A stretch of 64,000 bases of DNA. It comes from an uncultured Alphaproteobacteria bacterium. GTDB taxonomy: Bacteria > Pseudomonadota > Alphaproteobacteria > RF32 > CAG-239. The stretch is taken from positions 203,952 through 267,951 of the forward strand of contig CALXTV010000001.1 in assembly GCA_944391505.1 (NCBI GenBank). Reading direction: 5' to 3'. The notes below the pieces were generated by a model. It did no database searches, was not told the origin of the DNA, and was given only the letters and a program-made list of their open reading frames with translations. The translations under genes were made by a program, and so were the position numbers. This document shows, piece after piece, positions 1 to 64,000 of the stretch; the stretch's first letter is position 1, and each line of letters opens with the position of its first letter.

Positions 1-304
1 ATTCTCCGAACGGCCGCGCATCTTCCGCAAAATAGTTAATATCCTGCTCATATCTCCGCAAACCCTCATTCAACATAAATTCAATGCCGGTTTCTTCAAA
101 AAGCTTGCGAAACAAACAACCGCGAAAATCTTCGCGCCGGTCGGCCGCCCCGCCCGGAAATTCGGGAACGGTTACCTGTGGCGGATAAGTTACCAACACC
201 TTGTCGTCTTTTAATAAAATCGCAAAGTAACCCTTTTGCTCAAACGGAATAACATCGTCGGCATATTTTTCTCTTCCTTTGCGATCATAAAAGACTTCAA
301 CCAT
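1..304 (-). CDS. NUDIX hydrolase family protein, N-terminal part (gene runs off the window edge)
   Basis: Minus-strand ATG at 304..302. My translation reads MVEVFYDRKGREKYADDVIPFEQKGYFAILLKDD...FPGGAADRREDFRGCLFRKLFEETGIEF. It carries a near-consensus Nudix box (Gx5Ex7RExxEExG with one substitution). It overlaps the gmk stop by 8 nt (ATGGTTGA). It is absent from the ORF track because it is truncated by the window edge. Confidence 0.6.
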   Translation of the reverse strand, partial: MVEVFYDRKGREKYADDVIPFEQKGYFAILLKDDKVLVTYPPQVTVPEFPGGAADRREDFRGCLFRKLFEETGIEFMLNEGLRRYEQDINYFAEDARPFGE

Positions 305-959
305 TTTCGGCTTCCTTGATAAGTTCGTTTACAAAACCTTTTAACCCGACCTGACGAACCCTTTTCATTCTCTCGCCGGAAATAATTTTCTGAACCTTGG
401 TAACCGTTTCCTCAAGATTAACGTTAACGATAACATAATCAAATTCGTCCCAGTGGCTTATTTTATCCATAATTATGCTCATGCGTTTGTTAATAACCTC
501 CTGAGAATCCGTACCGCGGTTTTCCAGCCGGCGACGCAGTTCCTTGATGGAGGGTGGCAACAGATAAATCGAAACCACGTCAGAACCCGCTTTTTCACGC
601 ATCTGGCGGGCACCTGCCCAATCCATGTCAAACATCACGTCCTGCCCAATGTTAATAAAACTGTCCACTTCCGAACGCAAAGTGCCGTAACGGTCGCCGT
701 ATTGAGATTCGACATGCTCATAAAAAGCGTCCTGTTCCAAAAACTTGTCATATTGCTCATTGGTAACGTAATAATAATCAACGCCGTCAACCTCATTTTC
801 ACGAGGTTTGCGGGTTGTAACCGAAACTGAAAATTTTATATTGCTGTCTCTTTTCAAAATTTCCTTTACAACGGCACTTTTTCCGGTTCCTGACGGTGCC
901 TCAATGATAAACATTGCCCCGCGGCGAACCTTCTTCAATCTGTTGATGATTTCATTCAT
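297..959 (-). CDS. gmk: guanylate kinase
   Basis: 220 aa. P-loop GTGKS. Typical Gmk length. Sits in the conserved yicC–gmk arrangement. Confidence 0.93.
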   Translation of the reverse strand: MNEIINRLKKVRRGAMFIIEAPSGTGKSAVVKEILKRDSNIKFSVSVTTRKPRENEVDGVDYYYVTNEQYDKFLEQDAFYEHVESQYGDRYGTLRSEVDSFINIGQDVMFDMDWAGARQMREKAGSDVVSIYLLPPSIKELRRRLENRGTDSQEVINKRMSIIMDKISHWDEFDYVIVNVNLEETVTKVQKIISGERMKRVRQVGLKGFVNELIKEAENG

Positions 960-964
960 AAACG

Positions 965-1867
965 TTACTCCACATTCTGAACCTGTTCACGAAACTGCTC
1001 AATCAAAGTTTTCAGTTCCATGCCCAGATTGGTTATTTCAATATCACACGATTTTGAGCAGGTTGTATTGGCTTCACGATTAAGTTCCTGACACAAAAAG
1101 TCAAGTCGTCTGCCGACTGCTTCGCCTGACTCCAAAAGATGCCTCGCCGTTTTTATATGCGCTTTAAGACGATCGACTTCTTCACGAATATCCGCACGGG
1201 CCACATACAGACAAACCTCCTGCACCAGCCTGTCTTCGGAAATCTGGCTGTCAGCGCTTAACAACTCTTTTATAAACCTGTTCAAACGTTCTTTAAGCTT
1301 CTGCGGCAGAATTTCCGCAATAACCTCTATTTTTCCGACACGCTCCGCAATTTTATCCAAAATATCGGTCAGAGCACTGCCTATTTTTTCCCCTTCGGCC
1401 CTTCGATCCAGCAGCAATTTTTCGCAGACGAATTCAAATCCCTTTTTGACATCTTCAATCAGCAGAATTTCTTCTTCTTCGCTCAATTTGTTTTCCGCCG
1501 TTTCCACAACGCCTCTTATCGACAGTATCTCACCCGGCGAAGGTTTCTTCATCTGTTCGGGATATTTCGCATAAACGGCAACGGCCTTTTCGGCCAGTTG
1601 TTCCAGCAGTTCCTCATTAATTTTTACCTTGTTCTCTCCGTCAAGTTCAACTTCCAGATAAACACTGACACTGCCCCGGGAAAAATACTCTGCCGCTTTG
1701 TTTTTAATAAACATCGACAAGCCTTCCAAACGGGACGGCAGTTTGGTCTTGATGTCAAGAGATTTGCCGTTGACGCTTTTCACTTCAAAAAACCAGTCAC
1801 AGCGCTTTTTTTCAAAAACGACCGCTCCTTCGGTTCTTGCAAAACCGGTCATACTGGATACGGACAA
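965..1867 (-). CDS. yicC: YicC-family stress-induced protein
   Basis: 300 aa, coiled-coil rich with a C-terminal YicC-like region. Immediately upstream of gmk, as in many proteobacteria. Confidence 0.8.
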   Translation of the reverse strand: MSVSSMTGFARTEGAVVFEKKRCDWFFEVKSVNGKSLDIKTKLPSRLEGLSMFIKNKAAEYFSRGSVSVYLEVELDGENKVKINEELLEQLAEKAVAVYAKYPEQMKKPSPGEILSIRGVVETAENKLSEEEEILLIEDVKKGFEFVCEKLLLDRRAEGEKIGSALTDILDKIAERVGKIEVIAEILPQKLKERLNRFIKELLSADSQISEDRLVQEVCLYVARADIREEVDRLKAHIKTARHLLESGEAVGRRLDFLCQELNREANTTCSKSCDIEITNLGMELKTLIEQFREQVQNVE

Positions 1868-1947
1868 AATAACTCTCCTTTTTACTTTAATTTAATAACC
1901 TGAGTATAAAATCAAATACTTAATAATACTTTACCAGAGAGGGCAAA

Positions 1948-2706
1948 ATGACAAAAAAGAAAAATATTCTCATTACCGGTGCTTCTTCAGGCATCGGCGA
2001 AGCGCTCGCCAAGCATTATGCCATTACCGGTGCCGGAACGCTCTTTCTCTCCGGACGCAACGGTCAACGCCTTGAAACCGTAAAAAACACCTGCGAAAGA
2101 TACAATGTCAAAGTTTATGCCGAAACAATCGACGTAACCGACCGCGCGGCCGTAGCCGACTGGATAAAAAGATGCGAAGAAATTGCACCTCTGAATATTG
2201 TTTATGCCAACGCCGGCGTCGCCACAATCGAAGAAACTCCCGAAAATATATACAACACATTTAATACCAATGTGTTTGGTGTCCTAAACACGTTGCTTCC
2301 GGCCGTCGAGATATTCAAAAACCGCCGTGACAAAAACAAAACGCTGGTTATAACTTCTTCCGTTGCCGGATATCACGGTCTGCCGTCCTGCCCGTCTTAC
2401 AGTGCTTCCAAAGCCTGTGTCAAGGCCTATGGAGAAGCTCTGCGTTCTGATTTAAAGCCATTCAACATTCAGGTCAGCGTCGTTTGTCCCGGTTTCGTAA
2501 AATCGCGAATAACCGATAAAAACACCTGTCCGATGCCTTTCTTCATGTCTGCCGAAAAAGCGGCAAAAATCATTGTGGAAAGAGTAGAAAAGAATGTCGG
2601 ACTGATAGCTTTTCCCTGGCCGATGCGGCTCGCTGTATGGTTTTTGTCAGCACTGCCAAATTGCGTTAGTGATTTTATTTATGCCCGGCTGCCGCATAAA
2701 GTTTAA
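1948..2706 (+). CDS. short-chain dehydrogenase/reductase (SDR) family oxidoreductase
   Basis: N-terminal TGASSGIGEA Rossmann motif and a YxxxK-type catalytic region (SASKACVKAYGE). 252 aa. Confidence 0.85.
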   Translation: MTKKKNILITGASSGIGEALAKHYAITGAGTLFLSGRNGQRLETVKNTCERYNVKVYAETIDVTDRAAVADWIKRCEEIAPLNIVYANAGVATIEETPENIYNTFNTNVFGVLNTLLPAVEIFKNRRDKNKTLVITSSVAGYHGLPSCPSYSASKACVKAYGEALRSDLKPFNIQVSVVCPGFVKSRITDKNTCPMPFFMSAEKAAKIIVERVEKNVGLIAFPWPMRLAVWFLSALPNCVSDFIYARLPHKV

Positions 2707-2799
2707 CCCATGGAAAATCCAGGATTAGATACAATTTGTTTTGTCATACTGGAAATTATTCTGGTTTCCGGGGCTTTTTACCTGCGCAACAAATAAAAA

Positions 2800-3489
2800 T
2801 CAGGAAAGCCAGACCGCATCTTTGATTTTGTTTTCCAAAAAGGCCTTATGCGTCTCAAGCTCTTCTGCCGTCGGCGGAAAAGAACGCGGCTCCCGATAAA
2901 CTTTATCTTCATGACTATCAAAGCTGACCGTCGTTTTGGTTCCTTTTTTTTCTTCCAACCCCATAGTCGGTTCTTCGCCGCCCATCAGCTCCAGATATAC
3001 TTTGGCCAGCAGCTCAGCGTCCAGCAGCGCGCCGTGATTGGTACGGCTGCTGTTATCAACACCGAACCTTTTGCACAAAGCGTCCAAATTGTTTCTGGCA
3101 CCCGGAAACATACTGCGGGCAATTTCCAACGTATCGACAACCCTGTCCCAGGACAACGTCGGCTTGCCGAGCTGCTTTAGTTCATAGTTGACAAAGTTAA
3201 TGTCGAATTGAGCATTATGCGCAACCAAAACACTGTCTTCGCCGATAAATTCCAGCCAATCGTCGGCCACCTTGTCAAAAGTCGGAAAATCTTTCAAAAA
3301 ATCATAAGACAAACCATGAACTTTATATGCTTCTTCGGGAACTTCCTTTTCCGGGTTAATATACTGATGGTAGGTTTTTCCGGTCGGAATATGGTTAATC
3401 AGCTCCACAGCGCCGATTTCAACCAGACGTTCACCTTCCTCGGCGTTAAAACCCGTTGTTTCGGTATCAAAAACAATTTCCCTTACCAT
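2800..3489 (-). CDS. dnaQ: DNA polymerase III epsilon subunit (3'-5' proofreading exonuclease)
   Basis: FDTETTG exo I motif, HNAQFD exo II, HGALLDAELL exo III. 229 aa. Confidence 0.92.
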   Translation of the reverse strand: MVREIVFDTETTGFNAEEGERLVEIGAVELINHIPTGKTYHQYINPEKEVPEEAYKVHGLSYDFLKDFPTFDKVADDWLEFIGEDSVLVAHNAQFDINFVNYELKQLGKPTLSWDRVVDTLEIARSMFPGARNNLDALCKRFGVDNSSRTNHGALLDAELLAKVYLELMGGEEPTMGLEEKKGTKTTVSFDSHEDKVYREPRSFPPTAEELETHKAFLENKIKDAVWLS

Positions 3490-3490
3490 C

Positions 3491-4105
3491 TTAACATTCC
3501 AATCCGTCTATAATACTGATTAAATCCGTAAATATCTTATTTTTCGGCCGCCCGGTATCAATAACCACGTCTGCTAGTACAATTTTGTCGCGATTGCTCA
3601 TCTGAATATCATTAATCTTGTCAAAATCTTCGCCGGTAATATTGTCTCTCTTCATGACCCTTCTTTTTTGGGTTTCATAATCGACATCGGCAACGATAAT
3701 GCAGTCGCAATAAATATCCCAGCCCATTTCAAACAACAGGGCAACGTCCAGAAAATAAAGCTCGTCGCTTTTGGCATGCCGATGAATAACTTTTTTGAGA
3801 TATTGACGAAGAAAAGGATGAATCAGCCCTTCAAGCTCTTTAAGCCGGGCATTGTCATTAAAAACAATATTACGCAGTGCCCGTTTGTTAACTTTTCCGT
3901 CTTCGACAACTTTGGGAAAATGGCTTTCAATAACCCGGATAAAATTCTTTTTAAAATACAGTCTGCGTACCCAGCCGTCCACGTCGTAAACACAGTACCC
4001 CAAACGCCTGACCATGGAAGCCAGCGTTGTTTTTCCGCAGCCTATGGAGCCGGTGATAGCCACAAGTTTCATAAAAAAATCCTCAGATTCAAAACCTTGA
4101 CTCAC
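3491..4105 (-). CDS. coaE: dephospho-CoA kinase
   Basis: ITGSIGCGKTT P-loop at the N-terminus. 204 aa. 1-nt gap to dnaQ. Confidence 0.9.
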   Translation of the reverse strand: MSQGFESEDFFMKLVAITGSIGCGKTTLASMVRRLGYCVYDVDGWVRRLYFKKNFIRVIESHFPKVVEDGKVNKRALRNIVFNDNARLKELEGLIHPFLRQYLKKVIHRHAKSDELYFLDVALLFEMGWDIYCDCIIVADVDYETQKRRVMKRDNITGEDFDKINDIQMSNRDKIVLADVVIDTGRPKNKIFTDLISIIDGLEC

Positions 4106-4602
4106 TTATGCACAAAAACACGTTTGGCTGTGTATAAATAAGCCTCCTGAGATATTTATATAGATTAATCACCACAAAGTAAAATCTAATATACAACTTT
4201 ACTAACAGGTGGATAACTTTAGGCACAGAGGTTGATAAAAACACTTATCAACAAAAAGCCCTTTTTCCGGTTTACAAAATCAGCAAAAATAAAATTAACG
4301 ATTCGTTAATCATGCTTAATTTTCGTTAACAAATTTATTAACACATTTTTAACTTCTGGATATTTCTGTTCAAAAATAATAATCCACATTTGCCGCAGGG
4401 ATATACCAATAACTACTAAACTTTTTAAAATTTATTATAGAGAGGTTTGACTGTGCATAAAAATCAGACAACATTTAATTGACTTTACCTTATTTAAATC
4501 ATATAAAATAACCACGCATTAATTCTGCAAAGTAACAATGCAGAGGGGTTCTTCCCTCACCTTCACTTACATATACACATCAAATACATATTCAAGGTCA
4601 CA

Positions 4603-5856
4603 ATGCATTTAAAAGATTTAAAGCAAAAATCTCCCAAAGAGTTGCTAACTCAGGCGGAGGAACTGGGAATTGAAGACGCATCTTCCATGCGTGTTCAGGA
4701 TTTGATTTTCGCCATCATGAAAAAAGTTGCTTCCGACGACCAGACCATTTACGGCGAAGGAACCATCGAAGTTCTGCAGGATGGTTTTGGTTTTCTGCGC
4801 TCTGCGGAATCAAATTATCTGGCCAGTCCCGATGATATTTATGTTTCACCCTCACAGGTTAAAAAATTCGGCCTGCGCACCGGTGATACCGTTGAAGGCG
4901 AAATCCGCGGCCCAAAAGACAACGAACGCTATTTTGCCTTAACCAAAATCAATACGATTAATTTTGAAGATCCGGAAAAATCCAAACTGCGTGTCAATTT
5001 CGACAACCTTACGCCGCTTTATCCGACCAAAAAGCTTGATTTTGACATCATCTGCGGCGAGAAGGACTATACCACCCGCATTATCGATCTGATTGCCCCG
5101 CAGGGCAAGGGACAGCGCGGATTGATTGTTGCGCCGCCGCGTACCGGTAAAACCGTCATGCTGCAGAATATTGCTCATGCTATTGCCACCAATCACCCCG
5201 AAGTTTATCTGATGGTGCTTTTAATTGACGAACGACCGGAAGAAGTTACCGATATGAGCCGCTCGGTCAAGGGAGAAGTCATTTCTTCCACTTTTGACGA
5301 ACCGGCTGCCCGCCATGTCCAGGTTGCCGAAATGGTTATCGAAAAAGCCAAACGTCTGGTTGAAACCAAAAAAGACGTTGTTATTCTGCTCGATTCCATA
5401 ACCCGTCTCGGCCGCGCATACAACACGGTTATTCCTTCGTCCGGAAAAGTGCTTACCGGCGGTGTCGATGCCAATGCTCTGCAGCGTCCGAAGCGTCTGC
5501 TTGGTGCTGCGCGCAATGTTGAAGAAGGCGGTTCGCTGACCATCATTGCTACGGCGCTTATCGATACCGGTTCGCGTATGGACGAAGTTATTTTTGAAGA
5601 GTTCAAGGGTACCGGCAACTCTGAAATCATCTTGGATCGCAAACTGACCGACAAACGTTTGTTCCCGACCATTGATATTACCCGTTCCGGTACGCGTAAG
5701 GAGGAACTGCTGGTGGATAAGGCTACGCTTTCCAAAATGTGGGTTCTGCGCCGTGTTCTGATGCAAATGGGTATGACTGACGGCATGGAATTTCTGCTCG
5801 ATAAATTGCGTTTATCCAAAGACAATCAGGATTTCTTTAATACCATGAACTCTTGA
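4603..5856 (+). CDS. rho: transcription termination factor Rho
   Basis: 417 aa. N-terminal OB/RNA-binding region and RecA-like ATPase with PPRTGKT Walker A. Long ~500-nt leader upstream, typical for rho. Confidence 0.96.
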
Positions 5857-5882
5857 TAACGATAAAATGCCAAAATCCCTCT

Positions 5883-5912
5883 GCAAAGAGGGATTTTTTT
5901 TGAAAAATAAAT
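5883..5912 (+). terminator. intrinsic terminator downstream of rho
   Basis: Stem ATCCCTCT / AGAGGGAT with GCAA loop, followed by T8 (5905..5912). Confidence 0.8.
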
Positions 5913-5930
5913 TAAATATATTGACAAAAT

Positions 5931-5960
5931 TTTTCTGTCATTATTATACTGACTTAGTTT
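5931..5960 (+). promoter_or_regulatory. sigma70-like promoter (TTGACA – 17/18 nt – TATACT)
   Basis: -35 TTGACA at 5931..5936 and -10 TTATAC/TATACT at 5954..5960. Positioned ~20 nt upstream of the mini-ORF at 5983. Confidence 0.5.
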
Positions 5961-5982
5961 TAACGCAAACATAAGGCGAAAA

Positions 5983-6111
5983 ATGTCTTTTTTAGGCAAA
6001 ACATATAAACTCTTTCCTCTTTCCGCAGCTTTCGGCTCGGAAATTTTCGCCGTTATTCTTGCAAAATCTCTTCTAATCAGCATTTTGCTTTTGTTGATTA
6101 TGAACCTCTGA
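5983..6111 (+). CDS. small hydrophobic peptide (42 aa), candidate leader or type-I-toxin-like peptide
   Basis: ATG at 5983 with AAGG 7 nt upstream. My translation is MSFLGKTYKLFPLSAAFGSEIFAVILAKSLLISILLLLIMNL, a single predicted TM helix. Below the 60-aa ORF-track cutoff. Its 3' end lies in a 23-bp direct repeat. Confidence 0.35.
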   Translation: MSFLGKTYKLFPLSAAFGSEIFAVILAKSLLISILLLLIMNL

Positions 6112-6356
6112 GCACTTTTATCGGTAAAATAAAGCTTGGGTGCTTGGAGGATGAAAATCAACAGGCTTTAGGCTTTTTTGAGTTAATTATCAGGATTTTG
6201 CAAACATGAAGACAAACAACCAATTACAAAATAAAGATTTTGTTCTTTCGAAGGTTCTGCTGCTTATGAGCCTCTGATTGCTTTTGGTAATTCGGCAGTC
6301 AGAGGATAAACGCAAAATTACAAGCAGATTAACCTTTAAATCAAAAGAGAAATAAA

Positions 6357-8192
6357 ATGAGCAAATACAGTCAGGCGGTCATCGCCAAAAAACCCGAATT
6401 TTCCTACCTTGATACCGATGCCCCGTTAAGAAACACTTACGGAGACGGCACCGTCAATACCTACAATCCGCAGATTTTTCCTTATGCCGAAAGTTTTATG
6501 CGTACAATTCTGAAACGTGTTAACGATACCTATGCCGCCGTTGTTGAAGACGAACACCGGCAAATGCTTTGCCGAGAGCTTTATAGGCAGTTGAAACATG
6601 ATTTCCGCTTTGATTTTTCCGATCACCTCGGACCGATGCGTCAGCGTGACAAACGCGGCGCCGAAGCTGTTGTTGAAGAGAATGATTATAATATGTTCCA
6701 TTCCTGTTATAAGTTTGTCAATCAGGCAGCACGGGCGCATAGTTTTGGCGAAAAGTTCAACCTGTCGCTGATGTCCGGCCGTGTCAATACCGACAATCAG
6801 ACCGGTCCGGAAATTTGTGATCCTTTTGTTTTTGGGCCGCCGCTTTATCTCTACAGCAAAATTTATCCGAAAGTTGTCGCCATGACTTTGCCCGGTTTTG
6901 ACACGCCTGAAAAAATATCGGCACTCAAAGCACATGAAAAAGAAATGAAAAAAGATATGTTTGCCAAAAAATCTTTGGCGGCAAAAGCTCTGAAGGCCCG
7001 CTGGCATCATCTGATAAATAAGGAATTTATGCCGCAGAATATGGAATTTAAGGACTTAAGCATAAATACCGTCAAGGCTCTTTCCGAACTGCACAAAGAT
7101 GTTTTGACCGAGTTTTCCGCTCAGGTTGAGCAACAGTTTCAAAATGATGTCCGTATGTTGAAAAAAATAATGAAACTGCTGGATAAACAGATGACCTACA
7201 ATAAGGCTAAAGGAACGCCGGAAAATGAATTGGCCTCGTTGCAGTTGGCGTCCGTCCATGCCATGCAGGCCAACGATTTGCTGAAGAACAGTTCGGTAAT
7301 TCAGGTCAGTATTGAAGCAGAAAAGCCGATATTTGCTTTTATGGCCGATGTTCTTGATAATCCGCAGTCGCTTACTGCACGGATTTTTGACAATCCGCAA
7401 ACCCGAACAGTTTTTGAAACTGAAATGAAAAAAATTCATACGACCAAATCGGACAGTAAGTATACGCATCTGCTTGATCATATGGTACCGGCCGGTTCGG
7501 GAAAAATGCCGGCCTATGCCAAAATGCTCGGCGACGAATACGGCGAAGAAATGAACAGAAAACAAATTGCCGAAGCTTTGCGCAGCGGCGAAGCAATGCC
7601 TAAAGTTTCGTTTATGCTGGCCGTTGTTTTGCTGGAAACCGGTGCCAAAATCGAGGGGGGCAGTTCGCAGATTGTTTATGCCCGCCGGATTAAAGAGGCT
7701 TTGGGAAAAGTTTTTGACGAAGCCGTGCGCCAGCCTGGTTTTGACCGGAAGGATATAGACGCCCGCCGCGCCGTAATTGAAAAATTTGATTACAGGACGG
7801 CACAGGCGCAAATCTGGGGTGTTAAAGAAAACGGCAATGTATTGGGTTACCGCGATTTAATCAACGGTAGCGTTAAAATAGATGACAACCTGCTCGATTC
7901 TGTTGCTTCTGTTTCTTCCCGTGCTGCTTTTGACGCTGCTTCCGTCCATCGTTTTTATTCTTTTGTGACCGGTGAACCGATGTCAGAAAATGAAAAGGCG
8001 GCACAGAAAGAAAGAGTTAAAGGAAACCTGCTTCGTTTTGCCGACAATGATGATTTTACCCGCATTTTAGCACCCGGCAGCACTTTTTACAAAAGACTGT
8101 CCATGATAATCAGAAATGATGAAAATGTTCTCGGCCGTCAGGCACAGAAGGCTTATGCTTTTAACAAATATCAGTCGGCGGCGGGATTCTGA
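6357..8192 (+). CDS. hypothetical protein, 611 aa, no signal peptide and no recognisable motif
   Basis: Long clean ORF preceded by AAAAGAGAAATAAAATG. Translationally coupled (2-nt gap) to the downstream S66 peptidase gene. I recognise no Walker, HExxH or other motif. Confidence 0.7.
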   Translation: MSKYSQAVIAKKPEFSYLDTDAPLRNTYGDGTVNTYNPQIFPYAESFMRTILKRVNDTYAAVVEDEHRQMLCRELYRQLKHDFRFDFSDHLGPMRQRDKRGAEAVVEENDYNMFHSCYKFVNQAARAHSFGEKFNLSLMSGRVNTDNQTGPEICDPFVFGPPLYLYSKIYPKVVAMTLPGFDTPEKISALKAHEKEMKKDMFAKKSLAAKALKARWHHLINKEFMPQNMEFKDLSINTVKALSELHKDVLTEFSAQVEQQFQNDVRMLKKIMKLLDKQMTYNKAKGTPENELASLQLASVHAMQANDLLKNSSVIQVSIEAEKPIFAFMADVLDNPQSLTARIFDNPQTRTVFETEMKKIHTTKSDSKYTHLLDHMVPAGSGKMPAYAKMLGDEYGEEMNRKQIAEALRSGEAMPKVSFMLAVVLLETGAKIEGGSSQIVYARRIKEALGKVFDEAVRQPGFDRKDIDARRAVIEKFDYRTAQAQIWGVKENGNVLGYRDLINGSVKIDDNLLDSVASVSSRAAFDAASVHRFYSFVTGEPMSENEKAAQKERVKGNLLRFADNDDFTRILAPGSTFYKRLSMIIRNDENVLGRQAQKAYAFNKYQSAAGF

Positions 8193-8194
8193 CA

Positions 8195-9082
8195 ATGACA
8201 AATAAAAAAATTGCCGTTATCTCGCCCTCTCTGCCTTTAAGCTCCGTTGATGAAATTGCACCGGCCTTAAACCGGTTGTCCGCTTCAGATATTGAAGTTG
8301 AGTTCTATTCCGGAACGGAAAAAATTGCTGCTTTTAACTGCGCCCAAAACGGAAATGCCGATTTGGTAATGGCTTCGCGCGGCGGTTTCAATTCGATTGA
8401 ACTTTTGCCGCAGATAGATTTTTCGACAATAAAAAAACCGCTTTGCGGTTATTCGGACATTACTGTGCTTTTGAATGCCTTACTGGCCAAAACCGGAAAA
8501 ACGCAGTTTCTAGGTCCCAACCTGAAAGCTCTTTGCGTTGATGTTAACGACTATACGCTCAAAAACTTTGTTTCCGTTGCTTTGCAGAATGAAAATACCC
8601 TTTACGAGCCGTCGGAAACTTATTTGGATACGCATGTTTCTAAAACGGATTTTCTTAAAAATCCCGGTTTGACGATTATTAACCCGGGTGTGGCGGAAGG
8701 ACGATTGGTCGGCGGCAATTTATGCAGTCAGATTATGCTTGCCGGCACCGAATATTATCCGGTTTTTGAAGAAATGATTGTTGTTGCCGAAGAAGACGAC
8801 TTGTGTGGTTTGCATACGGTTGATATGTTTTTGCGCAATCTTTGGGCGCTGTTTGAATATGATTTTGCCAAAAACATTAAGGGACTGATAATAGGTCGTT
8901 TTATGCAAAACAGTCGGGTTGATTTACCGGCCTTTGTGCAAAAACTGCAAAGTTTTGAACCTTTACAAAAAATTCCGGTAATTGCCGGTTTTGATACCGG
9001 ACATACATTACCGCAGTTTACGCTTCCTTTGGGACGAAAAGCCGTTCTCAATACCGAAACTTTTCCGCTTTTAAGTTTTTAA
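8195..9082 (+). CDS. S66-family peptidase (LD-carboxypeptidase LdcA / microcin C7 immunity MccF-like)
   Basis: 295 aa. Catalytic-Ser motif CGYSDITVLL, an acidic VVAEEDD region and a GFDTGHTLP His region, matching the Ser-Glu-His triad layout of S66. Confidence 0.8.
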   Translation: MTNKKIAVISPSLPLSSVDEIAPALNRLSASDIEVEFYSGTEKIAAFNCAQNGNADLVMASRGGFNSIELLPQIDFSTIKKPLCGYSDITVLLNALLAKTGKTQFLGPNLKALCVDVNDYTLKNFVSVALQNENTLYEPSETYLDTHVSKTDFLKNPGLTIINPGVAEGRLVGGNLCSQIMLAGTEYYPVFEEMIVVAEEDDLCGLHTVDMFLRNLWALFEYDFAKNIKGLIIGRFMQNSRVDLPAFVQKLQSFEPLQKIPVIAGFDTGHTLPQFTLPLGRKAVLNTETFPLLSF

Positions 9083-9122
9083 AATGCCAAACGCCGGCAG
9101 AATAACCGGCGTCTGGCAAAAG

Positions 9123-9857
9123 TTAATAATTTTTAATTTCCAGTCTTTTTATTTCCGAAAAACCGGTTGACAAAGTAAACCCGGTCAAAACCCTTAATTG
9201 CGTATTCGAATTAATATCGCGGATTTTGGGATATTTTATCGGACTGATTCCAAGAATTTTACCCGGAATTTTTACCACATAAATTGTATTACCGTCTATA
9301 ATTTCCTTGTCCCAGCTTATAACCCGGACATATTCTGTTTTTGCAAAAAGAATATCTTCTTTTTCTTTCATTTCCTTATTCATGGTGTTAATTGCAAAAA
9401 TGATAAATATTATCATATTGACAAGGAGAGAAGCCTCGTAACCGTTAAACCGTGTGTGTTTGCCTGAGCTAAGAGATAAACGATGTTTTACATAATTAAG
9501 TTTAAGCAGATACGAAACATAAGGAATACAGCAATACAAAACAATATTGAAAATCAAGGCAACGGCCAAAGCTATGAGAAATACCGGAATAACATGCAAA
9601 AATAAGACATACATACCGAAATTGATCAGAGACCAGCCTAACCTGACCCAAACGCTTTCAATTTCAACATTGGCGAATTGTAACCTGATGAACATAAGCG
9701 CCGAAATAAAAATACCGGTTAATGCCGGAAATATATTATCTGGCCAGGTAGTCCAAACACAGATAAGACAAAATAAGACAGCTAATCCGCAGAAAATATA
9801 TTCTCCGTGGTCTTTCCAAATCGTGGCAAACTTTTTGCCGTAAATCTTAGTTTCCAT
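9123..9857 (-). CDS. integral membrane protein (4-5 N-terminal TM helices plus a ~90-aa C-terminal soluble domain)
   Basis: 244 aa. Hydrophobic N-terminal two thirds; C-terminal AKTEYVRVISWDKEIIDGNTIYVVKIPGKILGISPIK soluble region. No family assigned. Confidence 0.6.
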   Translation of the reverse strand: METKIYGKKFATIWKDHGEYIFCGLAVLFCLICVWTTWPDNIFPALTGIFISALMFIRLQFANVEIESVWVRLGWSLINFGMYVLFLHVIPVFLIALAVALIFNIVLYCCIPYVSYLLKLNYVKHRLSLSSGKHTRFNGYEASLLVNMIIFIIFAINTMNKEMKEKEDILFAKTEYVRVISWDKEIIDGNTIYVVKIPGKILGISPIKYPKIRDINSNTQLRVLTGFTLSTGFSEIKRLEIKNY

Positions 9858-9924
9858 AATAACAATTTTTAAAGTTAATATTTGTAAAATAATAAAAAAT
9901 TAAACAAATCTTATTATTTCCTGA

Positions 9925-10605
9925 CTATTTGTCAATGTTTTTTAAATATTCTTCCAATTCGTTCATGGAAGAAAAAATATTTGTAATGCCGAGCTGTTCG
10001 ACCTTACTTCGGTAATTTTGATTGTTATTCATTTCGCTGCCGATATATGCAACCGGTGTCATGCCGGCAGCCATGGCCGCCTTCAACCCCGGCAGTGAAT
10101 CTTCAATAACAATGCAGTTTTCCGGTGCTGCATTCATCATTTTGGCTGCAAACAAAAACAAATCGGGTTCGGGCTTTCCGTGTTCGACCTGTTCGGCCGT
10201 AAAAATATGATTATCGGGAAAATATTTCTTAAAATTCATAGCCTTTAATTTAGCTTCCGTTTTGGCCAGAAAACCGCCGGTTGCCAGACAATAAGGAATT
10301 TTTGTGTTTATGAGAATTTCTTCGACACCTTCGGTCGCTTCCAGATTATGCTCGATATCGTATGTTTCGCGTTTTTTCAGCTCCAACAGAAAATCGTCGT
10401 CAATATTGATGCCGATATCTTTCAGATTTTTTATTTTTGTTTTCACGGCCAGTCCGCCGAGAAATTTATCTGCCGTTTCAAAATCCCAGTTAAGGCCGAA
10501 TTTTTCATTAATTAAATCTTGCCAGATTTTAATCCATAATTTTTCGCTGTCTGCCAAAACGCCGTCATAATCCCATATAATAAGTTCAGGTTTATATTTT
10601 TTCAT
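9925..10605 (-). CDS. HAD-superfamily hydrolase (HAD-IA phosphatase / beta-phosphoglucomutase-like)
   Basis: N-terminal LIIWDYDGVLADSE (the DxD nucleophile motif of HAD). 226 aa. Confidence 0.8.
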   Translation of the reverse strand: MKKYKPELIIWDYDGVLADSEKLWIKIWQDLINEKFGLNWDFETADKFLGGLAVKTKIKNLKDIGINIDDDFLLELKKRETYDIEHNLEATEGVEEILINTKIPYCLATGGFLAKTEAKLKAMNFKKYFPDNHIFTAEQVEHGKPEPDLFLFAAKMMNAAPENCIVIEDSLPGLKAAMAAGMTPVAYIGSEMNNNQNYRSKVEQLGITNIFSSMNELEEYLKNIDK

Positions 10606-10794
10606 ATTACACCTTTTGATTTAAAATTAATGTTTCTTTTTCGGCCCCGTACAGAGGATTTTAACCTACTTTACAACAGATTTATTAAGGCCGGGTAAAA
10701 AAGCGCTCCAGAGTCAAAAAAACCGCCTTTATTTTAATCTTGCTAAAATTGACGTTTCGGATAATACTGTCTTCGAATGTTTTAAGGAGAACTT

Positions 10795-12138
10795 ATGGAT
10801 AATCAGACCATTTATGCGCTTTCGACCGTTTACGGAAAATCCGGTGTTGCCATAATCCGCATTTCCGGAAAAGATGCTCTTTCGGCCGTTTCCGAACTGA
10901 CAACATTGAATGTTGAAAATTTGAAACCGCGCTATGCCTATTTTACCAATGTTCGCGACATTGTTTCACGGGAAACATTGGATAAGGCTCTGCTGCTTTA
11001 TTTTAAAGCGCCGGCCTCTTTTACCGGGGAAGATATTGTCGAACTTCAGCTTCATGGTTCACGGGCCGTAATTTCGTCGGTCTTGGACAATCTTGGCCGT
11101 CTGAACAATTTTCGTCTTGCCGAACCCGGCGAATTTTCCAGACGGGCTTTTTATAACGGCAAAATGGATTTGACCGAAGCCGAAGGGCTTGCCGACCTGA
11201 TTGATTCTGAAACTTCCGAACAGCAGAAATATGCCATGAGGCAAATGGAAGGAAACCTGAAAAACCTTTATGACGGCTGGCGCGAAGATTTGATAAAAAT
11301 TCTAGCGTATCTTGAAGCTTATATTGATTTTCCCGATGAAGACATTCCACAGGAACTTGTTGATAAACTTTTGAACGATGTATTTAAACTTCAATCGGCC
11401 ATAAATGAACATTTGAACGGTGATTCAGTCGGCGAAAGACTGCGTGAAGGTTTTCGGGTTGTTATTGTCGGTCCGCCAAATGCCGGCAAGTCAAGTCTGC
11501 TGAACGCTGTTGTCAATCGAGATGCTGCCATTGTTTCTTCCGTTGCCGGCACAACGCGTGATGCCGTTGATGTTCATCTCGACATTAAGGGTTATCCCGT
11601 AATGTTTACAGACACGGCCGGTATTCGCGAAGTCGAAGAAGAAATAGAAAAACAGGGTATCGAGATTGCCTTCCGTAAAATTGCCGACGCTGATTTGGTG
11701 ATATGTTTGTTTGATGCTTCAAAAGACTCTGTTCACATCTTTGATAATATTAAAAATTCTTTTAAAAACAAGGAAGTATATGTTGCCAATAAATCCGACA
11801 ATTTAACTTTTGAACAATGTTCAGATCTGCGTAAACAGGGCTGCGTTGTCATCTCTGCCAAACACAAAAAAGGAATATCCGATTTAACGGATGTTATTTA
11901 TAGGCAAATACACGGGCGTTTTACTTCAAATTCCGGACTTCTTATCTCGCGTCGGCGCTATAGAGAGGCTCTGGAAGAAACTTTGAATAATTTGCAACGT
12001 TTTAATTTTAACAAAGAAATAGAACTTTCGGCAGAAGATATACGTCTGGCCGCCAGAGCGCTTGGAAAGATAACCGGCCGAATTGAAGTTGAAGATATCT
12101 TAAATAAAATATTCGGCAGCTTTTGTATCGGAAAATAA
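10795..12138 (+). CDS. mnmE: tRNA modification GTPase MnmE
   Basis: 447 aa. G-domain GPPNAGKSSLLN, DTAGIRE, and a C-terminal CIGK tetrapeptide. Confidence 0.95.
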   Translation: MDNQTIYALSTVYGKSGVAIIRISGKDALSAVSELTTLNVENLKPRYAYFTNVRDIVSRETLDKALLLYFKAPASFTGEDIVELQLHGSRAVISSVLDNLGRLNNFRLAEPGEFSRRAFYNGKMDLTEAEGLADLIDSETSEQQKYAMRQMEGNLKNLYDGWREDLIKILAYLEAYIDFPDEDIPQELVDKLLNDVFKLQSAINEHLNGDSVGERLREGFRVVIVGPPNAGKSSLLNAVVNRDAAIVSSVAGTTRDAVDVHLDIKGYPVMFTDTAGIREVEEEIEKQGIEIAFRKIADADLVICLFDASKDSVHIFDNIKNSFKNKEVYVANKSDNLTFEQCSDLRKQGCVVISAKHKKGISDLTDVIYRQIHGRFTSNSGLLISRRRYREALEETLNNLQRFNFNKEIELSAEDIRLAARALGKITGRIEVEDILNKIFGSFCIGK

Positions 12139-12212
12139 ATATAGACAAAATACTTGATTTTTTGTTTATTCTGTGCTAAAGAATAAACATTGCTTAATTA
12201 AATATATTTATT

Positions 12213-12578
12213 ATGGAACAAAATTTTTCAGATGGGTTGGAGCTGCTCATCAAAAAACACATTTCTGTCGCCGAGCCTGCGGAACTCATATCTGAACCGG
12301 ACAGCAATCTGCGCAAAATATTTAAGGACTTTGTTGAAAAAGCGCAGGAAAAAATGTTATCTATCTATTGCTATTCGCCGGAACTTGATAAAGAGCTGGT
12401 TGAGTTGCAAACAGAGATGAAGCATGTTATTGCCGCGCTTGGAAGAATTCGTCCCGGTTATCTGCAGTATTTAGCTTATCGCGACGTGTTGTCTGTTTGT
12501 GTCTTCTGCCCCTATGTAATTCCACGTCAGGAGATTTACGAAGTCTTTCAAAAAGGCTTAAAAGGACAGGTTTATTGA
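12213..12578 (+). CDS. hypothetical protein (121 aa)
   Basis: ORF between mnmE and mnmG with no recognisable domain. Confidence 0.4.
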   Translation: MEQNFSDGLELLIKKHISVAEPAELISEPDSNLRKIFKDFVEKAQEKMLSIYCYSPELDKELVELQTEMKHVIAALGRIRPGYLQYLAYRDVLSVCVFCPYVIPRQEIYEVFQKGLKGQVY

Positions 12579-12698
12579 AAACGAAATCCGGTTTAACCGC
12601 ATGGTTAGGCCGGATTTTGCTTTTAAATGAAGCCTCTTATTAACGGCTTACTAATATTTTCATGCTAAAATACAACAAATAATAAAATCGAGACGATA

Positions 12699-14552
12699 AT
12701 GAGAAAAGGTTCTGATTTTGATGTCATTGTAGTCGGTGGCGGTCATGCCGGTTGTGAAGCCTGCGCTGCTGCAGCCCGTATGGGTGCCGCAACGCTTTTG
12801 ATTACGCACCGATTGGATACGATTGGCGAAATGTCCTGTAACCCGGCCATCGGAGGTTTGGGAAAAGGACATCTTGTTCGTGAAATAGATGCGCTTGACG
12901 GGCTGATGGGACGGGTTATAGACAAAGCCGGGATTCAGTTCCGTATGTTAAACGCTTCCAAGGGACCGGCAGTCAGAGGTCCGCGCGCGCAGGCAGATCG
13001 GGATTTATACAAAAAATATATGTTCGAAGCCCTACGGAATCAAAAAAATATTTCTTTGCGCGAAGCCGCAGTCGAAGGCTTGTTGATTGATAACGGTTGC
13101 GTAACCGGTGTCAGGCTTGCCGATGGTTCAGAAATTCATGCGGCCGCTGTTGTCCTCACCACCGGAACTTTTTTGAACGGGGTAATGTTTGTCGGTCATG
13201 AAGCAACGCCGGGCGGCCGTGTCGGTGATGCCGCCTGCACCGGTATAACACCGTATTTAAAGTCATTGGGGCTCAAAATCGGTCGCCTGAAAACCGGAAC
13301 GCCGGCTCGTCTGAATGGTAAAACCATTAACTGGAGCATTCTTGAAGCTCAGGACGGCGATGAAAATCCGCAGCCCTTTTCTTATCTGACCGATAAAATT
13401 ACCAATCCGCAAATTCAGTGTTACATAACCCACACAAATGAAAAAACGCACGAAATTATTCGTGATAACTTTTCAAAATGTGCTTTGTTTTCCGGATTGA
13501 TTACCGGTGTTGGGCCGCGTTATTGTCCGAGCATTGAAGACAAACTTGTCAAATTTGCCGATCGAACCAGCCATCAGATATTTCTAGAACCGGAAGGCTT
13601 AAATACCGATGTTGTCTATCCGAACGGTATCTCAACGTCCCTGCCCGCAGATGTTCAGGATCAGTTTATTCACACAATGAAAGGTCTTGAGAATGTCGAA
13701 ATTTTACGCTTTGCCTATGCCATTGAATATGATTACGTCGATCCACAGGAGCTGAATCATACTTTGGCCGTTAAAAAAGTTCCTGGATTATTTCTTGCCG
13801 GACAGATTAACGGTACGACCGGCTATGAAGAGGCTGCGGCACAAGGTTTATTGGCCGGTGTTAATGCCGCCTTATTGGCCGAGGGAAAAGGACGGGAATT
13901 TTTCATTGACCGGAGCATGGCTTATCTTGGTGTTATGGTAGACGACTTAATTACCAAAGGCGTCGACGAGCCGTACCGAATGTTTACCTCTCGGTCGGAA
14001 TATCGTCTGTTTCTGCGGGCAGACAATGCTGATGCCCGTCTGACGGAAATCGGGTATAAAACAGGTTGTGTCAGTGAAAACAGATACAGTGTATTTAAAG
14101 CCAAATATGAACAGATTAACCATTATCATAAACTCTGCGATCAACTTTATATTACGCCGAACGAACTTGAAAAATATAATATCCATACCAAAAAAGACGG
14201 CACCAGACGAACAGCCTTTAATGTTATGTCATATGACGGTGTTTCACGTGAAACAATAGAAAACATTTTTCCCGGTCTTAAAGGTATTCCGGCCGATGTT
14301 TATGAACAAATAGAAATTGAAGCCCGCTATGCCGGTTATATCAAACGCCAGATGGCCGATATAGAAGTGTTTAAAAAAGATGAGAATCTGAAACTGCGCA
14401 GTGATATTGACTATGCAAAAATTGGCGGACTTTCGCGGGAAATGGTAGCAAAGCTGAGCAAAGTTCGGCCTGTAACCATTGGTGAAGCCTCGCGAATACC
14501 AGGTGTAACGCCTGCCGCGATTACAGCCGTTTTAAGCTATGTTAAGAGGTGA
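12699..14552 (+). CDS. mnmG: tRNA uridine 5-carboxymethylaminomethyl modification enzyme MnmG (GidA)
   Basis: 617 aa. FAD-binding [14 protein letters not shown] at the N-terminus. The 3' end contains a parS site. Confidence 0.96.
14240..14255. promoter_or_regulatory. parS centromere site (TGTTTCACGTGAAACA) inside the mnmG 3' end
   Basis: Perfect 16-bp palindrome identical to the canonical ParB-binding parS consensus. Confidence 0.85.
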
Positions 14553-14554
14553 AA

Positions 14555-15172
14555 ATGACTTGCCCGAGTATAAAACAAGCTCTGGATTTATTTGATGAAG
14601 GTTTGGCTGTCATGCGAAAAGAGCAGCCGCGTTTTGCCTTTTACTGTGAAAAATCTTTTCGCAGTCACTGTTGCCTGGTTGCCTGTTGTGCGGAAATGAT
14701 AGCTTCCCGCATAGATAATATTGACGGGCAAAAAGCTTATATATTGGGACTGTTGCACGATTACGGAAAAATGATGCGTGACGCCGACAATAAAGAATAT
14801 TTCCACGGATTGACCGGTTATAACGAAATGAACCGTCTTGGTTATGATGAAGTTGCCCGTGTCTGTCTGACCCATACTTTCCCGGATAAGGATTTTAAAT
14901 ACACCGAATACAGCTATCCGGAAATGCGTAAAACAAAAAAATTATTGGCACAGGTAGATTATGACGATTATGACCGACTTATCCAGCTTTGCGATTTGCT
15001 GGTTGTTGGTATGAATTTTTCTAAAATAAAAGACCGCATGATATTCGTAAAAGACAAATACAGAGTTTCGACAATGGTCATCAAGCGCCGCTATCGTCAG
15101 GCCCTGCGTTTGAAAAATTATTTCGATCGTCGTTGTGGTTGCAACATCTATCGTTTGCTTGGAATCAATTAA
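14555..15172 (+). CDS. HD-domain phosphohydrolase, YqeK-like (paralog 1)
   Basis: GQKAYILGLLHDYGK closely resembles the YqeK Ap4A-hydrolase HD motif (PEKAYLAGLLHDIAK). ~205 aa. An alternative GTG start at 14549 overlaps the mnmG stop. Confidence 0.7.
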   Translation: MTCPSIKQALDLFDEGLAVMRKEQPRFAFYCEKSFRSHCCLVACCAEMIASRIDNIDGQKAYILGLLHDYGKMMRDADNKEYFHGLTGYNEMNRLGYDEVARVCLTHTFPDKDFKYTEYSYPEMRKTKKLLAQVDYDDYDRLIQLCDLLVVGMNFSKIKDRMIFVKDKYRVSTMVIKRRYRQALRLKNYFDRRCGCNIYRLLGIN

Positions 15173-15792
15173 TGAACGAGAATATTTGTCCTACTGTTAA
15201 AGAAGCGGTAAATTTTTGGCTCAAGGGAATTAAATATCGTCAGGAGGAAGACGGTTTTTCCCTAAAAGACGAGTATATTTTTCACACCCAGGGCATAGCT
15301 TTTGTTGCTCGGATTATCGCTTCGCATATTCCGGACATGAATCCGGAAAAAGCATATATATGCGGCCTTTTGCACGATTATGGCAAAAAATACGATGAAA
15401 AGAAAATCGGTCGTTTCCATGGCCTTATCGGTTATCATGAATTGCAGGCTGAGGGTTTTTCTCTTCCGGCAAGAATTTGCCTGACGCACACTTTTCCCGA
15501 AAAGAAAATTCTTTTTTCCGATTTTCCGTCATATCCGCAAAAGGATCTTGAAGAGTGCCAAAAAATATTGAACGAGTTGGAATATAACGATTATGACCGG
15601 CTGATACAATTTGCCGACCGGCTTTTTGAAGGCCTTTCAATGGTTCCTTTTGCTGAGCGGGCAAAAGCCATAGGTGAGCGTTATCATTTGTCTGAATCAA
15701 TTGTCAACAAACTGATAGCAGACGGTCAAAAGCTTAAAGATTTTCTGGATAAACGCTGCGGTATGGATATATATAAAATAATAGGCCTCTGA
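15173..15792 (+). CDS. HD-domain phosphohydrolase, YqeK-like (paralog 2)
   Basis: 206 aa. PEKAYICGLLHDYGK, ARICLTHTFPEK and YNDYDRLIQ are colinear with paralog 1 (~40% identity by eye). The ATG follows the paralog-1 stop directly. The ORF-track start at 15133 was rejected. Confidence 0.7.
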
Positions 15793-15793
15793 T

Positions 15794-16612
15794 ATGCAAA
15801 AGTTTTCTTACCACACCCACACAAACAGTTTTGGTGTTTTTGACGGACACAATTCTGCCGAAGAAATGATTTCTGCAGCTGAATCCATCGGTTATACCGA
15901 ACTCGGCATTTCCAATCATCTTATCTGTAAAAAAGAATGCAGCAGCTTTTCGCCGCAGTTTTTTGATAATTTTCAAAAGGCGGAAACGGTGTATTTAAAA
16001 AACATAGAAGAAATAAGAAGCGCCGCACAAAAAAATAAGATTAAAGTTTATGTCGGTTTTGAAGTCGATTATTTTAAGTCTGCCGAATGGCGTCGCTGTT
16101 TTGAAAAACTCCGCAGCCGTTTGGACGTTGATTATCTGATAGGCTCGACACATTGTTTGATGAACAGCGATGCAAGTTGGATACTTAATATTTATGAGAT
16201 GAATCGCAAACCGATTATTGTTGACGAAGAAACCAAACGGGAAGGCATTAAAAATTATTGGCTGAATATTATTGAATCAATAAAAAGCGGCTATTTTGAT
16301 TTTATTGCGCATCTTGACGTCATCAAAATTTTTGGAATGGGATTGGAACCGGAATGGGACGAGTATAAATGGAAAGTAATAGAAGCCCTGACCGAAACAA
16401 AACACCCCTACGAACTGAATACAAGTGGATGGACAAAGGCCGGTGAACAACACCCGCACACATGGATGCTCAGGGAACTGTCAAATCGCAACGTTCCGAT
16501 TGTTATCAGCGATGATGCGCATTCAACCTCAATGTTGGCTCGAAATTTTTCCGAAGCCGAAAAACTTTTGGCCGATCTCAATTACAAAAGCCGTTGGAAA
16601 TTACATAAGTAA
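15794..16612 (+). CDS. PHP-domain phosphoesterase (histidinol-phosphatase HisJ family)
   Basis: N-terminal SYHTHTNSFGVFDGH PHP metal-binding motif. 272 aa. The ATG is 1 nt after the HD paralog-2 stop. Confidence 0.75.
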   Translation: MQKFSYHTHTNSFGVFDGHNSAEEMISAAESIGYTELGISNHLICKKECSSFSPQFFDNFQKAETVYLKNIEEIRSAAQKNKIKVYVGFEVDYFKSAEWRRCFEKLRSRLDVDYLIGSTHCLMNSDASWILNIYEMNRKPIIVDEETKREGIKNYWLNIIESIKSGYFDFIAHLDVIKIFGMGLEPEWDEYKWKVIEALTETKHPYELNTSGWTKAGEQHPHTWMLRELSNRNVPIVISDDAHSTSMLARNFSEAEKLLADLNYKSRWKLHK

Positions 16613-16755
16613 ATCAATTAAATTTATAATATTTTGATTCAAGAAACGCTGTGTAACTTGTTGTTTTAAGAGTCATTTTAAAATAAATACTTTTTTGTGT
16701 TTATAACTGCCGAATTTGGGTTTTAAATTTATTTGAAAAATTATATAAATATTTT

Positions 16756-17385
16756 ATGGAAAATTTTATGGTCAAATATAATGTTTCACGTGAAACATTT
16801 GAGCGTTTAAAAACTTATGAAACATCTCTTCAAGAGTGGCAACATAAGTTCAATTTAGTCAGCAATGCTTCGTTGGAAAATGCCTGGGAACGGCATTTTC
16901 TTGACTCGGCTCAGCTTTACAAATTTATTCCGTCTGAGGCCAAAACAGTTATGGATTTTGGCTCTGGAGCTGGATTTCCGGGAATGGTGCTGGCGATAAT
17001 GGCTGCTGAAAAAACACCGTATTTAAATTTTCGTCTTGTTGAAAGTATTGGTAAAAAAACACTGTATTTAAATGAAGTGAAAAAAATAACCGGTATTAAT
17101 AACGTCGAGATAATAAATGAGCGTATTGAAAATATTAGAACAACTCCGGTTGACGTTATCACTTCCCGCGCAATGTGTTCTCTAAAGGAACTTTTAAGTT
17201 ATGCCGTAAAGTTTGCCGATAAAAATACGGTCTGCATTTTTCCGAAAGGTCGAAAATATAATGAAGAAATTTCCGAAGCCCGAAAAGCGTGGTCGTTTGA
17301 CTGTCACGCTGTGCCGAGTGAAGTAAGCGCTGAAGGGGCGATTTTAATTGTTACCAAAATAAAAAAGCTTAAAGGAGTTAGATAA
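16756..17385 (+). CDS. rsmG: 16S rRNA (guanine527-N7)-methyltransferase RsmG (GidB)
   Basis: 209 aa. DFGSGAGFPGMVLAI SAM motif. The 5' end contains a parS site. Confidence 0.93.
   Translation: MENFMVKYNVSRETFERLKTYETSLQEWQHKFNLVSNASLENAWERHFLDSAQLYKFIPSEAKTVMDFGSGAGFPGMVLAIMAAEKTPYLNFRLVESIGKKTLYLNEVKKITGINNVEIINERIENIRTTPVDVITSRAMCSLKELLSYAVKFADKNTVCIFPKGRKYNEEISEARKAWSFDCHAVPSEVSAEGAILIVTKIKKLKGVR
16782..16797. promoter_or_regulatory. parS centromere site (TGTTTCACGTGAAACA) inside the rsmG 5' end
   Basis: Perfect 16-bp palindrome, identical to the site at 14240. Confidence 0.85.
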
Positions 17386-18165
17386 ATGCCAAGAATAATT
17401 GCTATAGCGAATCGTAAAGGCGGTGTGGGCAAAACCACCACCACGGTCAACGTTGCAACGGCCATGGCCGCCGCTGGCAAAAAGGTTTTGGTTGTTGACC
17501 TTGACCCGCAGGGAAATGCAACGACGTCAATGGGAATTAATAAAAGTGGCCGGATGGCATCTTCCTACGAAGTTCTTTTAGGCGAAAAAAGAATTAACGA
17601 AGCCGTTGTCTGGACCGAAATTCCGAATTTTTCACTCGTTCCATCGTCGCCTGACCTGGCCGGTGCCGAAGTTGAGCTTGTCGATGTCGAACATCGTGAG
17701 TTTGCTTTGCGCAATGCTTTGGGTAAAGATGTTGTCAATTACGATTACGTTTTAATCGACTGCCCGCCGTCCTTAAGCCTGGTAACCATCAATGCCTTGG
17801 TTGCTGCCGATGCGGTAATTGTTCCTTTGCAGTGCGAATTTTTAGCATTGGAAGGCATTACCGACCTCATTCGCAACATCAATCAGATAAAAAAGAAATT
17901 CAACCCGAAACTTGAATTACAGGGCGTAGTTCTGACCATGTACGACAAACGCAATAATTTGTCACAGATGGTTGAAGATGATGTTCGCAGCTTTTTCGGC
18001 AAGAAGGTATATCAAACCGTCATTCCCAGAAACGTTCGTGTTTCGGAAGCGCCTTCTCACGGCAAACCGGTTTTGATTTATGATTTCAGATGCCCGGGAG
18101 CGCAGGCTTATATCAGCCTCACCGGTGAAGTATTAAAAAGAGAAAAGGAATTGTTGGCATGTTAG
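17386..18165 (+). CDS. parA: chromosome partitioning ATPase ParA
   Basis: 259 aa. Deviant Walker A KGGVGKTTT. Confidence 0.95.
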   Translation: MPRIIAIANRKGGVGKTTTTVNVATAMAAAGKKVLVVDLDPQGNATTSMGINKSGRMASSYEVLLGEKRINEAVVWTEIPNFSLVPSSPDLAGAEVELVDVEHREFALRNALGKDVVNYDYVLIDCPPSLSLVTINALVAADAVIVPLQCEFLALEGITDLIRNINQIKKKFNPKLELQGVVLTMYDKRNNLSQMVEDDVRSFFGKKVYQTVIPRNVRVSEAPSHGKPVLIYDFRCPGAQAYISLTGEVLKREKELLAC

Positions 18166-19187
18166 AAAACGGAAGTCTTGACGAATTGGATATTCTGGCC
18201 GAAACCGGCAAACATGAAGAACATCAGCACGGAAACAAAAGAAAAAGTCTCGGTCGCGGTTTGGGTGCTTTGTTGGGCGATGATGAGTTTAACATAGACG
18301 AGGCCTTAAACGATACGCCGGCGCAACCCGTTCGTCCGGCAGACGATGAAGTCGATGTAAATCTCCTTTATCCAAGCCCTTTTCAGCCGCGTAAGGACTT
18401 TGACGAAGAAGCCCTCAATGCTTTGGTTGAATCCGTCAAAGAAAAAGGCATACTGCAGCCGCTTTTGGTTCGCAAGAAAAATGATCGTTATGAGATTATC
18501 GCCGGCGAACGCCGCTGGCGCGCGTCCAAATTAGCCGGCCTCAAAACGGTTCCGGTTATTGTCAAAGAAATGGACGATAAAGAAGTTCTGGAAGTTGCTT
18601 TGGTTGAAAATCTGCTGCGCGAGAATCTTTCAGCCATTGAAGAAGCGGAAGGTTTTCAACGGCTTATTGACGAATTTTCTCACACACAGGAAGCACTTGC
18701 CCAGATTGTCGGAAAATCACGCAGTCATGTCGCTAATACGCTTCGCCTGCTTAGTCTGCCTGAATCCGTAAAAAATATGGTTCGTGAAGGTACGCTGTCC
18801 GCCGGTCATGCGCGTGCTCTGGTAGGTTTGGATAATGCCGAAGCTTTGGCCAAACAGATCGTGTCCAAAGATCTGAATGTCCGTCAGGTAGAAGAATTGG
18901 TTGCTAAACAAAAAAATCCGGAACCTAAAGAACCCAAAAAAACCAAAGATGAAGATATTGTTGAAATTGAAAAGGATTTGAACAAGCATCTCGGTCTGCG
19001 GATTAAAATATCGCCGAGCAAGCAGGGCGGCGGCAAAGTTGTTTTGCAATATGCTTCTGCGGCAGAGTTGGATATGATTATTGATATTCTGGAACAAAAA
19101 CGCAAAACGGCCGCAGCAATACCGGCTGCATCAACGGATGCGGATATGTCCGGAAACGAAAAATTTACAATGAAAATAATAGATTAA
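18159..19187 (+). CDS. parB: chromosome partitioning protein ParB
   Basis: 342 aa. ParB-box GERRWRA, an HTH region, and a 7-nt overlap with parA. Confidence 0.95.
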   Translation: MLENGSLDELDILAETGKHEEHQHGNKRKSLGRGLGALLGDDEFNIDEALNDTPAQPVRPADDEVDVNLLYPSPFQPRKDFDEEALNALVESVKEKGILQPLLVRKKNDRYEIIAGERRWRASKLAGLKTVPVIVKEMDDKEVLEVALVENLLRENLSAIEEAEGFQRLIDEFSHTQEALAQIVGKSRSHVANTLRLLSLPESVKNMVREGTLSAGHARALVGLDNAEALAKQIVSKDLNVRQVEELVAKQKNPEPKEPKKTKDEDIVEIEKDLNKHLGLRIKISPSKQGGGKVVLQYASAAELDMIIDILEQKRKTAAAIPAASTDADMSGNEKFTMKIID

Positions 19188-19210
19188 AAAAATTTTTTAT
19201 TTTTATTTTC

Positions 19211-19246
19211 GCCCCGTTGAATCTTTCGACGGGGTTTCTTTTATTT
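19211..19246 (+). terminator. intrinsic terminator after parB
   Basis: GC-rich hairpin CCCCGTTGAA....TTCGACGGGG followed by a TTTCTTTTATTT tract. Confidence 0.7.
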
Positions 19247-19424
19247 CGGACAGATAAAGGCAGTCAAAATATAATATTGCCGATATTTACTCCTTTTTAA
19301 GAGCTTTTTTGTAATCTGAAGCAAATTACATATATTTATGCCGAAATTTGTCGCACAGAATAGCTTGGAAAATTTTCAATCTTGTGCTCTAATCAAAGCA
19401 AATAACATAAAGGAAAGATACGAC

Positions 19425-20408
19425 ATGGTTTTTCTGAAAAAAGCGCTTCTGGGGCTTGGTGCCTTAATCCTGATTTTTATCGGTGGCAGCGGAACGCAGA
19501 GCAACAGCATTTTGCTGCAGGGCGGCGGTTTCATCGGTCTTATCATCGGTTTGGTCGTGCTTTATATTTTCGGCAAAATGGCTTGGAGAGCCATGGGGTG
19601 TCTGCCGTCCTTTCTGGTTGTTACGTCGATTCTTGCCTTTATCCTTTATGCCATTGGTGGTTTTAACAATGGCGTCGGCGGTATCGGTCAGTCATTAAGG
19701 AGTTTTTTGGGTATGCAGGCCAATTCGCATCAGCAGACACCGCAGAATGCCCAGTCAATGTTGGTAGAAGAAGAATATACGGAGGCAATCGACGAAAACT
19801 TTTCTTCCGATATAGGCTCACAGGTGTCGCCTCAAACTCAGGAAGCTCAAAAACCGAATGCTTTTCAGCAATTTATGAGTTCTCTCGGCGGACAGCCGGA
19901 AGCAGCGGCTCTCGCATTAAATCCGAATAATTTCCCTGCTGTCTACAGTGCTGCCCGCGTTATCAACGGTGATACACTCGAGATTCAGGGCAGCTACTTC
20001 CGACTTTATGGCATTGACGCACCGGAAGCTAATCAGAGCTGTGCCGATCGTCAGGGACGTTCATATAACTGTGGCCGGGAAGCGGCACTATGGCTGAAAA
20101 ACTGGATTACCACCAACGAACTTGAGTGTCATGTTATGCAGCAAGATGCCAAAGGTAATATGGTTGGAACCTGTTCGCTCGGACAATATGATCTTGGCGC
20201 GGCTCTGGTTAATGCCGGCTGGGCGGTAGCTTATCAAAAATATACGGATATTTATGTTCCGTACGAACGCCAGGCACAAATGAACAAACGGGGTCTCTGG
20301 CAAGGAACTTTTTATATGCCTTGGGATTGGCGAGCCATGCAGGGTAAAAAGCCGAAAATCAAGGTTATCAAGCCGAAAGTCCGCAGAAAAAGCATACTTG
20401 ACTTGTAA
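19425..20408 (+). CDS. membrane-anchored thermonuclease (SNase-like) domain protein
   Basis: N-terminal TM helices, a Q/S-rich linker, and a C-terminal SNc-like domain (VINGDTLEIQGSYFRLYGIDAPE...RGLWQG). Start chosen at the ATG with an AAGGAAAG RBS; an alternative start is at 19338. Confidence 0.7.
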   Translation: MVFLKKALLGLGALILIFIGGSGTQSNSILLQGGGFIGLIIGLVVLYIFGKMAWRAMGCLPSFLVVTSILAFILYAIGGFNNGVGGIGQSLRSFLGMQANSHQQTPQNAQSMLVEEEYTEAIDENFSSDIGSQVSPQTQEAQKPNAFQQFMSSLGGQPEAAALALNPNNFPAVYSAARVINGDTLEIQGSYFRLYGIDAPEANQSCADRQGRSYNCGREAALWLKNWITTNELECHVMQQDAKGNMVGTCSLGQYDLGAALVNAGWAVAYQKYTDIYVPYERQAQMNKRGLWQGTFYMPWDWRAMQGKKPKIKVIKPKVRRKSILDL

Positions 20409-20417
20409 GAGGTTTTT

Positions 20418-20876
20418 ATGGAAGAAGTTTCGGTTGTCTGCCGCAACGAAAGCGAAACCGTCGCTCTGGCGCAGAAAATTGCCCGGATTGCCGAAAAGGG
20501 TGATGTTTTTGCCCTGTTTGGAACGTTGGGAATGGGCAAAAGCGTGTTTGCCCGCGGTTTTATTCAGAGCCTGACGAATGCGGAAGAAGTTCCCAGTCCG
20601 ACTTTTACGCTGCTTCAAAGTTATGATGCGCCGGATTTCGAAATTTATCATTTTGACCTTTATCGGCTTAAGTCACCGGAGGAAATTTTTGAACTCGGTA
20701 TGGAAGAAGCTCTGCACGAAGGAGTTTGCCTGATAGAATGGCCGGAAAAAATGGCCGGCTATCTGCCGAAAAATTGTTTCAGGCTAAGCATAACGCCGGA
20801 TCCTGCCGGAAGAAAAATAACCTTGTCGTCCGCTTCGGAAGACAAGGTTGTCCGGCTGCGGAATTTGGAAATCTGA
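20418..20876 (+). CDS. tsaE: tRNA threonylcarbamoyladenosine biosynthesis ATPase TsaE
   Basis: 152 aa. P-loop GTLGMGKS. YjeE-family size. Confidence 0.85.
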   Translation: MEEVSVVCRNESETVALAQKIARIAEKGDVFALFGTLGMGKSVFARGFIQSLTNAEEVPSPTFTLLQSYDAPDFEIYHFDLYRLKSPEEIFELGMEEALHEGVCLIEWPEKMAGYLPKNCFRLSITPDPAGRKITLSSASEDKVVRLRNLEI

Positions 20877-20878
20877 AA

Positions 20879-21301
20879 ATGCAAAACATTCATGCCACCG
20901 CCATAAACTACAAAGGCCGCGCAATTTTGTTAACCGGTCCCTCCGGTTCAGGAAAATCCGATTTGGCGCTGCGGCTGATAGTTCGCCATGGAGCACGCCT
21001 TATTTCCGATGACAGAACCGATGTTTGCGCGGAAAACGGAATTCTGAAAGTTTCCGTTCCCGATAATATTGCCGGCCTGCTTGAGGTGAGGGGAATTGGT
21101 ATCCAAAAAATGCCTTTTGACCGGGAAGGAACGGCAGCCCTGCTGGTTGAGCTGGTTGATACGCCGAAAGCCATTGAACGATTGCCCGAAGCCGCCGTCC
21201 GTGAGATAGACGGTATTAGACTGCCGGTTGTTCGGCTGTGGGCCTTTGAATATTCTGCTGCCGACAAGATTGTTATAAAAATGGATAGTCTTCTTGATTA
21301 A
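20879..21301 (+). CDS. hprK: HPr kinase/phosphorylase, short C-terminal-domain form (alphaproteobacterial type)
   Basis: 141 aa. LLTGPSGSGKSDLALRL Walker A, LLEVRGIGI. Start taken at the ATG immediately after the tsaE stop; the ORF-track start at 20726 was rejected. Confidence 0.8.
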   Translation: MQNIHATAINYKGRAILLTGPSGSGKSDLALRLIVRHGARLISDDRTDVCAENGILKVSVPDNIAGLLEVRGIGIQKMPFDREGTAALLVELVDTPKAIERLPEAAVREIDGIRLPVVRLWAFEYSAADKIVIKMDSLLD

Positions 21302-21335
21302 TTGGCTCTCTTGCCTTAAAATATGCGCAGATTAA

Positions 21336-22154
21336 ATGTTTAATTCAGCGAAAGAAACTTTCATGTCGGGAAATTACATCGAAAACTTTTTCAGAAAATT
21401 AGGCAAACCGCTGGTTCGGTTTACGGCCGGATTAGGCGAATTATCTCTTTTTATCGCCAAGTCTGTTTATAACAGCGTCACCCCGCCGTTTTATCTTAAA
21501 CTGCTTGGCAAGCAAATGATAGACATCGGTTTTTATTCTCTGCCCGTTGTTGCTCTGACAACGATTTTTGCCGGTATGGTTATTGCTTTGCAGACCTATT
21601 CCGGTTTTTCCAGTTATGGAGCCGAAAGCGCGATTGCTTCGGTTGTGCTTATTTCCGTAACTCGAGAGTTGGCGCCGGTCTTTTCCGGCCTGATGGTAGC
21701 CGGCCGTATCGGTGCGGCTATGGCGGCCGAAATCGGAACCATGCGCGTAACCGAACAAATCGACGCTTTGGTCACGCTTTCAACCAATCCTTTCAAATAT
21801 CTGGTTGCCCCGCGCGTGCTTGCCGGTGTAATGGTTCTGCCTCTGCTGGTTCTTATCGGTGATGTCATCGGCATTTTCGGCGGCTTTATCATTGCTGTTT
21901 ATAAACTGGGTTTCAACCCGGCCAATTATATTAATTCGACAATCAACGGCCTGGAGAGTTTGGATATTATAACCGGTGTCGTTAAAGCCTGCGTCTTTGG
22001 TTTTATCATTGCGATTATGGGGTGCTATAACGGCTATAAGTCCCGCGGCGGCGCTCAGGGCGTCGGCGAGGCCACCACAAACGCCGTGGTTTCCGCGTCT
22101 ATTCTGATTTTGATTTTCAACTACATCATTACCGAGCTTCTTTTTGCAAAATAG
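21336..22154 (+). CDS. mlaE: ABC transporter permease MlaE (phospholipid transport)
   Basis: 272 aa, multi-TM, MlaE/YrbE-like. Confidence 0.85.
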   Translation: MFNSAKETFMSGNYIENFFRKLGKPLVRFTAGLGELSLFIAKSVYNSVTPPFYLKLLGKQMIDIGFYSLPVVALTTIFAGMVIALQTYSGFSSYGAESAIASVVLISVTRELAPVFSGLMVAGRIGAAMAAEIGTMRVTEQIDALVTLSTNPFKYLVAPRVLAGVMVLPLLVLIGDVIGIFGGFIIAVYKLGFNPANYINSTINGLESLDIITGVVKACVFGFIIAIMGCYNGYKSRGGAQGVGEATTNAVVSASILILIFNYIITELLFAK

Positions 22155-22172
22155 CTTGAGTGGAGAAATAAA

Positions 22173-22937
22173 ATGAGCGAATATAAAATTCAGGTAAAAA
22201 ATCTGCACAAGGCTTTTGGTAAAAAAGTTGTTCTCGACGGTGTGGACATTGAAATAAAAAAAGGAGAGTCTCTGGTTGTTATCGGCGGTTCCGGAACCGG
22301 CAAATCCGTATTGATTAAATGTATTCAGGGATTGCTTACGCCGGATGAGGGTTCCATAAAAGTCGACGGTGTGGAAATTAACGGCGCAGACGAAGACGTT
22401 CGCGATGCCATGCACGCCAAAATGGGCATGCTGTTTCAGGGCGGAGCTCTGTTTGACAGCTTGAGCGTTTGGGAAAACGTGGCTTTTGGTCTGATTGAAA
22501 ACCAGAAATGGAAACGTAAAGACGCCAAAAATGAGGCAATCCGCGTCCTGCGGCAGGTTGGTTTGGCGCCTGATGTTGCGGATTTGTCTCCGAGTGAACT
22601 TTCCGGCGGTATGCAGAAACGCGTCAGTCTGGCCAGAGCGATTGCCACCAAACCGGAAATCATCTTTTTTGACGAACCGACGACGGGTCTTGATCCGATT
22701 ATGGCTGATGTTATTAACGATTTAATCATTGAATCGGCTCGCGGTTTGGGCGCGACGGCCCTGACCATTACCCACGATATGGCATCGGCTCGCAAGATTG
22801 CTGATAAAATCGCCATGCTTTACAAGGGCAAAATTATTTGGTGCGGCACGGTCAAAGAAATGGAAAAGACCGATAATCCGTATGTATGCCAGTTTATCAA
22901 CGGCAGTTCTCAAGGTCCGATTAAAGTGGAGGTCTGA
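22173..22937 (+). CDS. mlaF: ABC transporter ATP-binding protein MlaF
   Basis: Walker A GGSGTGKS, ABC signature LSGGMQKR, Walker B IIFFDEP. Confidence 0.9.
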   Translation: MSEYKIQVKNLHKAFGKKVVLDGVDIEIKKGESLVVIGGSGTGKSVLIKCIQGLLTPDEGSIKVDGVEINGADEDVRDAMHAKMGMLFQGGALFDSLSVWENVAFGLIENQKWKRKDAKNEAIRVLRQVGLAPDVADLSPSELSGGMQKRVSLARAIATKPEIIFFDEPTTGLDPIMADVINDLIIESARGLGATALTITHDMASARKIADKIAMLYKGKIIWCGTVKEMEKTDNPYVCQFINGSSQGPIKVEV

Positions 22938-22938
22938 T

Positions 22939-24312
22939 ATGGCCAAAAAGGGCGGAAGCGAATACGTCTGTCAAAATTGCGGCAGTATTTATCCTAAATG
23001 GCAGGGAAAATGTGATGCCTGCGGCGAGTGGAATACCATTGTCGAAGAAAAAGTCGGCGGCGATGGTTTTTCTAATCTTACGCCAAAAAGAAAAGGACGG
23101 ATTCTTGAATTCGTCCCTTTAAGCGGCGCCGCTACGAACTTAAGCCGTATTCCGACCGGCATTAAAGAGCTTGATCGTGTTTCCGGGGGCGGATTAGTTC
23201 CCGGTTCCGCAATTTTGGTAGGCGGTGATCCCGGTATTGGTAAATCAACGCTGCTTTTGCAGGTTTGCGCCAGTATTGCCAATGCACCTTCAAAGCCCGA
23301 ATGTTACTACATTTCCGGCGAGGAAGCCATTGATCAGGTACGGATTCGCGCCAAACGTCTGGGGTTGGAAAAGTCTCCGGTCAATCTGGCATCGACAACA
23401 GATGTCAAAGATATTCTTGAAACGCTGAACAAATCAGACGCTGCCGTCGTCATCATCGATTCGATACAAACCATGTACCTGGAAGAAGTTGAATCCACCC
23501 CCGGCAGTGTTGCCCAAGTCAGGGCTTGCGCTTATGAATTAATTAAACTGGCTAAGAAAAAAGGTTTTGTTCTCTTTTTGGTCGGTCATGTGACCAAGCA
23601 GGGAGCTATTGCTGGGCCGCGTGTTTTGGAACATATGGTTGATACGGTTTTGTATTTTGAAGGCGAACGCGGTCACCATTTCCGCATTTTGCGGGCGGTA
23701 AAAAATCGCTATGGTGCTACGGACGAAATTGGTGTGTTTGAAATGCAGGACAAGGGATTGGTCGAAGTTGAAAACCCGTCGGCATTGTTTTTGGCCGAAA
23801 GACAGGGAAATATTTCCGGTTCCTGTGTTTTTGCCGGCATTGAAGGTTCCAGACCTCTTTTGGTCGAAATTCAGGCTTTGGTCAGCCCCACCGGTTATGC
23901 CAGTCCGAAACGGGCAGTCGTCGGCTGGGATTCTAACCGCCTGGCTATGGTTTTGGCTGTGTTGGAAGCCCGTTGCGGAATGAATTTGAGCTCTCAGGAT
24001 ATTTACCTGAATATTGCCGGCGGCCTGAAAATTTCCGAACCTGCAGCCGATTTGGCAGTTGCCATGGCGGTTATTTCTTCCATGACCAACAAGCCGCTGC
24101 CCTCGGATACGGTAATTTTCGGCGAAATCGGCCTTTCCGGGGAAATCCGTGCCGTCAGTCAACCAAACGCGCGCTTGAAGGAAGCTCATAAACTGGGTTT
24201 TGCCAGTGCGATTATGCCGGCAACATATCAAAAAGACAAAAAACTTAATAATCATGATATGTCGATTCATGAAATAGGCAATGTCCAACGCCTGATAAAT
24301 TGGTTTAATTAA
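22939..24312 (+). CDS. radA: DNA repair protein RadA
   Basis: Zn-ribbon CQNCGSIYPKWQGKCDACGEWN, Walker A GDPGIGKST, and a Lon-like C-terminal domain. True start is the ATG at 22939; the ORF-track start at 22798 overlaps mlaF. Confidence 0.94.
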   Translation: MAKKGGSEYVCQNCGSIYPKWQGKCDACGEWNTIVEEKVGGDGFSNLTPKRKGRILEFVPLSGAATNLSRIPTGIKELDRVSGGGLVPGSAILVGGDPGIGKSTLLLQVCASIANAPSKPECYYISGEEAIDQVRIRAKRLGLEKSPVNLASTTDVKDILETLNKSDAAVVIIDSIQTMYLEEVESTPGSVAQVRACAYELIKLAKKKGFVLFLVGHVTKQGAIAGPRVLEHMVDTVLYFEGERGHHFRILRAVKNRYGATDEIGVFEMQDKGLVEVENPSALFLAERQGNISGSCVFAGIEGSRPLLVEIQALVSPTGYASPKRAVVGWDSNRLAMVLAVLEARCGMNLSSQDIYLNIAGGLKISEPAADLAVAMAVISSMTNKPLPSDTVIFGEIGLSGEIRAVSQPNARLKEAHKLGFASAIMPATYQKDKKLNNHDMSIHEIGNVQRLINWFN

Positions 24313-24323
24313 AGGAAAAACAA

Positions 24324-25073
24324 ATGCAGCAGCTTAACAATATGGATATAGCAATTTTGATTATTGTCGGTATTTCGGCGCTTATTGCTTTAGGCCGCGG
24401 ATTGGTTAAAGAAGTTCTGTCTATCGTCGGCTGGGTGCTTGCCGGCGCTGCCGTCATCTATCTGCTGCCGGTTCTAAATCCCTTTACGCTCAAATATATC
24501 GAAAGCGGCTGGATGGCCGGAATAACAACGGCTGCATTTATTTTGATTTTGTTTATGATAATCTGGATTTACGCAACAGCCGGCGTTGTCGGCAAAATCC
24601 GTACCAGCAAACTCAGCGGTCTGGATAGAATGCTGGGCTTGTTTTTTGGTGTTGTCAGAGCGTTTTTGCTGGTTGTTCTGATGTATATTCTCATAAGCTG
24701 GATGATGCCTGTCAAATCACAGCCGGATTTGCTTAAAAAGTCCAAATATTTTCAGATTGCAGGCAATTTTGCCGAACCGATTGAAAAGTTAATCCCCAAA
24801 GATACGCTTGACGCCATCAAGGAAAAGACGGTCGAAGCGGGATTAACCGATGATGAGGAAGAAGAAAAACCGGCGGAAAAGAAACCGGCCGAAAAGGCAA
24901 AAGATAAAGACAAAAGCGATGTTGACGCGCTTTTTGAAAAACTGGCGCAGCCGCAAATTGAAAAAATGCGCGATGATAAAAAGAAGCTGCAGAAAATCAA
25001 AGAAGATTTTGAAGGCTATAATGCTTACGAACGCGACAATCTAAACCGCCTTATTGAAAACACGGTTGAATAA
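24324..25073 (+). CDS. cvpA: CvpA-family membrane protein (colicin V production protein homolog)
   Basis: N-terminal four-TM CvpA-like region and an acidic/lysine-rich low-complexity tail. Confidence 0.8.
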   Translation: MQQLNNMDIAILIIVGISALIALGRGLVKEVLSIVGWVLAGAAVIYLLPVLNPFTLKYIESGWMAGITTAAFILILFMIIWIYATAGVVGKIRTSKLSGLDRMLGLFFGVVRAFLLVVLMYILISWMMPVKSQPDLLKKSKYFQIAGNFAEPIEKLIPKDTLDAIKEKTVEAGLTDDEEEEKPAEKKPAEKAKDKDKSDVDALFEKLAQPQIEKMRDDKKKLQKIKEDFEGYNAYERDNLNRLIENTVE

Positions 25074-25102
25074 CGGTTGAATAACGGTTGTTGCCGGTCT
25101 GC

Positions 25103-25453
25103 TTACCAGGCGTTTTTGATATGCCGAAAAGAGAAGGGAAACTTGACCAAAACGGCGTCAAAACGGATGTCGCAATTATTGAACTGCGGATGTTTTTTCA
25201 AAAAAGCTTCGGCTCCGGAACGAATACGCCGTTTCTGCGTTTCGCTGACGGCATAAGCGGCTCTCTCCAGCGTTGTTCGTTTTTTGACTTCGACAAACAC
25301 CAGCACGCTTCCGCGTTTGGCAATAAAATCGACTTCTCCGGCATACGTTCCCCGTCCGGTAATATAATTGGCGGCCAGAATATGGTAGCCTTTCAGACGA
25401 AACAACAGCCGAACCAGAAATTCTGCCCAATGTCCTGAATGATAATTATTCAT
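25103..25453 (-). CDS. yraN: YraN-family (UPF0102) endonuclease-like protein
   Basis: 116 aa. GEVDFIAKRG...VFVEVKKR motif typical of UPF0102. 8-nt overlap with rsmI. Confidence 0.8.
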   Translation of the reverse strand: MNNYHSGHWAEFLVRLLFRLKGYHILAANYITGRGTYAGEVDFIAKRGSVLVFVEVKKRTTLERAAYAVSETQKRRIRSGAEAFLKKHPQFNNCDIRFDAVLVKFPFSFRHIKNAW

Positions 25454-26282
25454 TTTTAAGTTTCAATGCCAGTTCATACATTTCGTTTTTATTCAACCCA
25501 TAAACGGCAACCATTTCCTTAACGGCGCTTTTCAGAGGCATTTCGGCCATTTTTTGCCGCATCAGATTTTCAATGTCCAAAGTCGAAAAGTCTTTTTCAT
25601 CTGCCGGAGCAATCATCAAAACCATTTCGCCTTTGGGCTCTTTGGAACTGAAATATTCAATCAGTTTGGCGGCGGTTCCGTTGACGCATTCTTCATAAAC
25701 TTTGCTGATTTCGCGGGCAACGGCCATTTCCCTGTTTCCGAAAATTTTCGCAGCAGCAGTCAGAGTCTTAACAATCCTTTGAGCCGTTTCATAGAAAACA
25801 ATCGTCGCTTTGGTGTCGCGTACTTCGTTCAGCGTATCAGCGCGGGCTTTGTCTTTGTTGGGAATAAAACCGGCAAACAGAAAACGGTTGGTCGGCAGAC
25901 CAGAAAGCTGCAAAGCGCAAATAAGTGCGCAGCAGCCGGGCAAAACGGTTACGGGTACGTTCTGCTCGCGCGCCCGGCGTATCAGTTTATAACCCGGATC
26001 TGAAATCAGCGGCGATCCGGCATCACTGACCAGTGCAATGCTTTTTTTGTCATTGATTGCCAGATTGATAATGTTTTGGGCTTCATCTTCCTCATTGTAG
26101 TTCTGATAAACGATGAATTTTTTTCCGGTCGTGCTTATATTCAAAAGTGCAAAAAGCTTTTTGGTAATACGCGTGTCCTCACAGGCAATAACTTCGGCAT
26201 TGGCCAGAGTTTCTTTTGCGCGGGGCGAAAGATCTCCGAGATTTCCGATTGGCGTGGCAACGATGTATAATCCGTTCTGCAT
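25446..26282 (-). CDS. rsmI: 16S rRNA (cytidine1402-2'-O)-methyltransferase RsmI
   Basis: 278 aa. N-terminal LYIVATPIGNLGD tetrapyrrole-methylase fold. Confidence 0.92.
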   Translation of the reverse strand: MQNGLYIVATPIGNLGDLSPRAKETLANAEVIACEDTRITKKLFALLNISTTGKKFIVYQNYNEEDEAQNIINLAINDKKSIALVSDAGSPLISDPGYKLIRRAREQNVPVTVLPGCCALICALQLSGLPTNRFLFAGFIPNKDKARADTLNEVRDTKATIVFYETAQRIVKTLTAAAKIFGNREMAVAREISKVYEECVNGTAAKLIEYFSSKEPKGEMVLMIAPADEKDFSTLDIENLMRQKMAEMPLKSAVKEMVAVYGLNKNEMYELALKLKNE

Positions 26283-26368
26283 ATCTTTTCTTTACATTAA
26301 GGGTTTTTTATTCTAAATCTGTTTAATATGTTTTTGTAATTTCGGATTGTTTTCTATTTTAGGGTAAA

Positions 26369-27841
26369 ATGCAAGTGTTAAAAAAATATTTAGTGCTTTT
26401 CCTGCTTATGGTTGCCGGCTGTCGTTCGGCCGAAGTTGCCACACAGAGCGGTTTTGACGGTGTAACGACTGATTATGGCGAAGTAAACCTCGGCGGCCGC
26501 AGCGATTTTCGAGTCGGTGTTTTGCTGCCGTTGAGCGGTTCGGCTGCCAAACAGGGGCAGGGGCTGAAAAATGCAACCATGATGGCCTTGGATGACGTTC
26601 GCAATCCGAATTTGATTTTGCAGTATTACGACACCAAAAGTACGCCCGAAGGAGCTCGCGTTGCGATTGAAAATGCGTTAAATCAGCAGTCGGATCTCAT
26701 TCTCGGCCCGCTGACAAGTTCCGAAGTCCGCGCCGTGTCTAATTCGGCGATTGATCGTGGTGTTCCCGTGATCGCCTTTTCAACCAATACCGACGTTCTG
26801 CAGAGCAATATTTATACGCTTGGCCTTCTGATTGACGAACAGGTTGACCGCGTCATGACTTTTGCCGCGGAAAAAGGGCGTTCCAGATTCGCGCTTCTCG
26901 TTCCGGACAATTCTACCGGTATTGCCGTAGCTAAGGCCGCCGTAAGTTCGGCGCAGAAGAATAATGTCAGCGTTGTTCGCATCGCTTTCTATCCGCCCAA
27001 TACCACCGATTTTTCTGATGTATTGAAAAAGATGACCGATTATCCGGCCAGAGTTGCCCGCCTGCAGAAAATTCGTACCAATCTGGCGGCCAAATCGGCC
27101 CGTGGTGACACTAATGCCGCCAAAGTCATCAAGCGTTTGGAGCCGTTGGATACTCTGGGAGATGTGGATTTTGACGCGGTAATTATTCCCGAATACGGTC
27201 CGCGGCTGAAATCGGCGGCGTCCATGTTCGGCTATTATGATGTATTTTCCCCGAAAGTTAAATTTCTCGGAACGTCCATTTGGGAGAATACCAGCCTGAA
27301 CAAAGAAACAACTTTGTTCGGCAGTTGGTATCCGGCCATGTCGCGTTCGCACAGCGCCTATTTTTCCAATAAATACAATGATTATTTCGGCGAACGTCCG
27401 AGCACTCTTTATTCCTTTGCTTATGACGGCGTCGCTCTGGCTTCCGCGCTTTCCAAGCAAAGCGACGGCAGCTTAACGGAAGGCATTACCGAGCCGGACG
27501 GCTATATAGGCATTAACGGTGTATTCCGCCTGTTTGCCGACGGACGCAACGAACACAGTTTGGATATTGTTGAAGTCCGCAGCAGCGGTGATGTTGTCAT
27601 TGACGCGGCACCGCGTCGGTTTGAAACCTTGTCCCGGGACAACGGCGCCGAACCTCTGATAATTGATGCAAATTATCGCGCACCGTTGATTTTTGGCAAA
27701 GACAGCACTACGGCACAGACGCTGATTTACGGGCATCCGCTCAGCCCCGAAAATCAGCCGGAAACTTATAACTCTTTCGAGCGTGAACAGGAAATTACCC
27801 GTGCCGCGCTGGCCAAGTTGAACATTAGGGTTCCTGAATAA
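26369..27841 (+). CDS. lpoA: LpoA-like penicillin-binding protein activator / type-1 periplasmic binding fold lipoprotein
   Basis: Lipoprotein signal (LLMVAGC) and PBP1-type fold (RVGVLLPLSGSAAKQGQ). Divergent from rsmI with yraN adjacent, mirroring the E. coli rsmI–lpoA–yraN locus. Confidence 0.75.
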   Translation: MQVLKKYLVLFLLMVAGCRSAEVATQSGFDGVTTDYGEVNLGGRSDFRVGVLLPLSGSAAKQGQGLKNATMMALDDVRNPNLILQYYDTKSTPEGARVAIENALNQQSDLILGPLTSSEVRAVSNSAIDRGVPVIAFSTNTDVLQSNIYTLGLLIDEQVDRVMTFAAEKGRSRFALLVPDNSTGIAVAKAAVSSAQKNNVSVVRIAFYPPNTTDFSDVLKKMTDYPARVARLQKIRTNLAAKSARGDTNAAKVIKRLEPLDTLGDVDFDAVIIPEYGPRLKSAASMFGYYDVFSPKVKFLGTSIWENTSLNKETTLFGSWYPAMSRSHSAYFSNKYNDYFGERPSTLYSFAYDGVALASALSKQSDGSLTEGITEPDGYIGINGVFRLFADGRNEHSLDIVEVRSSGDVVIDAAPRRFETLSRDNGAEPLIIDANYRAPLIFGKDSTTAQTLIYGHPLSPENQPETYNSFEREQEITRAALAKLNIRVPE

Positions 27842-27917
27842 CCCGAAAATGTTGATTTGTTTATTTTTCCCTTGAAAAAAGGGATAAAAAAAACGATATT
27901 AAAATAAGTTTTTTATT

Positions 27918-28010
27918 GGAGGGCGGCGGGTTAATTTTCCGCCAACCCGGTCAGGTCCGGAAGGAAGCAGCCGTAACGGAAGCGATTAAGGTCGCCCGCT
28001 CTCCGCCTCT
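27918..28010 (+). ncRNA. ffs: signal recognition particle RNA (4.5S RNA)
   Basis: Contains the conserved SRP domain IV sequence GGUCAGGUCCGGAAGGAAGCAGCC. Terminal helix GGAGGGCGGCGGG / CCCGCUCUCCGCCUC. Located immediately upstream of dnaX, a common position. Confidence 0.88.
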
Positions 28011-28025
28011 TTATAGAAGATTACA

Positions 28026-29765
28026 ATGGCCGAAGAAAATACAAGCACCGAAAACAGCAGTGATGACCAGTATGTTGTCCTTGCCCGCAAATATCGTCCG
28101 CAGAATTTTGACGATTTGGTCGGTCAGGACGCTCTGGTTCAAACTCTTACCAATGCGATTAAAAACAACCGCCTGCATCACGCGTATATTCTTACCGGTA
28201 TCCGCGGCGTCGGCAAAACCACGACGGCTCGTATTATTGCAAAGGCTCTGAACTGTGTCGGTCTTGACGGAAAAAGCGGCCCGACGGTTCATCCTTGCGG
28301 CGTTTGTGAAAACTGCAAGGCCATTACCGAAGGCCGGCATATTGACGTTATGGAGCTTGATGCGGCTTCGCATACCGGCGTTGACGATATTCGCGAAATT
28401 CTTGACGGTGTCCGCTATAAGCCGACCAATGCCCGTTATAAGATTTATATCATCGACGAAGTCCACATGCTTTCCAAAAGTGCATTCAATGCGCTTTTGA
28501 AAACTTTGGAAGAACCGCCGTCTCATGTTAAGTTTATCTTTGCCACGACCGAAATCCGCAAAGTTCCGGTAACCATTCTTTCCCGCTGTCAGCGTTTTGA
28601 CCTGCAGCGCATCAGTATTGAAGATTTAACCGGCCTGTTCAAAAAAATACTCGGCAACGAAAGCATTGCTTTTGACGAAGAAGCGCTGCATATTATAGCC
28701 AAAGCTGCCGATGGTTCGGCGCGTGACGGTGAATCTCTGCTGGATCAGGCAATTTCGCTCGGCGGCGGCAAAGTGCGCACTGACGTTGTCAAAAACATGA
28801 TTGGTCTGGCCGACCGCAATCAGGTTTTTGAACTGTTTGAAAATCTGGCGTCGGGAAAAGTCGACAAAGTAATAAACAATCTTCAGGAGCAGTATAAAAA
28901 CGGCGCCAATCCGATGACGCTGCTGCAAGATATGATAAATATCACCCATATGCTGGCCAAAGCCCGCATTATTCCTTCTTCGGTCAATGATGCCTCTCTG
29001 ACCGAAAACGAAAGGGATTTCTGCACAAAAATGGCGCCGGCCGTATCTATCGCCGTTCTTTCCAAAATTTGGCAGATGCTGATTAAAGGCATTGGTGAGC
29101 TTCAAATTGCGCCGGTGCAGATAGACGCGCTGGAAATGATACTCATTCGCGTGGCTTATTCGGCCAGTCTGCCGACGCCGTTTGAACTTCTCAACGACGT
29201 AAAAAAAAACTCTAGCTTAGGCTCTTCGCGCCCTTTTGAGACAGCGGCCGGTGCGCCGCAAAATGCACCAGCACCTGCGCCGGCCATGCCGGCACGGGTC
29301 GAAACGCCGCGCTCGGATACCGCCGCGGCGCCGCTTTCTTCCGGAATATTCAAAAGTGCCGAGGATTTGGTCGCCTATCTGGAAACCAATCGCAAAATGC
29401 TGGTTTCTTATGCGCTGAAAAATGACGTTACCGTCCATGAATTCAGCGATGGTTTTATAAAAATGACGATTTCAGATAAAATTCACCCGGATTTTATTAT
29501 GAATCTGCACAAAATCCTGACGGAGGCAACCGGCAAAGAATGGAAAATAGATATTCTGCGCGGTCATCTCGGCGAAACCATTGCCGATCGTGAACGGGCC
29601 AAAACCGAAGAAGACAAGCGCAATATTATGGAATATCCTTTGGTTCGGGCAATTATGGCCGAATTTAAGGGTGCCAAAATCGAAACCCTGACCCGTAGGG
29701 TGGATTTGGAAGAAACGGCGGACGGGGAAGCCGAAAACGAAATGTTTTTTGAAGAGGAAAATTAA
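28026..29765 (+). CDS. dnaX: DNA polymerase III subunits gamma/tau
   Basis: 579 aa. AAA+ Walker A GIRGVGKTT. Zn module CGVCENC. Confidence 0.95.
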   Translation: MAEENTSTENSSDDQYVVLARKYRPQNFDDLVGQDALVQTLTNAIKNNRLHHAYILTGIRGVGKTTTARIIAKALNCVGLDGKSGPTVHPCGVCENCKAITEGRHIDVMELDAASHTGVDDIREILDGVRYKPTNARYKIYIIDEVHMLSKSAFNALLKTLEEPPSHVKFIFATTEIRKVPVTILSRCQRFDLQRISIEDLTGLFKKILGNESIAFDEEALHIIAKAADGSARDGESLLDQAISLGGGKVRTDVVKNMIGLADRNQVFELFENLASGKVDKVINNLQEQYKNGANPMTLLQDMINITHMLAKARIIPSSVNDASLTENERDFCTKMAPAVSIAVLSKIWQMLIKGIGELQIAPVQIDALEMILIRVAYSASLPTPFELLNDVKKNSSLGSSRPFETAAGAPQNAPAPAPAMPARVETPRSDTAAAPLSSGIFKSAEDLVAYLETNRKMLVSYALKNDVTVHEFSDGFIKMTISDKIHPDFIMNLHKILTEATGKEWKIDILRGHLGETIADRERAKTEEDKRNIMEYPLVRAIMAEFKGAKIETLTRRVDLEETADGEAENEMFFEEEN

Positions 29766-29767
29766 CC

Positions 29768-30088
29768 ATGATGAATATTCAGGGATTGATGAAGCAGGCC
29801 CAGCTGATGCAGAAAAAAATGGAAGAAGCTCAGGCAAAGCTTGCCGAACAGGAACTGACCGGAACCTCCGGCGGCGGTATGGTCAAAATAACGCTGAACG
29901 GCAGGTTTGAGATGAAAAAGGTCGAAATTGACAAGTCCATGCTTGCGGAAGAAGATGTCAGTATTCTTGAGGACATGATTGTTGCCGCTTATAACGACGC
30001 TCATGCCAAGGTTGATTCGTCCATGGCCGAGGGCATGAAAGACATTACCGGCGGACTCAACCTCGGCGGATTGAAACTTCCTTTTTGA
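29768..30088 (+). CDS. ybaB: nucleoid-associated protein YbaB/EbfC
   Basis: 106 aa. Canonical dnaX–ybaB–recR order. Confidence 0.92.
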   Translation: MMNIQGLMKQAQLMQKKMEEAQAKLAEQELTGTSGGGMVKITLNGRFEMKKVEIDKSMLAEEDVSILEDMIVAAYNDAHAKVDSSMAEGMKDITGGLNLGGLKLPF

Positions 30089-30098
30089 GAGAACCGCC

Positions 30099-30692
30099 GT
30101 GGCCGGAAAAGAAATTGAAAAACTAACCAAACTGATTGCCAAACTGCCGTCGCTGGGTACACGTTCGTCGCGGCGCATCGTGCTGCAACTGCTCAAAAAA
30201 CGCGAAAGTCTTTTTTTGCCGTTGATTGAGGCCTTGCAGGAAGTTGCCGCTAACGTCAAAACCTGTGAAATCTGCGGCAATTACGATACGGTTTCGCCCT
30301 GTTCAATTTGTGCTTCCGAAAAACGGGAAAACAGCACGCTTTGCGTCGTGCAGGATGTTGCCGATTTATGGGCAATGGAAAGGGTTTCTTTCTTTAAGGG
30401 GAAATATCATGTTTTGGGCGGTGTATTGTCGGCTTTGGACGGCATTGCTCCCGAAGACCTGAATATTGAATCTTTACTCTGCCGCATCAAAAAAGACGGT
30501 ATCAAAGAGGTCATTCTGGCGCTTCCGGCCACCGTTGACGGCCAGATAACATCTCATTATCTGGTTTCGCGGCTGAAAGATACCGAAGTCAAAGTAACAA
30601 CGCTGGCTCAGGGAATTCCGATGGGCGCCGAACTGGATTATATGGATGAAGGCACGCTCCAGTTGGCGCTCGATTCTCGAAAACTGCTGTAA
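30099..30692 (+). CDS. recR: recombination protein RecR
   Basis: 197 aa. C4 Zn finger CEICGN...CSIC and a Toprim domain. Confidence 0.95.
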   Translation: MAGKEIEKLTKLIAKLPSLGTRSSRRIVLQLLKKRESLFLPLIEALQEVAANVKTCEICGNYDTVSPCSICASEKRENSTLCVVQDVADLWAMERVSFFKGKYHVLGGVLSALDGIAPEDLNIESLLCRIKKDGIKEVILALPATVDGQITSHYLVSRLKDTEVKVTTLAQGIPMGAELDYMDEGTLQLALDSRKLL

Positions 30693-30695
30693 CGG

Positions 30696-32015
30696 CTAAG
30701 CAGAAACTTTCTGATTTATTTCGCTCACTTTATTTAAAAGCTCGTCTCTGGTCAGTTCAAAATTGCTGTCCAGCCAAATTTGTTCAAGCTTGTCCAAAAC
30801 GGTACCGATTTTCCGGTTATTGTTAATCCCTGCGGCAATAATGTCTTTGCCCCGAACCGGAAAGATCGGTACGACAGCGTCCTCAATTTGTTGTAACTTT
30901 TCATGCAAGTTCGGAATATTTTTCATCTCCAGAGCCGACTGTAGCAGCATTTTGTCCCGACAAAAGTCTTTTCCGTATTTGTAAATCAGTTTTAGCAAAC
31001 TGTCGGCGCCGAGAAAGGCCTCGCTCGGCACTTCTACCGCCGCCCAGCGGACAAAGGATTCGCGCTGCTTTTTAGTCAGATGCAACCGCGCCGCCAGATT
31101 TTCGGCCAGCTCTTCGTCCGGCTGATAAAGCACGAACAGCCGCCGCATGGCCGCATGCGGAATATTTTCGTCATCAACCAGTTTAATCAGAAAGTCAAGC
31201 TGTTGAAAATTTTCCGACGGTGCCAGCAGGAAACCGAGAATTTCGTTGTCAAACATGATTTTCAGCGTTTTGCTGACATTCGGCGTCAGCAGAATTTTTG
31301 AAAACTCGTCACGGATACGTTCAATCGACAGAGTTTTAAGTCCGTCTCGGTTTTCAACACAGGCTTTAAGCGCTTTTTCGTCAATCGGTCCTTTGCCGAA
31401 CAGCGAATAAAAGCGGAAAAAACGCAGGATTCGTAAATAATCTTCTTTTATGCGGTGATTGGGATTGCCGATAAACCGGACATTTCCCCGTTCCAAATCT
31501 TCAATACCGTTATAATAGTCAAAAACATTGCCTTTTTCGTCGGCATAAACGGCATTGATGGTCAAATCGCGGCGTGAGGCGTCGGCTTCCCAGTCGGTCG
31601 TAAATTCGACAATGGCATGGCGTCCGTCAGTTTTAATATCCCGCCGCAGCGATGTAACTTCAAGTACTTTGTCATTTATAATCACGCCTACCGTGCCGAA
31701 TTTTATACCGATGGGAACGGTTCGCAGGCCGTTTTCGGAACAGGCCTCTACCAACTCGTCAGGTGAGAGATCCGTAGCCATGTCCAGATCAAAGCCTTTC
31801 AAACCGGCCAAAGCGTCACGTACCGCGCCGCCCACAAACCGCAGCACACCGCCGTGGCTTTCGACCGCGCGAAACAACTTCAGAATTTTTTTGTCCTGAA
31901 TGATTTTATCCATATCCAGATAATTGTCTTTGATCATCTTGTTTTTCCCGATATTTTTGAAATCTGCCCTATTGTTAACAGTTTTTATATATTTTTCAAA
32001 TACAATAATCGGCAA
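30696..32015 (-). CDS. cca: CCA tRNA nucleotidyltransferase / poly(A) polymerase family protein
   Basis: 439 aa. Pol-beta-like head domain GGAVRDALAGLKGFDLDMATD. Confidence 0.85.
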   Translation of the reverse strand: MPIIVFEKYIKTVNNRADFKNIGKNKMIKDNYLDMDKIIQDKKILKLFRAVESHGGVLRFVGGAVRDALAGLKGFDLDMATDLSPDELVEACSENGLRTVPIGIKFGTVGVIINDKVLEVTSLRRDIKTDGRHAIVEFTTDWEADASRRDLTINAVYADEKGNVFDYYNGIEDLERGNVRFIGNPNHRIKEDYLRILRFFRFYSLFGKGPIDEKALKACVENRDGLKTLSIERIRDEFSKILLTPNVSKTLKIMFDNEILGFLLAPSENFQQLDFLIKLVDDENIPHAAMRRLFVLYQPDEELAENLAARLHLTKKQRESFVRWAAVEVPSEAFLGADSLLKLIYKYGKDFCRDKMLLQSALEMKNIPNLHEKLQQIEDAVVPIFPVRGKDIIAAGINNNRKIGTVLDKLEQIWLDSNFELTRDELLNKVSEINQKVSA

Positions 32016-32042
32016 AGAAATAAAATTTGTGAGTACAAAGGT

Positions 32043-32561
32043 ATGTTAAAAAAGATTTTTTTCGTTTCTGTTTTCGGCATTTTTGCAATTTCTGCCCCTG
32101 CTGCTGCTTCGTCGGCACCGCAGCTTATCGGCGAGTATGATGACTGGGCAGCATATTATCATAAGGATTCGAGCGGCATTGTCTGCTATATGGCCTCCAC
32201 GCCCAAAAAAGACGAAGGAAAATATACCAAACGCGGTGACATCTATGCCGTTGTCACGCATCGCCCGGCCGAAAAAAGCTTTGATGTTGTCAATTTTGTC
32301 GCCGGCTACACATATAAACCGGATTCCCCGGTCGTTGTCAAAATCGGCACCAAAAGTTTCAAAAAACTGTTTACCAGCGGCGACAAAGCCTGGGCTGTCA
32401 GCGACAGGGTTGACCGTGAACTGGTCGAAGGCATGAAACGCGGCGAAAGAATGATTGTTACCGGAACTTCAGCCAGAGGAAACGAAACAAAAGATACCTA
32501 CTCGCTGGCCGGTTTCAGCAGCGCTTATAAGGCCATCAGTGCCAAATGCGGCAAAAAATAG
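32043..32561 (+). CDS. invasion-associated locus B (IalB) family protein
   Basis: Signal peptide MLKKIFFVSVFGIFAISAPAAA followed by an IalB-like domain. Start at the ATG at 32043; the long ORF-track extension to 31854 overlaps cca and was rejected. Confidence 0.8.
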   Translation: MLKKIFFVSVFGIFAISAPAAASSAPQLIGEYDDWAAYYHKDSSGIVCYMASTPKKDEGKYTKRGDIYAVVTHRPAEKSFDVVNFVAGYTYKPDSPVVVKIGTKSFKKLFTSGDKAWAVSDRVDRELVEGMKRGERMIVTGTSARGNETKDTYSLAGFSSAYKAISAKCGKK

Positions 32562-32563
32562 TC

Positions 32564-33631
32564 ATGTCGAAAAAAATCGAACTTATCGGTCTGAGCAAAG
32601 CCGAACTTGCCGAACAAATGGCTGCTCTCGGCGAAAAGCCCTTTCGTGCCAAACAGCTCTGGCAGTGGTTGTATTATCACGGCGTGATTGATTTTGCTCA
32701 AATGAGCAGTTTTTCTAAGGAATTACGTGCCAAACTGGCTGAAAACTTCACGATAACCCGCCCGAAAATCGTTGCCGAACAGGTTTCGGTCGACAAAACC
32801 CACAAATGGTTGCTTGAATTTACCGATGGTCAGCGGGTGGAAATGGTTTATATTCCCGAGAAAGACCGCGGCGCCGTCTGTATCTCGACACAGGTCGGCT
32901 GTGCGATGGGGTGTCGTTTCTGCCACACCGGCAGTCAAAAACTGACTCGGAACCTGACTGCCGGCGAAATCGTCGGACAGTTTATGGTTGCCCGCGACGT
33001 TTATGGCGAATGGCCGACCCGTACGGACGAAAACCGTATGTTGTCGAATATTGTCGTCATGGGCATGGGCGAGCCGTTGCAAAATGTTGAAAACGTTATC
33101 AAAGCGATGAACATTATTACTGACGGAGAAGGAATAGCCGTTTCCCGCCGCCGCATCACGTTGTCGACTTCCGGCATTGCACCGCATATCGTCGAAGTTG
33201 CCGAGGCCACCGGTGTTCGTTTAGCAATAAGCCTGCATGCGCCGACCGATGAAATCCGCTCGCAGATTATGCCGATTAACAAAAAATATCCGCTTGCCGA
33301 AGTTATGAAGGCCTGCCGCGATTATCAAAGCCGCGACGGCAGTCGTTATGTGACCTTTGAATATCTGATGCTCAACGGCATCAACGATTCGATAGAAAAT
33401 GCCAATCAGCTCATTAATCTGATGAAAAAATATCAGATTAATGCCAAATTTAATCTGATAGCGTTTAATCCCTGGCCGGGCTGCGGTTTTGAACCAAGTT
33501 CCAACAATCGGATTCACGCTTTTGCCAAGGTGCTGAATCATGCAGGCTATGCGGCACCGATTCGTACGCCGCGCGGGCAGGATATTCTGGCGGCCTGTGG
33601 TCAGCTCAAATCCAAAAAAGACCGGCAGTAA
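32564..33631 (+). CDS. rlmN: 23S rRNA/tRNA (adenine2503/37-C2)-methyltransferase RlmN (radical SAM)
   Basis: CAMGCRFC radical-SAM cluster motif. ~355 aa. Start at the ATG right after the ialB stop. Confidence 0.93.
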   Translation: MSKKIELIGLSKAELAEQMAALGEKPFRAKQLWQWLYYHGVIDFAQMSSFSKELRAKLAENFTITRPKIVAEQVSVDKTHKWLLEFTDGQRVEMVYIPEKDRGAVCISTQVGCAMGCRFCHTGSQKLTRNLTAGEIVGQFMVARDVYGEWPTRTDENRMLSNIVVMGMGEPLQNVENVIKAMNIITDGEGIAVSRRRITLSTSGIAPHIVEVAEATGVRLAISLHAPTDEIRSQIMPINKKYPLAEVMKACRDYQSRDGSRYVTFEYLMLNGINDSIENANQLINLMKKYQINAKFNLIAFNPWPGCGFEPSSNNRIHAFAKVLNHAGYAAPIRTPRGQDILAACGQLKSKKDRQ

Positions 33632-33651
33632 ATCAGCGCATAAGCCCTCGA

Positions 33652-36411
33652 CTAATGAGCTTCGGCCCAGTTTTGTCCGGAGCCTGTTTCGGCAATAAAC
33701 GGAATATCGAAATGCACGACGTTTTCCATCGTTTCCTTGACCAGTTGTTTTACCGCTTCAACTTCATCATCCGGCGCTTCAAAGACCAGTTCGTCATGAA
33801 CCTGCAACAGCATTTTGGTTTTAAAGCCGCCTTTTTGCAGCCGCCACAAACATTGGTTCATGGCCATTTTGATAATATCGGCGGCGCCGCCTTGCAGGGG
33901 AGCGTTAATGGCCGCTCTTTCGGCGTTTGACGAAATACGCTTGTTCTTGTCGTTGATGCCGAAAACAAAACATTTGCGGCCGTAAGGCGTCAACACAAAA
34001 CCGTTCTTATGCGCAAAAGCGATGGTTTTTTCCATATAGGCCTTAATTTCCGGCATCTGGCGAAAATAGTTGTCAATGTAAGTTTTGGCCTCATCGGCGG
34101 AAATGCCGAGTTGTTTGGCCAGTCCGTACTGCGAAATGCCGTAAATAACTCCGAAATTGATTGTTTTGGCATGCCGCCGCAGATTATGATCAACTTGATT
34201 GGCCGGTACGCCAAAAACCTTTGAGGCCGTTGCCGCATGAATGTCTATGCCGTGGTTAAAAGCTTCTTTCAACGCCTTGACGTCGGCAACAACGGCCATA
34301 AGCCGAAGCTCAACCTGCGAATAGTCGGAAGAGATAATTTTATATCCCGGTCTGGCAATAAAACATTCACGGATTTTCAGACCCATATCGGTACGAATGG
34401 GAATGTTCTGCAAATTCGGATTCGTTGACGACAGGCGTCCCGTTGTCGTGTTTATCTGATTATAAGTCGTATGAATCCGGCTGTTTTTATCAAGCAGGTT
34501 CAACAGGGCTTCCGTATAAGTTGACTTAAGCTTTGCAAAACCGCGCCACTCCAGAATTTTGGCTGGAAGTTCATGTTCTTCGGCCATTTTTTCCAATACA
34601 TCGGCACCGGTTTGAAAACCGCCGCTGGCCGTCTTTTTGCCTTTCAGACCGAGTTTTGTATACAATATTTCGCCGATTTGCTTGGGCGAACCGAGGTTAA
34701 ATTCTTCTCCGGCCAGTTCATAAACCTGACTCTCAATCAGCCGCAGTTGCTCCTCAAAAGAAGAACTCAGTTTGCGCAGGGCAGCCGCATCAACCATAAT
34801 GCCGTTTTGTTCCATTTCTTTAAGAGTAGCGATTAACGGGCGGTCAAAGTTTTCATAAACGGCCGCCTTGCGTTCTGGAACCAGACGCGGCTTCAAAACA
34901 TTGTACAGACGCAGAATCAAATCGGCCTGTTCGGCGGCAAAGTTGAGCAGTTGTTTGCTGTCCAGATTTTCAACGCTGATTTTGTTTTTGCCGCTGCCGA
35001 GCATATCTTCAAGCTTCTGAGCTTTGTGATCCAGAAACAGTTCGGCCAACTCGTCGATTCCGTGACCGTGTTCGGTGCTGTCCAGGTCGTAAGAAATGAC
35101 TGCGATATCGTCAATCGGTTCAATAACGGTTTCGTCTCCGAAAATCTGACTCATAAAATGCAAATCAAGTTTCATTGCATGGCCGATTTTTAAGATTGCC
35201 CGGTCGGTAAAGACAGACTTCAGGCATTTGGCAGCCTGTTTTCGTGAAAGATATTGTTCGCTTTTCTGCGGTGCGGCAAAAAGATCTAAATTGCTGCCAA
35301 CCTGCGTTTCGGACGAACCGAGCGGTACATAGCAGGCTTCACCCGGATTAACCGCCAGAGAAAAGCCCAAAATCCGGTCAAAAACAGGTTCACTGCCGCT
35401 TGCAATCGTAAGGAACGAAAACAGCCCGGCCTTGCTGATTTTTTCGGCCCAAAGTTTAAGTCCCGCTTCATTGGTAATCAGTTCGTATTTTTTCTGAATT
35501 TCTTTGTGTACGGCATTTTTTACCTGCGGACTCAGCGGATTCGCGCATTGTTCACTGACCCATTTTTCCAGCCGCGGCTTAAGACTCTTAAAATCGTGCT
35601 CGTCCACAAAATGCAGCAGGGTTGTCAGTTCCGGACTCCGACAGCCGTATTCTTCCAAGTCATGTTCGACCGGTACGTCGTTTTTGAGTAAAACCAACTG
35701 TTTGGAAATCCGTGCATTGTCCAAATTGGCCAACAGCGTTTCCCGGCGTTTGTTTTGTTTGATTTCACCGGCATGTTCCAGAACTCCCTCCAGCGACCCG
35801 AACTGATTGACCAGTTCGGCTGCGGTTTTTGGACCAATTCCGGGAACCCCCGGCACATTGTCAATGCTGTCGCCGGAAAGCGCCTGAACGTCAACAACAT
35901 GCTCCGGATAAACGCCGAACTTTTCCCGGACGTCTTCAGGCGTAAAAAATTTATCTTTCATCGGGTCGTAAAATTCAACGCCGGGACGGATCAGCTGCAT
36001 CAAATCCTTGTCACCGGAAACGATGACAACCTCATAGCCCTTTTTCAGAGCCTTGGCAGCATAGGTGGCAATCAGGTCGTCGGCCTCAAAACCGTCCATT
36101 TCCAGATAATTGAGATTCAGCGCCGAAACCGCATTCCGGATAAGTTCAAACTGCGGAATCAGGTCTTCGGGAATTTCTTTGCGCGTGCCCTTATAATCAG
36201 GAAAAATCTCGTTGCGGAAATTTTTGCGCTTGGCGTCAAACAAAACCAGCGAGTAGTCGCATTTAATCTGGCTGGTCAGTTTCAGAAACATATTTGTAAA
36301 GCCGTAAACCGCATTAACCGGAACACCGGCCGGATTCGTCATTGGGGGCAGGGCGTAAAAGGCACGAAAAATATAACCCGAACCATCAACTAAGCAGACT
36401 TTTTTGGTCAT
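33652..36411 (-). CDS. polA: DNA polymerase I
   Basis: 919 aa. 5'-3' exonuclease, 3'-5' exonuclease and polymerase domains (pol motif RRHAKTINFGVIYG). Confidence 0.96.
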   Translation of the reverse strand: MTKKVCLVDGSGYIFRAFYALPPMTNPAGVPVNAVYGFTNMFLKLTSQIKCDYSLVLFDAKRKNFRNEIFPDYKGTRKEIPEDLIPQFELIRNAVSALNLNYLEMDGFEADDLIATYAAKALKKGYEVVIVSGDKDLMQLIRPGVEFYDPMKDKFFTPEDVREKFGVYPEHVVDVQALSGDSIDNVPGVPGIGPKTAAELVNQFGSLEGVLEHAGEIKQNKRRETLLANLDNARISKQLVLLKNDVPVEHDLEEYGCRSPELTTLLHFVDEHDFKSLKPRLEKWVSEQCANPLSPQVKNAVHKEIQKKYELITNEAGLKLWAEKISKAGLFSFLTIASGSEPVFDRILGFSLAVNPGEACYVPLGSSETQVGSNLDLFAAPQKSEQYLSRKQAAKCLKSVFTDRAILKIGHAMKLDLHFMSQIFGDETVIEPIDDIAVISYDLDSTEHGHGIDELAELFLDHKAQKLEDMLGSGKNKISVENLDSKQLLNFAAEQADLILRLYNVLKPRLVPERKAAVYENFDRPLIATLKEMEQNGIMVDAAALRKLSSSFEEQLRLIESQVYELAGEEFNLGSPKQIGEILYTKLGLKGKKTASGGFQTGADVLEKMAEEHELPAKILEWRGFAKLKSTYTEALLNLLDKNSRIHTTYNQINTTTGRLSSTNPNLQNIPIRTDMGLKIRECFIARPGYKIISSDYSQVELRLMAVVADVKALKEAFNHGIDIHAATASKVFGVPANQVDHNLRRHAKTINFGVIYGISQYGLAKQLGISADEAKTYIDNYFRQMPEIKAYMEKTIAFAHKNGFVLTPYGRKCFVFGINDKNKRISSNAERAAINAPLQGGAADIIKMAMNQCLWRLQKGGFKTKMLLQVHDELVFEAPDDEVEAVKQLVKETMENVVHFDIPFIAETGSGQNWAEAH

Positions 36412-36466
36412 GGCATCGTCTCACTTGCAGGAAGTTGAATCTGTGTAAAATATAATTGATAAAAAC

Positions 36467-36667
36467 TTATTCGCCAATAGATAAAAAGAAAGAACGCTCA
36501 AGGCTGTTGACCGAATTAAGGTCGGTTTTGTAAACGTCTTCATAATTTTCAACATATTCGCCGACGGCGAGTTCAAAGCATTCGTCAACCGAACGGCCGC
36601 TTTTTTCCGCCATCAGGGTCAGTTTGGCGTATAATTTCTGATTCAGGGCAACGGAAACGGTTTTCAT
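36467..36667 (-). CDS. ribbon-helix-helix (CopG/antitoxin-like) small protein, 66 aa
   Basis: MKTVSVALNQKLYAKLTLMAEKSGRSVDECFELAVGEYVEN has the N-terminal beta-strand plus two-helix RHH pattern. Lies 55 bp upstream of polA, co-directional. Confidence 0.55.
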   Translation of the reverse strand: MKTVSVALNQKLYAKLTLMAEKSGRSVDECFELAVGEYVENYEDVYKTDLNSVNSLERSFFLSIGE

Positions 36668-36748
36668 AAAATTTTCCTTAACTTATTTGTGGCAGGATAT
36701 TGATTAAATTAATAACGGATTCCGCGATTCGACGCAAGGGCAGATTAG

Positions 36749-38551
36749 ATGGTAAAAAAGACAAAGACCGGCAGAAAAACGACAAAGCGCAAAAAAAGAG
36801 AGTCAAAACAAAGGCTTGCGACTCGGCGTATCATCTTGTTTTTTTTAGGTTTTCTGGTGATAACTTTTGCCGGCTGGCTGCTCTATTGCATTTTAACGCT
36901 GCCTGACATTGATCAGGCGGTGGCACGCACAAGGCAGCCGTCCACCACCATTACCGCCGAGAACGGCAACGAGGTCAAAACCTTTGGCAGCGTCTATTCC
37001 GAAGTCATTCGCTTAAACGAGCTTCCGTCTTATGTTCCGGACGCCGTAATTTCGACCGAAGACCGCCGTTTTTATGCGCATTTCGGTTTTGATATTGTTG
37101 CCTTTACCCGTGCCATGCTGACCAATATTTTTATGGGACGCTATGCACAGGGCGGCAGTACCATTACGCAGCAGGTGGCCAAAAACCTGTTTCTGACGTC
37201 GCAAAAAAACATCAAGCGTAAAACGCAGGAATTGTTGCTGGCTTTTTGGCTGGAGCACAAGTTTACCAAAGAACAGATTTTGACATTATACTTAAATCGC
37301 GTGTATCTCGGCGCCGGAACTTATGGTATTGAAGCGGCCAGTCAAAAATATTTCCAAAAGTCTTCCCGCGACGTGAACCTGCTGGAGGCGGCGATTATTG
37401 CCGGTATGCTCAAAGCACCGTCGCGTTATAATCCCTTTGCAAGCATTGAAAGGGCGAGAGACAGAGCCAAAGTTGTTTTACAGAACATGGTCAACAATCA
37501 AACCCTGACCGAAAAGCAAATGAAATATGCCTTAACGCTGCCTGTAGGCGAAGATGAGTCATATAAAGTCCAGGGCGCAGACTATTTTGCAGACTGGGTT
37601 TATAATGAGGTCAACGACTACATTGGCGAACGCGACAACGACATTTACGTTTATACGACATTGGATCAGAAAATTCAGGAAAATGCCGAAAAAATTCTCC
37701 GTGAGTCGGTTCTTGCCGCCAAAAAACGCAATGTCAGCGAAGGAGCGGTGGTTGTTTTGAATAAAAAAGGCGAAGTTAAAGCCATGGTTGGCGGCATTGA
37801 CTACCGCAAGAGTCAGTTTAACCGGGCCGTAAGCGCGTTGCGGCAGCCGGGTTCGTCTTTCAAGCCCTTTGTCTATCTGACGGCCTTGCAAAACGGATGG
37901 AAACGCGAAGACCGTATAGATGATGTTCCGCTTTCCATCGGTAAATGGAAACCTGAAAATTACGATAAAAAATATCACGGCAGCGTCACGCTGGACGAGG
38001 CGCTGATGAAGTCGCTCAATCTGGCGACGATTAATCTTTCGGAATCTCTGTCCCGTAAAGATATTATCCGTACGGCCAAAAAAATGGGCATTACCACGCC
38101 GATAGAAAACACACCCTCGCTGGCACTGGGCACTTTTGAAGTCAAAGTCATCGACATGGCAACGGCTTATTCGGCAATCGCCAACGGCGGTTATGCAACC
38201 TGGCCGCACGCGATTAAGGAGATTTATACGCGGGACGGCTATCAACTCTATCAGAGGGAAGCCGATACCGAAACCCGTATTTTAGATGCCGCCGCAGTTA
38301 AAGACCTGACCAAAATGCTTGAAAAAGTCATCAGCAGAGGAACCGGCAAAAGAGCAAAAATTCCCGGCTTTGCCGCCGGCAAAACGGGAACGACGCAGGA
38401 TTATCGCGATGCCTGGTTTGTCGGTTTTACAGATGAATATATCATAGCCGTCTGGGTCGGCAATGATGACAACTCACCGATGAAAGGCGTTACCGGCGGC
38501 ACGCTTCCGGCCGAAATCTGGCGGAAAATTGCCCTGAGTATTCATGAATAA
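36749..38551 (+). CDS. class A penicillin-binding protein (GT51 transglycosylase + transpeptidase), compact 600-aa form
   Basis: GT51 EDRRFYAHFGFD. Transpeptidase SSFK, SLN and KTGT motifs. N-terminal basic tail and a TM anchor. Confidence 0.85.
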   Translation: MVKKTKTGRKTTKRKKRESKQRLATRRIILFFLGFLVITFAGWLLYCILTLPDIDQAVARTRQPSTTITAENGNEVKTFGSVYSEVIRLNELPSYVPDAVISTEDRRFYAHFGFDIVAFTRAMLTNIFMGRYAQGGSTITQQVAKNLFLTSQKNIKRKTQELLLAFWLEHKFTKEQILTLYLNRVYLGAGTYGIEAASQKYFQKSSRDVNLLEAAIIAGMLKAPSRYNPFASIERARDRAKVVLQNMVNNQTLTEKQMKYALTLPVGEDESYKVQGADYFADWVYNEVNDYIGERDNDIYVYTTLDQKIQENAEKILRESVLAAKKRNVSEGAVVVLNKKGEVKAMVGGIDYRKSQFNRAVSALRQPGSSFKPFVYLTALQNGWKREDRIDDVPLSIGKWKPENYDKKYHGSVTLDEALMKSLNLATINLSESLSRKDIIRTAKKMGITTPIENTPSLALGTFEVKVIDMATAYSAIANGGYATWPHAIKEIYTRDGYQLYQREADTETRILDAAAVKDLTKMLEKVISRGTGKRAKIPGFAAGKTGTTQDYRDAWFVGFTDEYIIAVWVGNDDNSPMKGVTGGTLPAEIWRKIALSIHE

Positions 38552-38684
38552 AAAACCGTAAAATAATCGCAAAATAGTGCTTTTTTATTCCGATTTATTA
38601 TATATAATACGATAAGTTTATTTTGCTTATAAAGCGCGGCAGATTTATCCGGCCGTGCGGTATTTAATTGAAAGAGAGAAAATA

Positions 38685-50030: not shown

Positions 50031-51572
50031 CTAAAATTCCATTACAGGCCAAACTTGTGTATAAAGATTATCTTTGTAGTTCCATTGTAAGCCATATTGA
50101 TAATCCATATTTGAATACCAAACATTCGTACCGTTATATTCAGTTGAAGCCCGACCCATACCGGCCAAAATCAAAGATTTGTATCCGCCGAGTGTTTTGA
50201 GAATATTACTTAATGTAGAACGATTATTATAAACATTCGTCAAAATTCCCGCGGCAGGTAAACACCACTTGCCTTGAGTTTCCGTCGTCGGTGCATATTT
50301 ACGCGTTGCCCAGGCCGCTGGGTAGGAGCTGGCGTTACCGGCGGCTATAAGTTTATCTGTATTGCCGCAACTATCAAAGTCTTTTGCTGCATTTGCCGCT
50401 GTTGTATAATTAGTTAATGTAGATATGTCTGTACCATAAGGCCCCCATGCCATTCCCGCAAGACGTCCTGATTTATTAGGGGCTCCGTTTTTATCAACAG
50501 GCCACAGAGCCATAATCTGTCCGCCTATACCGTCAGCATTAACATAAACCACAATGCCCAAAGCAGTTTTGCTGCTGTCATGGTTGGCGGCGGCAACGCA
50601 GGTATTGTCCGTATAGAAAATATCGCCGATATTGCAGCTCGGACGAACGGCCACACAACTGTTTCCCGATGCCTTATATCCTGATTTGCAGCCCCAAGAG
50701 CTTATTTTAGACGAACAGTCGGAAAAATAAGTACAAGTTGCATTGGCCGGACAGCTGCTGATAACTGCCGTTCTGTTTCGGCAGTTGTCTTTATACGGCG
50801 TTTCGCACTTGGAAGAACAGTCCGACCAGTATTTCATACAGCCGTAAACTGCCGAGTTGTTGTCCGTGCGCTTGTGGCAGTTATCCGTATAAGCCGTCTT
50901 GCAAACCGACGAGCACGGCGAGCCGTAATATTCCTTACAGCCGTAAGTTCCCGCGCTTACACCGGACGGACAAACACAGCCGGTATATTTTCCCCCGCAG
51001 GTTGCTCCCGATACTGACCTTGGTGATGTACAGTTGGAAGAGTTGTAAACATATTCCGATTTGCAGGCACAGGATTGATATTTGCCGCCGCAGCTTGCTC
51101 CCTGACCAACCTGGTTGGACGCACAGCTGACCAGTTTCGGGTCACACTGACAAGAGGCATATTTGCCGCCGCAGCTTTCGCCCACGCCGACCTGTCCGGC
51201 CGGGCAGGTAACCAGATTGGAGGCGCATTTGCAACCTTTGCCGTAAGATGAGTTATAAGGGCAGGTTCCGTCAATCACCTGAACCGAATTACAGTTTACT
51301 TTTGAGAAACCCTCGTTCTGGCATTGTTTGGCCGTATCGATTGAATAATTTTCGTCGCCCGAACCAAATCCTGCATTCGGGTCACAGTCGCCATAACCAA
51401 GGAAACAGACTGCCGCTGTTTTATAAGAGTGAGACATATCAATAAAAGAGACGGGCTCCGGTTTGGGTGTGTGTTTTGGTGTATGTGTAGGAAAGCCGGA
51501 GGCAAGAACCAAACCGGGCAGTAAAGCCGTACCCGATAATAAAGAGAAGAACAAAACGGATTTATTCATCAT
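50031..51572 (-). CDS. secreted cysteine-rich tandem-repeat protein with DUF1566 (Lcl-like) C-terminal domain
   Basis: Start at MMNKSVLFFSLLSGTALLPGLVLASG (signal peptide; GGTGA RBS); the ORF-track extension to 51716 was rejected. Three ~24-aa repeats xC(P/A)xxQVGxGxSCGGKYxSCxC and two ~27-aa repeats YGC(K/M)xYxxxCSSxCxTxYxDNC. C-terminal GKWCLPAAGILTNVYNNRSTLSNIL resembles the DUF1566 WxLPxxxEL motif. Confidence 0.7.
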   Translation of the reverse strand: MMNKSVLFFSLLSGTALLPGLVLASGFPTHTPKHTPKPEPVSFIDMSHSYKTAAVCFLGYGDCDPNAGFGSGDENYSIDTAKQCQNEGFSKVNCNSVQVIDGTCPYNSSYGKGCKCASNLVTCPAGQVGVGESCGGKYASCQCDPKLVSCASNQVGQGASCGGKYQSCACKSEYVYNSSNCTSPRSVSGATCGGKYTGCVCPSGVSAGTYGCKEYYGSPCSSVCKTAYTDNCHKRTDNNSAVYGCMKYWSDCSSKCETPYKDNCRNRTAVISSCPANATCTYFSDCSSKISSWGCKSGYKASGNSCVAVRPSCNIGDIFYTDNTCVAAANHDSSKTALGIVVYVNADGIGGQIMALWPVDKNGAPNKSGRLAGMAWGPYGTDISTLTNYTTAANAAKDFDSCGNTDKLIAAGNASSYPAAWATRKYAPTTETQGKWCLPAAGILTNVYNNRSTLSNILKTLGGYKSLILAGMGRASTEYNGTNVWYSNMDYQYGLQWNYKDNLYTQVWPVMEF

Positions 51573-51795
51573 GGCATCACCTCGCGACAAAGTTAAAAAC
51601 CGGAGCCCGGAAGGGCAGAGAGGTGAAGACGAACTTAAAGACGGAAGACGCACACAAGCAGCTTCTTTTCCGAAGCGAAACACACTTGCCGTTCGGAAAA
51701 CATCGTTAATCCACACCTATCAAAACTTATGATATACTGAATTTTGATAAGAGTCAATATTTATTGGGACCAACCTTATTTTTGGCAACAAAAAA

Positions 51796-51821
51796 CCTCC
51801 GGCGGGTAACCGGAGGTTTTT
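51796..51821 (-). terminator. intrinsic terminator downstream of rpsA
   Basis: CCTCCGG-CGGGTAA-CCGGAGG hairpin flanked by A5/T5 tracts. Confidence 0.75.
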
Positions 51822-51839
51822 CTTACTTAACTGTTAAAA

Positions 51840-53543
51840 TTAAGCATTTTTCTTCAAAGCTTCGCCTAAAGCGTCACCCAGAGCGGAGTTAGAAGAACTC
51901 GTTGACGAATACTCTTCCAAAGCTTTCTTTTCTTCTTCGATTTCGAGAGCTTTGATCGAGAGACCAATCTTGTTGTTCTTCTTGTCCACAGAGGTTACTT
52001 TAGCTTCCAGAACATCGCCTTCTTTATAATTTTCGGGGTTCTGGGCAGCCTTGTCTTTGGACAGGTCGGCTTTCTTAATCATCGCCGCAATGCCGTTAAC
52101 TTCAACATTAACGCCTTTGTCTTCAATCGAAGTAACGGTAGCTTTGACGATGTCGCCTTTCTTCAGACCCTCCATGGCTTCGGCCATGGCGTTTTCGGAC
52201 AACTGCTTAATACCGAGGCTGATACGTTCTTTTTCAACGTCAACATCGATGATTTTAGCCTGAATGTCCTGACCTTTGGTAAAGTCTTTGACGGCTTCTT
52301 CGCCGGATTTGTCCCAGGCAATGTCAGACAAGTGAATCATACCGTCGATTTCATCGGACAGACCGACAAACAAACCGAACTCGGTAATGTTTTTAATCTT
52401 GCCTTCGATGACGGATCCGACCGGATGCTCTTCAACATAAGCAGCCCACGGATTCGGCGTGCACTGTTTGATGCCGAGGCTGATACGGCGTTTTTCCGGA
52501 TCAACTTCCAAAACTTTAACTTCGACTTCCTGAGAAGTAGAAACAATCTTGCCCGGATGAACGTTTTTGCGGGTCCAGCTCATTTCGGAAACGTGAACCA
52601 AACCTTCAATGCCGTCCTCGAGTTCGACAAATGCACCGTAATCGGTAATATTGGTGACTTTTCCTTTGTAAACTTCGCCAACCTTGTATTTGTCGGCAAC
52701 AGCCTGCCACGGATCGCTTTCAAGCTGCTTCATGCCGAGGCTGATACGCTGGTTGTCTTCGTTGAATTTAATAACCTGAACCTTAACCGTCTGACCGACC
52801 GACAGAACTTCCGCCGGATGGTTGATTCTCTTCCAGGAGATGTCGGTAACGTGCAGCAGACCGTCAACGCCGCCGAGATCAATAAATGCACCGTAATCGG
52901 TAATGTTTTTGACAACGCCTTCCAGAACAGAACCTTCTTTCAGGGTATCAATCAGTTCGGCGCGGGCTTCGGCGCGGGTTTCTTCAAGAACGACACGGCG
53001 CGAAACGACGATATTGCCTCTGACCTTGTCCATCTTCAAAATCTGGAACGGCTGTGAAATTCCCATCAGCGGCGTAATGTCGCGGATCGGACGAATGTCG
53101 ATCTGAGAACCGGGCAGGAAAGCAACGGCGCCGTTAAGATCAACGGTAAAGCCGCCTTTGACGCGACCAAAGATAATGCCGTTGACTCTTTCGCCGGAGT
53201 TGAGGCATTTTTCCAGATCCTGCCAAACTTCTTCACGGCGGGCTTTTTCGCGAGACAGAACAATCAGGCCGTCTTTGTCTTCATAACGATCGACATAAAC
53301 TTCAACCTTGTCGCCGACCTTGAGTTCGGCATTCTGACCGAATTCACGCAACGGAATACGGCCTTCTGATTTCAACCCGACGTCAACAATGGCAAAATCG
53401 GGCGTCAAACGGATAATGGTACCCTTAACAACCGAACCGGTGATGCCCTTGTCTCCGAACTGTTCGTTCAGAAGAGCTTCAAAGTTTTCGTTTGTCTCGG
53501 GAATTTTTAATTCGGTATTTGTCATAAAATATTTGTATTTCAA
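51840..53543 (-). CDS. rpsA: 30S ribosomal protein S1
   Basis: 567 aa with six S1 repeats. Conserved cmk–rpsA order. Confidence 0.96.
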   Translation of the reverse strand: MKYKYFMTNTELKIPETNENFEALLNEQFGDKGITGSVVKGTIIRLTPDFAIVDVGLKSEGRIPLREFGQNAELKVGDKVEVYVDRYEDKDGLIVLSREKARREEVWQDLEKCLNSGERVNGIIFGRVKGGFTVDLNGAVAFLPGSQIDIRPIRDITPLMGISQPFQILKMDKVRGNIVVSRRVVLEETRAEARAELIDTLKEGSVLEGVVKNITDYGAFIDLGGVDGLLHVTDISWKRINHPAEVLSVGQTVKVQVIKFNEDNQRISLGMKQLESDPWQAVADKYKVGEVYKGKVTNITDYGAFVELEDGIEGLVHVSEMSWTRKNVHPGKIVSTSQEVEVKVLEVDPEKRRISLGIKQCTPNPWAAYVEEHPVGSVIEGKIKNITEFGLFVGLSDEIDGMIHLSDIAWDKSGEEAVKDFTKGQDIQAKIIDVDVEKERISLGIKQLSENAMAEAMEGLKKGDIVKATVTSIEDKGVNVEVNGIAAMIKKADLSKDKAAQNPENYKEGDVLEAKVTSVDKKNNKIGLSIKALEIEEEKKALEEYSSTSSSNSALGDALGEALKKNA

Positions 53544-53658
53544 AAAAATGCCAACCCCTGATTAAATGAACTGGAGCGGACTTGTGCGGGTTAACTGCGG
53601 ATACGCCGGCGCACCCCGGAACATACCGGGTTTGTTTATACACCCAAAATATTATTTT

Positions 53659-54324
53659 TCAAGCGGATTTTTTATGATTATCAATAATTTCGCGTGCTTT
53701 GGCAACCACTTCGCCGATATTCATGTCCGAAGTGTCGATAATATACGCGTCCGGCGCGGCTTTCAGAGGCGCGGTTGAACGCTGTGAGTCCCGCTCGTCC
53801 CGGGCAACGATGTCGGCCAAAACTTTTTCGTAGGGCGTATCAAGACCCTTTTCTTGCAATTCCTTGAAGCGGCGCTTGGCACGGACTTCCGAAGACGCGG
53901 TAATAAAAAATTTGATGTCCGCTTGCGGGCAAACGACGGTACCTGTGTCTCGACCGTCATAAATGGCGCCTTTTGCCGGTGTTCCGTCGGCAAAGGTCGG
54001 ATTTAAGGCAAAATCCTGCTGCATCTTGAGCAGCGCCGCACGGACTCTCGGCTGGGCGGAAACCACCGAAGCGGCAACACCGCCCTCGGAACTGCGAAAC
54101 TCCTGGTGTTTGGAAAGTTCGGTCATTTTTGCAAAAGTAAGTGCCCTGGCCGCCGCTTCGGCGAGGTCCTCATCATTAATATCCTGATTCTTGAGCCGAA
54201 GATCAAGCCCGACGGCACGATAAACCATGCCGGTGTCAAAATAGGCCAGATGATATATCTCGGCCAGAGTGGAAGCAAGCGTGCCCTTGCCGGCAGATGC
54301 CGGACCGTCAATCGTAATAATCAT
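53659..54324 (-). CDS. cmk: cytidylate kinase
   Basis: IITIDGPASAGKGT P-loop. 221 aa. Confidence 0.93.
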   Translation of the reverse strand: MIITIDGPASAGKGTLASTLAEIYHLAYFDTGMVYRAVGLDLRLKNQDINDEDLAEAAARALTFAKMTELSKHQEFRSSEGGVAASVVSAQPRVRAALLKMQQDFALNPTFADGTPAKGAIYDGRDTGTVVCPQADIKFFITASSEVRAKRRFKELQEKGLDTPYEKVLADIVARDERDSQRSTAPLKAAPDAYIIDTSDMNIGEVVAKAREIIDNHKKSA

Positions 54325-54439
54325 ATCTTTATCCGAATTACCGCAAAAATTATTTATTCCTTAACATATCTGATATAAAATCTGATGTGTATGATATTTT
54401 GAATTTATACCAAGCTTTTGTGCACAACTGGATAAGGGT

Positions 54440-55009
54440 TTGATTATGAAGTTGAAAATTTTTCTTTTTGCTGCTTTTGTTCTGTTGGCCGTTCAGCCGG
54501 CCGCGGCCAAAAGCCTCAAACACAATATCGTGGTTCAGAGCTACCGCGACATTCAAAACAGCAACATGTATGAACCCGGATACAATCAGGGCGGATATCA
54601 GGTTCGCGTCGAGCAACAGGAAAAACAAACGGGAGGCCCGGTTATTGCTGTAACTGAACCTGACGAAAATCCGGCGGAAGATTATAATGAAAAAATAGCC
54701 GGCAAACTTTTCGAAAAAGATATGTCTCCGGTTACTGTCGAACTTCTTGAACCGCAAACCAAAGTTAAAGTCAATGTCGGGCAGCCGCTGCAGATTCTGC
54801 TTCCTGAAGACAAAGCTAAATGGTATTACGGAGGCAATGAGCTTAAAAGCATACGGATTAAGGAAGACTATTTTTATCAGGGACAAAGAATAATCAATGT
54901 CGAAGCATTGGAAAGCGGCAAAGAAAAAGTTTATTTTGATCTGATTGATGACAGCGGCGAAGCCATAAAAGTCTTAGGCTCTCGGATTTTAAATATTACG
55001 GTAGAATAA
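54440..55009 (+). CDS. secreted hypothetical protein (189 aa)
   Basis: Signal peptide MIMKLKIFLFAAFVLLAVQPAAA. No assigned family. Confidence 0.55.
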   Translation: MIMKLKIFLFAAFVLLAVQPAAAKSLKHNIVVQSYRDIQNSNMYEPGYNQGGYQVRVEQQEKQTGGPVIAVTEPDENPAEDYNEKIAGKLFEKDMSPVTVELLEPQTKVKVNVGQPLQILLPEDKAKWYYGGNELKSIRIKEDYFYQGQRIINVEALESGKEKVYFDLIDDSGEAIKVLGSRILNITVE

Positions 55010-55750
55010 ATGTCGGAAAAAAAAGCAAAAATAAGGCTTTATTGCGAAACAAAGCTGGTGCCCGGCCTGGAAATTCGGCTGAACGAAAAACAAGGCCATT
55101 ATTTGATTAATGTCATGAAGCTGATGGCCGGAGACACAATATTTGCCTTTGACAATGAAAACGGCGAATTTCTCTGTACGTTGAAAACCGCCGACAGAAA
55201 GAACTGTCTGCTGGAAGTTTCCGAACAAACCCGAGGCTTTGAAAAATGCCCGGATATCTGGCTGTTGTTTGCTCCGGTCAAAAAAGACCAAACCGATTTC
55301 ATCATTCAGAAAGCAACCGAGCTCGGGGTGTCGAAAATTATGCCGGTGATTACGGCACGCACCTTAAGCGGAAATGTCAAAAAAGAACGTTTTACGGCCC
55401 AAAGCATTGAAGCGGCCGAACAGTGCCGCCGGGTAGATTTACCGGAAATTGCGACAGCCGCACCGCTTGAAAAAGTGTTGAAAAACTGGGATGAATCCCG
55501 GATTCTCTATTTTATGGACGAAACCGGCAAATCGCCGTGTGCGGCGAAAGTTTTTGATCCCGGGATTAAAAAAGCGGCGTTGCTGGTCGGTCCCGAGGGC
55601 GGTTTTAACGAAGACGAGTTAAACAAACTGCGGGCGCTTCCTTTTGCCCGCGGTGCGGTTTTGGGAAAACGAATTTTAAGGGCGGAAACAGCGGTTGCCG
55701 CCGCTTTGGCGGTTTGGCAGTCCGTTGCCGGAGACTGGCGGGAGGAATAA
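55010..55750 (+). CDS. rsmE: 16S rRNA (uracil1498-N3)-methyltransferase RsmE
   Basis: 246 aa. PUA-like N-terminus and a SPOUT C-terminus (LLVGPEGGF). Confidence 0.88.
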   Translation: MSEKKAKIRLYCETKLVPGLEIRLNEKQGHYLINVMKLMAGDTIFAFDNENGEFLCTLKTADRKNCLLEVSEQTRGFEKCPDIWLLFAPVKKDQTDFIIQKATELGVSKIMPVITARTLSGNVKKERFTAQSIEAAEQCRRVDLPEIATAAPLEKVLKNWDESRILYFMDETGKSPCAAKVFDPGIKKAALLVGPEGGFNEDELNKLRALPFARGAVLGKRILRAETAVAAALAVWQSVAGDWREE

Positions 55751-55752
55751 TC

Positions 55753-56427
55753 ATGCGTATTTTGATAGCCGATGATCACGAATTGTTCTTAAAAGGATTG
55801 GAATTTATCCTTTCCGACATAAGCAAAGACTTGGAACTGGTTCCGGCTAAGAGTTATACCGATATTTTCCGTATTCTTGAAAGAGACAGAAATTTCAATC
55901 TGGTATTGACGGATTTGGCTATGCCCGGTGCCAACTGGGAAGAAGCGATAACCCGGATTCACGAAATGCTGCCGGAAACGCCGATTATTATTTTGTCGGC
56001 AGTGTTCGACAAGGAAATTGTCGAAAAAACCATTGAAATCGGCGTCTCCGGGTATATTCCCAAAACATCGTCGAATGCGGTAATTCTTTCAGCCGTCAAT
56101 CTGGTCATGTCCGGCGGCGTCTATATTCCGCCCGAGCTGCTCAACCGTCGGCTGCCTGACGAATTTAATGACTTCCGCCGGGCTGTAGAACTCCCCGAGG
56201 GCAAGGCCGTCGAAGAAAACATCAAAAGCCTGACTCCGCGTCAGATTGACGTTTTGCGTTGTATTTCGCAGGGAATGTCCAACAAGCAGATAGCTTATGC
56301 GCTCGGCCTGACCGAAGGAACCGTTAAATTGCATGTTACCGCGATTCTGAAAATTCTGAATGTCTATAACCGCACCGGTGCGGTGGTTGAAGCGGCCAGA
56401 CTGGGATTAATAAAGAAAAATGACTGA
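55753..56427 (+). CDS. response regulator, receiver + LuxR/FixJ-type HTH
   Basis: MRILIADDHELF, phospho-acceptor context LVLTDLAMPG, and a C-terminal LTPRQIDVLRCISQGMSNKQIA HTH. Start at the ATG after a GGAGG RBS. Confidence 0.88.
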   Translation: MRILIADDHELFLKGLEFILSDISKDLELVPAKSYTDIFRILERDRNFNLVLTDLAMPGANWEEAITRIHEMLPETPIIILSAVFDKEIVEKTIEIGVSGYIPKTSSNAVILSAVNLVMSGGVYIPPELLNRRLPDEFNDFRRAVELPEGKAVEENIKSLTPRQIDVLRCISQGMSNKQIAYALGLTEGTVKLHVTAILKILNVYNRTGAVVEAARLGLIKKND

Positions 56428-56773
56428 TTTTGATGCCGACAGACTTTCAGAATATTGCGAAGCGGTCGGGATGCCCGGCTTAAAAAAGCTTTGGCATGAC
56501 TTTGCCGCCGATACGGAAAGTTTTTTTGCCTCGGCATTATCTGACGGCAGCGAAGAGCTCCGCCTGAAATTTCACAATCTGCGAGCCGATTCTTTGGTTT
56601 TCGGCCTGATCGGATTTTCCAAAATTTGCGCCGAACTGGAAAATGCGCTTGTTCGGGGTGTTTCGGTTCCGGAGCTTGCTGATGAAATTAAACAGGCGAC
56701 GCAGATGTTTTCAATCCAGCGAACAAAAGTCGATGCGTATTTGGAGAAAGAAGATGGTACAAATCAAAGATAG
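56420..56773 (+). CDS. histidine phosphotransfer (Hpt) domain protein
   Basis: 117 aa. Hpt-like FHNLRADSLVFGL. 8-nt overlap with the response regulator. Confidence 0.6.
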   Translation: MTDFDADRLSEYCEAVGMPGLKKLWHDFAADTESFFASALSDGSEELRLKFHNLRADSLVFGLIGFSKICAELENALVRGVSVPELADEIKQATQMFSIQRTKVDAYLEKEDGTNQR

Positions 56774-57530
56774 AAAAAACGTTCCCAGTGAAGAAGATTT
56801 TCTGAAAGCAGTAGAGGAGAACGAAAATCAAAAGCCAAAGCTTCCCAAATATCTGACGGCAATATACGGCAAAATATACGAAAATCCTAAGATCAGCCGT
56901 TTGTTAGATAGTCCGCGCCTGCTCAACATTTTTACTTTGGGCAACAGTTCGCGCTTGATAGAAGCTTCATTGAAGGAAGTCAAGCAAAGTCAGAAAGTGC
57001 TGCAAATTGGTGCTACTTTTGGTGATCAGATTGAGCAAACCGCCGATCGTATCGGCTATTATGGAAAATACGATTTGATTGATGTCAGCGAAACCCAGTT
57101 GACCCGAGTTGAAGAAAAATATAAATATTTATATGCCAATATGCGTTTTCTGCACCATGACGGCAGAGAACCGTTAACCGAAAAATATGATGTTGTCTTG
57201 GTCTATATGCTGTTGCACGAGTTGCCGATTTTGAGCAAAATCAAAGTGGTTAACAATGCGCTTAACAGTACGAACGAAAACGGCAAAGTCGTTTTTATCG
57301 ACTATTACAATCCGGTCAAATGGCATCCGCTGCGTTATTTTGTCAGAATGTTCAACCGTCTTTATCAGCCTTTTGCCGAAAAACTTTGGGATCGGGAAAT
57401 TCATACTTTTGCCGATAAAAAGAATACATTTTTCTGGCGCAAAAAGACCTATTTCGGCGACATGTATCAAAAAACGGTCGCTTCCCGCAAAGACGACCGT
57501 GACTTCTTCGGTGAAAATGAGCCGGAATAA
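56754..57530 (+). CDS. class I methyltransferase-like protein with degenerate SAM motif I (RquA-like)
   Basis: VLQIGATFGD sits in the place of the canonical (D/E)xGxGxG. Methyltransferase-fold spacing. Start uncertain (alternatives at 56733 and 56643). Confidence 0.55.
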   Translation: MVQIKDRKNVPSEEDFLKAVEENENQKPKLPKYLTAIYGKIYENPKISRLLDSPRLLNIFTLGNSSRLIEASLKEVKQSQKVLQIGATFGDQIEQTADRIGYYGKYDLIDVSETQLTRVEEKYKYLYANMRFLHHDGREPLTEKYDVVLVYMLLHELPILSKIKVVNNALNSTNENGKVVFIDYYNPVKWHPLRYFVRMFNRLYQPFAEKLWDREIHTFADKKNTFFWRKKTYFGDMYQKTVASRKDDRDFFGENEPE

Positions 57531-57532
57531 AA

Positions 57533-58507
57533 TTACAGATTATCTATTTTTTCGGCAATCTGCCTGGCCGGATTAAGGGTTTTTTGTGGCCGGAAAGACA
57601 AAGCGTCCGGAGCGTCAATGTGTACGGCATAACCGCCGTCGATCAGGGACTGCACAAAACGTTCGTGTTTGGGCGTCAGCCAGCCTTTGCCGGTAAACAG
57701 CAGCACCGGTTTGCCGGATCCGCAGCATTCGCAGGGCATGGAAACGGAGTCTCCTGTTGCGATGATATTATCGGCCAGTGCCCAGAATCCCATAATCGGA
57801 TTATCTTTCTTTTCGCCCCACCAGTAAGTATAAGCCGGAATTCCCTCAATTTCTTTTTTGATAATGTTTTCGGCTTCAATACCGGTGCGGCGGGAAGTCG
57901 TAATCAGAATTGAACCGCCGGTTTGTTCCTTGATTTTGCGAATGCTTCTGCCGAGCAGCCGGGCGTTTTCTGCCGTAAAGGGCTTGTTTTTGATGGCACC
58001 GCCGATGATGACCGCTGTCAGCGGACGAGGCAACGAAGCAAAGGCATCTGTCCATTTGACGGCCGCTTCCGCCAAAGCCTCCGGCGTTACGCGATGCGGG
58101 CAGCCGGTAATATAAAAAATATTCGGCGCTTTGGCTTTGCCTCGGTCATGTTCGGGGACCGCTGCCAGCGAAAAGTCCCGCAAACCGCATTTCCCCGGGT
58201 GCATCAGTTGAATCAGCCTGGTTCTGCCGCCAGAAGCTTTTTTGATGAATCTTGCCGGAGGCACCGTCCGACGACTGATGGATACGGCCAAATCCGGCCA
58301 CGGCGCCGTCAGCTCCCGCCGAGTGGCAGCGGTTACGCCGAGCAGGCTCCTGCCGAGTAAAAAGTTCGGCAGATCGGCCAGTCTGTTATATTCGATTTTT
58401 TTTTCGACGATTTCATAGCGTTCTTTATCCAGAGCCTGTATAATGCCCTTGGCCTGTCCGACGCTGCCCGTTCGGTTGTCCATTAAAAACCAGATGATTT
58501 TTTTCAT
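57533..58507 (-). CDS. ELM1/GtrOC1-family protein (mitochondrial fission ELM1-like; putative glycosyltransferase fold)
   Basis: 324 aa. N-terminal MKKIIWFLMDNRTGSVGQAKGI, typical of PF06258 members in alphaproteobacteria. Confidence 0.65.
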   Translation of the reverse strand: MKKIIWFLMDNRTGSVGQAKGIIQALDKERYEIVEKKIEYNRLADLPNFLLGRSLLGVTAATRRELTAPWPDLAVSISRRTVPPARFIKKASGGRTRLIQLMHPGKCGLRDFSLAAVPEHDRGKAKAPNIFYITGCPHRVTPEALAEAAVKWTDAFASLPRPLTAVIIGGAIKNKPFTAENARLLGRSIRKIKEQTGGSILITTSRRTGIEAENIIKKEIEGIPAYTYWWGEKKDNPIMGFWALADNIIATGDSVSMPCECCGSGKPVLLFTGKGWLTPKHERFVQSLIDGGYAVHIDAPDALSFRPQKTLNPARQIAEKIDNL

Positions 58508-58614
58508 GTGTAAACTCTAAAATTTAAATAGTCAAAGGATTCGGATTATTATATTCTTACATCATATAAAGTATCTTAATTAACGCAATGTTTTTTTAAG
58601 AAAGGATAAAAGGA

Positions 58615-58920
58615 ATGAAGAAAATCGGGCTGGCCGTCGCGTTTTTTGGACTTTTGGTTTCGGGTAGCGCCGCGGCTCAGTACAGCGCTCAAAACGACGC
58701 CAAATATATCGCCACGTTGAAAGCCGTGGTTAATTATAAAATTGACGATCAGGAAAATATTCGGGATATTGAAGCGCTGCGCCAGAACCGCCAGTTTAAT
58801 GAAAAGTTGCAGCGTATGCTGGACAAACTCAGCAATGAGCGTACCAAAGATGCCAAAAACCGCAGGGTTTTGAAAGTTTTGGAGCAGGCCGGCGAAGAAA
58901 TTTATAAGATTCTTGATTAA
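58615..58920 (+). CDS. small secreted protein (101 aa)
   Basis: Signal peptide MKKIGLAVAFFGLLVSGSAAAQ. Basic C-terminal region. Confidence 0.5.
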   Translation: MKKIGLAVAFFGLLVSGSAAAQYSAQNDAKYIATLKAVVNYKIDDQENIRDIEALRQNRQFNEKLQRMLDKLSNERTKDAKNRRVLKVLEQAGEEIYKILD

Positions 58921-58938
58921 AAATACGGAGGTCGGGCG

Positions 58939-59250
58939 ATGAAAATTCTTTTAAAACTGATGGCATTTTGTCTTCTGATATCGGCCTGCACGGTTTTGCA
59001 ACGCGGCAGCAAGGTGGAAGACGACTATTACAGCAGCAATGCCGAACGTTTTATGCAGAATGTTTCCGTTAAGGAAGAAACGGCGCGTTCCGTTACATAT
59101 GAATATAAAGATATTCGCATAGACGAAGTTTCGTCGCTGGCAGTGCGTTATTGTGCCGAACACGGAGATAAAAAGGCCTTTCTGCGCGAAAGCATTACCT
59201 ACCGCAACCATCTGCGCCGGGCAACTTTTGACTGCGTCAACTTGCAATAA
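58939..59250 (+). CDS. small lipoprotein (103 aa)
   Basis: Lipobox LLISAC at the end of the signal peptide. Confidence 0.55.
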   Translation: MKILLKLMAFCLLISACTVLQRGSKVEDDYYSSNAERFMQNVSVKEETARSVTYEYKDIRIDEVSSLAVRYCAEHGDKKAFLRESITYRNHLRRATFDCVNLQ

Positions 59251-59306
59251 ACCTATTCTCTTCCTATATAAAAATTTAGGATAAGAAGTAAGGAAGCGCT
59301 TAAAAA

Positions 59307-64000: not shown

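What the first reader, a model, noticed from the sequence alone, without database searches (positions are those of the whole stretch)
5931..6356. Structured 500-bp leader: promoter-driven 42-aa hydrophobic mini-ORF and a 23-bp direct repeat ending two small ORFs with the same C-terminus
Downstream of the rho terminator there is a TTGACA-N17-TATACT promoter, then an RBS and a 42-codon ORF (5983..6111) encoding a single-TM peptide, MSFLGKTYKLFPLSAAFGSEIFAVILAKSLLISILLLLIMNL. Its last 23 bp (TGtTGaTTATGAaCCTCTGA) recur 166 bp downstream at 6258..6277 (TGcTGcTTATGAgCCTCTGA). There they close a second 23-codon ORF (6206..6277; MKTNNQLQNKDFVLSKVLLLMSL). Both peptides end in L-L-(I/L)-M-(N/S)-L-stop. 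This could be a type-I-toxin-like peptide, a duplicated leader peptide or attenuator controlling the downstream 611-aa/S66 operon, or a cis-regulatory direct repeat.
Basis: seen in the sequence. Interest (0 to 1): 0.5.

Follow-up and report, generated by a model that had tools for sequence, protein, structure and literature searches.

The report
Conserved leader mini-gene with duplicated end
The flagged stretch is the conserved, highly folded leader of an uncharacterised 611-residue enzyme gene of uncultured gut Alphaproteobacteria: it has its own promoter and a translated 42-codon mini-gene whose coding sequence pairs with the next ribosome-binding site, and the "direct repeat" is a duplication of the mini-gene's end found only in this lineage.

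Summary
The promoter spacer is 18 nt, not 17. The quoted repeat is 20 nt and extends to 24/31 identities, which 0 of 300 shuffles reach.

The 42-codon ORF is not a chance ORF. A 41-42-codon ORF with its own near-consensus promoter lies directly upstream of every homologue of the 611-aa gene examined, even at 52% protein identity and with different upstream genes. It shows a coding signature.

The RNA is strongly structured, and Rfam has no match. The ORF's own ribosome-binding site is paired with its codons 21-25. A hairpin sits inside the ORF. Two covarying, overlapping helices (A and B) embrace the stop codon.

In the single-unit relatives, ORF codons 30-35 pair with the Shine-Dalgarno sequence of the 611-aa gene. 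In the window's lineage the 3' module is duplicated (ORF2 plus hairpin 2), and ORF1 codons 26-30 pair with ORF2's ribosome-binding site.

Best reading: a leader-peptide (uORF) translational control element, possibly sensing Leu/Ile. The closest known analogue in architecture is the actinobacterial LEU element. The type-I-toxin reading is disfavoured. It is a new variant of a known kind, of moderate interest.

The parts
5921..5950 (+). Sigma-70-type promoter of the leader: TTGACA, 18-nt spacer, TATACT. The predicted start site is about 25 nt upstream of the uORF ATG.
   Evidence: 11 of 12 consensus positions; an equivalent near-consensus promoter at the same distance in 10 of 12 lineages, whatever gene lies upstream.
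5983..6111 (+). uORF1, 42 codons, MSFLGKTYKLFPLSAAFGSEIFAVILAKSLLISILLLLIMNL. It has a polar N-terminal half and a Leu/Ile-rich hydrophobic tail that ends at the stop codon.
   Evidence: 41-42 codons in all 30 unique leaders. The one exception, L030, has a homopolymer frameshift. The stop varies between TGA, TAA and TAG at the same position; no in-frame stop, against 2-8 in frame +1, and U at codon position 2 in 67% of the last 20 codons; within-species variants fall only at codon position 3.
5971..6056 (+). 5' domain. Stem S masks the uORF1 SD and spacer (GGCGAAAA 5975-5982 with UUUUCGCC 6044-6051, extended by AUAA 5971-5974 with UUAU 6053-6056). The domain encloses a start-codon hairpin (5984-5988 with 5994-5998) and hairpin H0 (6020-6043).
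   Evidence: MFE and centroid; the best partner of the uORF ribosome-binding site lies at codons 18-28 in 13 of 16 leaders, with lineage-specific sequences. H0 is present in every lineage with unrelated sequences.
6059..6069 (+). uORF1 codons 26-30, UUGCAAAAUCU. This is the 5' strand of 'base stem 1', which pairs with the ORF2 ribosome-binding site (6193-6203). Overlapping it, UCUCUU 6067-6072 can pair with the main SD AAGAGA 6345-6350.
   Evidence: centroid and MFE; the same uORF1 region is the best partner of the ORF2 ribosome-binding site in all 9 members (z -1.5 to -3.0); 82% paired, with one compensatory pair.
6092..6163 (+). Hairpin A. Its lower stem is UGUUGAUU 6092-6099 with AAUCAACA 6156-6163. 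Its upper stem is CCUCUGAGCACUU 6105-6117 with GGGUGCUUGGAGG 6138-6150. The uORF1 stop codon (6109-6111) lies inside the 5' arm, and an SD-like GGAGG lies in the 3' arm. This is repeat copy 1.
   Evidence: 13 of 13 pairs in the window and middle clades. In the distant clade 12 of 12 pairs form with a 1-nt bulge, and the four upper pairs have a different sequence.
6130..6170 (+). Stem B: UAAAGCUUG 6130-6138 with CAGGCUUUA 6162-6170. It crosses hairpin A and shares 6138 and 6162-6163 with it, so the two form either an H-type pseudoknot or alternative folds.
   Evidence: RNAalifold predicts 9 pairs, 6 of them with compensatory double changes; 99% of cells paired across 22 sequences.
6192..6277 (+). 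ORF2 (6206-6277, 23 codons) with an SD-like AGGA at 6192-6195. It is present only in the window's lineage. It contains a pyrimidine tract (UUCUUUC 6243-6249) and ends in repeat copy 2.
   Evidence: an ORF of 18-29 codons in all 9 lineage members, with a poorly conserved peptide; an L-to-Q polymorphism; the stop is lost in L003 (TGA to TGG) while the pairing is kept.
6254..6340 (+). The second, diverged copy of the module made of the uORF 3' end and hairpin A. It includes hairpin 2 (CCUCUGAUUGCU 6271-6282 with GGCAGUCAGAGG 6294-6305).
   Evidence: CM hits of 33 bits in the window and 27-29 bits in L001, L002 and L005, and none in single-unit lineages. HP2 is 83% paired, with 3 pairs showing double changes. 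GC to AU changes in L001-3.
6345..6359 (+). Purine-rich SD (AAGAGA 6345-6350) and the start codon (6357-6359) of the 611-aa gene.
   Evidence: The start MSKYSQ / MNKYSQ is conserved in all homologues.
6357..8192 (+). The controlled gene. It encodes a 611-aa protein with no Pfam, NCBIfam or PDB sequence match. Its predicted fold is distantly BshC-like or class-I aminoacyl-tRNA-synthetase-like.

Best explanation
The region 5921-6356 is the dedicated 5' leader of the 611-aa gene. It works as a leader-peptide (uORF) translational control element.

Shown:
- The leader has its own strong promoter.
- It carries a genuinely coding 42-codon uORF.
- Its RNA fold is conserved. The uORF's own ribosome-binding site is masked by uORF codons 21-25. 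The uORF stop codon sits in the 5' arm of a conserved hairpin (A). Hairpin A overlaps a second, covarying helix (B).
- The 3' half of the uORF coding sequence base-pairs with the next ribosome-binding site downstream.
- In the single-unit relatives, that next site is the Shine-Dalgarno sequence of the 611-aa gene itself.
- In the window's lineage the 3' module (end of the uORF plus hairpin) has been duplicated, giving ORF2 and hairpin 2. Here the site masked by uORF1 is that of ORF2.

Inferred:
- A ribosome translating, and especially pausing in, the Leu/Ile-rich tail of the uORF melts the base stem and exposes the next ribosome-binding site. Expression of the 611-aa gene would then depend on, and be tuned by, uORF translation.
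- In the window this would run as a relay: uORF1, then ORF2, then the gene.
- Helices A and B, with the decoy pair CCUCUGA:GGAGG, would set which anti-SD copy is free.

More speculative:
- The signal may be the supply of charged tRNA-Leu and tRNA-Ile. The tail is 50-65% Leu+Ile, far above membrane helices of the same genome.
For: 1. Linkage to the gene.
- The leader motif occurs once in the window, with 0 expected by chance.
- It occurs once in each of the 18 genome loci found through the 611-aa protein.
- It occurs in 24 metagenome contigs. All 21 with enough downstream DNA carry the 611-aa gene at the expected distance.
- Upstream genes differ between loci: rho, gyrB, a tRNA, lipoprotein genes.
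- A peptide-profile search of 5.8 billion proteins finds only 12 clusters of 41-54 aa. The two traced back (P0090, P0092) again sit about 100 nt upstream of a Pfam-less gene with a product of about 500-610 aa as called.

2. The uORF is coding.
- It is 41-42 codons long in 30 unique leaders.
- The stop is TGA, TAA or TAG at the same position.
- There are no in-frame stops, against 2-8 in frame +1. The chance that it stays open after shuffling is 0.06-0.2 per lineage.
- In the tail, U is at codon position 2 in 67% of codons, against 21% and 38% at positions 1 and 3.
- Within one species the variants are at position 3 only.

3. The structure.
- The leaders fold better than shuffles: z -3.5 for the window and -4.3 for L013.
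- Stem B has 9 pairs, 6 compensatory, and 99% of cells are paired. The whole 3' domain is 91% paired, against 40-49% when partners are slid.
- Stem A is fully paired in all clades, with a different upper-stem sequence in the distant clade.
- The best partner of the uORF ribosome-binding site lies at codons 18-28 in 13 of 16 leaders, and hairpin H0 is present in all lineages.

4. Masking of the downstream SD.
- In the distant clade CUCUGAUUCU(A/G) pairs with (U/C)AGAAUCAGAG, z -3.7 to -6.4. There are compensatory changes in L016 and L012.
- That pairing is the base stem of the centroid fold.
- In the window lineage the best partner of the ORF2 ribosome-binding site is uORF1 codons 25-33 in 9 of 9 members. 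L001-3 use a different sequence pair for this.
- The main ribosome-binding site pairs with the ORF2 body, z down to -4.9.

5. The duplication is supported by CM hits.

6. Leu/Ile bias.
- Leu+Ile make up 0.50-0.65 of the tail, against 0.35 +/- 0.07 (maximum 0.50) in 18 membrane-like 20-mers of the window.
- The major Leu codon CTG is unused in uORF1.

7. Precedent. The actinobacterial LEU element has the same layout: a Leu-codon uORF pairs with the SD at the base of a pseudoknot or alternative hairpin (PMC1262725).
Against: - There are no expression data of any kind. Translation, pausing and induction are all inferred.
- In the window lineage and the middle clade the SD-masking helices are individually weak (z -0.2 to -3) and not always in the same register.
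- The outer helices of the second domain are only 62-66% conserved.
- The ORF2 peptide is not conserved, and hairpin 2 is degenerate in L004, L010 and L042. The relay step may therefore be dispensable.
- The uORF's own ribosome-binding site is heavily masked. That is unusual for classical leader peptides and more typical of toxic small proteins.
- The strong positional selection for hydrophobic residues would also fit a functional membrane peptide.
- For the LEU element, the paper cites earlier experimental evidence that mutating the Leu codons did not affect regulation, and its authors judged classical leader-peptide attenuation unlikely there. Architecture alone does not prove codon sensing.
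- The function of the 611-aa protein is unknown, so no signal can be argued from physiology.
Confidence: 0.55

Rival explanations
1. uORF1 encodes a functional small tail-anchored membrane protein that works with the 611-aa protein, as anchor, partner or substrate. The locus would then be a two-gene operon, and the RNA structure would only set the translation ratio or couple the two genes.
For: - There is strong, frame-specific selection for a roughly 20-residue hydrophobic C-terminus in all lineages. Mean Kyte-Doolittle hydropathy is 1.8-2.7.
- The length is strictly conserved at 41-42 aa.
- Co-occurrence with the 611-aa gene is invariable.
- A masked ribosome-binding site fits a protein needed in small amounts.
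- Gene callers already list it as a hypothetical protein, CDB53233.1.
Against: - No residue other than the terminal Leu, one Ile and the initiator Met is invariant. The terminal codons are also fixed by RNA pairing.
- The composition is atypical for membrane helices of the same genome: Leu+Ile 50-65% with few V, F, A or G.
- The 611-aa model has no membrane segment, and nothing suggests a binding site.
- The stop codon and the last codons are embedded in an invariant RNA helix with an SD-like decoy. A simple operon does not require that.
Confidence: 0.2
2. The conserved pseudoknot-like core (helices A and B with invariant GGGYGYYYGGAGG and an A-rich 3' strand) is a binding site for a protein or small ligand, i.e. 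riboswitch-like or LEU-element-like. The uORF would be secondary.
For: - The core has invariant unpaired or decoy nucleotides and two covarying crossing helices.
- The authors of the LEU element favoured a protein-binding explanation for a similar layout.
Against: - Rfam has no match, even at permissive thresholds.
- Most invariant letters are explained by pairing (CCUC:GAGG, AUUA:UAAU).
- The coding signature of the uORF and the conserved position of the stop codon inside helix A point to ribosome involvement.
Confidence: 0.1
3. The element is a type I toxin-antitoxin-like module. The 42-aa hydrophobic peptide would be a membrane toxin whose mRNA is kept inert by SD sequestration and by an antisense RNA.
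For: - The peptide is small and hydrophobic, and the promoter is a strong constitutive type.
- The SD and start codon are masked by internal anti-SD sequences.
- The reverse complement of the invariant ATTAT(N) reads as a -10-like NATAAT. It gives 9-10 of 12 antisense promoter matches at the same place in 4 of 12 lineages.
Against: - The element is always single-copy, always co-directional with and 84-249 nt upstream of one particular gene family, and has no intervening terminator.
- The antisense promoter matches are at background level: the promoter scan of the window region found 3 sites against 2.2 expected from shuffles. They are absent in most lineages.
- The uORF coding sequence pairs with the downstream ribosome-binding site. 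That is a cis-regulatory design, not a stand-alone TA design.
Confidence: 0.05
4. The leader is a classical transcription attenuator. Stem B, or B plus the U-run, would be a terminator. Alternatively Rho terminates in the spacer, controlled by uORF translation as in the trp/ilv/leu or tna operons.
For: - A U-run follows stem B in the window (6174-6179), L001-3, L006-8 and L017.
- The uORF has a run of Leu/Ile codons.
- Hairpin H0 could act as a pause hairpin.
Against: - The terminator scan finds no + strand terminator-like site anywhere in window 5700-6600, and so none in the leader.
- Stem B has a 23-25-nt loop.
- The U-run is absent in L004, L005, L010, L042 and the whole distant clade.
- The spacer is only 84-105 nt and mostly structured in single-unit lineages.
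Confidence: 0.05

Closest known systems
LEU element upstream of leuA in Actinobacteria (Seliverstov et al. 2005, PMC1262725)
   Same: An upstream ORF with a run of Leu codons. A base stem formed by those codons and the SD of the downstream gene. Within it, a conserved pseudoknot or alternative hairpin. No obligatory terminator. (One search compared.)
   Different: The phylum, the sequence and the downstream gene all differ: an uncharacterised BshC/aaRS-like protein instead of leuA. Here the uORF is longer, at 42 codons, with a 20-residue Leu/Ile tail. Its own ribosome-binding site is masked. The stop codon lies inside the helix. In the window's lineage the module is duplicated. The mechanism of the LEU element is itself unsettled.
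Leader-peptide translational attenuation of ermC, cat and cmlA (established knowledge)
   Same: A short translated leader ORF. The SD of the resistance gene is sequestered in a helix with leader sequence. Alternative helices are remodelled by a ribosome stalled in the leader.
   Different: Those leaders are 8-19 codons long and respond to ribosome-bound antibiotics through specific arrest peptides. Here there is no known inducer, the ORF is much longer and hydrophobic, the uORF ribosome-binding site is self-masked, and the controlled gene is not a resistance gene as far as can be told.
Amino-acid operon leader peptides (ilvGMEDA, ilvBN, leu, trp; Rfam Leu_leader and related families)
   Same: A leader peptide enriched in codons for particular amino acids (here Leu and Ile) placed just before alternative RNA helices.
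   Different: Those act through an intrinsic terminator and antiterminator pair. No conserved terminator is present here, and control appears to act on ribosome-binding sites. There is no Rfam match. The downstream gene is not a recognisable biosynthetic gene.
Type I toxin mRNAs (hok/sok, aapA1/IsoA1, tisB/istR; established knowledge)
   Same: A small hydrophobic peptide, and an mRNA whose SD is sequestered by internal anti-SD sequences.
   Different: No conserved antisense RNA promoter was found. The element is strictly linked to and co-transcribed with a large downstream gene, and it is single-copy. The coding region masks the downstream gene's SD.
Secretion- and insertion-monitoring arrest peptides (SecM-secA, MifM-yidC2, VemP; established knowledge)
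   Same: The 3' part of the uORF pairs with the downstream ribosome-binding site, so a paused ribosome would expose it. The leader also has a hydrophobic segment.
   Different: In monitors the hydrophobic segment is N-terminal and emerges before the arrest point. Here it is the extreme C-terminus and cannot leave the ribosome before termination. The downstream gene is not a translocation factor.

Membership tests
uORF / leader-peptide translational attenuation (erm/cat type) | A short ORF with its own ribosome-binding site, directly upstream and genuinely translated | tested here: met
   By sequence signature only. The ORF is 41-42 codons in all lineages. The stop codon switches type at a fixed position. 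There are no in-frame stops, and there is a strong 3-base periodicity. Translation itself was not observed.
uORF / leader-peptide translational attenuation (erm/cat type) | The SD of the controlled gene is sequestered by pairing with leader or uORF sequence | tested here: met
   Clear in the distant clade: z -3.7 to -6.4, compensatory changes, and it forms the base stem of the centroid fold. In the window lineage the masked site is that of ORF2. Direct masking of the main SD there is weak.
uORF / leader-peptide translational attenuation (erm/cat type) | Alternative, mutually exclusive helices | tested here: inconclusive
   Helices A and B are both supported by covariation. They cross and share 2-3 nucleotides. 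A pseudoknot and a switch cannot be told apart in silico.
uORF / leader-peptide translational attenuation (erm/cat type) | Signal-dependent ribosome stalling in the leader ORF | not testable with these tools
   This needs toeprinting, ribosome profiling or reporter assays.
Amino-acid-sensing transcription attenuators (ilv/leu/trp leaders) | [quoted passage not shown] | tested here: met
   Leu+Ile make up 50-65% of the last 20 codons in 12 lineages, against 35 +/- 7% in membrane-like segments of the same window.
Amino-acid-sensing transcription attenuators (ilv/leu/trp leaders) | An intrinsic terminator with a competing antiterminator | tested here: not met
   There is no + strand terminator in the window leader. 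A U-run after stem B is present only in some lineages.
Amino-acid-sensing transcription attenuators (ilv/leu/trp leaders) | A match to the curated leader RNA families | tested here: not met
   cmscan against Rfam 15 gives only sub-threshold noise on the rho terminator (Phe_leader 22 bits against a gathering score of 55). Nothing matches on the leaders of the window, L006, L011 or L013.
LEU element (actinobacterial leuA leader) | A Leu-codon uORF, a base stem with the downstream SD, and an internal pseudoknot or alternative hairpin | tested here: met
   The architecture matches (searches compared with the description read).
LEU element (actinobacterial leuA leader) | Located upstream of leuA in Actinobacteria, with the conserved LEU sequence | tested here: not met
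   The host is an uncultured gut alphaproteobacterium. The downstream gene is a Pfam-less BshC/aaRS-like protein. The element therefore works like a LEU element but is not a member.
Type I toxin-antitoxin | A small hydrophobic peptide with an SD-sequestering mRNA fold | tested here: met
Type I toxin-antitoxin | A cognate antisense or overlapping sRNA with its own conserved promoter | tested here: inconclusive
   No strong, positionally conserved antisense promoter was found. Weak 9-10 of 12 matches occur at +104 to +107 in 4 of 12 lineages. No transcript data are available.
Type I toxin-antitoxin | An autonomous module not tied to a particular neighbouring gene | tested here: not met
   The element is always 84-249 nt upstream of, and co-directional with, the 611-aa gene family. 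It is single-copy.
Type I toxin-antitoxin | The peptide is toxic when expressed | not testable with these tools
   This needs an expression experiment.
Secretion/insertion monitor arrest peptides (SecM, MifM, VemP) | An N-terminal targeting or membrane segment followed by a C-terminal arrest motif, with a translocation factor as the downstream gene | tested here: not met
   The hydrophobic segment is the extreme C-terminus. The downstream protein has a soluble BshC/aaRS-like fold.
Microcin C-like peptide-nucleotide cluster (MccA/MccB/MccF) | A precursor ending in Asn, a ThiF-like MccB, and an S66 MccF immunity peptidase | tested here: not met
   The peptide ends in Leu. The 611-aa protein has no ThiF or other Pfam domain. 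The S66 gene is absent from most lineages that keep the leader.

The most novel reading that the evidence does not exclude
A previously undescribed two-tier translational relay (uORF1, then ORF2, then the gene) that arose by tandem duplication of a leader module. It would read the supply of charged tRNA-Leu and tRNA-Ile through ribosome pausing in a Leu/Ile-rich uORF tail. It would thereby switch on an uncharacterised BshC/class-I-aminoacyl-tRNA-synthetase-like ligase that is widespread in human-gut Alphaproteobacteria (the CAG-239 / Ca. Scatocola group). The conserved CCUCUGA:GGAGG pseudoknot would act as an anti-anti-SD decoy.
Probability: 0.15. Interest if true: 0.7.

Novelty: new variant of a known kind. 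Interest (0 to 1): 0.45.

Why it matters
The work defines a new cis-regulatory RNA and leader-peptide family that is absent from Rfam. The family is attached to a completely uncharacterised enzyme family in abundant but uncultured human and animal gut Alphaproteobacteria; one peptide variant alone was seen on at least 1000 contigs.

The leader gives a handle on that enzyme's physiology, because whatever induces the leader points to the enzyme's role. It adds a second, independent example of the puzzling LEU-element layout, in which a codon-run uORF pairs with the SD around a pseudoknot.

It also shows a leader module caught in the act of duplication and decay: intact in the window, L001-3 and L005, and degenerate in L004, L010 and L042.

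For annotation, ORF1 should be called a leader peptide. ORF2 should not be called a gene product of its own without evidence.

Tried and rejected
- **Rfam.** Searches with gathering and permissive thresholds on the window and on three other leaders found nothing. The only hits were sub-threshold matches on the rho terminator.
- **Pfam and NCBIfam on the proteins.** Both mini-peptides and the 611-aa protein gave nothing. A profile search of PDB sequences also gave nothing.
- **Distant homologues of the 611-aa protein.** The exhaustive profile search found 33 of them. None has a Pfam domain, so no function could be transferred.
- **Recoding signals.** Stop-codon read-through, selenocysteine insertion and frameshifting at the stop-plus-structure were considered and rejected. 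The stop varies among TGA, TAA and TAG. No slippery site is present. The read-through frame closes after 6 codons.
- **GGAGG as an SD.** The idea that GGAGG in hairpin A serves a hidden ORF was rejected, because no conserved start codon lies at a usable distance.
- **Microcin-C-like cluster.** This was suggested by the S66 neighbour. It was rejected because the S66 gene is missing in most lineages and the peptide does not end in Asn.
- **Intrinsic terminator after stem B.** It is not conserved.
- **Antisense promoter scan.** It gave only background-level matches.
- **Covariance-model re-alignment.** It did not correct the 1-nt register shift of hairpin A in the distant clade. The pairs were therefore counted with an explicit second register in a script.
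- **RNAalifold on the full leader.** It recovers only stem B, because MAFFT cannot align the sequence-divergent 5' hairpins. Those were assessed per sequence instead.
Full report
**Observation**

The window carries rho (4603-5856) with a terminator hairpin at 5872-5897. Downstream lie TTGACA (5921-5926) and TATACT (5945-5950), then ORF1 (5983-6111, 42 aa), ORF2 (6206-6277, 23 aa) and a 611-aa gene (6357-8192). An S66 peptidase gene follows two bases later.

The peptide sequences and the shared endings, LLIMNL-stop and LLLMSL-stop, are exactly as reported. Two details differ. The promoter spacer is 18 nt, not 17. The quoted repeat is 20 nt, not 23.

- At 17/20 identities the repeat is only marginally unusual: 16 of 300 shuffles do as well.
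- It extends to 31 nt (6089-6119 vs 6255-6285) with 24 identities, which no shuffle reached.
- Each copy is the 5' arm of a hairpin. CCUCUGAGCACUU 6105-6117 pairs with GGGUGCUUGGAGG 6138-6150. CCUCUGAUUGCU 6271-6282 pairs with GGCAGUCAGAGG 6294-6305.

**Where it comes from and what it travels with**

The 611-aa protein has no Pfam, NCBIfam or PDB sequence match.

- Its relatives number 39 clusters, at 53-99% identity for the 38 near-full-length relatives. All come from uncultured gut Alphaproteobacteria, for example Ca. Scatocola faecigallinarum and 'Azospirillum sp. CAG:239'.
- In 17 full genome loci the upstream gene is rho in only four. In all of them at least 290 bp without an ORF of 100 codons or more precede the gene.
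- A degenerate pattern for the leader core hits once in the window (0 expected) and once in each of the 18 loci.
- The same pattern hits 24 metagenome contigs. All 21 with enough downstream sequence carry the 611-aa gene at the expected distance.
- Searching from the peptide side finds only 12 clusters of 41-54 aa in 5.8 billion proteins. The two that were traced back again sit about 100 nt upstream of a Pfam-less gene with a product of about 500-610 aa as called, next to yet other genes such as gyrB.

The leader is therefore a dedicated companion of this gene family. The S66 gene is not: it is absent in L006-8 and L011-17.

**The mini-ORF is coding**

- In all 30 unique leaders an ATG with a purine-rich SD opens an ORF of 41 or 42 codons. 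The single exception, L030, has a 2-nt shorter T-run on a low-coverage contig.
- The stop codon is TGA, TAA (L001-3) or TAG (L004) at the same position.
- Frame 0 has no stop in 12 lineages, while frame +1 has 2-8. After shuffling, the chance of an open frame is 0.06-0.2 per lineage.
- The last 20 codons have U at codon position 2 in 67% of cases, against 21% at position 1 and 38% at position 3, in every lineage. This is selection on the encoded residues, not composition.
- Among 11 variants of one species, the three variable uORF sites are all third positions. ORF2 carries an L-to-Q polymorphism.

Peptide identity between clades is low. Only Met1, one Ile and the terminal Leu are invariant. 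The terminal codons are also constrained by RNA pairing.

**The RNA is highly structured and conserved as structure**

- The window leader (5957-6372) folds at -104.7 kcal/mol, z -3.5. A single-unit leader (L013) gives z -4.3.
- Independent folds of 12 lineages recover the same elements.

*5' domain*
- The uORF SD and spacer pair with uORF codons 21-25. In the window this is GGCGAAAA 5975-5982 with UUUUCGCC 6044-6051.
- Other lineages keep this pairing with different sequences: GGCGAAAG:CUUUCGCC in L001, AAGUAACGG:CCGUUAUUU in L017, AAUGGUAU:AUACCAUU in L009 and AGGAAAA:UUUUCCU in L013.
- The best partner lies at codons 18-28 in 13 of 16 leaders.
- The domain encloses a start-codon hairpin (5984-5998) and hairpin H0 (6020-6043). 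H0 exists everywhere with unrelated sequences.

*3' domain*
- Hairpin A has 13 of 13 pairs in the window and middle clades. In the distant clade 12 of 12 pairs form with a 1-nt bulge and a different upper-stem sequence. The uORF stop codon lies in its 5' arm and an SD-like GGAGG in its 3' arm.
- Stem B (6130-6138 with 6162-6170) is the one helix RNAalifold predicts on the whole alignment. It has 9 pairs, 6 of them with compensatory double changes, and 99% of cells are paired.
- Taken together, 91% of cells in this domain are paired, against 40-49% when partners are slid.
- A and B cross and share nucleotides. They form either an H-type pseudoknot or alternative folds, and this cannot be decided here.
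- Rfam has no match for any of it.

**How the uORF is wired to the downstream start**

*Distant, single-unit clade (L011-16, L037)*
- uORF codons 30-35 (CUCUGAUUCUA) pair with the SD region of the 611-aa gene (UAGAAUCAGAGGA).
- The z-scores are -3.7 to -6.4.
- Compensatory changes occur in L016 (A-U to G-C) and L012 (C-G to U-A).
- This pairing is the base stem that encloses hairpin A in the centroid fold.

*Middle clade (L017, L006)*
- The same uORF region is the best partner of the main ribosome-binding site in L017 and L006, but weakly (z about -1.3). In L007 and L009 the best partner lies elsewhere.

*Window lineage*
- The spacer is 243-249 nt instead of 84-105 nt.
- The equivalent uORF1 region (UUGCAAAAUCU 6059-6069) pairs with the ribosome-binding site of ORF2 (GGAUUUUGCAA 6193-6203). 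This is again the base stem around hairpin A in the centroid fold.
- uORF1 codons 25-33 are the best partner of the ORF2 ribosome-binding site in all nine members (z -1.5 to -3.0).
- There is a U-A to A-U compensation in L004 and L042, and a different sequence pair (UUCUGCUA:UAGCAGAA) in L001-3.
- The ribosome-binding site of the 611-aa gene in turn pairs with a pyrimidine tract inside ORF2, with z down to -4.9 but weak in the window itself.
- In the window's minimum-energy fold, UCUCUU 6067-6072 pairs directly with the main SD at 6345-6350.

**What the direct repeat is**

- A covariance model of the uORF 3' end plus hairpin A finds the first copy in every leader (60-98 bits).
- It finds a second copy only in the window (6254-6340, 33 bits), L001, L002 and L005.
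- Hairpin 2 keeps its pairing through GC-to-AU double changes in L001-3. It also keeps it through a G-U pair in L003, where the ORF2 stop is lost.
- In L004, L010 and L042 the second unit is degenerate.

The repeat is thus a tandem duplication of the leader's 3' module in one lineage, partly decaying. It is not a feature of the family as a whole.

**Most likely mechanism**

The evidence fits uORF-dependent translational control. Ribosomes on the 3' half of the uORF melt the base stem and free the next ribosome-binding site. In the window this gives a relay from uORF1 to ORF2 to the gene. Helices A and B, with the CCUCUGA:GGAGG decoy pair, control which anti-SD copy is available. The masked uORF ribosome-binding site limits loading.

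- Shown: linkage to the gene, the coding signature, the helices and their covariation.
- Inferred: ribosome-driven opening of the base stem, and any pausing.

A further, weaker inference is that the signal is the supply of Leu and Ile. The tail is 50-65% Leu+Ile, against 35 +/- 7% (maximum 50%) in membrane-like segments of the same window. It has few V, F, A or G residues, and in the window it avoids the major Leu codon CTG.

The closest described analogue is the actinobacterial LEU element. There a Leu-codon uORF pairs with the leuA SD at the base of a pseudoknot or alternative hairpin, and the mechanism is itself unresolved.

**Rivals**

- A functional tail-anchored small membrane protein partnered with the enzyme. 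This fits the hydrophobic selection and the fixed length, but not the composition or the RNA embedding of the stop codon.
- A protein- or ligand-binding RNA.
- A type I toxin. This is disfavoured by the strict single-copy linkage and the lack of a conserved antisense promoter.
- A transcription attenuator. There is no conserved terminator.

**The controlled gene**

- The AlphaFold model is confident (pLDDT 85, pTM 0.85).
- Foldseek finds nothing, so the assignment as a class-I-aaRS-like ligase with a coiled coil is tentative.
- The 33 proteins matched by an exhaustive profile search have no Pfam domains among the 10 checked, apart from one weak sub-threshold M15 match.

**Verdict**

The feature is real, conserved and not yet catalogued. 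It is a new variant of the known leader-peptide and SD-masking theme, with an unusual lineage-specific duplication. Interest is moderate. The mechanism and the signal await transcript, reporter and structure-probing data.

Noticed in passing
window 4106-4460: Six DnaA-box-like 9-mers (TTATCCACA with one mismatch) cluster in the AT-rich (GC about 0.30-0.34) divergent intergenic region between coaE and rho. The cumulative GC skew is near its minimum here. This is a candidate chromosomal replication origin next to rho.
   Followed up: partly
window 27915-28010 (+): Bacterial small SRP RNA, 64.7 bits. It is the only Rfam family reaching its gathering score in the window.
   Followed up: no
window 9123-9857 (-): A 244-aa multi-pass membrane protein with no Pfam or NCBIfam match. 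Similar genes, one or two copies, lie downstream of the S66 gene in L002, L003 and L005.
   Followed up: no
window 8195-9082 (+) and loci L001-L005, L009, L010: An S66 LD-carboxypeptidase/MccF-like gene starts 2 nt after the 611-aa gene in these lineages only. One distant homologue of the 611-aa protein (P0064, 917 aa) has a weak, sub-threshold M15 D-Ala-D-Ala-dipeptidase-like C-terminus. Together these hint at a link to cell-wall peptide metabolism.
   Followed up: partly
L030 about 1305-1325: One metagenome contig has T4 instead of T6 at uORF codons 3-4, which frameshifts the uORF. This is either a homopolymer assembly error on a low-coverage contig or a real loss.
   Followed up: partly
window 6097-6102 and the equivalent position in all leaders: The invariant ATTA(T/C)N at the uORF end reads as a -10-like NATAAT on the minus strand. 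With variable -35-like hexamers it gives weak antisense promoter matches at the same place in 4 of 12 lineages. Whether an antisense RNA exists is unknown.
   Followed up: partly
L017 about 3560-3640: In this locus what looks like a tRNA gene (read by eye; no tRNA scan was run on it) and its terminator lie immediately upstream of the leader promoter. This illustrates that the promoter-leader-gene unit has moved between contexts.
   Followed up: no
protein cluster of P0073/P0074: The 90%-identity cluster of the 42-aa peptide also lists an unrelated 608-aa FtsY-like protein (P0083). This is evidently a clustering artefact of the collection.
   Followed up: yes

What the first reader, a model, noticed from the sequence alone, without database searches (positions are those of the whole stretch)
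6357..9082. Orphan 611-aa protein translationally coupled to an MccF/LdcA-like S66 peptidase, inserted into the conserved rho–mnmE backbone
rho and mnmE–mnmG–rsmG–parAB are normally contiguous in alphaproteobacteria. Here a 4.7-kb insert carries a 611-aa protein with no recognisable motif or signal peptide, and its stop is 2 nt from the start of an S66 serine peptidase (GYSD Ser, Glu, His layout). A membrane protein and a HAD phosphatase lie convergently downstream. S66 enzymes are either murein LD-carboxypeptidases or MccF-type immunity enzymes that hydrolyse aminoacyl-nucleotide antibiotics. Tight coupling to a large unknown protein therefore suggests either a toxin/effector with cognate immunity or an uncharacterised peptide or peptide-nucleotide processing pair.
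Basis: partly seen in the sequence, partly recalled or inferred. Interest (0 to 1): 0.65.

Follow-up and report, generated by a model that had tools for sequence, protein, structure and literature searches.

The report
New aaRS-like enzyme with peptidase partner
The "orphan" 611-aa gene is a conserved gene of uncultured gut Alphaproteobacteria that founds an undescribed enzyme family folded like bacillithiol synthase BshC and class I tRNA synthetases, carries its own Leu/Ile-rich leader peptide and RNA pseudoknot, and is only sometimes paired with the MccF-like S66 peptidase, so it is not a toxin-immunity insert.

Summary
A 611-aa ORF (6357-8192) ends 2 nt before an S66 peptidase gene (8195-9082), between rho and mnmE. 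The ORF has no Pfam, NCBIfam, PHROG, PADLOC or PDB sequence match.

X611 is not an orphan. About 38 homologues (53-99% identity) occur in gut alphaproteobacterial MAGs, in at least six genomic contexts. S66 follows it in 8 of 19 loci and is absent in 10. A profile search finds a wider, Pfam-less superfamily of 430-560 aa.

Distant relatives sit next to racemases (NSAR-type enolase, alanine, Asp/Glu, DAP) and peptidases (M20, M15, S66).

Best reading: a new ATP-dependent ligase-like enzyme of D-amino-acid or small-peptide metabolism, with S66 (closer to MccF-like proteins than to LdcA) as an optional hydrolase partner.

Every X611 gene is preceded by a 41-42-codon Leu/Ile-rich leader ORF. Its stop codon lies in a covarying two-helix RNA element.

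The toxin/immunity reading is not supported.

The parts
5872..5897 (+). rho terminator hairpin followed by a T-run. It marks the upstream boundary of the X611 transcription unit.
   Evidence: The scan listed this palindromic hairpin on the - strand. The sequence (aaaatccctctgcaaagagggattttttttg) shows the same stem followed by T8 on the + strand. It is conserved in L001-L005.
5921..5950 (+). Promoter-like site TTGACA-18-TATACT, matching 11 of 12 consensus positions.
   Evidence: TATAAT-like boxes lie about 25-35 nt upstream of the leader ORF in the other loci. This is a consensus match only.
5983..6111 (+). Leader ORF of 42 codons, MSFLGKTYKLFPLSAAFGSEIFAVILAKSLLISILLLLIMNL*. Ten of its last 14 codons are Leu or Ile.
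   Evidence: A 41-42-codon ORF with its own Shine-Dalgarno sequence lies upstream of X611 in all 19 loci, whatever the genomic context. It shows synonymous substitutions, a frame-preserving 3-nt indel and TGA/TAA/TAG stop variants.
6105..6169 (+). Conserved RNA element made of two helices. P1 pairs 6105-6115 (which contains the leader stop codon, 6109-6111) with 6140-6150 (GUGCUUGGAGG). T pairs 6131-6138 with 6162-6169. The helices interleave, so they form either an H-type pseudoknot or mutually exclusive structures.
   Evidence: In one search, 99.6% of cells are paired over 19 sequences and 5 of 8 T pairs show compensatory changes. Covariation score is 0.417 against 0.199 in shuffles (0 of 500 reach it) and at most 0.13 when partners are slid. 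The inner part of P1 covaries between clades (AGCAC/GUGCU versus ACGY/RCGU; read by eye from the sequences). There is no Rfam match.
6206..6305 (+). Partial duplicate of the leader. It comprises a 23-codon mini-ORF (6206-6277, ...LLLMSL*) whose stop codon lies in the 5' arm of a hairpin, 6271-6281 paired with 6295-6305 (GCAGUCAGAGG).
   Evidence: repeats D6, D16, I4. It is present only in loci whose leader is about 245 nt long (window, L001-L005, L010). In the short leaders of the 52-54% clade, the equivalent UCAGAGGA is the X611 Shine-Dalgarno sequence.
6357..8192 (+). X611, a 611-aa cytoplasmic protein. It founds a Pfam-less family with a BshC/class I aaRS-like Rossmann core plus a long helical coiled-coil insert (about residues 184-308).
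   Evidence: Residues invariant across the superfamily are F41, H90, N147, Q296, G429, G434, G435, Q438 and Y441. Nearly invariant are R95, D98, P179, Q316, S338, E427, R470 and G488.
8195..9082 (+). S66 serine peptidase of 295 aa in the MccF-like subgroup, with Ser87, a Glu in AEEDD 198-202, and His270.
   Evidence: It is adjacent to X611 in 8 of 19 loci and four contexts. A distant X relative also has an S66 gene in its operon (L047).
9123..10605 (-). Convergent neighbours: a 244-aa multi-pass membrane protein with no family (9123-9857) and a HAD-IA hydrolase (9925-10605). This is context only; they are not shown to belong to the unit.
   Evidence: They sit on the opposite strand and are absent from the X611 loci outside the rho-mnmE context.

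Best explanation
[quoted passage not shown] Its nearest solved relative by structure is the bacillithiol 'cysteine ligase' BshC. I infer that it binds ATP, activates a carboxylate (most likely of an amino acid or short peptide) and joins it to an amine. This would make or re-make a small amide or peptide in D-amino-acid or small-peptide metabolism. The downstream, translationally coupled S66 serine peptidase is an optional partner. It would hydrolyse a related L,D- or aminoacyl-type amide bond, either to supply substrate or to turn over product. Expression is set by a dedicated leader. A 42-codon ORF ends in a Leu/Ile run, and its stop codon lies inside a conserved two-helix RNA element. Ribosome progress or stalling on that run, for example when Leu/Ile-tRNA is scarce, would remodel the RNA and open the way to X611. 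Shown: gene reality, family distribution, fold, gene neighbourhoods, leader ORF conservation, RNA covariation. Inferred: ligase chemistry, substrate class, role of S66, direction of regulation.

For: Enzyme-like conservation: H, R, D, N, Q, E, Y and a GG motif are invariant or nearly so across about 20%-identical relatives. H90 follows the first beta-strand, and GGxxQxxY starts a helix after a late strand. By secondary-structure order these are the positions of the nucleotide-binding signatures of HUP enzymes; this is inference.

Neighbourhoods of distant relatives:
- An NSAR/OSBS-type enolase gene lies directly downstream in 5 loci (typed).
- Alanine racemase plus an M15 peptidase.
- Asp/Glu racemase.
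- DAP epimerase plus S66.
- M20 peptidases.
- A fusion to a weak M15-like region.

The X611-S66 pair is kept in 4 contexts.

Leader. In the distant clade the Leu/Ile-coding stretch CUCUGAUU pairs with the X611 Shine-Dalgarno sequence AAUCAGAGG.
Against: - There is no sequence-level link to BshC or any aaRS. hhalign of the superfamily against a BshC profile gives probability 0.1%, Pfam shows no BshC hit even at E<=10, and Foldseek against the PDB found nothing.
- No canonical HIGH or KMSKS motif is present.
- BshC's own reaction has never been reconstituted (PMC5790435), so the nearest structural analogue gives weak functional guidance.
- The most conserved X611 loops (89-115, 143-178) are modelled with low confidence.
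- S66 is absent from 10 of 19 X611 loci, so it is not essential for X611 function.
- Gene neighbourhoods suggest a theme, not a reaction.
- A U-run after helix T occurs in only some loci, so transcription termination is not the conserved output of the leader.
- The hydrophobic leader product could instead be a functional small membrane peptide.
Confidence: 0.42

Rival explanations
1. Murein-peptide recycling module. S66 acts as an LD-carboxypeptidase on the murein tetrapeptide. X611 handles the product, for example as a non-Mur-type peptide ligase or another step that replaces Mpl, MpaA or YkfC.
For: S66 has the LdcA fold and catalytic triad. Partners of distant X relatives resemble parts of the ykfABC and ycjG/pepD logic: an enolase-superfamily epimerase or racemase, M20, a VanX-like M15, DAP epimerase and alanine racemase.
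Against: S66 scores 81 bits against the LdcA equivalog cut-off of 378. It is far closer to MccF-like proteins than to E. coli or P. aeruginosa LdcA. The enolase partner is closest to N-acyl/N-succinylamino acid racemases and OSBS (1e-65 to 1e-68), not to L-Ala-D/L-Glu epimerase (1e-32). No other recycling genes (ampG, ampD, mpl, nagZ) lie beside X611 in any locus. A Leu/Ile leader is not an obvious control for murein turnover.
Confidence: 0.2
2. Inducible defence against aminoacyl-adenylate-mimicking inhibitors of Leu/Ile-tRNA synthetases. The leader senses uncharged tRNA-Leu/Ile. The MccF-like S66 hydrolyses the mimic. The aaRS-like X611 binds or modifies it.
For: S66 is closest to the MccF-like group. 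MccF enzymes cleave aminoacyl- and peptidyl-adenylate analogues, and stand-alone homologues confer resistance (PMC8323819). X611 has an aaRS-like fold. The Leu/Ile-rich leader is the kind of sensor that a block of LeuRS or IleRS would trigger. S66 and the neighbouring membrane protein diverge much faster than the flanking genes: 60-66% and about 50% identity, against about 89-100%.
Against: S66 is missing from more than half of the X611 loci, while the leader is always present. There is no mcc-like biosynthetic or transporter context. The racemase and peptidase partners of distant relatives do not fit a defence role. No PADLOC hit was found, although that library covers anti-phage systems only. 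The rival is entirely inferential.
Confidence: 0.1
3. Toxin or effector (X611) with a cognate immunity enzyme (S66), carried on an island inserted between rho and mnmE.
For: X611 is a large unknown protein tightly coupled to a member of a family that includes an immunity enzyme. The S66/membrane-protein segment is unusually divergent between close relatives.
Against: X611 occurs without S66 in 10 of 19 loci. It is conserved at 53-99% identity with long invariant blocks, as expected of a housekeeping-type enzyme. It has no signal peptide, toxin domain, secretion-system, phage or mobility genes, tRNA or flanking repeats. Composition matches the flanks. Its fold is a ligase-type Rossmann core.
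Confidence: 0.04
4. X611 is a BshC-type enzyme proper. It would add cysteine or another amino acid to a sugar-acid scaffold to make a low-molecular-weight thiol or related cofactor in these gut Alphaproteobacteria.
Against: There is no sequence or profile similarity to BshC. No bshA/bshB-like glycosyltransferase or deacetylase lies in any X611 or X-like neighbourhood. The helical insert lies mid-sequence in X611, whereas from memory of the BshC structure paper (not held here) BshC's coiled coil is C-terminal.
Confidence: 0.07

Closest known systems
BshC (bacillithiol biosynthesis cysteine-adding enzyme; Pfam PF10079/PF24850; PDB 4WBD)
   Different: There is no detectable sequence or profile similarity. 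The BshC signature blocks (GGQQAGLxTGPLY, WVAGEDHD, AGPGEI-YW) are not aligned to X motifs by hhalign. No bshA or bshB lies nearby. The taxa differ (gut Alphaproteobacteria versus Bacillota and others), as do the gene partners (racemases and peptidases).
Class I aminoacyl-tRNA synthetases and their non-translational paralogues (class I LysRS 1IRX, CysRS, MetRS, MshC 3C8Z, GluQRS 4A91)
   Different: X611 has no HIGH or KMSKS signature, no anticodon-binding domain and no Pfam tRNA-synt hit. It is much more divergent than the known paralogues.
MccF and MccF-like S66 peptidases (E. coli MccF 3TLA; B. anthracis 3GJZ, BA_5613 4E5S; Listeria Lmo1638 4H1H) versus LdcA (5Z01, 1ZRS)
   Same: The window's S66 has both S66 domains and the Ser-Glu-His triad. 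Its best PDB sequence matches are the MccF-like proteins at about 1e-40.
   Different: It is not in an mcc cluster and is shorter (295 aa against about 330-370). Similarity to bona fide MccF (1e-19) and to LdcA (3e-15) is modest in both cases. The substrate is unknown.
Leader-peptide attenuators of amino-acid operons and aaRS genes (ilv/leu leaders, pheM-pheST), and ermC/cat-type translational attenuation
   Same: It is a short upstream ORF with a dense run of one class of codons (8-11 Leu/Ile among the last 14). Its end overlaps conserved alternative RNA pairings. In one clade the codon run pairs with the Shine-Dalgarno sequence of the downstream gene.
   Different: The two conserved helices interleave like a pseudoknot rather than forming the classical 1:2/2:3/3:4 hairpin series. 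A terminator U-run is present in only some loci. The regulated gene is not a known branched-chain amino-acid gene. There is no Rfam family for it.
N-succinylamino-acid racemase / M20 desuccinylase D-to-L amino-acid conversion operons, and van-type Alr/VanX modules
   Same: The distant X relatives' partners belong to the same families as these enzymes: NSAR-type enolase, M20, GNAT or HTS acyltransferases, alanine racemase and an M15 dipeptidase.
   Different: Those pathways are known from my own background knowledge, not tested here. They use a GNAT acyltransferase or an ATP-grasp ligase where X sits. No such pathway has been described with an aaRS-like component.

Membership tests
BshC (PF10079) | Sequence match to the BshC family model or profile | tested here: not met
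   Pfam shows no BshC hit for any of 23 superfamily members, even at E<=10. hhalign of A3 against a 16-sequence BshC profile gives probability 0.1%.
BshC (PF10079) | Rossmann core with connecting-peptide inserts plus helical coiled-coil architecture | tested here: met
BshC (PF10079) | Co-occurrence with bshA/bshB and production of bacillithiol | tested here: inconclusive
   No glycosyltransferase or deacetylase lies in any of the roughly 30 neighbourhoods examined. Whole genomes were not available.
Class I aminoacyl-tRNA synthetase | HUP Rossmann catalytic fold | tested here: met
Class I aminoacyl-tRNA synthetase | HIGH and KMSKS signature motifs | tested here: not met
   Neither motif is present. 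Only an invariant His (H90 in SDHLG / ETGxH) after strand 1, and GGxxQxxY after a late strand, occupy comparable positions by secondary-structure order.
Class I aminoacyl-tRNA synthetase | Anticodon-binding domain and tRNA charging | tested here: not met
   No tRNA-synt or anticodon Pfam domain was found. tRNA charging itself cannot be tested with these tools.
LdcA (murein tetrapeptide LD-carboxypeptidase), for the S66 gene | S66 N- and C-terminal domains with the Ser-Glu-His triad | tested here: met
   PF02016 at 8.7e-17 and PF17676 at 1e-19. GYSD Ser87, AEEDD 198-202 and GHT His270.
LdcA (murein tetrapeptide LD-carboxypeptidase), for the S66 gene | Score above the NCBIfam LdcA equivalog cut-off | tested here: not met
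   NF008424 scores 80.9 bits against a cut-off of 378. E. coli LdcA 5z01 matches at only 3e-15 and P. aeruginosa LdcA at 2e-7.
MccF (microcin C immunity peptidase), for the S66 gene | Closest sequence relatives are MccF or MccF-like enzymes | tested here: met
   Lmo1638 4h1h at 3.9e-40 and BA_5613 4e5s at 2.4e-39. MccF proper matches at 7e-20 to 9e-19.
MccF (microcin C immunity peptidase), for the S66 gene | Location in an mcc-type cluster, or demonstrated hydrolysis of aminoacyl-adenylate analogues | tested here: not met
   No MccB-like, MccC-like or MccE-like gene lies in the window neighbourhood or the related loci. Hydrolytic activity cannot be tested with these tools.
Toxin-immunity pair | Obligate adjacency of toxin and immunity genes; a toxin or secretion-associated domain; a mobile or polymorphic context | tested here: not met
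   S66 is absent from 10 of 19 X611 loci. There is no toxin, secretion or phage domain. There is no tRNA or flanking repeat.
Leader-peptide attenuator | Conserved short upstream ORF enriched in regulatory codons | tested here: met
   The ORF has 41-42 codons in 19 of 19 loci, with a Shine-Dalgarno sequence and synonymous changes. Leu/Ile make up 8-11 of the last 14 codons, against 12% in X611.
Leader-peptide attenuator | Alternative RNA structures, including an intrinsic terminator or a Shine-Dalgarno-sequestering helix, coupled to the leader ORF | tested here: inconclusive
   Two covarying helices overlap the leader stop codon. A U-run after helix T is present in only some loci. Shine-Dalgarno pairing with leader codons is predicted in the 52-54% clade. 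No experimental probing is available.

The most novel reading that the evidence does not exclude
X611 defines a new enzyme superfamily: class I aaRS/BshC-fold, tRNA-independent ATP-dependent ligases. In many bacterial lineages these would work with racemases and D-specific peptidases to build or salvage D-amino-acid-containing small molecules. In gut Alphaproteobacteria the family would be controlled by a previously undescribed ribosome-sensing leader, a Leu/Ile-rich peptide whose stop codon is embedded in a pseudoknot. Because BshC's chemistry is itself unsolved, working out X could also show how BshC-type enzymes activate their substrate.
Probability: 0.3. Interest if true: 0.75.

Novelty: new variant of a known kind. 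Interest (0 to 1): 0.58.

Why it matters
If the ligase reading is right, this is an uncatalogued branch of the aaRS-like fold, absent from Pfam and NCBIfam. It is spread over several bacterial lineages and repeatedly wired to racemases (enolase-type, alanine, Asp/Glu, DAP) and to S66, M20 and M15 peptidases. That points to an unrecognised route in D-amino-acid or small-peptide metabolism.

Uncultured gut Alphaproteobacteria from human and animal samples carry it in all 19 related loci examined here, so it bears on how these organisms live.

Its nearest structural relative, BshC, has a reaction that has resisted reconstitution. A second, independent family with the same fold and informative gene partners gives a new handle on that problem.

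The leader combines a conserved Leu/Ile-rich ORF with a covarying pseudoknot-like element that contains the ORF's stop codon. It is a compact, testable example of ribosome-mediated regulation with no Rfam counterpart.

Tried and rejected
- **Family libraries for X611.** Pfam, NCBIfam, PHROGs and PADLOC gave nothing. Scanning all 23 superfamily members against Pfam at E<=10 gave only scattered noise.
- **PDB sequence search.** The family profile at E<=10 gave zero hits.
- **AlphaFold database search.** The afdb50 library was not available.
- **hhalign against BshC.** Neither the single BshC sequence nor a BshC profile gave any signal.
- **Second homology search.** Searching with the mixed alignment A3 returned only the close family, because word-based candidate selection was swamped. 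This search was wasted.
- **BshC structure paper.** PMC4303302 is not held.
- **Rfam.** Neither the gathering nor the permissive threshold gave a credible family for the leader.
- **Metagenome scan with the leader motif.** It returned only rho-leader-X611 loci of close relatives, so there is no evidence that the leader controls other genes. The pattern was specific to one clade.
- **Leader-like small ORFs upstream of distant X relatives.** None were found.
- **Island signatures.** There are no flanking repeats, tRNA genes or composition shift.
- **L-Ala-D/L-Glu epimerase as the enolase partner.** Considered and set aside, because that gene is much closer to NSAR/OSBS enzymes.
Full report
**Observation**

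The window holds an ATG-initiated 611-codon ORF at 6357-8192 on the + strand. I call it X611. A 295-codon ORF at 8195-9082 starts 2 nt after the X611 stop codon (TGA-CA-ATG).

- rho at 4603-5856
- a 244-aa multi-pass membrane protein on the opposite strand (9123-9857)
- a HAD-IA hydrolase on the opposite strand (9925-10605)
- mnmE, a 121-aa ORF, mnmG, two tandem rsmG-like genes and parA

X611 has no match in Pfam, NCBIfam, PHROGs or PADLOC. A family profile finds no PDB sequence at E<=10. The downstream gene has both S66 domains and the GYSD (Ser87), AEEDD and GHT (His270) motifs.

Nothing marks a recent insertion. Composition matches the flanks, and there are no tRNA genes, flanking repeats or mobility genes. 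That rho and mnmE are 'normally contiguous' rests on general knowledge. I did not test it.

**X611 is not an orphan**

A search of 5.8 billion proteins finds 38 relatives at 53-99% identity, nearly all 602-612 aa. In reference genomes they occur in 18 loci. Seventeen are in uncultured gut alphaproteobacterial MAGs from human, chicken, sheep, deer and buffalo samples, including Candidatus Scatocola faecigallinarum at 90% identity. The eighteenth (L018) is a contig binned as Bacteroidaceae.

The alignment shows long invariant blocks:
- FDFSDHLG.MRQRDKRG
- N.SLMSGRVN.DN.TG.EI.DPF
- SSV.Q.S.EAEKP
- VSFML.V.L.E.GAKIEGGSSQIVYA
- YRT.QAQ.WG

These blocks are typical of an enzyme.

X611 sits between rho and mnmE only in the window and four close relatives. 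Elsewhere it lies in at least five other contexts. S66 directly follows X611 in 8 of 19 loci, spread over four different contexts. It is absent in 10 loci, including lineages at 70% and at 52-54% identity. One locus is truncated. So the pair is a real, mobile-together unit in part of the family, but S66 is optional.

**A wider superfamily**

An exhaustive profile search of 1.84 billion cluster representatives adds about 25 distant relatives of 430-560 aa, at E from 1e-90 to 1e-4. None has a Pfam domain.

Across about 20%-identical members, F41, H90, N147, Q296, G429, G434, G435, Q438 and Y441 are invariant. R95, D98, P179, Q316, S338, E427, R470 and G488 are nearly so.

**Fold**

- then a run of class I synthetases, GluQRS and MshC

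The fold assignment is therefore robust: a class I aaRS-like Rossmann core, with BshC as the closest solved relative.

The assignment is fold-level only. Foldseek found nothing. Pfam shows no BshC hit in any member at E<=10. Profile-profile comparison with a BshC alignment gives probability 0.1%; I first checked the BshC sequence against 4WBD.

By secondary-structure order, H90 follows the first strand and GGxxQxxY begins a helix after a late strand. HUP enzymes carry their nucleotide-binding signatures at these positions. This is inference, not a superposition. BshC's own reaction has not been reconstituted (PMC5790435).

**Gene partners**

I read the neighbourhoods of twelve distant relatives:
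- An enolase-superfamily gene lies immediately downstream, often overlapping, in five (P0047, P0049, P0052, P0053, P0062). Its closest solved relatives are N-acyl/N-succinylamino-acid racemases and OSBS (1e-65 to 1e-68), not L-Ala-D/L-Glu epimerase (1e-32).
- P0063 is followed by alanine racemase and an M15 (VanX-family) peptidase.
- P0053 is preceded by an Asp/Glu racemase.
- P0058 is followed by a DAP epimerase and, three genes on, another S66 peptidase.
- P0040 and P0062 adjoin M20 peptidases of the DapE/CPG2 type, and P0062 also adjoins aminotransferases.
- P0064 is fused to a weak M15-like region and followed by an amino-acid permease.

Four unrelated racemase families and three peptidase families recur around this superfamily. 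That places it in D-amino-acid or small-peptide metabolism. Which reaction it performs is not shown.

**The S66 gene**

Its best PDB sequence matches are:

| Protein | E-value |
|---|---|
| MccF-like Lmo1638 and BA_5613 | about 1e-40 |
| MccF proper | about 1e-19 |
| E. coli LdcA | 3e-15 |
| P. aeruginosa LdcA | 2e-7 |

The NCBIfam LdcA equivalog scores 81 bits against a cut-off of 378. It is not an ordinary ldcA orthologue. It also does not sit in an mcc cluster.

In 19 human-gut metagenome contigs of close relatives, identity to the window differs sharply between genes:

| Gene | Identity to window |
|---|---|
| Rho | mostly 99-100% (95% in one contig) |
| X611 | mostly 86-94% |
| MnmE | 89% |
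| S66 | 60-66% |
| membrane protein | about 50% |

The segment downstream of X611 therefore evolves, or is exchanged, much faster than its surroundings.

**A dedicated leader**

All 19 X611 genes, whatever their context, are preceded on the same strand by a 41-42-codon ORF with its own Shine-Dalgarno sequence. A TATAAT-like box lies about 30 nt upstream of it. In the window the ORF is 5983-6111, downstream of a promoter-like site at 5921-5950 that matches 11 of 12 consensus positions.

The reading frame is conserved. It shows synonymous changes, a frame-preserving 3-nt indel and TGA/TAA/TAG stop variants. The N-terminal part varies. Of the last 14 codons, 8-11 are Leu or Ile in every locus, against 12% in X611.

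The stop codon lies in the 5' arm of helix P1 (6105-6115 paired with 6140-6150). A second helix, T (6131-6138 paired with 6162-6169), interleaves with P1.

Over 19 sequences, 99.6% of cells pair and 5 of 8 T pairs show compensatory changes. The covariation score exceeds all 500 shuffles and all slid controls. The inner part of P1 also covaries between clades. The two helices form either an H-type pseudoknot or mutually exclusive structures.

A U-run follows T in some loci only. In the 52-54% clade the Leu/Ile-coding stretch CUCUGAUU is predicted to pair with the X611 Shine-Dalgarno sequence AAUCAGAGG.

In the window's clade the 3' half of the leader is duplicated. The copy has a 23-codon mini-ORF (6206-6277) and a hairpin (6271-6281 paired with 6295-6305).

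Both leaders I folded are more stable than shuffled controls (z about -3.6). No Rfam family matches.

I read this as a ribosome-dependent attenuator in which progress or stalling on the Leu/Ile run sets X611 expression. The direction and mechanism are inferred. The alternative, that the ORF encodes a functional small hydrophobic peptide, is not excluded.

**Verdict**

The toxin/immunity reading does not survive.

My best explanation (confidence about 0.4) is that X611 is a new family of BshC/class I aaRS-fold, probably ATP-dependent, amide-forming enzymes in D-amino-acid or small-peptide metabolism. In this model the MccF-like S66 enzyme is an optional hydrolase partner, and a Leu/Ile-sensing leader controls expression.

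The rivals are:
- a murein-peptide recycling module (0.2)
- an inducible defence against aminoacyl-adenylate mimics (0.1)
- a BshC-type thiol ligase (0.07)
- a toxin-immunity pair (0.04)

I rate it a new variant of a known kind and moderately interesting. The fold class and the regulatory principle are both known. The family, its partner set and the RNA element are not described in the libraries I searched.

Noticed in passing
window 5983-6169 (and L001-L018 upstream of each X611 gene): A conserved 41-42-codon Leu/Ile-rich leader ORF. Its stop codon lies in a covarying two-helix (pseudoknot-like) RNA element, and no Rfam family matches it.
   Followed up: yes
window 6206-6305: The 3' half of the leader is partly duplicated in tandem: a 23-codon mini-ORF ending ...LLLMSL* plus the hairpin CCUCUGAUUGC/GCAGUCAGAGG. 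It occurs only in the clades with leaders about 245 nt long. Its UCAGAGGA corresponds to the X611 Shine-Dalgarno sequence of the short-leader clade, but here it lies about 50 nt upstream of the X611 ATG.
   Followed up: partly
window 8195-9857 versus L027-L045: In close relatives Rho is about 100% identical to the window, and X611 and MnmE about 89-93%. S66 is only 60-66% identical and the 244-aa membrane protein about 50%. The window's S66 is closer to those of the more distant L010 and L004 (74% and 71%) than to that of L005 (66%). This suggests fast divergence or allele exchange in this segment.
   Followed up: partly
window 14549-15172 and 15133-15792: Two tandem rsmG-like ORFs (207 and 219 aa) cluster together and lie between mnmG and parA. 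L001-L003 show the same pair, with the second copy matching the window's RsmG at only about 32-36% identity.
   Followed up: no
window 12213-12578: A 121-aa ORF with no family lies between mnmE and mnmG. A 47%-identical copy is present in L005 and some metagenome contigs, but no copy is found in L001-L003.
   Followed up: no
L001-L003, L005 (e.g. L001 10780-11547, - strand): Relatives carry an extra 255-269-aa ORF (cluster c22) between the S66/membrane-protein genes and the HAD gene. The window lacks it, and L001 lacks the 244-aa membrane protein. Gene content between S66 and HAD is therefore variable.
   Followed up: no
L022/L023 6001-8754 (protein P0064): A 917-aa relative looks permuted or chimeric. 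It has an X-like body lacking its N-terminus, then an X-like N-terminal segment, then a weak M15 (D-Ala-D-Ala dipeptidase-like) region. An amino-acid permease gene follows.
   Followed up: partly
L018 (CAVIWQ010000024.1, labelled Bacteroidaceae): A contig binned as Bacteroidaceae carries the alphaproteobacterial leader and the start of X611, with the same upstream genes as L012. It is probably a mis-binned contig.
   Followed up: no
L047 1-1647 and the P0052 contig: Genuine class I synthetase genes lie a few genes upstream of X-like genes in two distant lineages: a class I LysRS and a MetRS-like gene. This may be coincidence.
   Followed up: no
window 27915-28010: Bacterial small SRP RNA (Rfam RF00169, 64.7 bits). 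No tRNA genes occur anywhere in the 64-kb window.
   Followed up: no
protein P0039: A 346-aa protein with SIS-type Pfam domains matches X611 at 83% identity over 11% of its length. It probably comes from a chimeric or frame-fused gene call on a short contig.
   Followed up: no

Follow-up and report, generated by a model that had tools for sequence, protein, structure and literature searches.

MnmG (GidA) is an enzyme of cmnm5 synthesis at U34 of tRNA, and RsmG (GidB) is the 16S rRNA m7G527 methyltransferase. YqeK (COG1713 / TIGR00488) is the HD-domain symmetric Ap4A hydrolase of Firmicutes. In HD-Pnk of Runella slithyformis, an HD 2',3'-phosphoesterase is fused to a 5'-OH polynucleotide kinase. 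Histidinol-phosphate phosphatase catalyzes step 8 of histidine biosynthesis. Homologs of ApaH are at work in Gram-negative bacteria, and Nudix hydrolases occur universally (PMC10148737). In Mycoplasma, NadD carries a fused YqeK domain that acts as a versatile nucleotide diphosphatase, and the clustering or fusion of yqeK with nadD is the source of the neighbourhood criterion by which the genes described here were compared with yqeK (PMC9426524).

The window, a stretch of 64,000 nucleotides from an uncultured alphaproteobacterium, carries a cassette of ordinary enzyme kinds joined to the 3' end of mnmG; this cassette is clade-wide, real, and selected (Table 1). As originally predicted, three tightly packed genes for metal-dependent phosphohydrolases lie between mnmG and rsmG, as seen in the open reading frame (ORF) listing and in Pfam HD and PHP matches. 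The ORF listing and direct reading of the sequence place the HD1 start 2 nt past the mnmG stop codon, a 1-nt overlap between the HD1 stop and the HD2 start (TAATG), and a 1-nt gap between HD2 and PHP. HD1 and HD2 had also been proposed to be colinear paralogs, and their alignment runs over the full length with 37% identity (E 1e-49). The HD motif quoted in the original prediction is exact in HD2 (PEKAYICGLLHDYGK), but HD1 departs from it and reads GQKAYILGLLHDYGK.

Table 1. Features of the mnmG–parB region, in positions of the window.
Feature	Position	Strand	Remarks
Terminator-like hairpin, 17-pair stem, 3' of orf121	12582..12619	+	likely 5' limit of mnmG transcription unit
mnmG (gidA)	12699..14552	+	TIGR00136, 841 bits vs cutoff 525; Pfam GIDA; cassette joined to 3' end
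HD1, HD-domain hydrolase, 205 aa, HD1-type lineage	14555..15172	+	PF01966, E 1.5e-8
HD2, HD-domain hydrolase, 206 aa, HD2-type lineage	15172..15792	+	PF01966, E 9.5e-10
PHP-domain phosphatase, HisJ/HisK type, 272 aa	15794..16612	+	PF02811, E 3.7e-16
AT-rich spacer, 143 nt, before rsmG	16613..16755	+	blocks conserved among relatives
rsmG (gidB)	16756..17385	+	TIGR00138, 145 bits vs cutoff 99.5
parA (17386-18165), parB (18159-19187)	17386..19187	+	3' of rsmG
Terminator-like hairpin 3' of parB	19211-19235		

This gene string recurs unchanged in independent metagenome assemblies (L001–L006). Across these strains the pN/pS ratio is 0.00 for HD1, 0.15 for HD2, and 0.12 for PHP, with similar values for the flanking housekeeping genes. 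The three intact ORFs, their recurrence in independent assemblies, and the low pN/pS therefore establish real, selected genes, and all three are under purifying selection. A recent horizontal insertion was rejected, since the GC content of the cassette (0.38–0.43) is not below that of rsmG or mnmE and the cassette is clade-wide. A role in defence was also rejected: PADLOC returned weak Cas3-HD motif matches for HD1 only and none for HD2, PHP, or orf121. No terminator-like site was found between mnmG and PHP, the only hairpins being the two in Table 1. Because there is no internal terminator and the first HD gene overlaps mnmG by 4 nt in roughly every second relative, the HD and PHP genes are probably co-transcribed with mnmG, which would make their expression constitutive and origin-proximal.

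The original prediction had presented the insertion as peculiar, but synteny comparison finds this mnmG–rsmG slot occupied by HD genes, PHP genes, or both in 51 species-level gut alphaproteobacterial assemblies. Among the 45 loci with a complete mnmG–rsmG interval, the slot holds one HD domain in 19, two in 21, and three in 5, and the PHP gene is absent from 9, single in 28, and doubled in 7. With one to three HD and zero to two PHP copies in relatives, the window therefore has the commonest architecture (two HD and one PHP) and no private insertion. In 41 of the 51 loci the first slot gene starts no more than 10 nt from the end of mnmG, with a 4-nt overlap in 26. The cassette's seeming universality carries a bias, because the loci were collected through the HD protein; only two MnmG-based look-ups were informative, the list of MnmG homologs being saturated at at least 81% identity. 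These two look-ups retrieved an abundant relative with HD-HD and no PHP (L087) and a locus with PHP and no HD (L089), so the HD and PHP functions would be separable and an obligate HD plus PHP module does not hold. NUDIX genes are present in the same slot in two loci (L011 and L052). Homologs in the slot bear no annotation beyond "HD domain-containing protein" and "PHP domain-containing protein", and a literature search on the mnmG/rsmG–HD arrangement found nothing relevant.

HD1 and HD2 score 35.3 and 39.2 bits, respectively, against PF01966 (gathering cutoff 22), and a conserved H...HD...D pattern places them in the HD superfamily. The AF2 model of HD2 is all-helical (pLDDT 95.7). Each of the residues H38, H68, D69, H83, H106, D142, D149, and R163 is found in 87 or more of 88 HD copies, and K72 is nearly invariant in a 33-sequence alignment (A1), with arginine in some relatives, so that both paralogs retain an H...HD..K...H...H...D two-metal site. 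No specific Pfam or NCBIfam model matches either protein, the best being generic HD, HDIG, and the C-terminal HD parts of NF045665 and PRK07152. The nucleotidyltransferase-HD model NF045665 (DVU_1551 family) gives the widest coverage among curated models (residues 32–194 of HD1 against positions 215–358, E 4.5e-7), but scores against it and against PRK07152 (NadD-HD) fall far under their cutoffs (29 vs. 315 bits), and the nucleotidyltransferase domain is missing from HD1 and HD2. Membership in HDOD (PF08668) was rejected: the scores of 27.6 bits for HD1 and 32 bits for HD2 exceed the cutoff of 22.9, but the matches are partial, lying inside profile positions 83–155 of 196, overlapping the HD match, and covering only about 50–64 positions around the HD motif. 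Unlike HDOD, HD-GYP, and PgpH-type HD proteins, HD1 and HD2 lack a GYP motif and carry neither a transmembrane nor a sensor module; the full catalytic ligand set is kept. A profile search of 1.84e9 proteins (E <= 1e-3) collected 1,258 subfamily representatives, mostly from gut anaerobes. HD1 and HD2 thus belong, by their sequences, to a small HD subfamily without a curated model or characterised member. In a neighbour-joining tree without support values, on which the HD1-type and HD2-type placements also rest, single-copy loci keep the HD2-type lineage.

Members of the subfamily are fused to NUDIX (3 cases), MazG, NT5C, DHH-DHHA2, and an AAA_33 P-loop kinase, and because of these partners nucleotide substrates are suggested for the subfamily. 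Other partners are GNAT (4 cases), a GDSL lipase, peptidase S51, SUKH, and DUF3795. This heterogeneity counts against a nucleotide-hydrolase account, as do the Clostridia homologs, which have no conserved neighbourhood but an assortment of GNAT, methyltransferase, ASCH, HAD, and NUDIX genes; the Clostridia neighbourhoods were accordingly set aside as a functional clue. Three loci carry in-frame HD-HD fusions, of 441 aa (L011), 439 aa (L047), and 411 aa (L052). They come from metagenome-assembled genomes, in which assembly or frameshift errors could in principle produce them, though there are three independent cases. In the subfamily profile search, two proteins (P0121 and P0122) were each matched in two stretches. 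The conserved columns of alignment A2 all fall within the second domain of P0121, so its first domain is almost without alignment depth.

We lean, with a confidence little better than even, toward a clade-wide cassette linked to mnmG in which HD nucleotide hydrolases and a separate PHP phosphomonoesterase would be co-transcribed with mnmG. HD1 and HD2 would probably use divalent metals to hydrolyse phosphoester or phosphoanhydride bonds of nucleotides, and turnover of the nucleotide pool or "house-cleaning" would fit them better than alarmone signalling. The nucleotide or alarmone module of the original prediction thus survives in part: a nucleotide-directed role is plausible from the fusion partners, but an obligate pairing of HD with PHP is contradicted by the two loci that carry one without the other. 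Since in-frame fusion of two copies is seen in independent genomes, the paralogs probably act jointly as a heteromer or else divide substrate specificities. PHP is probably a separate phosphomonoesterase; it may act on a product made by the HD enzymes, or it may be a phosphatase of the histidinol-phosphate type.

A different account of the locus begins with PHP. This protein scores 60.3 bits against PF02811 (cutoff 26.4) and has all nine trinuclear-site ligands (HxH, D, H, E, H, H, DxH), and 95% or more of 50 copies keep each of H7, H9, D17, H42, E90, H120, H173, D241, and H243. Its closest relatives are the HisJ/HisK-type histidinol-phosphate phosphatases, to which it compares in length, ligands, and fold: its only sequence matches in the PDB are histidinol phosphatases (2yxo, E 8e-13 by sequence and 7.8e-17 by profile search), and the top eight Foldseek matches are all HisJ/HisK enzymes at TM 0.68–0.77 (2yxo at E 1.4e-16 and TM 0.74–0.77, then 3dcp, 6nlr, and 4gyf), followed by YcdX and the PolX PHP domain. 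Some homologs also carry the JGI name "histidinol phosphate phosphatase hisJ family". The three genes might therefore be unrelated passengers, PHP being the histidinol-phosphate phosphatase of the organism and the HD genes a separate matter, with no functional meaning in their co-location, and the occurrence of HD and PHP apart from each other agrees with this. We nevertheless consider it unlikely, as PHP falls just under the TIGR01856 cutoff (85.5 vs. 90.2) and under those of PRK07328 (109.4 vs. 202) and PRK08123 (69.9 vs. 133), shares only 17–26% identity with these enzymes, and has homologs that NCBI names only "PHP domain-containing protein"; the part of the window that is annotated (about 1–26 kb) showed no his genes, and the locus holds zero to two PHP copies of two diverged types, one of them fragmented (L025). 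The original prediction had likened the HD proteins to YqeK, and they could on that reading be symmetric Ap4A/NpnN hydrolases that stand in for ApaH and regulate a dinucleoside-polyphosphate alarmone. They do resemble YqeK in being stand-alone HD proteins of about 200 aa with the same ligand order (H, HD, K, H, H, D) and an identical GLLHDY-K motif, and H38, H68, D69, K72, and H83 align with His29, His58, Asp59, Lys62, and His91 of Streptococcus pyogenes YqeK (YqeK residues from PMC11857287). From the motif order, H106 and D142/D149 may be the counterparts of its His117 and Asp135. This ligand set is common to other HD families and is therefore not diagnostic of YqeK. TIGR00488 gives HD1 15.8 bits (E 0.0099; cutoff 70.15), with no stretch passing by itself, and does not match HD2 at E <= 0.01. 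Sequence matches in the PDB span about 45 residues around the motif, and Foldseek gives no fold match at E <= 1e-3; its best hits, at TM of about 0.4, include YqeK (about 135 of 206 residues superposed at 15–22% identity), but HD-GYP, HDOD, and PgpH score equally, so the fold does not discriminate. The next histidine follows the HD pair after 14 residues in HD1 and HD2 vs. 32 in YqeK, and the roughly 10 kb to each side of HD1 contain no nadD, nor was a nadD/rsfS neighbourhood found. For a single housekeeping Ap4A hydrolase, one to three diverged, sometimes fused copies per genome would moreover be out of the ordinary. The YqeK assignment was accordingly rejected and its Ap4A role appears improbable; GLLHDYGK alone does not mean YqeK, which corrects a tempting mis-annotation.

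The stable position beside mnmG across the clade could be a sign of a functional connection with tRNA modification. The HD proteins might act on RNA or tRNA, for example as 2',3'-cyclic phosphodiesterases or 3'-phosphatases that heal ends, or might take a U34-modification intermediate as substrate, in a manner coupled to MnmE/MnmG. One subfamily protein (P0198) pairs an N-terminal HD domain with a C-terminal P-loop kinase, and by layout alone it has the two-domain arrangement of HD-Pnk; the kinase is, however, missing from the HD proteins of the window and present in only 1 of 20 multidomain relatives. Homologs in Clostridia and other phyla do not lie beside mnmG or any RNA-modification gene, no MnmG-HD fusion was found among the best 150 of the 1,258 representatives, and the slot accepts other genes, because one locus holds PHP alone. 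We therefore hold a role on RNA to be decidedly improbable. A narrower form, in which a tandem HD heteromer would act on tRNA or on an intermediate or by-product of MnmE–MnmG, the clade-wide translational coupling to mnmG reflecting an undescribed accessory step of U34 modification in gut Alphaproteobacteria, seems very improbable; the heteromer might, for example, strip the ends of tRNA of a phosphate or cyclic phosphate, or process a breakdown product of a modified nucleotide. The chance is slighter still for a cyclic-dinucleotide pair, in which HD would linearise c-di-AMP or c-di-GMP, as PgpH and HD-GYP proteins do, and PHP would degrade the linear product. Against this, neither HD protein contains the GYP motif (HHExxDGxGYP) in its sequence or in the conserved columns, or a 7TM or sensor domain; PHP is of the HisJ/HisK small-molecule phosphatase type, and no exoribonuclease-type PHP scored better; the fusion partners of the subfamily are mononucleotide enzymes; and HD and PHP occur apart.

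The analysis defines a small HD-domain subfamily of about 1,258 representatives, which a clade of abundant uncultured gut Alphaproteobacteria has fixed beside mnmG and then repeatedly duplicated, fused, or lost. Because of this history, the subfamily is a tractable target for a new HD substrate specificity. The fusions to NUDIX, MazG, NT5C, and pyrophosphatase-type DHH-DHHA2 domains narrow the candidate substrates, and the natural HD-HD fusions are a ready-made construct. Current knowledge of Ap4A metabolism and of tRNA modification is not overturned by the cassette.

In loci with a complete interval, the spacer before rsmG is 83–248 nt long in relatives, and its blocks are conserved whether the gene upstream is PHP or HD. 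No terminator-like site was found in the spacer of the window, which probably serves rsmG-parAB as a promoter or regulatory region. No DnaA boxes were found in it; those of the window cluster at 4106–4460.

The layout in which a cassette of two tandem HD-domain paralogs (HD1 and HD2) and a PHP-domain phosphatase gene (PHP) lies tightly packed between mnmG and rsmG, as claimed in the original prediction, is borne out by coordinates and family matches. The mnmG/HD1 gap is 2 nt, HD1 and HD2 overlap by 1 nt (TAATG), the HD2/PHP gap is 1 nt, and an AT-rich spacer of 143 nt precedes rsmG. The HD proteins had also been rightly read as colinear paralogs, aligning end to end with 37% identity (E 1e-49). 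Contigs assembled independently from metagenomes (L001-L006, all the same species) have identical gene order, and variation among them is mostly synonymous, with pN/pS of 0.00 for HD1, 0.15 for HD2, and 0.12 for PHP (mnmG, 0.17; rsmG, 0.20). This mostly synonymous polymorphism argues that all three are functional genes.

Features of the window and of homologous loci
Feature	Sequence	Coordinates	Strand	Details
DnaA-box cluster	window	4106-4460		between coaE/dnaQ and rho
ORF	window	6357-8192	+	611 aa
ORF	window	9123-9857	-	244 aa
mnmE	window	10795-12138	+	
orf121	window	12213-12578	+	121 aa
terminator-like hairpin	window	12582-12619		17-pair stem; 3' of orf121
mnmG	window	12699-14552	+	TIGR00136, 841 bits
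HD1	window	14555-15172	+	205 aa; PF01966
HD2	window	15172-15792	+	206 aa; PF01966
PHP	window	15794-16612	+	272 aa; PF02811
spacer	window	16613-16755		upstream of rsmG
rsmG	window	16756-17385	+	TIGR00138
parA, parB	window	17386-19187	+	
terminator-like hairpin	window	19211-19235		3' of parB
SNase-domain protein	window	19338-20408	+	356 aa; downstream of parB
small bacterial SRP RNA	window	27915-28010	+	RF00169, 64.7 bits
in-frame HD-HD fusion	L011	5296-6621		441 aa
in-frame HD-HD fusion	L047	5941-7260		439 aa
in-frame HD-HD fusion	L052	5371-6606		411 aa
extra slot genes	L011	3220-5283; 7104-7682		
extra slot gene	L042	6677-8101		
extra slot genes	L052	1816-3937		
orf121-like ORF	L087	6462-6845		127 aa

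The cassette had been presented as an unusual insertion, a view that synteny in relatives does not support. Using tblastn and ORF reading of fetched loci from 51 alphaproteobacterial species-level assemblies, the mnmG-rsmG interval was found to hold HD and/or PHP genes, with parA-parB after rsmG, in 51 of 51, a sample biased by having been reached through the HD protein. Two look-ups started from MnmG are free of that bias. One reached an abundant relative (2.04-Mb contig, GCA_965643355.1; 919 collection blocks index its MnmG) with mnmG-HD-HD-rsmG and no PHP, and the other a relative with mnmG-PHP-rsmG and no HD. Because each occurs without the other, HD and PHP are separable functions that share one slot. 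Over the 45 loci with a complete mnmG-rsmG interval, there are one (19 loci), two (21), or three (5) HD domains and no (9), one (28), or two (7) PHP genes, PHP being fragmented in the remaining locus, L025; two HD plus one PHP, as in the window, is the commonest layout (15/45). The PHP pieces of L025 are 108, 78, and 69 aa and those of a third HD in L040 are 89 and 116 aa, suggesting ongoing pseudogenization, or assembly errors, inside the cassette. Further slot genes in some relatives encode NUDIX (~189 aa), EPSP-synthase/MurA-like (474-483 aa), and, on the opposite strand, flavodoxin-like proteins; the EPSP-synthase/MurA-like gene lies directly upstream of PHP, 2-3 nt apart, in L042, L044, and L050. 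Locus L052 (JAISVX010000001.1) is titled 'Lactobacillaceae bacterium', a label that is probably wrong, judging by its alphaproteobacterial layout and by MnmG, RsmG, ParA, and ParB 63-82% identical to those of the window.

In a neighbor-joining tree without support values, the HD paralogs fall into at least three lineages, and the HD2 type is the copy kept where a single HD remains. The window's HD1 clusters there with the second HD copy of most other genomes; gene order has therefore been swapped in this lineage. At least 87 of 88 aligned HD copies carry each of the residues H38, H68, D69, H83, H106, D142, D149, and R163, so all paralogs look catalytically competent. A profile of 33 members, searched against 1.84 billion cluster representatives, retrieved 1,258 at E <= 1e-3 and 128 at E <= 1e-30; the subfamily is small. 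Its species-level carriers are gut/rumen MAGs labeled Alphaproteobacteria or 'uncultured Azospirillum', together with Clostridia, Lachnospiraceae, Ruminococcus, Gastranaerophilales, and Saccharibacteria, whose homologs are single-copy and more distant (31-41% identity). Around the latter homologs no conserved neighborhood was found, only mixed GNAT, methyltransferase, ASCH, HAD, and NUDIX genes.

In 41/51 loci, the mnmG stop and the first cassette gene are within 10 nt of each other, and in 26/51 they overlap by 4 nt, spacing that suggests translational coupling to mnmG. Between the hairpins downstream of orf121 and parB only weak terminator-like sites occur, the total of such sites being no greater than in shuffled sequence. 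The spacer upstream of rsmG holds blocks invariant in five relatives (TTTTGAnTCA, GTGTTTATAA, GTTTTAAATT, and TATAAAT), kept whether PHP or HD is the upstream gene. As a candidate promoter/regulatory region, it thus probably gives rsmG-parAB separate control, in which case the cassette would best be regarded as extending the mnmG unit at its 3' end.

In the best-supported reading, two HD hydrolases of an uncharacterized subfamily and a HisJ-like PHP phosphatase make up a clade-wide cassette that is expressed together with mnmG. These HD enzymes would probably hydrolyze nucleotide phosphoester or phosphoanhydride bonds, possibly as a heteromer; the proposal that the paralogs act jointly is based on the in-frame HD-HD fusions, a Rosetta-stone pattern, and two fused clusters, P0121 (identical to the L052 fusion) and P0122, top the representative search. 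A rival reading, a YqeK-type Ap4A hydrolase, draws on the motif: H38, H68, D69, K72, and H83 align with His29, His58, Asp59, Lys62, and His91 of S. pyogenes YqeK (PMC11857287); motif order is the basis for equating H106 and D142/D149 with its His117 and Asp135. Membership in YqeK, the family originally suggested, is ruled out by TIGR00488 (HD1, 15.8 bits against a cutoff of 70.15; HD2, no match). Because ligand spacing differs and the same catalytic constellation is found in other HD families, HD1 and HD2 appear YqeK-like at the motif level yet lie outside the family. The curated models that fit them best are generic (Pfam HD, HDIG-domain TIGR00277, and, in part and around the HD motif, HDOD), and the C-terminal HD parts of the nucleotidyltransferase-HD fusion families NF045665 and PRK07152 match far below threshold. 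Single-sequence and profile searches of the PDB returned HDOD protein 3hc1 and YqeK 8jja, over only ~45 residues around H...GLLHDxxK. Fold-search matches, each aligning ~130-150 of 206 residues, are spread over HD-GYP (4mcw, score 10.4), a predicted HD hydrolase (2pq7, 10.3), HDOD (3hc1, 10.3), the YqeK-family BH1327 (2o08, 10.1), PgpH (4s1b, 9.9), and YqeK (8wmy, 8.6). Degradation of cyclic dinucleotides by the cassette is a further rival.

The best available clue to the HD substrate class comes from the nucleotide-hydrolase fusion partners. Multidomain members carry NUDIX (3 cases), MazG, NT5C 5'(3')-deoxyribonucleotidase, DHH-DHHA2, and AAA_33 P-loop kinase, besides GNAT (4 cases), GDSL lipase, peptidase S51, SUKH, and DUF3795. 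The HD plus P-loop-kinase member recalls, in its layout, the RNA end-healing enzyme HD-Pnk (PMC6097658). Another rival is MnmEG-coupled processing of RNA or tRNA ends. For PHP, the rival is a plain histidinol-phosphate phosphatase unlinked to the HD genes. All nine metal ligands are conserved (50 copies), and PDB sequence searches matched PHP to histidinol phosphatases alone, namely 2yxo (E 8e-13, or 7.8e-17 with a profile) and 3dcp. The confident predicted structure (pLDDT 95.6) best matches 2yxo (E 1.4e-16, TM 0.74-0.77), then Listeria and Lactococcus HisK, then YcdX and the PolX PHP domain. PHP falls just short of the HisJ-family cutoff (TIGR01856, 85.5 vs. 90.2) and well short of PRK07328, and NCBI labels its homologs only 'PHP domain-containing protein'; PHP may truly be a histidinol-phosphate phosphatase, or else a HisJ-like phosphomonoesterase that acts on a different substrate.

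The enzyme kinds in the cassette are already known, and a full-text literature search found no description of this mnmG-HD/PHP-rsmG arrangement. What is new is seeing that these HD proteins form a distinct subfamily, and that in a gut alphaproteobacterial clade it has a fixed position after mnmG but a dynamic copy number. This helps annotation and offers a target for enzymology, but would not surprise a specialist.

The locus probably adjoins a predicted chromosomal replication origin (oriC), given six clustered near-consensus DnaA boxes (one mismatch), 26 such boxes in the whole window against ~12 expected, and a cumulative GC-skew minimum at about 4-12 kb. The two ORFs between rho and mnmE have no Pfam/NCBIfam match. 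Between mnmE and mnmG, orf121, with no match in Pfam, NCBIfam, or PADLOC, probably encodes a genuine small protein specific to the clade; its variants across strains are 7 synonymous and 1 non-synonymous, and a 35% identical ORF occupies the same position in the abundant relative (L087). No tRNA genes were found over the whole 64 kb, and an SRP RNA gene is present. The protein encoded 3' of parB combines an N-terminal part predicted to be hydrophobic with an SNase (thermonuclease) domain at the C terminus, and is kept at the same position in relatives.

Follow-up and report, generated by a model that had tools for sequence, protein, structure and literature searches.

To our knowledge, the sole characterised member of the DUF1566/Lcl_C superfamily binds host glycosaminoglycans (GAGs). 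In the Legionella surface adhesin Lcl, the C-terminal domain (Lcl-CTD) is a DUF1566 head that binds sulphated GAGs, and the number of stalk repeats varies (PMC11162425). Lcl is a type II secretion substrate with a trimeric head, and an N-terminal amphipathic helix serves its association with the outer membrane (PMC11162425). Among targets of diversity-generating retroelements (DGRs) in human gut metagenomes, DUF1566 is also the most frequent domain, and the structure 4eps has been used as a template for DUF1566 DGR target proteins (PMC4159848).

Here we analysed a gene from an uncultured gut alphaproteobacterium in a 64,000-nucleotide window (the whole stretch of DNA under study, along which all positions are numbered). 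Such gut Alphaproteobacteria, which are uncultured, occur commonly in the gut metagenomes of humans and animals, and we are aware of no work on their attachment or on how they perceive their environment. A preliminary description had proposed that the product carries a signal peptide followed by Cys repeats of two families and ends in an Lcl/DUF1566-like domain, and this architecture was borne out by our analysis.

Gene, start codon and N-terminus

The open reading frame occupies 50031..51572; it is read on the minus strand, from an ATG at 51572 to a stop codon at 50031-50033, and encodes a product of 513 aa. When no start is chosen, the frame reaches an upstream GTG at 51716. We took ATG 51572 as the start because it is preceded by a Shine-Dalgarno sequence, the signal peptide begins there, and the 94% identical homologue P0001 also begins with MMNKSV; the longer frame from GTG 51716 was dropped on these same grounds. 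Four promoter-like sites were observed in the region against 2.9 expected, so that the site listed below is weak evidence of a promoter. The features around the start of the gene are as follows.

51729..51757, minus strand: promoter-like site TTGACT-17-TATCAT (10/12), ~157 nt upstream of the start codon, a consensus match only
51578..51583, minus strand: Shine-Dalgarno sequence GAGGTG, 5 nt before ATG 51572; the upstream sequence reads ...GCGAGGTGATGCC and then ATG
51501..51572, minus strand: Sec signal peptide, residues 1-24, MMNKSVLFFSLLSGTALLPGLVLA, read directly from the sequence
51426..51500, minus strand: Pro/Thr-rich linker, residues 25-49 (SGFPTHTPKHTPKPEP...), variable in the family (entropy 1.8 bits)
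51381..51425, minus strand: N-terminal motif YKTAAVCFLGYGDC, residues 50-64, highly conserved (entropy 0.56)

The signal peptide, which is followed by SG, appears to be of the signal peptidase I type, with cleavage likely after V-L-A and no lipobox Cys; those of the homologues differ in sequence but are equivalent. Within the motif YKTAAVCFLGYGDC, the residues A, C, F, L, G and C are invariant in an 18-sequence alignment. The linker was modelled in part, and its residues 40-49 have pLDDT < 50. Residues 40-76 as a whole also model at pLDDT < 50, though residues 50-64 rank among the best conserved of the protein, and the motif is a candidate interaction or anchoring element. A lipoprotein anchor through its conserved 'AAVC' was ruled out, since the motif is not preceded by a hydrophobic stretch and has Val or Ile at position -1.

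A predicted stalk built from Cys modules

The protein contains 36 Cys, fewer than the more than 40 counted in the preliminary description; 34 of them lie within residues 56-325, followed by C402 and C437 in the head. The Cys-rich part is divided as follows.

51207..51380, minus strand: N-terminal Cys module, residues 65-122, containing 6 Cys and made up of a short helix plus two hairpins (from alignment and model)
50952..51206, minus strand: three A-type repeats, residues 123-149, 150-176 and 181-207, each modelled as a beta-hairpin
50754..50951, minus strand: two B-type 33-aa repeats, residues 208-240 and 241-273, the length-variable part of the stalk
50655..50753, minus strand: terminal Cys module, residues 274-306 (CPANATCTYFSDCSSKISSWGCKSGYKASGNSC), weakly EGF-like, a degenerate B unit

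The A-type repeats follow the pattern C-x10-C-GGKY-xx-C-x-C, with four Cys per copy. Three copies of CGGKY had been reported, and three were indeed found by pairwise local alignment (z = 6.0-11.5, with 0/500 shuffles scoring as high), but their period is 27-31 aa rather than ~24 aa: the CGGKYxxCxC elements start at residues 134, 161 and 192, with spacings of 27 and 31 aa. At the DNA level, A1 and A2 share 75% identity across 60 nt (E 4.6e-5). The B-type repeats follow the pattern YGC-x6/7-C-x2/3-C-x7-C-RNRTAV and are present in two copies, as had also been proposed; they start at residues 210 and 243 and have 16/26 aligned residues in common (z = 12.8), with a period of 33 aa and not the ~27 aa first given.

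The terminal module, with the spacing C-x5-C-x5-C-x8-C-KSGY-x3-G-x2-C, aligns with B2 at z 3.8 and represents a third, degenerate B unit. A profile search of the Cys modules had been suggested with EGF-like domains in mind, and the last module answers weakly to this suggestion: the EGF profile PF12946 (EGF_MSP1_1) gave below-threshold matches in relatives, in one search at 25.7 bits against a cut-off of 27 and in another in 10 of 18 members, whereas the window protein itself gave no match and does not qualify as containing an EGF domain. When the whole protein and its halves were scanned, the Cys modules matched no family in Pfam, NCBIfam or PHROGs, in agreement with the earlier view that they are unusual for bacteria. 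The stalk modules are undescribed and occur in no domain database searched (these same three). No GXY collagen-like repeats are present in the sequence.

All stalk Cys are invariant in the 18-sequence alignment. In an AlphaFold2 model built from those 18 sequences only, residues 77-309 reached pLDDT > 85, with an overall pTM of 0.48, a low value that an elongated chain of small modules is expected to give. The modelled stalk consists almost wholly of beta-hairpins, one per A repeat and a hairpin with a short turn per B repeat.

A divergent Lcl_C-type head

Beyond the stalk, the C-terminal part of the protein comprises a predicted domain and two patches that vary strongly in the family.

50034..50642, minus strand: C-terminal head, residues 311-513, predicted divergent Lcl_C/DUF1566-type C-type-lectin-like fold
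50373-50492, minus strand: second variable patch of the head, residues 361-400 (entropy up to 2.0-2.6 bits)
50043..50222, minus strand: most variable segment of the head, residues 451-510 (entropy 1.9-2.6 bits)

The earlier assignment of this region to DUF1566 had been staked in advance on a Pfam HMM search, and that search found no match: hmmscan against Pfam returned nothing for the whole protein at E <= 1 or for the isolated head at E <= 10, and an NCBIfam scan gave no family for the window protein. The head stays short of the gathering threshold of PF07603 (Lcl_C), 34.9 bits, and weak PF07603 matches were obtained for 8 of 32 family heads (best E 0.0014). Profile comparison, distant relatives and the predicted fold nevertheless support the assignment. 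With hhalign, the head profile aligned to the Pfam-positive Lcl_C region of P0252 (probability 92%, E 5.9e-7) and, with a probability of 97% (E 5e-11), to residues 1062-1287 of P0165, which adjoin a PF07603 match at 944-1044. Distant relatives carrying the same Cys modules exceed the PF07603 threshold, with 56.5, 60.6 and 38.9 bits against 34.9.

Against PDB sequences, the head profile found 4eps (E 0.0056) and 8q4e (E 0.11), and the alignment with these two covers the GDxYYxDG...LGIVV hairpin and the GKW-x-LP..G.L...WSSSE...VRPV core. The Lcl_C core motifs W-x-L-P..G.L and WSSxE...V.PV are shared, and sequence homology to bona fide members is detectable. The motif WCLPAAGIL, on which the preliminary description had relied, is present and near-invariant across the family; the conserved motifs of the head are SCGNTDK, GKWCLPAAG and the C-terminal ending PV(L/M)EF.

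An AlphaFold2 model of the head from a 32-sequence alignment reached pLDDT 93.2 and pTM 0.90, and its best Foldseek match in the PDB was the Legionella Lcl C-terminal domain 8q4e (E 3.9e-4, probability 1.0). As modelled, the head matches the solved Lcl-CTD fold, a C-type-lectin-like variant, and its nearest structural relatives are extracellular binding domains in every case. Because the fold match, the hhalign results and the above-threshold relatives agree despite the Pfam failure, we read the head as Lcl_C-type. Judged by sequence profiles and the predicted structure, it is a divergent Lcl_C/DUF1566-type C-type-lectin-like domain at the superfamily level, and the window protein is only a sub-threshold member of Pfam Lcl_C.

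Within the head, C313-C325 and C402-C437 likely form disulfides. Its net charge is 0 (pI 7.0), so that the electrostatic GAG-binding mode of Lcl is not simply transferable to it. Segment 451-510 is rich in Asn, Tyr and Ser across the family and is a candidate ligand-contact surface, by analogy with the C-type-lectin-fold binders Mtd and TvpA (PMC4159848).

A large family with variable stalks and alternative C-termini

One search returned at least 887 homologues, every one unnamed, and a profile search of 1.84 billion cluster representatives gave 335 clusters at E <= 1e-3, among them 171 that reached E <= 1e-10. Our literature search found no paper on the family. The named sources are metagenome-assembled Alphaproteobacteria genomes (MAGs) only, and those with a documented origin are gut-derived (Candidatus Scatocola faecigallinarum, isolate HGM16780); the source of Candidatus Scatocola faecigallinarum is chicken faeces (PMC8035907). 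Several paralogues occur per genome, with five loci in one MAG and a tandem pair in L003, and none were found elsewhere in the window.

A check for variation in repeat number had been proposed, and the number does vary for the B repeat, whose copies range from one to seven among 120 homologues (two copies in 55, three in 41, four in 14 and five in 8), the maximum of seven being reached in a single homologue (P0003). The A repeat is present in three copies in nearly all of them and in a single copy in 5/120; in the single-A proteins, an in-register deletion of 58 aa takes out exactly 8 Cys.

The C-terminus varies in another way. An Lcl_C-like head was found in 65 of the 120 best homologues and other C-termini in the remaining 55, which have the same stalk (~70% identity) joined to at least eight other C-termini. 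These include several Cys-rich modules of 55-145 aa and one domain of 340 aa. A Pfam search with ten proteins bearing alternative C-termini revealed no toxin or enzyme family and no domain match for those C-termini. Per alignment column, the family entropy is 0.3-1.0 bits in the stalk compared with 2.0-2.6 bits in the head patches 361-400 and 451-510.

Purifying selection and exchange of the stalk

Comparison with the syntenic orthologue on L013 gave a dN/dS of 0.089; the gene is real and under strong purifying selection. Synonymous divergence between the two is spread unevenly, with dS of 0.35-0.87 over codons 31-360 and 0.03-0.13 over codons 361-513, and the flanking genes of the two loci show dS of 0.038 (rpsA) and 0.10 (cmk). 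Because dS is high over the stalk and the first part of the head and low in the rest and in the flanks, this segment was replaced by recombination. Codons 451-513 differ from the orthologue by one synonymous and no non-synonymous change.

A paralogue at another locus (P0115, on L020) has its own signal peptide and its own C-terminus, unlike those of the window protein. Over window residues 51-180 the two are nonetheless identical at 130/130 aa, compared with 124/130 for the orthologue. Their DNA is 97-100% identical at gene nt 211-450, and the identity drops sharply to ~30% at nt ~150 and ~810. The stalk acts as a cassette that is exchanged between paralogues.

Genomic neighbourhood and export

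The gene order cmk-rpsA-gene-gyrB is common to the window and the L013 orthologue, and the immediate neighbours of the window gene are housekeeping genes. The gyrB/rpsA arrangement is kept only in the 94% identical orthologue and not in 12 genome loci. No dedicated secretion or anchoring genes were present among the neighbours listed for the window, L013 and L016-L020, which are housekeeping genes. In the window protein itself we found no lipobox, autotransporter, sorting signal or Lcl-like amphipathic N-terminal helix. A porin gene within the window indicates a diderm context, and a DsbA gene lies directly upstream of the homologue P0013 in two of three contexts.

Discussion

We consider it somewhat better than an even chance that the gene product is a modular exported ligand-binding protein, most likely an adhesin. 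After Sec export and cleavage by signal peptidase I, as predicted from the sequence, the periplasmic Dsb system would make ~18 intra-module disulfides, a number that we infer because the Cys are all invariant and even in number and four-Cys units are gained or lost in register. Residues ~65-310 would then form the stalk, modelled as an elongated chain of small disulfide-stapled beta-hairpin modules that starts with the N-terminal module, continues through three A and two B repeats and ends in an EGF-like cap. Such a stalk may serve as a protease-resistant spacer whose length is set by the number of B repeats across the family. At its distal end it would present the head, whose C-type-lectin-like fold is drawn from the model and from structure comparison. 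By analogy with Lcl, Bd2740, Mtd and invasin, the head loops 361-400 and 451-510 may bind a ligand; plausible candidates are glycans or surface molecules, whether from the gut host, from mucus or from other microbes. A conserved stalk cassette with at least eight alternative heads would give each genome a repertoire of binding specificities. The putative role in host interaction suggested in the preliminary description is plausible.

Since nothing beyond the Sec peptide was seen in the way of export or anchoring signals or genes, the protein could remain in the periplasm. It would then be an envelope protein, exported by Sec and oxidised by Dsb but never carried past the outer membrane, whose stalk spans the periplasm and whose head binds the cell's own peptidoglycan, a polysaccharide or an envelope machine. 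In line with this, the Sec signal peptide stands alone: neither a signal for outer-membrane passage or for anchoring nor a nearby secretion gene was seen, and several paralogues lie among cell-envelope and housekeeping genes. However, a fixed scaffold with fast-diverging or swapped heads and multiple paralogues typifies proteins whose ligand is external and changes, rather than internal, and each of the nearest structural relatives of the head is an extracellular binding domain; we regard a periplasmic role as unlikely. The joining of a conserved N-terminus to many C-termini, with recombination in the conserved part, is also the hallmark layout of polymorphic toxins, in which case the stalk would be a delivery or receptor-binding module and the swapped C-termini the payloads of a secreted effector, toxin or bacteriocin-like protein directed against competitors or host cells. 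Yet none of the ten tested proteins with alternative heads matched a toxin or enzyme family in Pfam, and the heads have a lectin-like fold or are small Cys-rich modules. In addition, the genes downstream at the listed loci either have housekeeping roles or lack annotation, no candidate immunity gene was seen to recur among them, and the listed neighbourhoods hold no T6SS, Rhs or CDI markers. These findings make a toxin very improbable.

A DGR variable protein, with the C-type-lectin-fold end hypermutated by a reverse transcriptase from a template repeat, or a receptor-binding protein derived from a phage, would likewise account for a diverse head. The head resembles 4eps in structure, both 4eps and DUF1566 are linked to DGR targets (PMC4159848), and variation in the family peaks in the last 60 residues, a segment with many Asn, Tyr and Ser. 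However, neither the 64-kb window nor four related loci yielded a template repeat matching the 3' end of the gene, and the protein sequence encoded by codons 451-513 is unchanged from the orthologue, the opposite of hypermutation; we therefore rejected a DGR target at this locus. A phage origin was rejected as well, as the flanking genes are housekeeping, PHROGs gave no match, and a scan of 2.9 million viral contigs, limited by the patterns it used, revealed no relative. We attach next to no weight to either form of this explanation.

Returning to the adhesin-like reading, it can be carried further to the level of the family. It is conceivable, and we advance it tentatively, that these proteins represent an undescribed class of surface or secreted proteins specific to uncultured gut Alphaproteobacteria. 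In such a class, a monomeric disulfide-stapled stalk with two new types of Cys module would be a recombination cassette, and at least eight unrelated heads (the Lcl_C lectin-like head, the 340-aa domain and several small Cys-rich knots) would be swapped by gene conversion between paralogues. The class would parallel, in bacteria, the variant Cys-rich surface proteins of eukaryotes and serve to vary adhesion specificity or antigenicity in the gut.

The main value of the locus lies at the family level, in a large, uncharacterised and recombining repertoire of stalks and heads in uncultured gut Alphaproteobacteria. Its homologues, at least 887 of them, the multiple paralogues found in a genome and the exchangeable heads make this family a strong candidate for the principal set of adhesion or recognition proteins in these bacteria. 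Should the model prove correct, the Cys modules show that bacteria can build rod-like spacers from EGF-style disulfide modules in place of collagen, coiled coils or beta-helices. The locus is in addition a clear natural case of cassette exchange between paralogues, and its head extends the DUF1566/Lcl_C superfamily, itself poorly understood, by a divergent branch.

Comparison with known systems

The Bdellovibrio MAT fibres, such as Bd2740 (PDB 8oks), have 4% identity to the head and no detectable sequence relationship with it, and their stalks are trimeric beta-helical or coiled fibres without Cys repeats, unlike the stalk described here. Bacteroides ovatus BACOVA_04982 (PDB 4eps), the C-terminal domain of a 'fimbrial' hypothetical protein, has only 19% identity to the head; this domain follows N-terminal domains that are not Cys-rich and has no Cys-repeat stalk of the kind found in the window protein. 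For the modelled stalk, the likeness is to the EGF-like, TNFR-like and CCP modules of eukaryotic extracellular proteins, small beta-hairpin modules with 2-3 disulfides each that form rod-like extracellular spacers, and the last stalk module carries the motif C-x-x-G-Y-x3-G-x2-C.

Legionella pneumophila Lcl (lpg2644; CTD, PDB 8q4e) has in common with the window protein a stalk with a variable number of repeats and a DUF1566 head. The Lcl stalk, however, is a trimeric collagen triple helix of GXY repeats, whereas that of the window protein is made of disulfide-rich hairpin modules of 27-33 aa. The heads differ as well: Lcl-CTD lacks disulfides and binds GAGs through a strongly basic face, in contrast to the two conserved Cys pairs and zero net charge of the window head. 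The protein most likely resembles Lcl in its way of working, yet it is outside the Lcl collagen-like adhesin family (gly_rich_SclB + DUF1566), because it has no GXY repeats and its stalk is made of Cys repeats.

Mosaic divergence of the Cys-stalk gene

We compared the gene of the exported Cys-stalk protein (window 50031-51572) with its syntenic orthologue (L013 8001-9542) and found that divergence is distributed unevenly along its length. Codons 31-360 gave dS values of 0.35-0.87, and codons 361-513 gave only 0.03-0.13; for the flanking rpsA and cmk genes, dS was 0.04-0.10 between the same two loci. Moreover, residues 51-180 of the window protein are identical at 130/130 positions, with sharp breakpoints, to the paralogue P0115, which is encoded at a different locus (L020 6001-7785). 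Taken together, the mosaic dS pattern and this sharply bounded identity indicate that the stalk underwent gene conversion between paralogues.

Family members, architectures and the N-terminal region

Family members occur at five separate loci in the MAG O15_L1 bin.74, and a tandem pair that overlaps by ~20 nt (L003 4025-5977 and 5956-7695) was seen in an uncultured Alphaproteobacteria MAG. In the distant relative P0165 (1444 aa), an A-type (CGGKY) Cys module (...CEAPYEGVGEACDGKYASC...) is seemingly inserted within a head-like domain at residues 1062-1287, and a separate, Pfam-positive Lcl_C domain is additionally present. The modules are thus rearranged within larger proteins, whose length reaches 1562 aa.

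Few segments are as well conserved across the family as a short N-terminal motif:

Window 51381-51425 (residues 50-64): motif YKTAAVCFLGYGDC

Despite its high conservation, the motif has a pLDDT below 50 in the AlphaFold2 model; it may serve as an anchor, bind a partner or act as a secretion signal. Upstream of the window gene, the mechanical ORF gains 48 codons and reaches a GTG (window 51573-51716). A similar N-terminal extension precedes the MKKSVLMF signal peptide of the NCBI-annotated homologue P0026 (564 aa), where it is probably a mis-called start.

Genomic neighbourhood

In two of the three genomic contexts of the Cys-stalk homologue P0013, the gene directly upstream, on the same strand, belongs to the DsbA family (PF01323); in the third, a LexA gene occupies this position.

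L016 8973-9695, same strand as P0013: DsbA-family gene
L018 8773-9495, same strand as P0013: DsbA-family gene

Small ankyrin-repeat proteins are encoded near one paralogue (L019 3501-4965) and a Cas9/Cas1/Cas2 locus near another (L016 16055-21653); flagellar and type IV pilin genes are also present in genomes carrying family members. These genes are consistent with motile, host-associated bacteria.

In the window, a further ORF adjoins gyrB:

45065-47323, minus strand: 752-aa ORF

At a Pfam cut-off of E <= 1e-5 it has no match, and it lacks an obvious signal peptide. Its product contains a zinc-metalloprotease-like HEMGH (HExxH) motif and a Gln/Asn/Ser-rich linker, and it may be one of the candidate effectors mentioned in the preliminary description.
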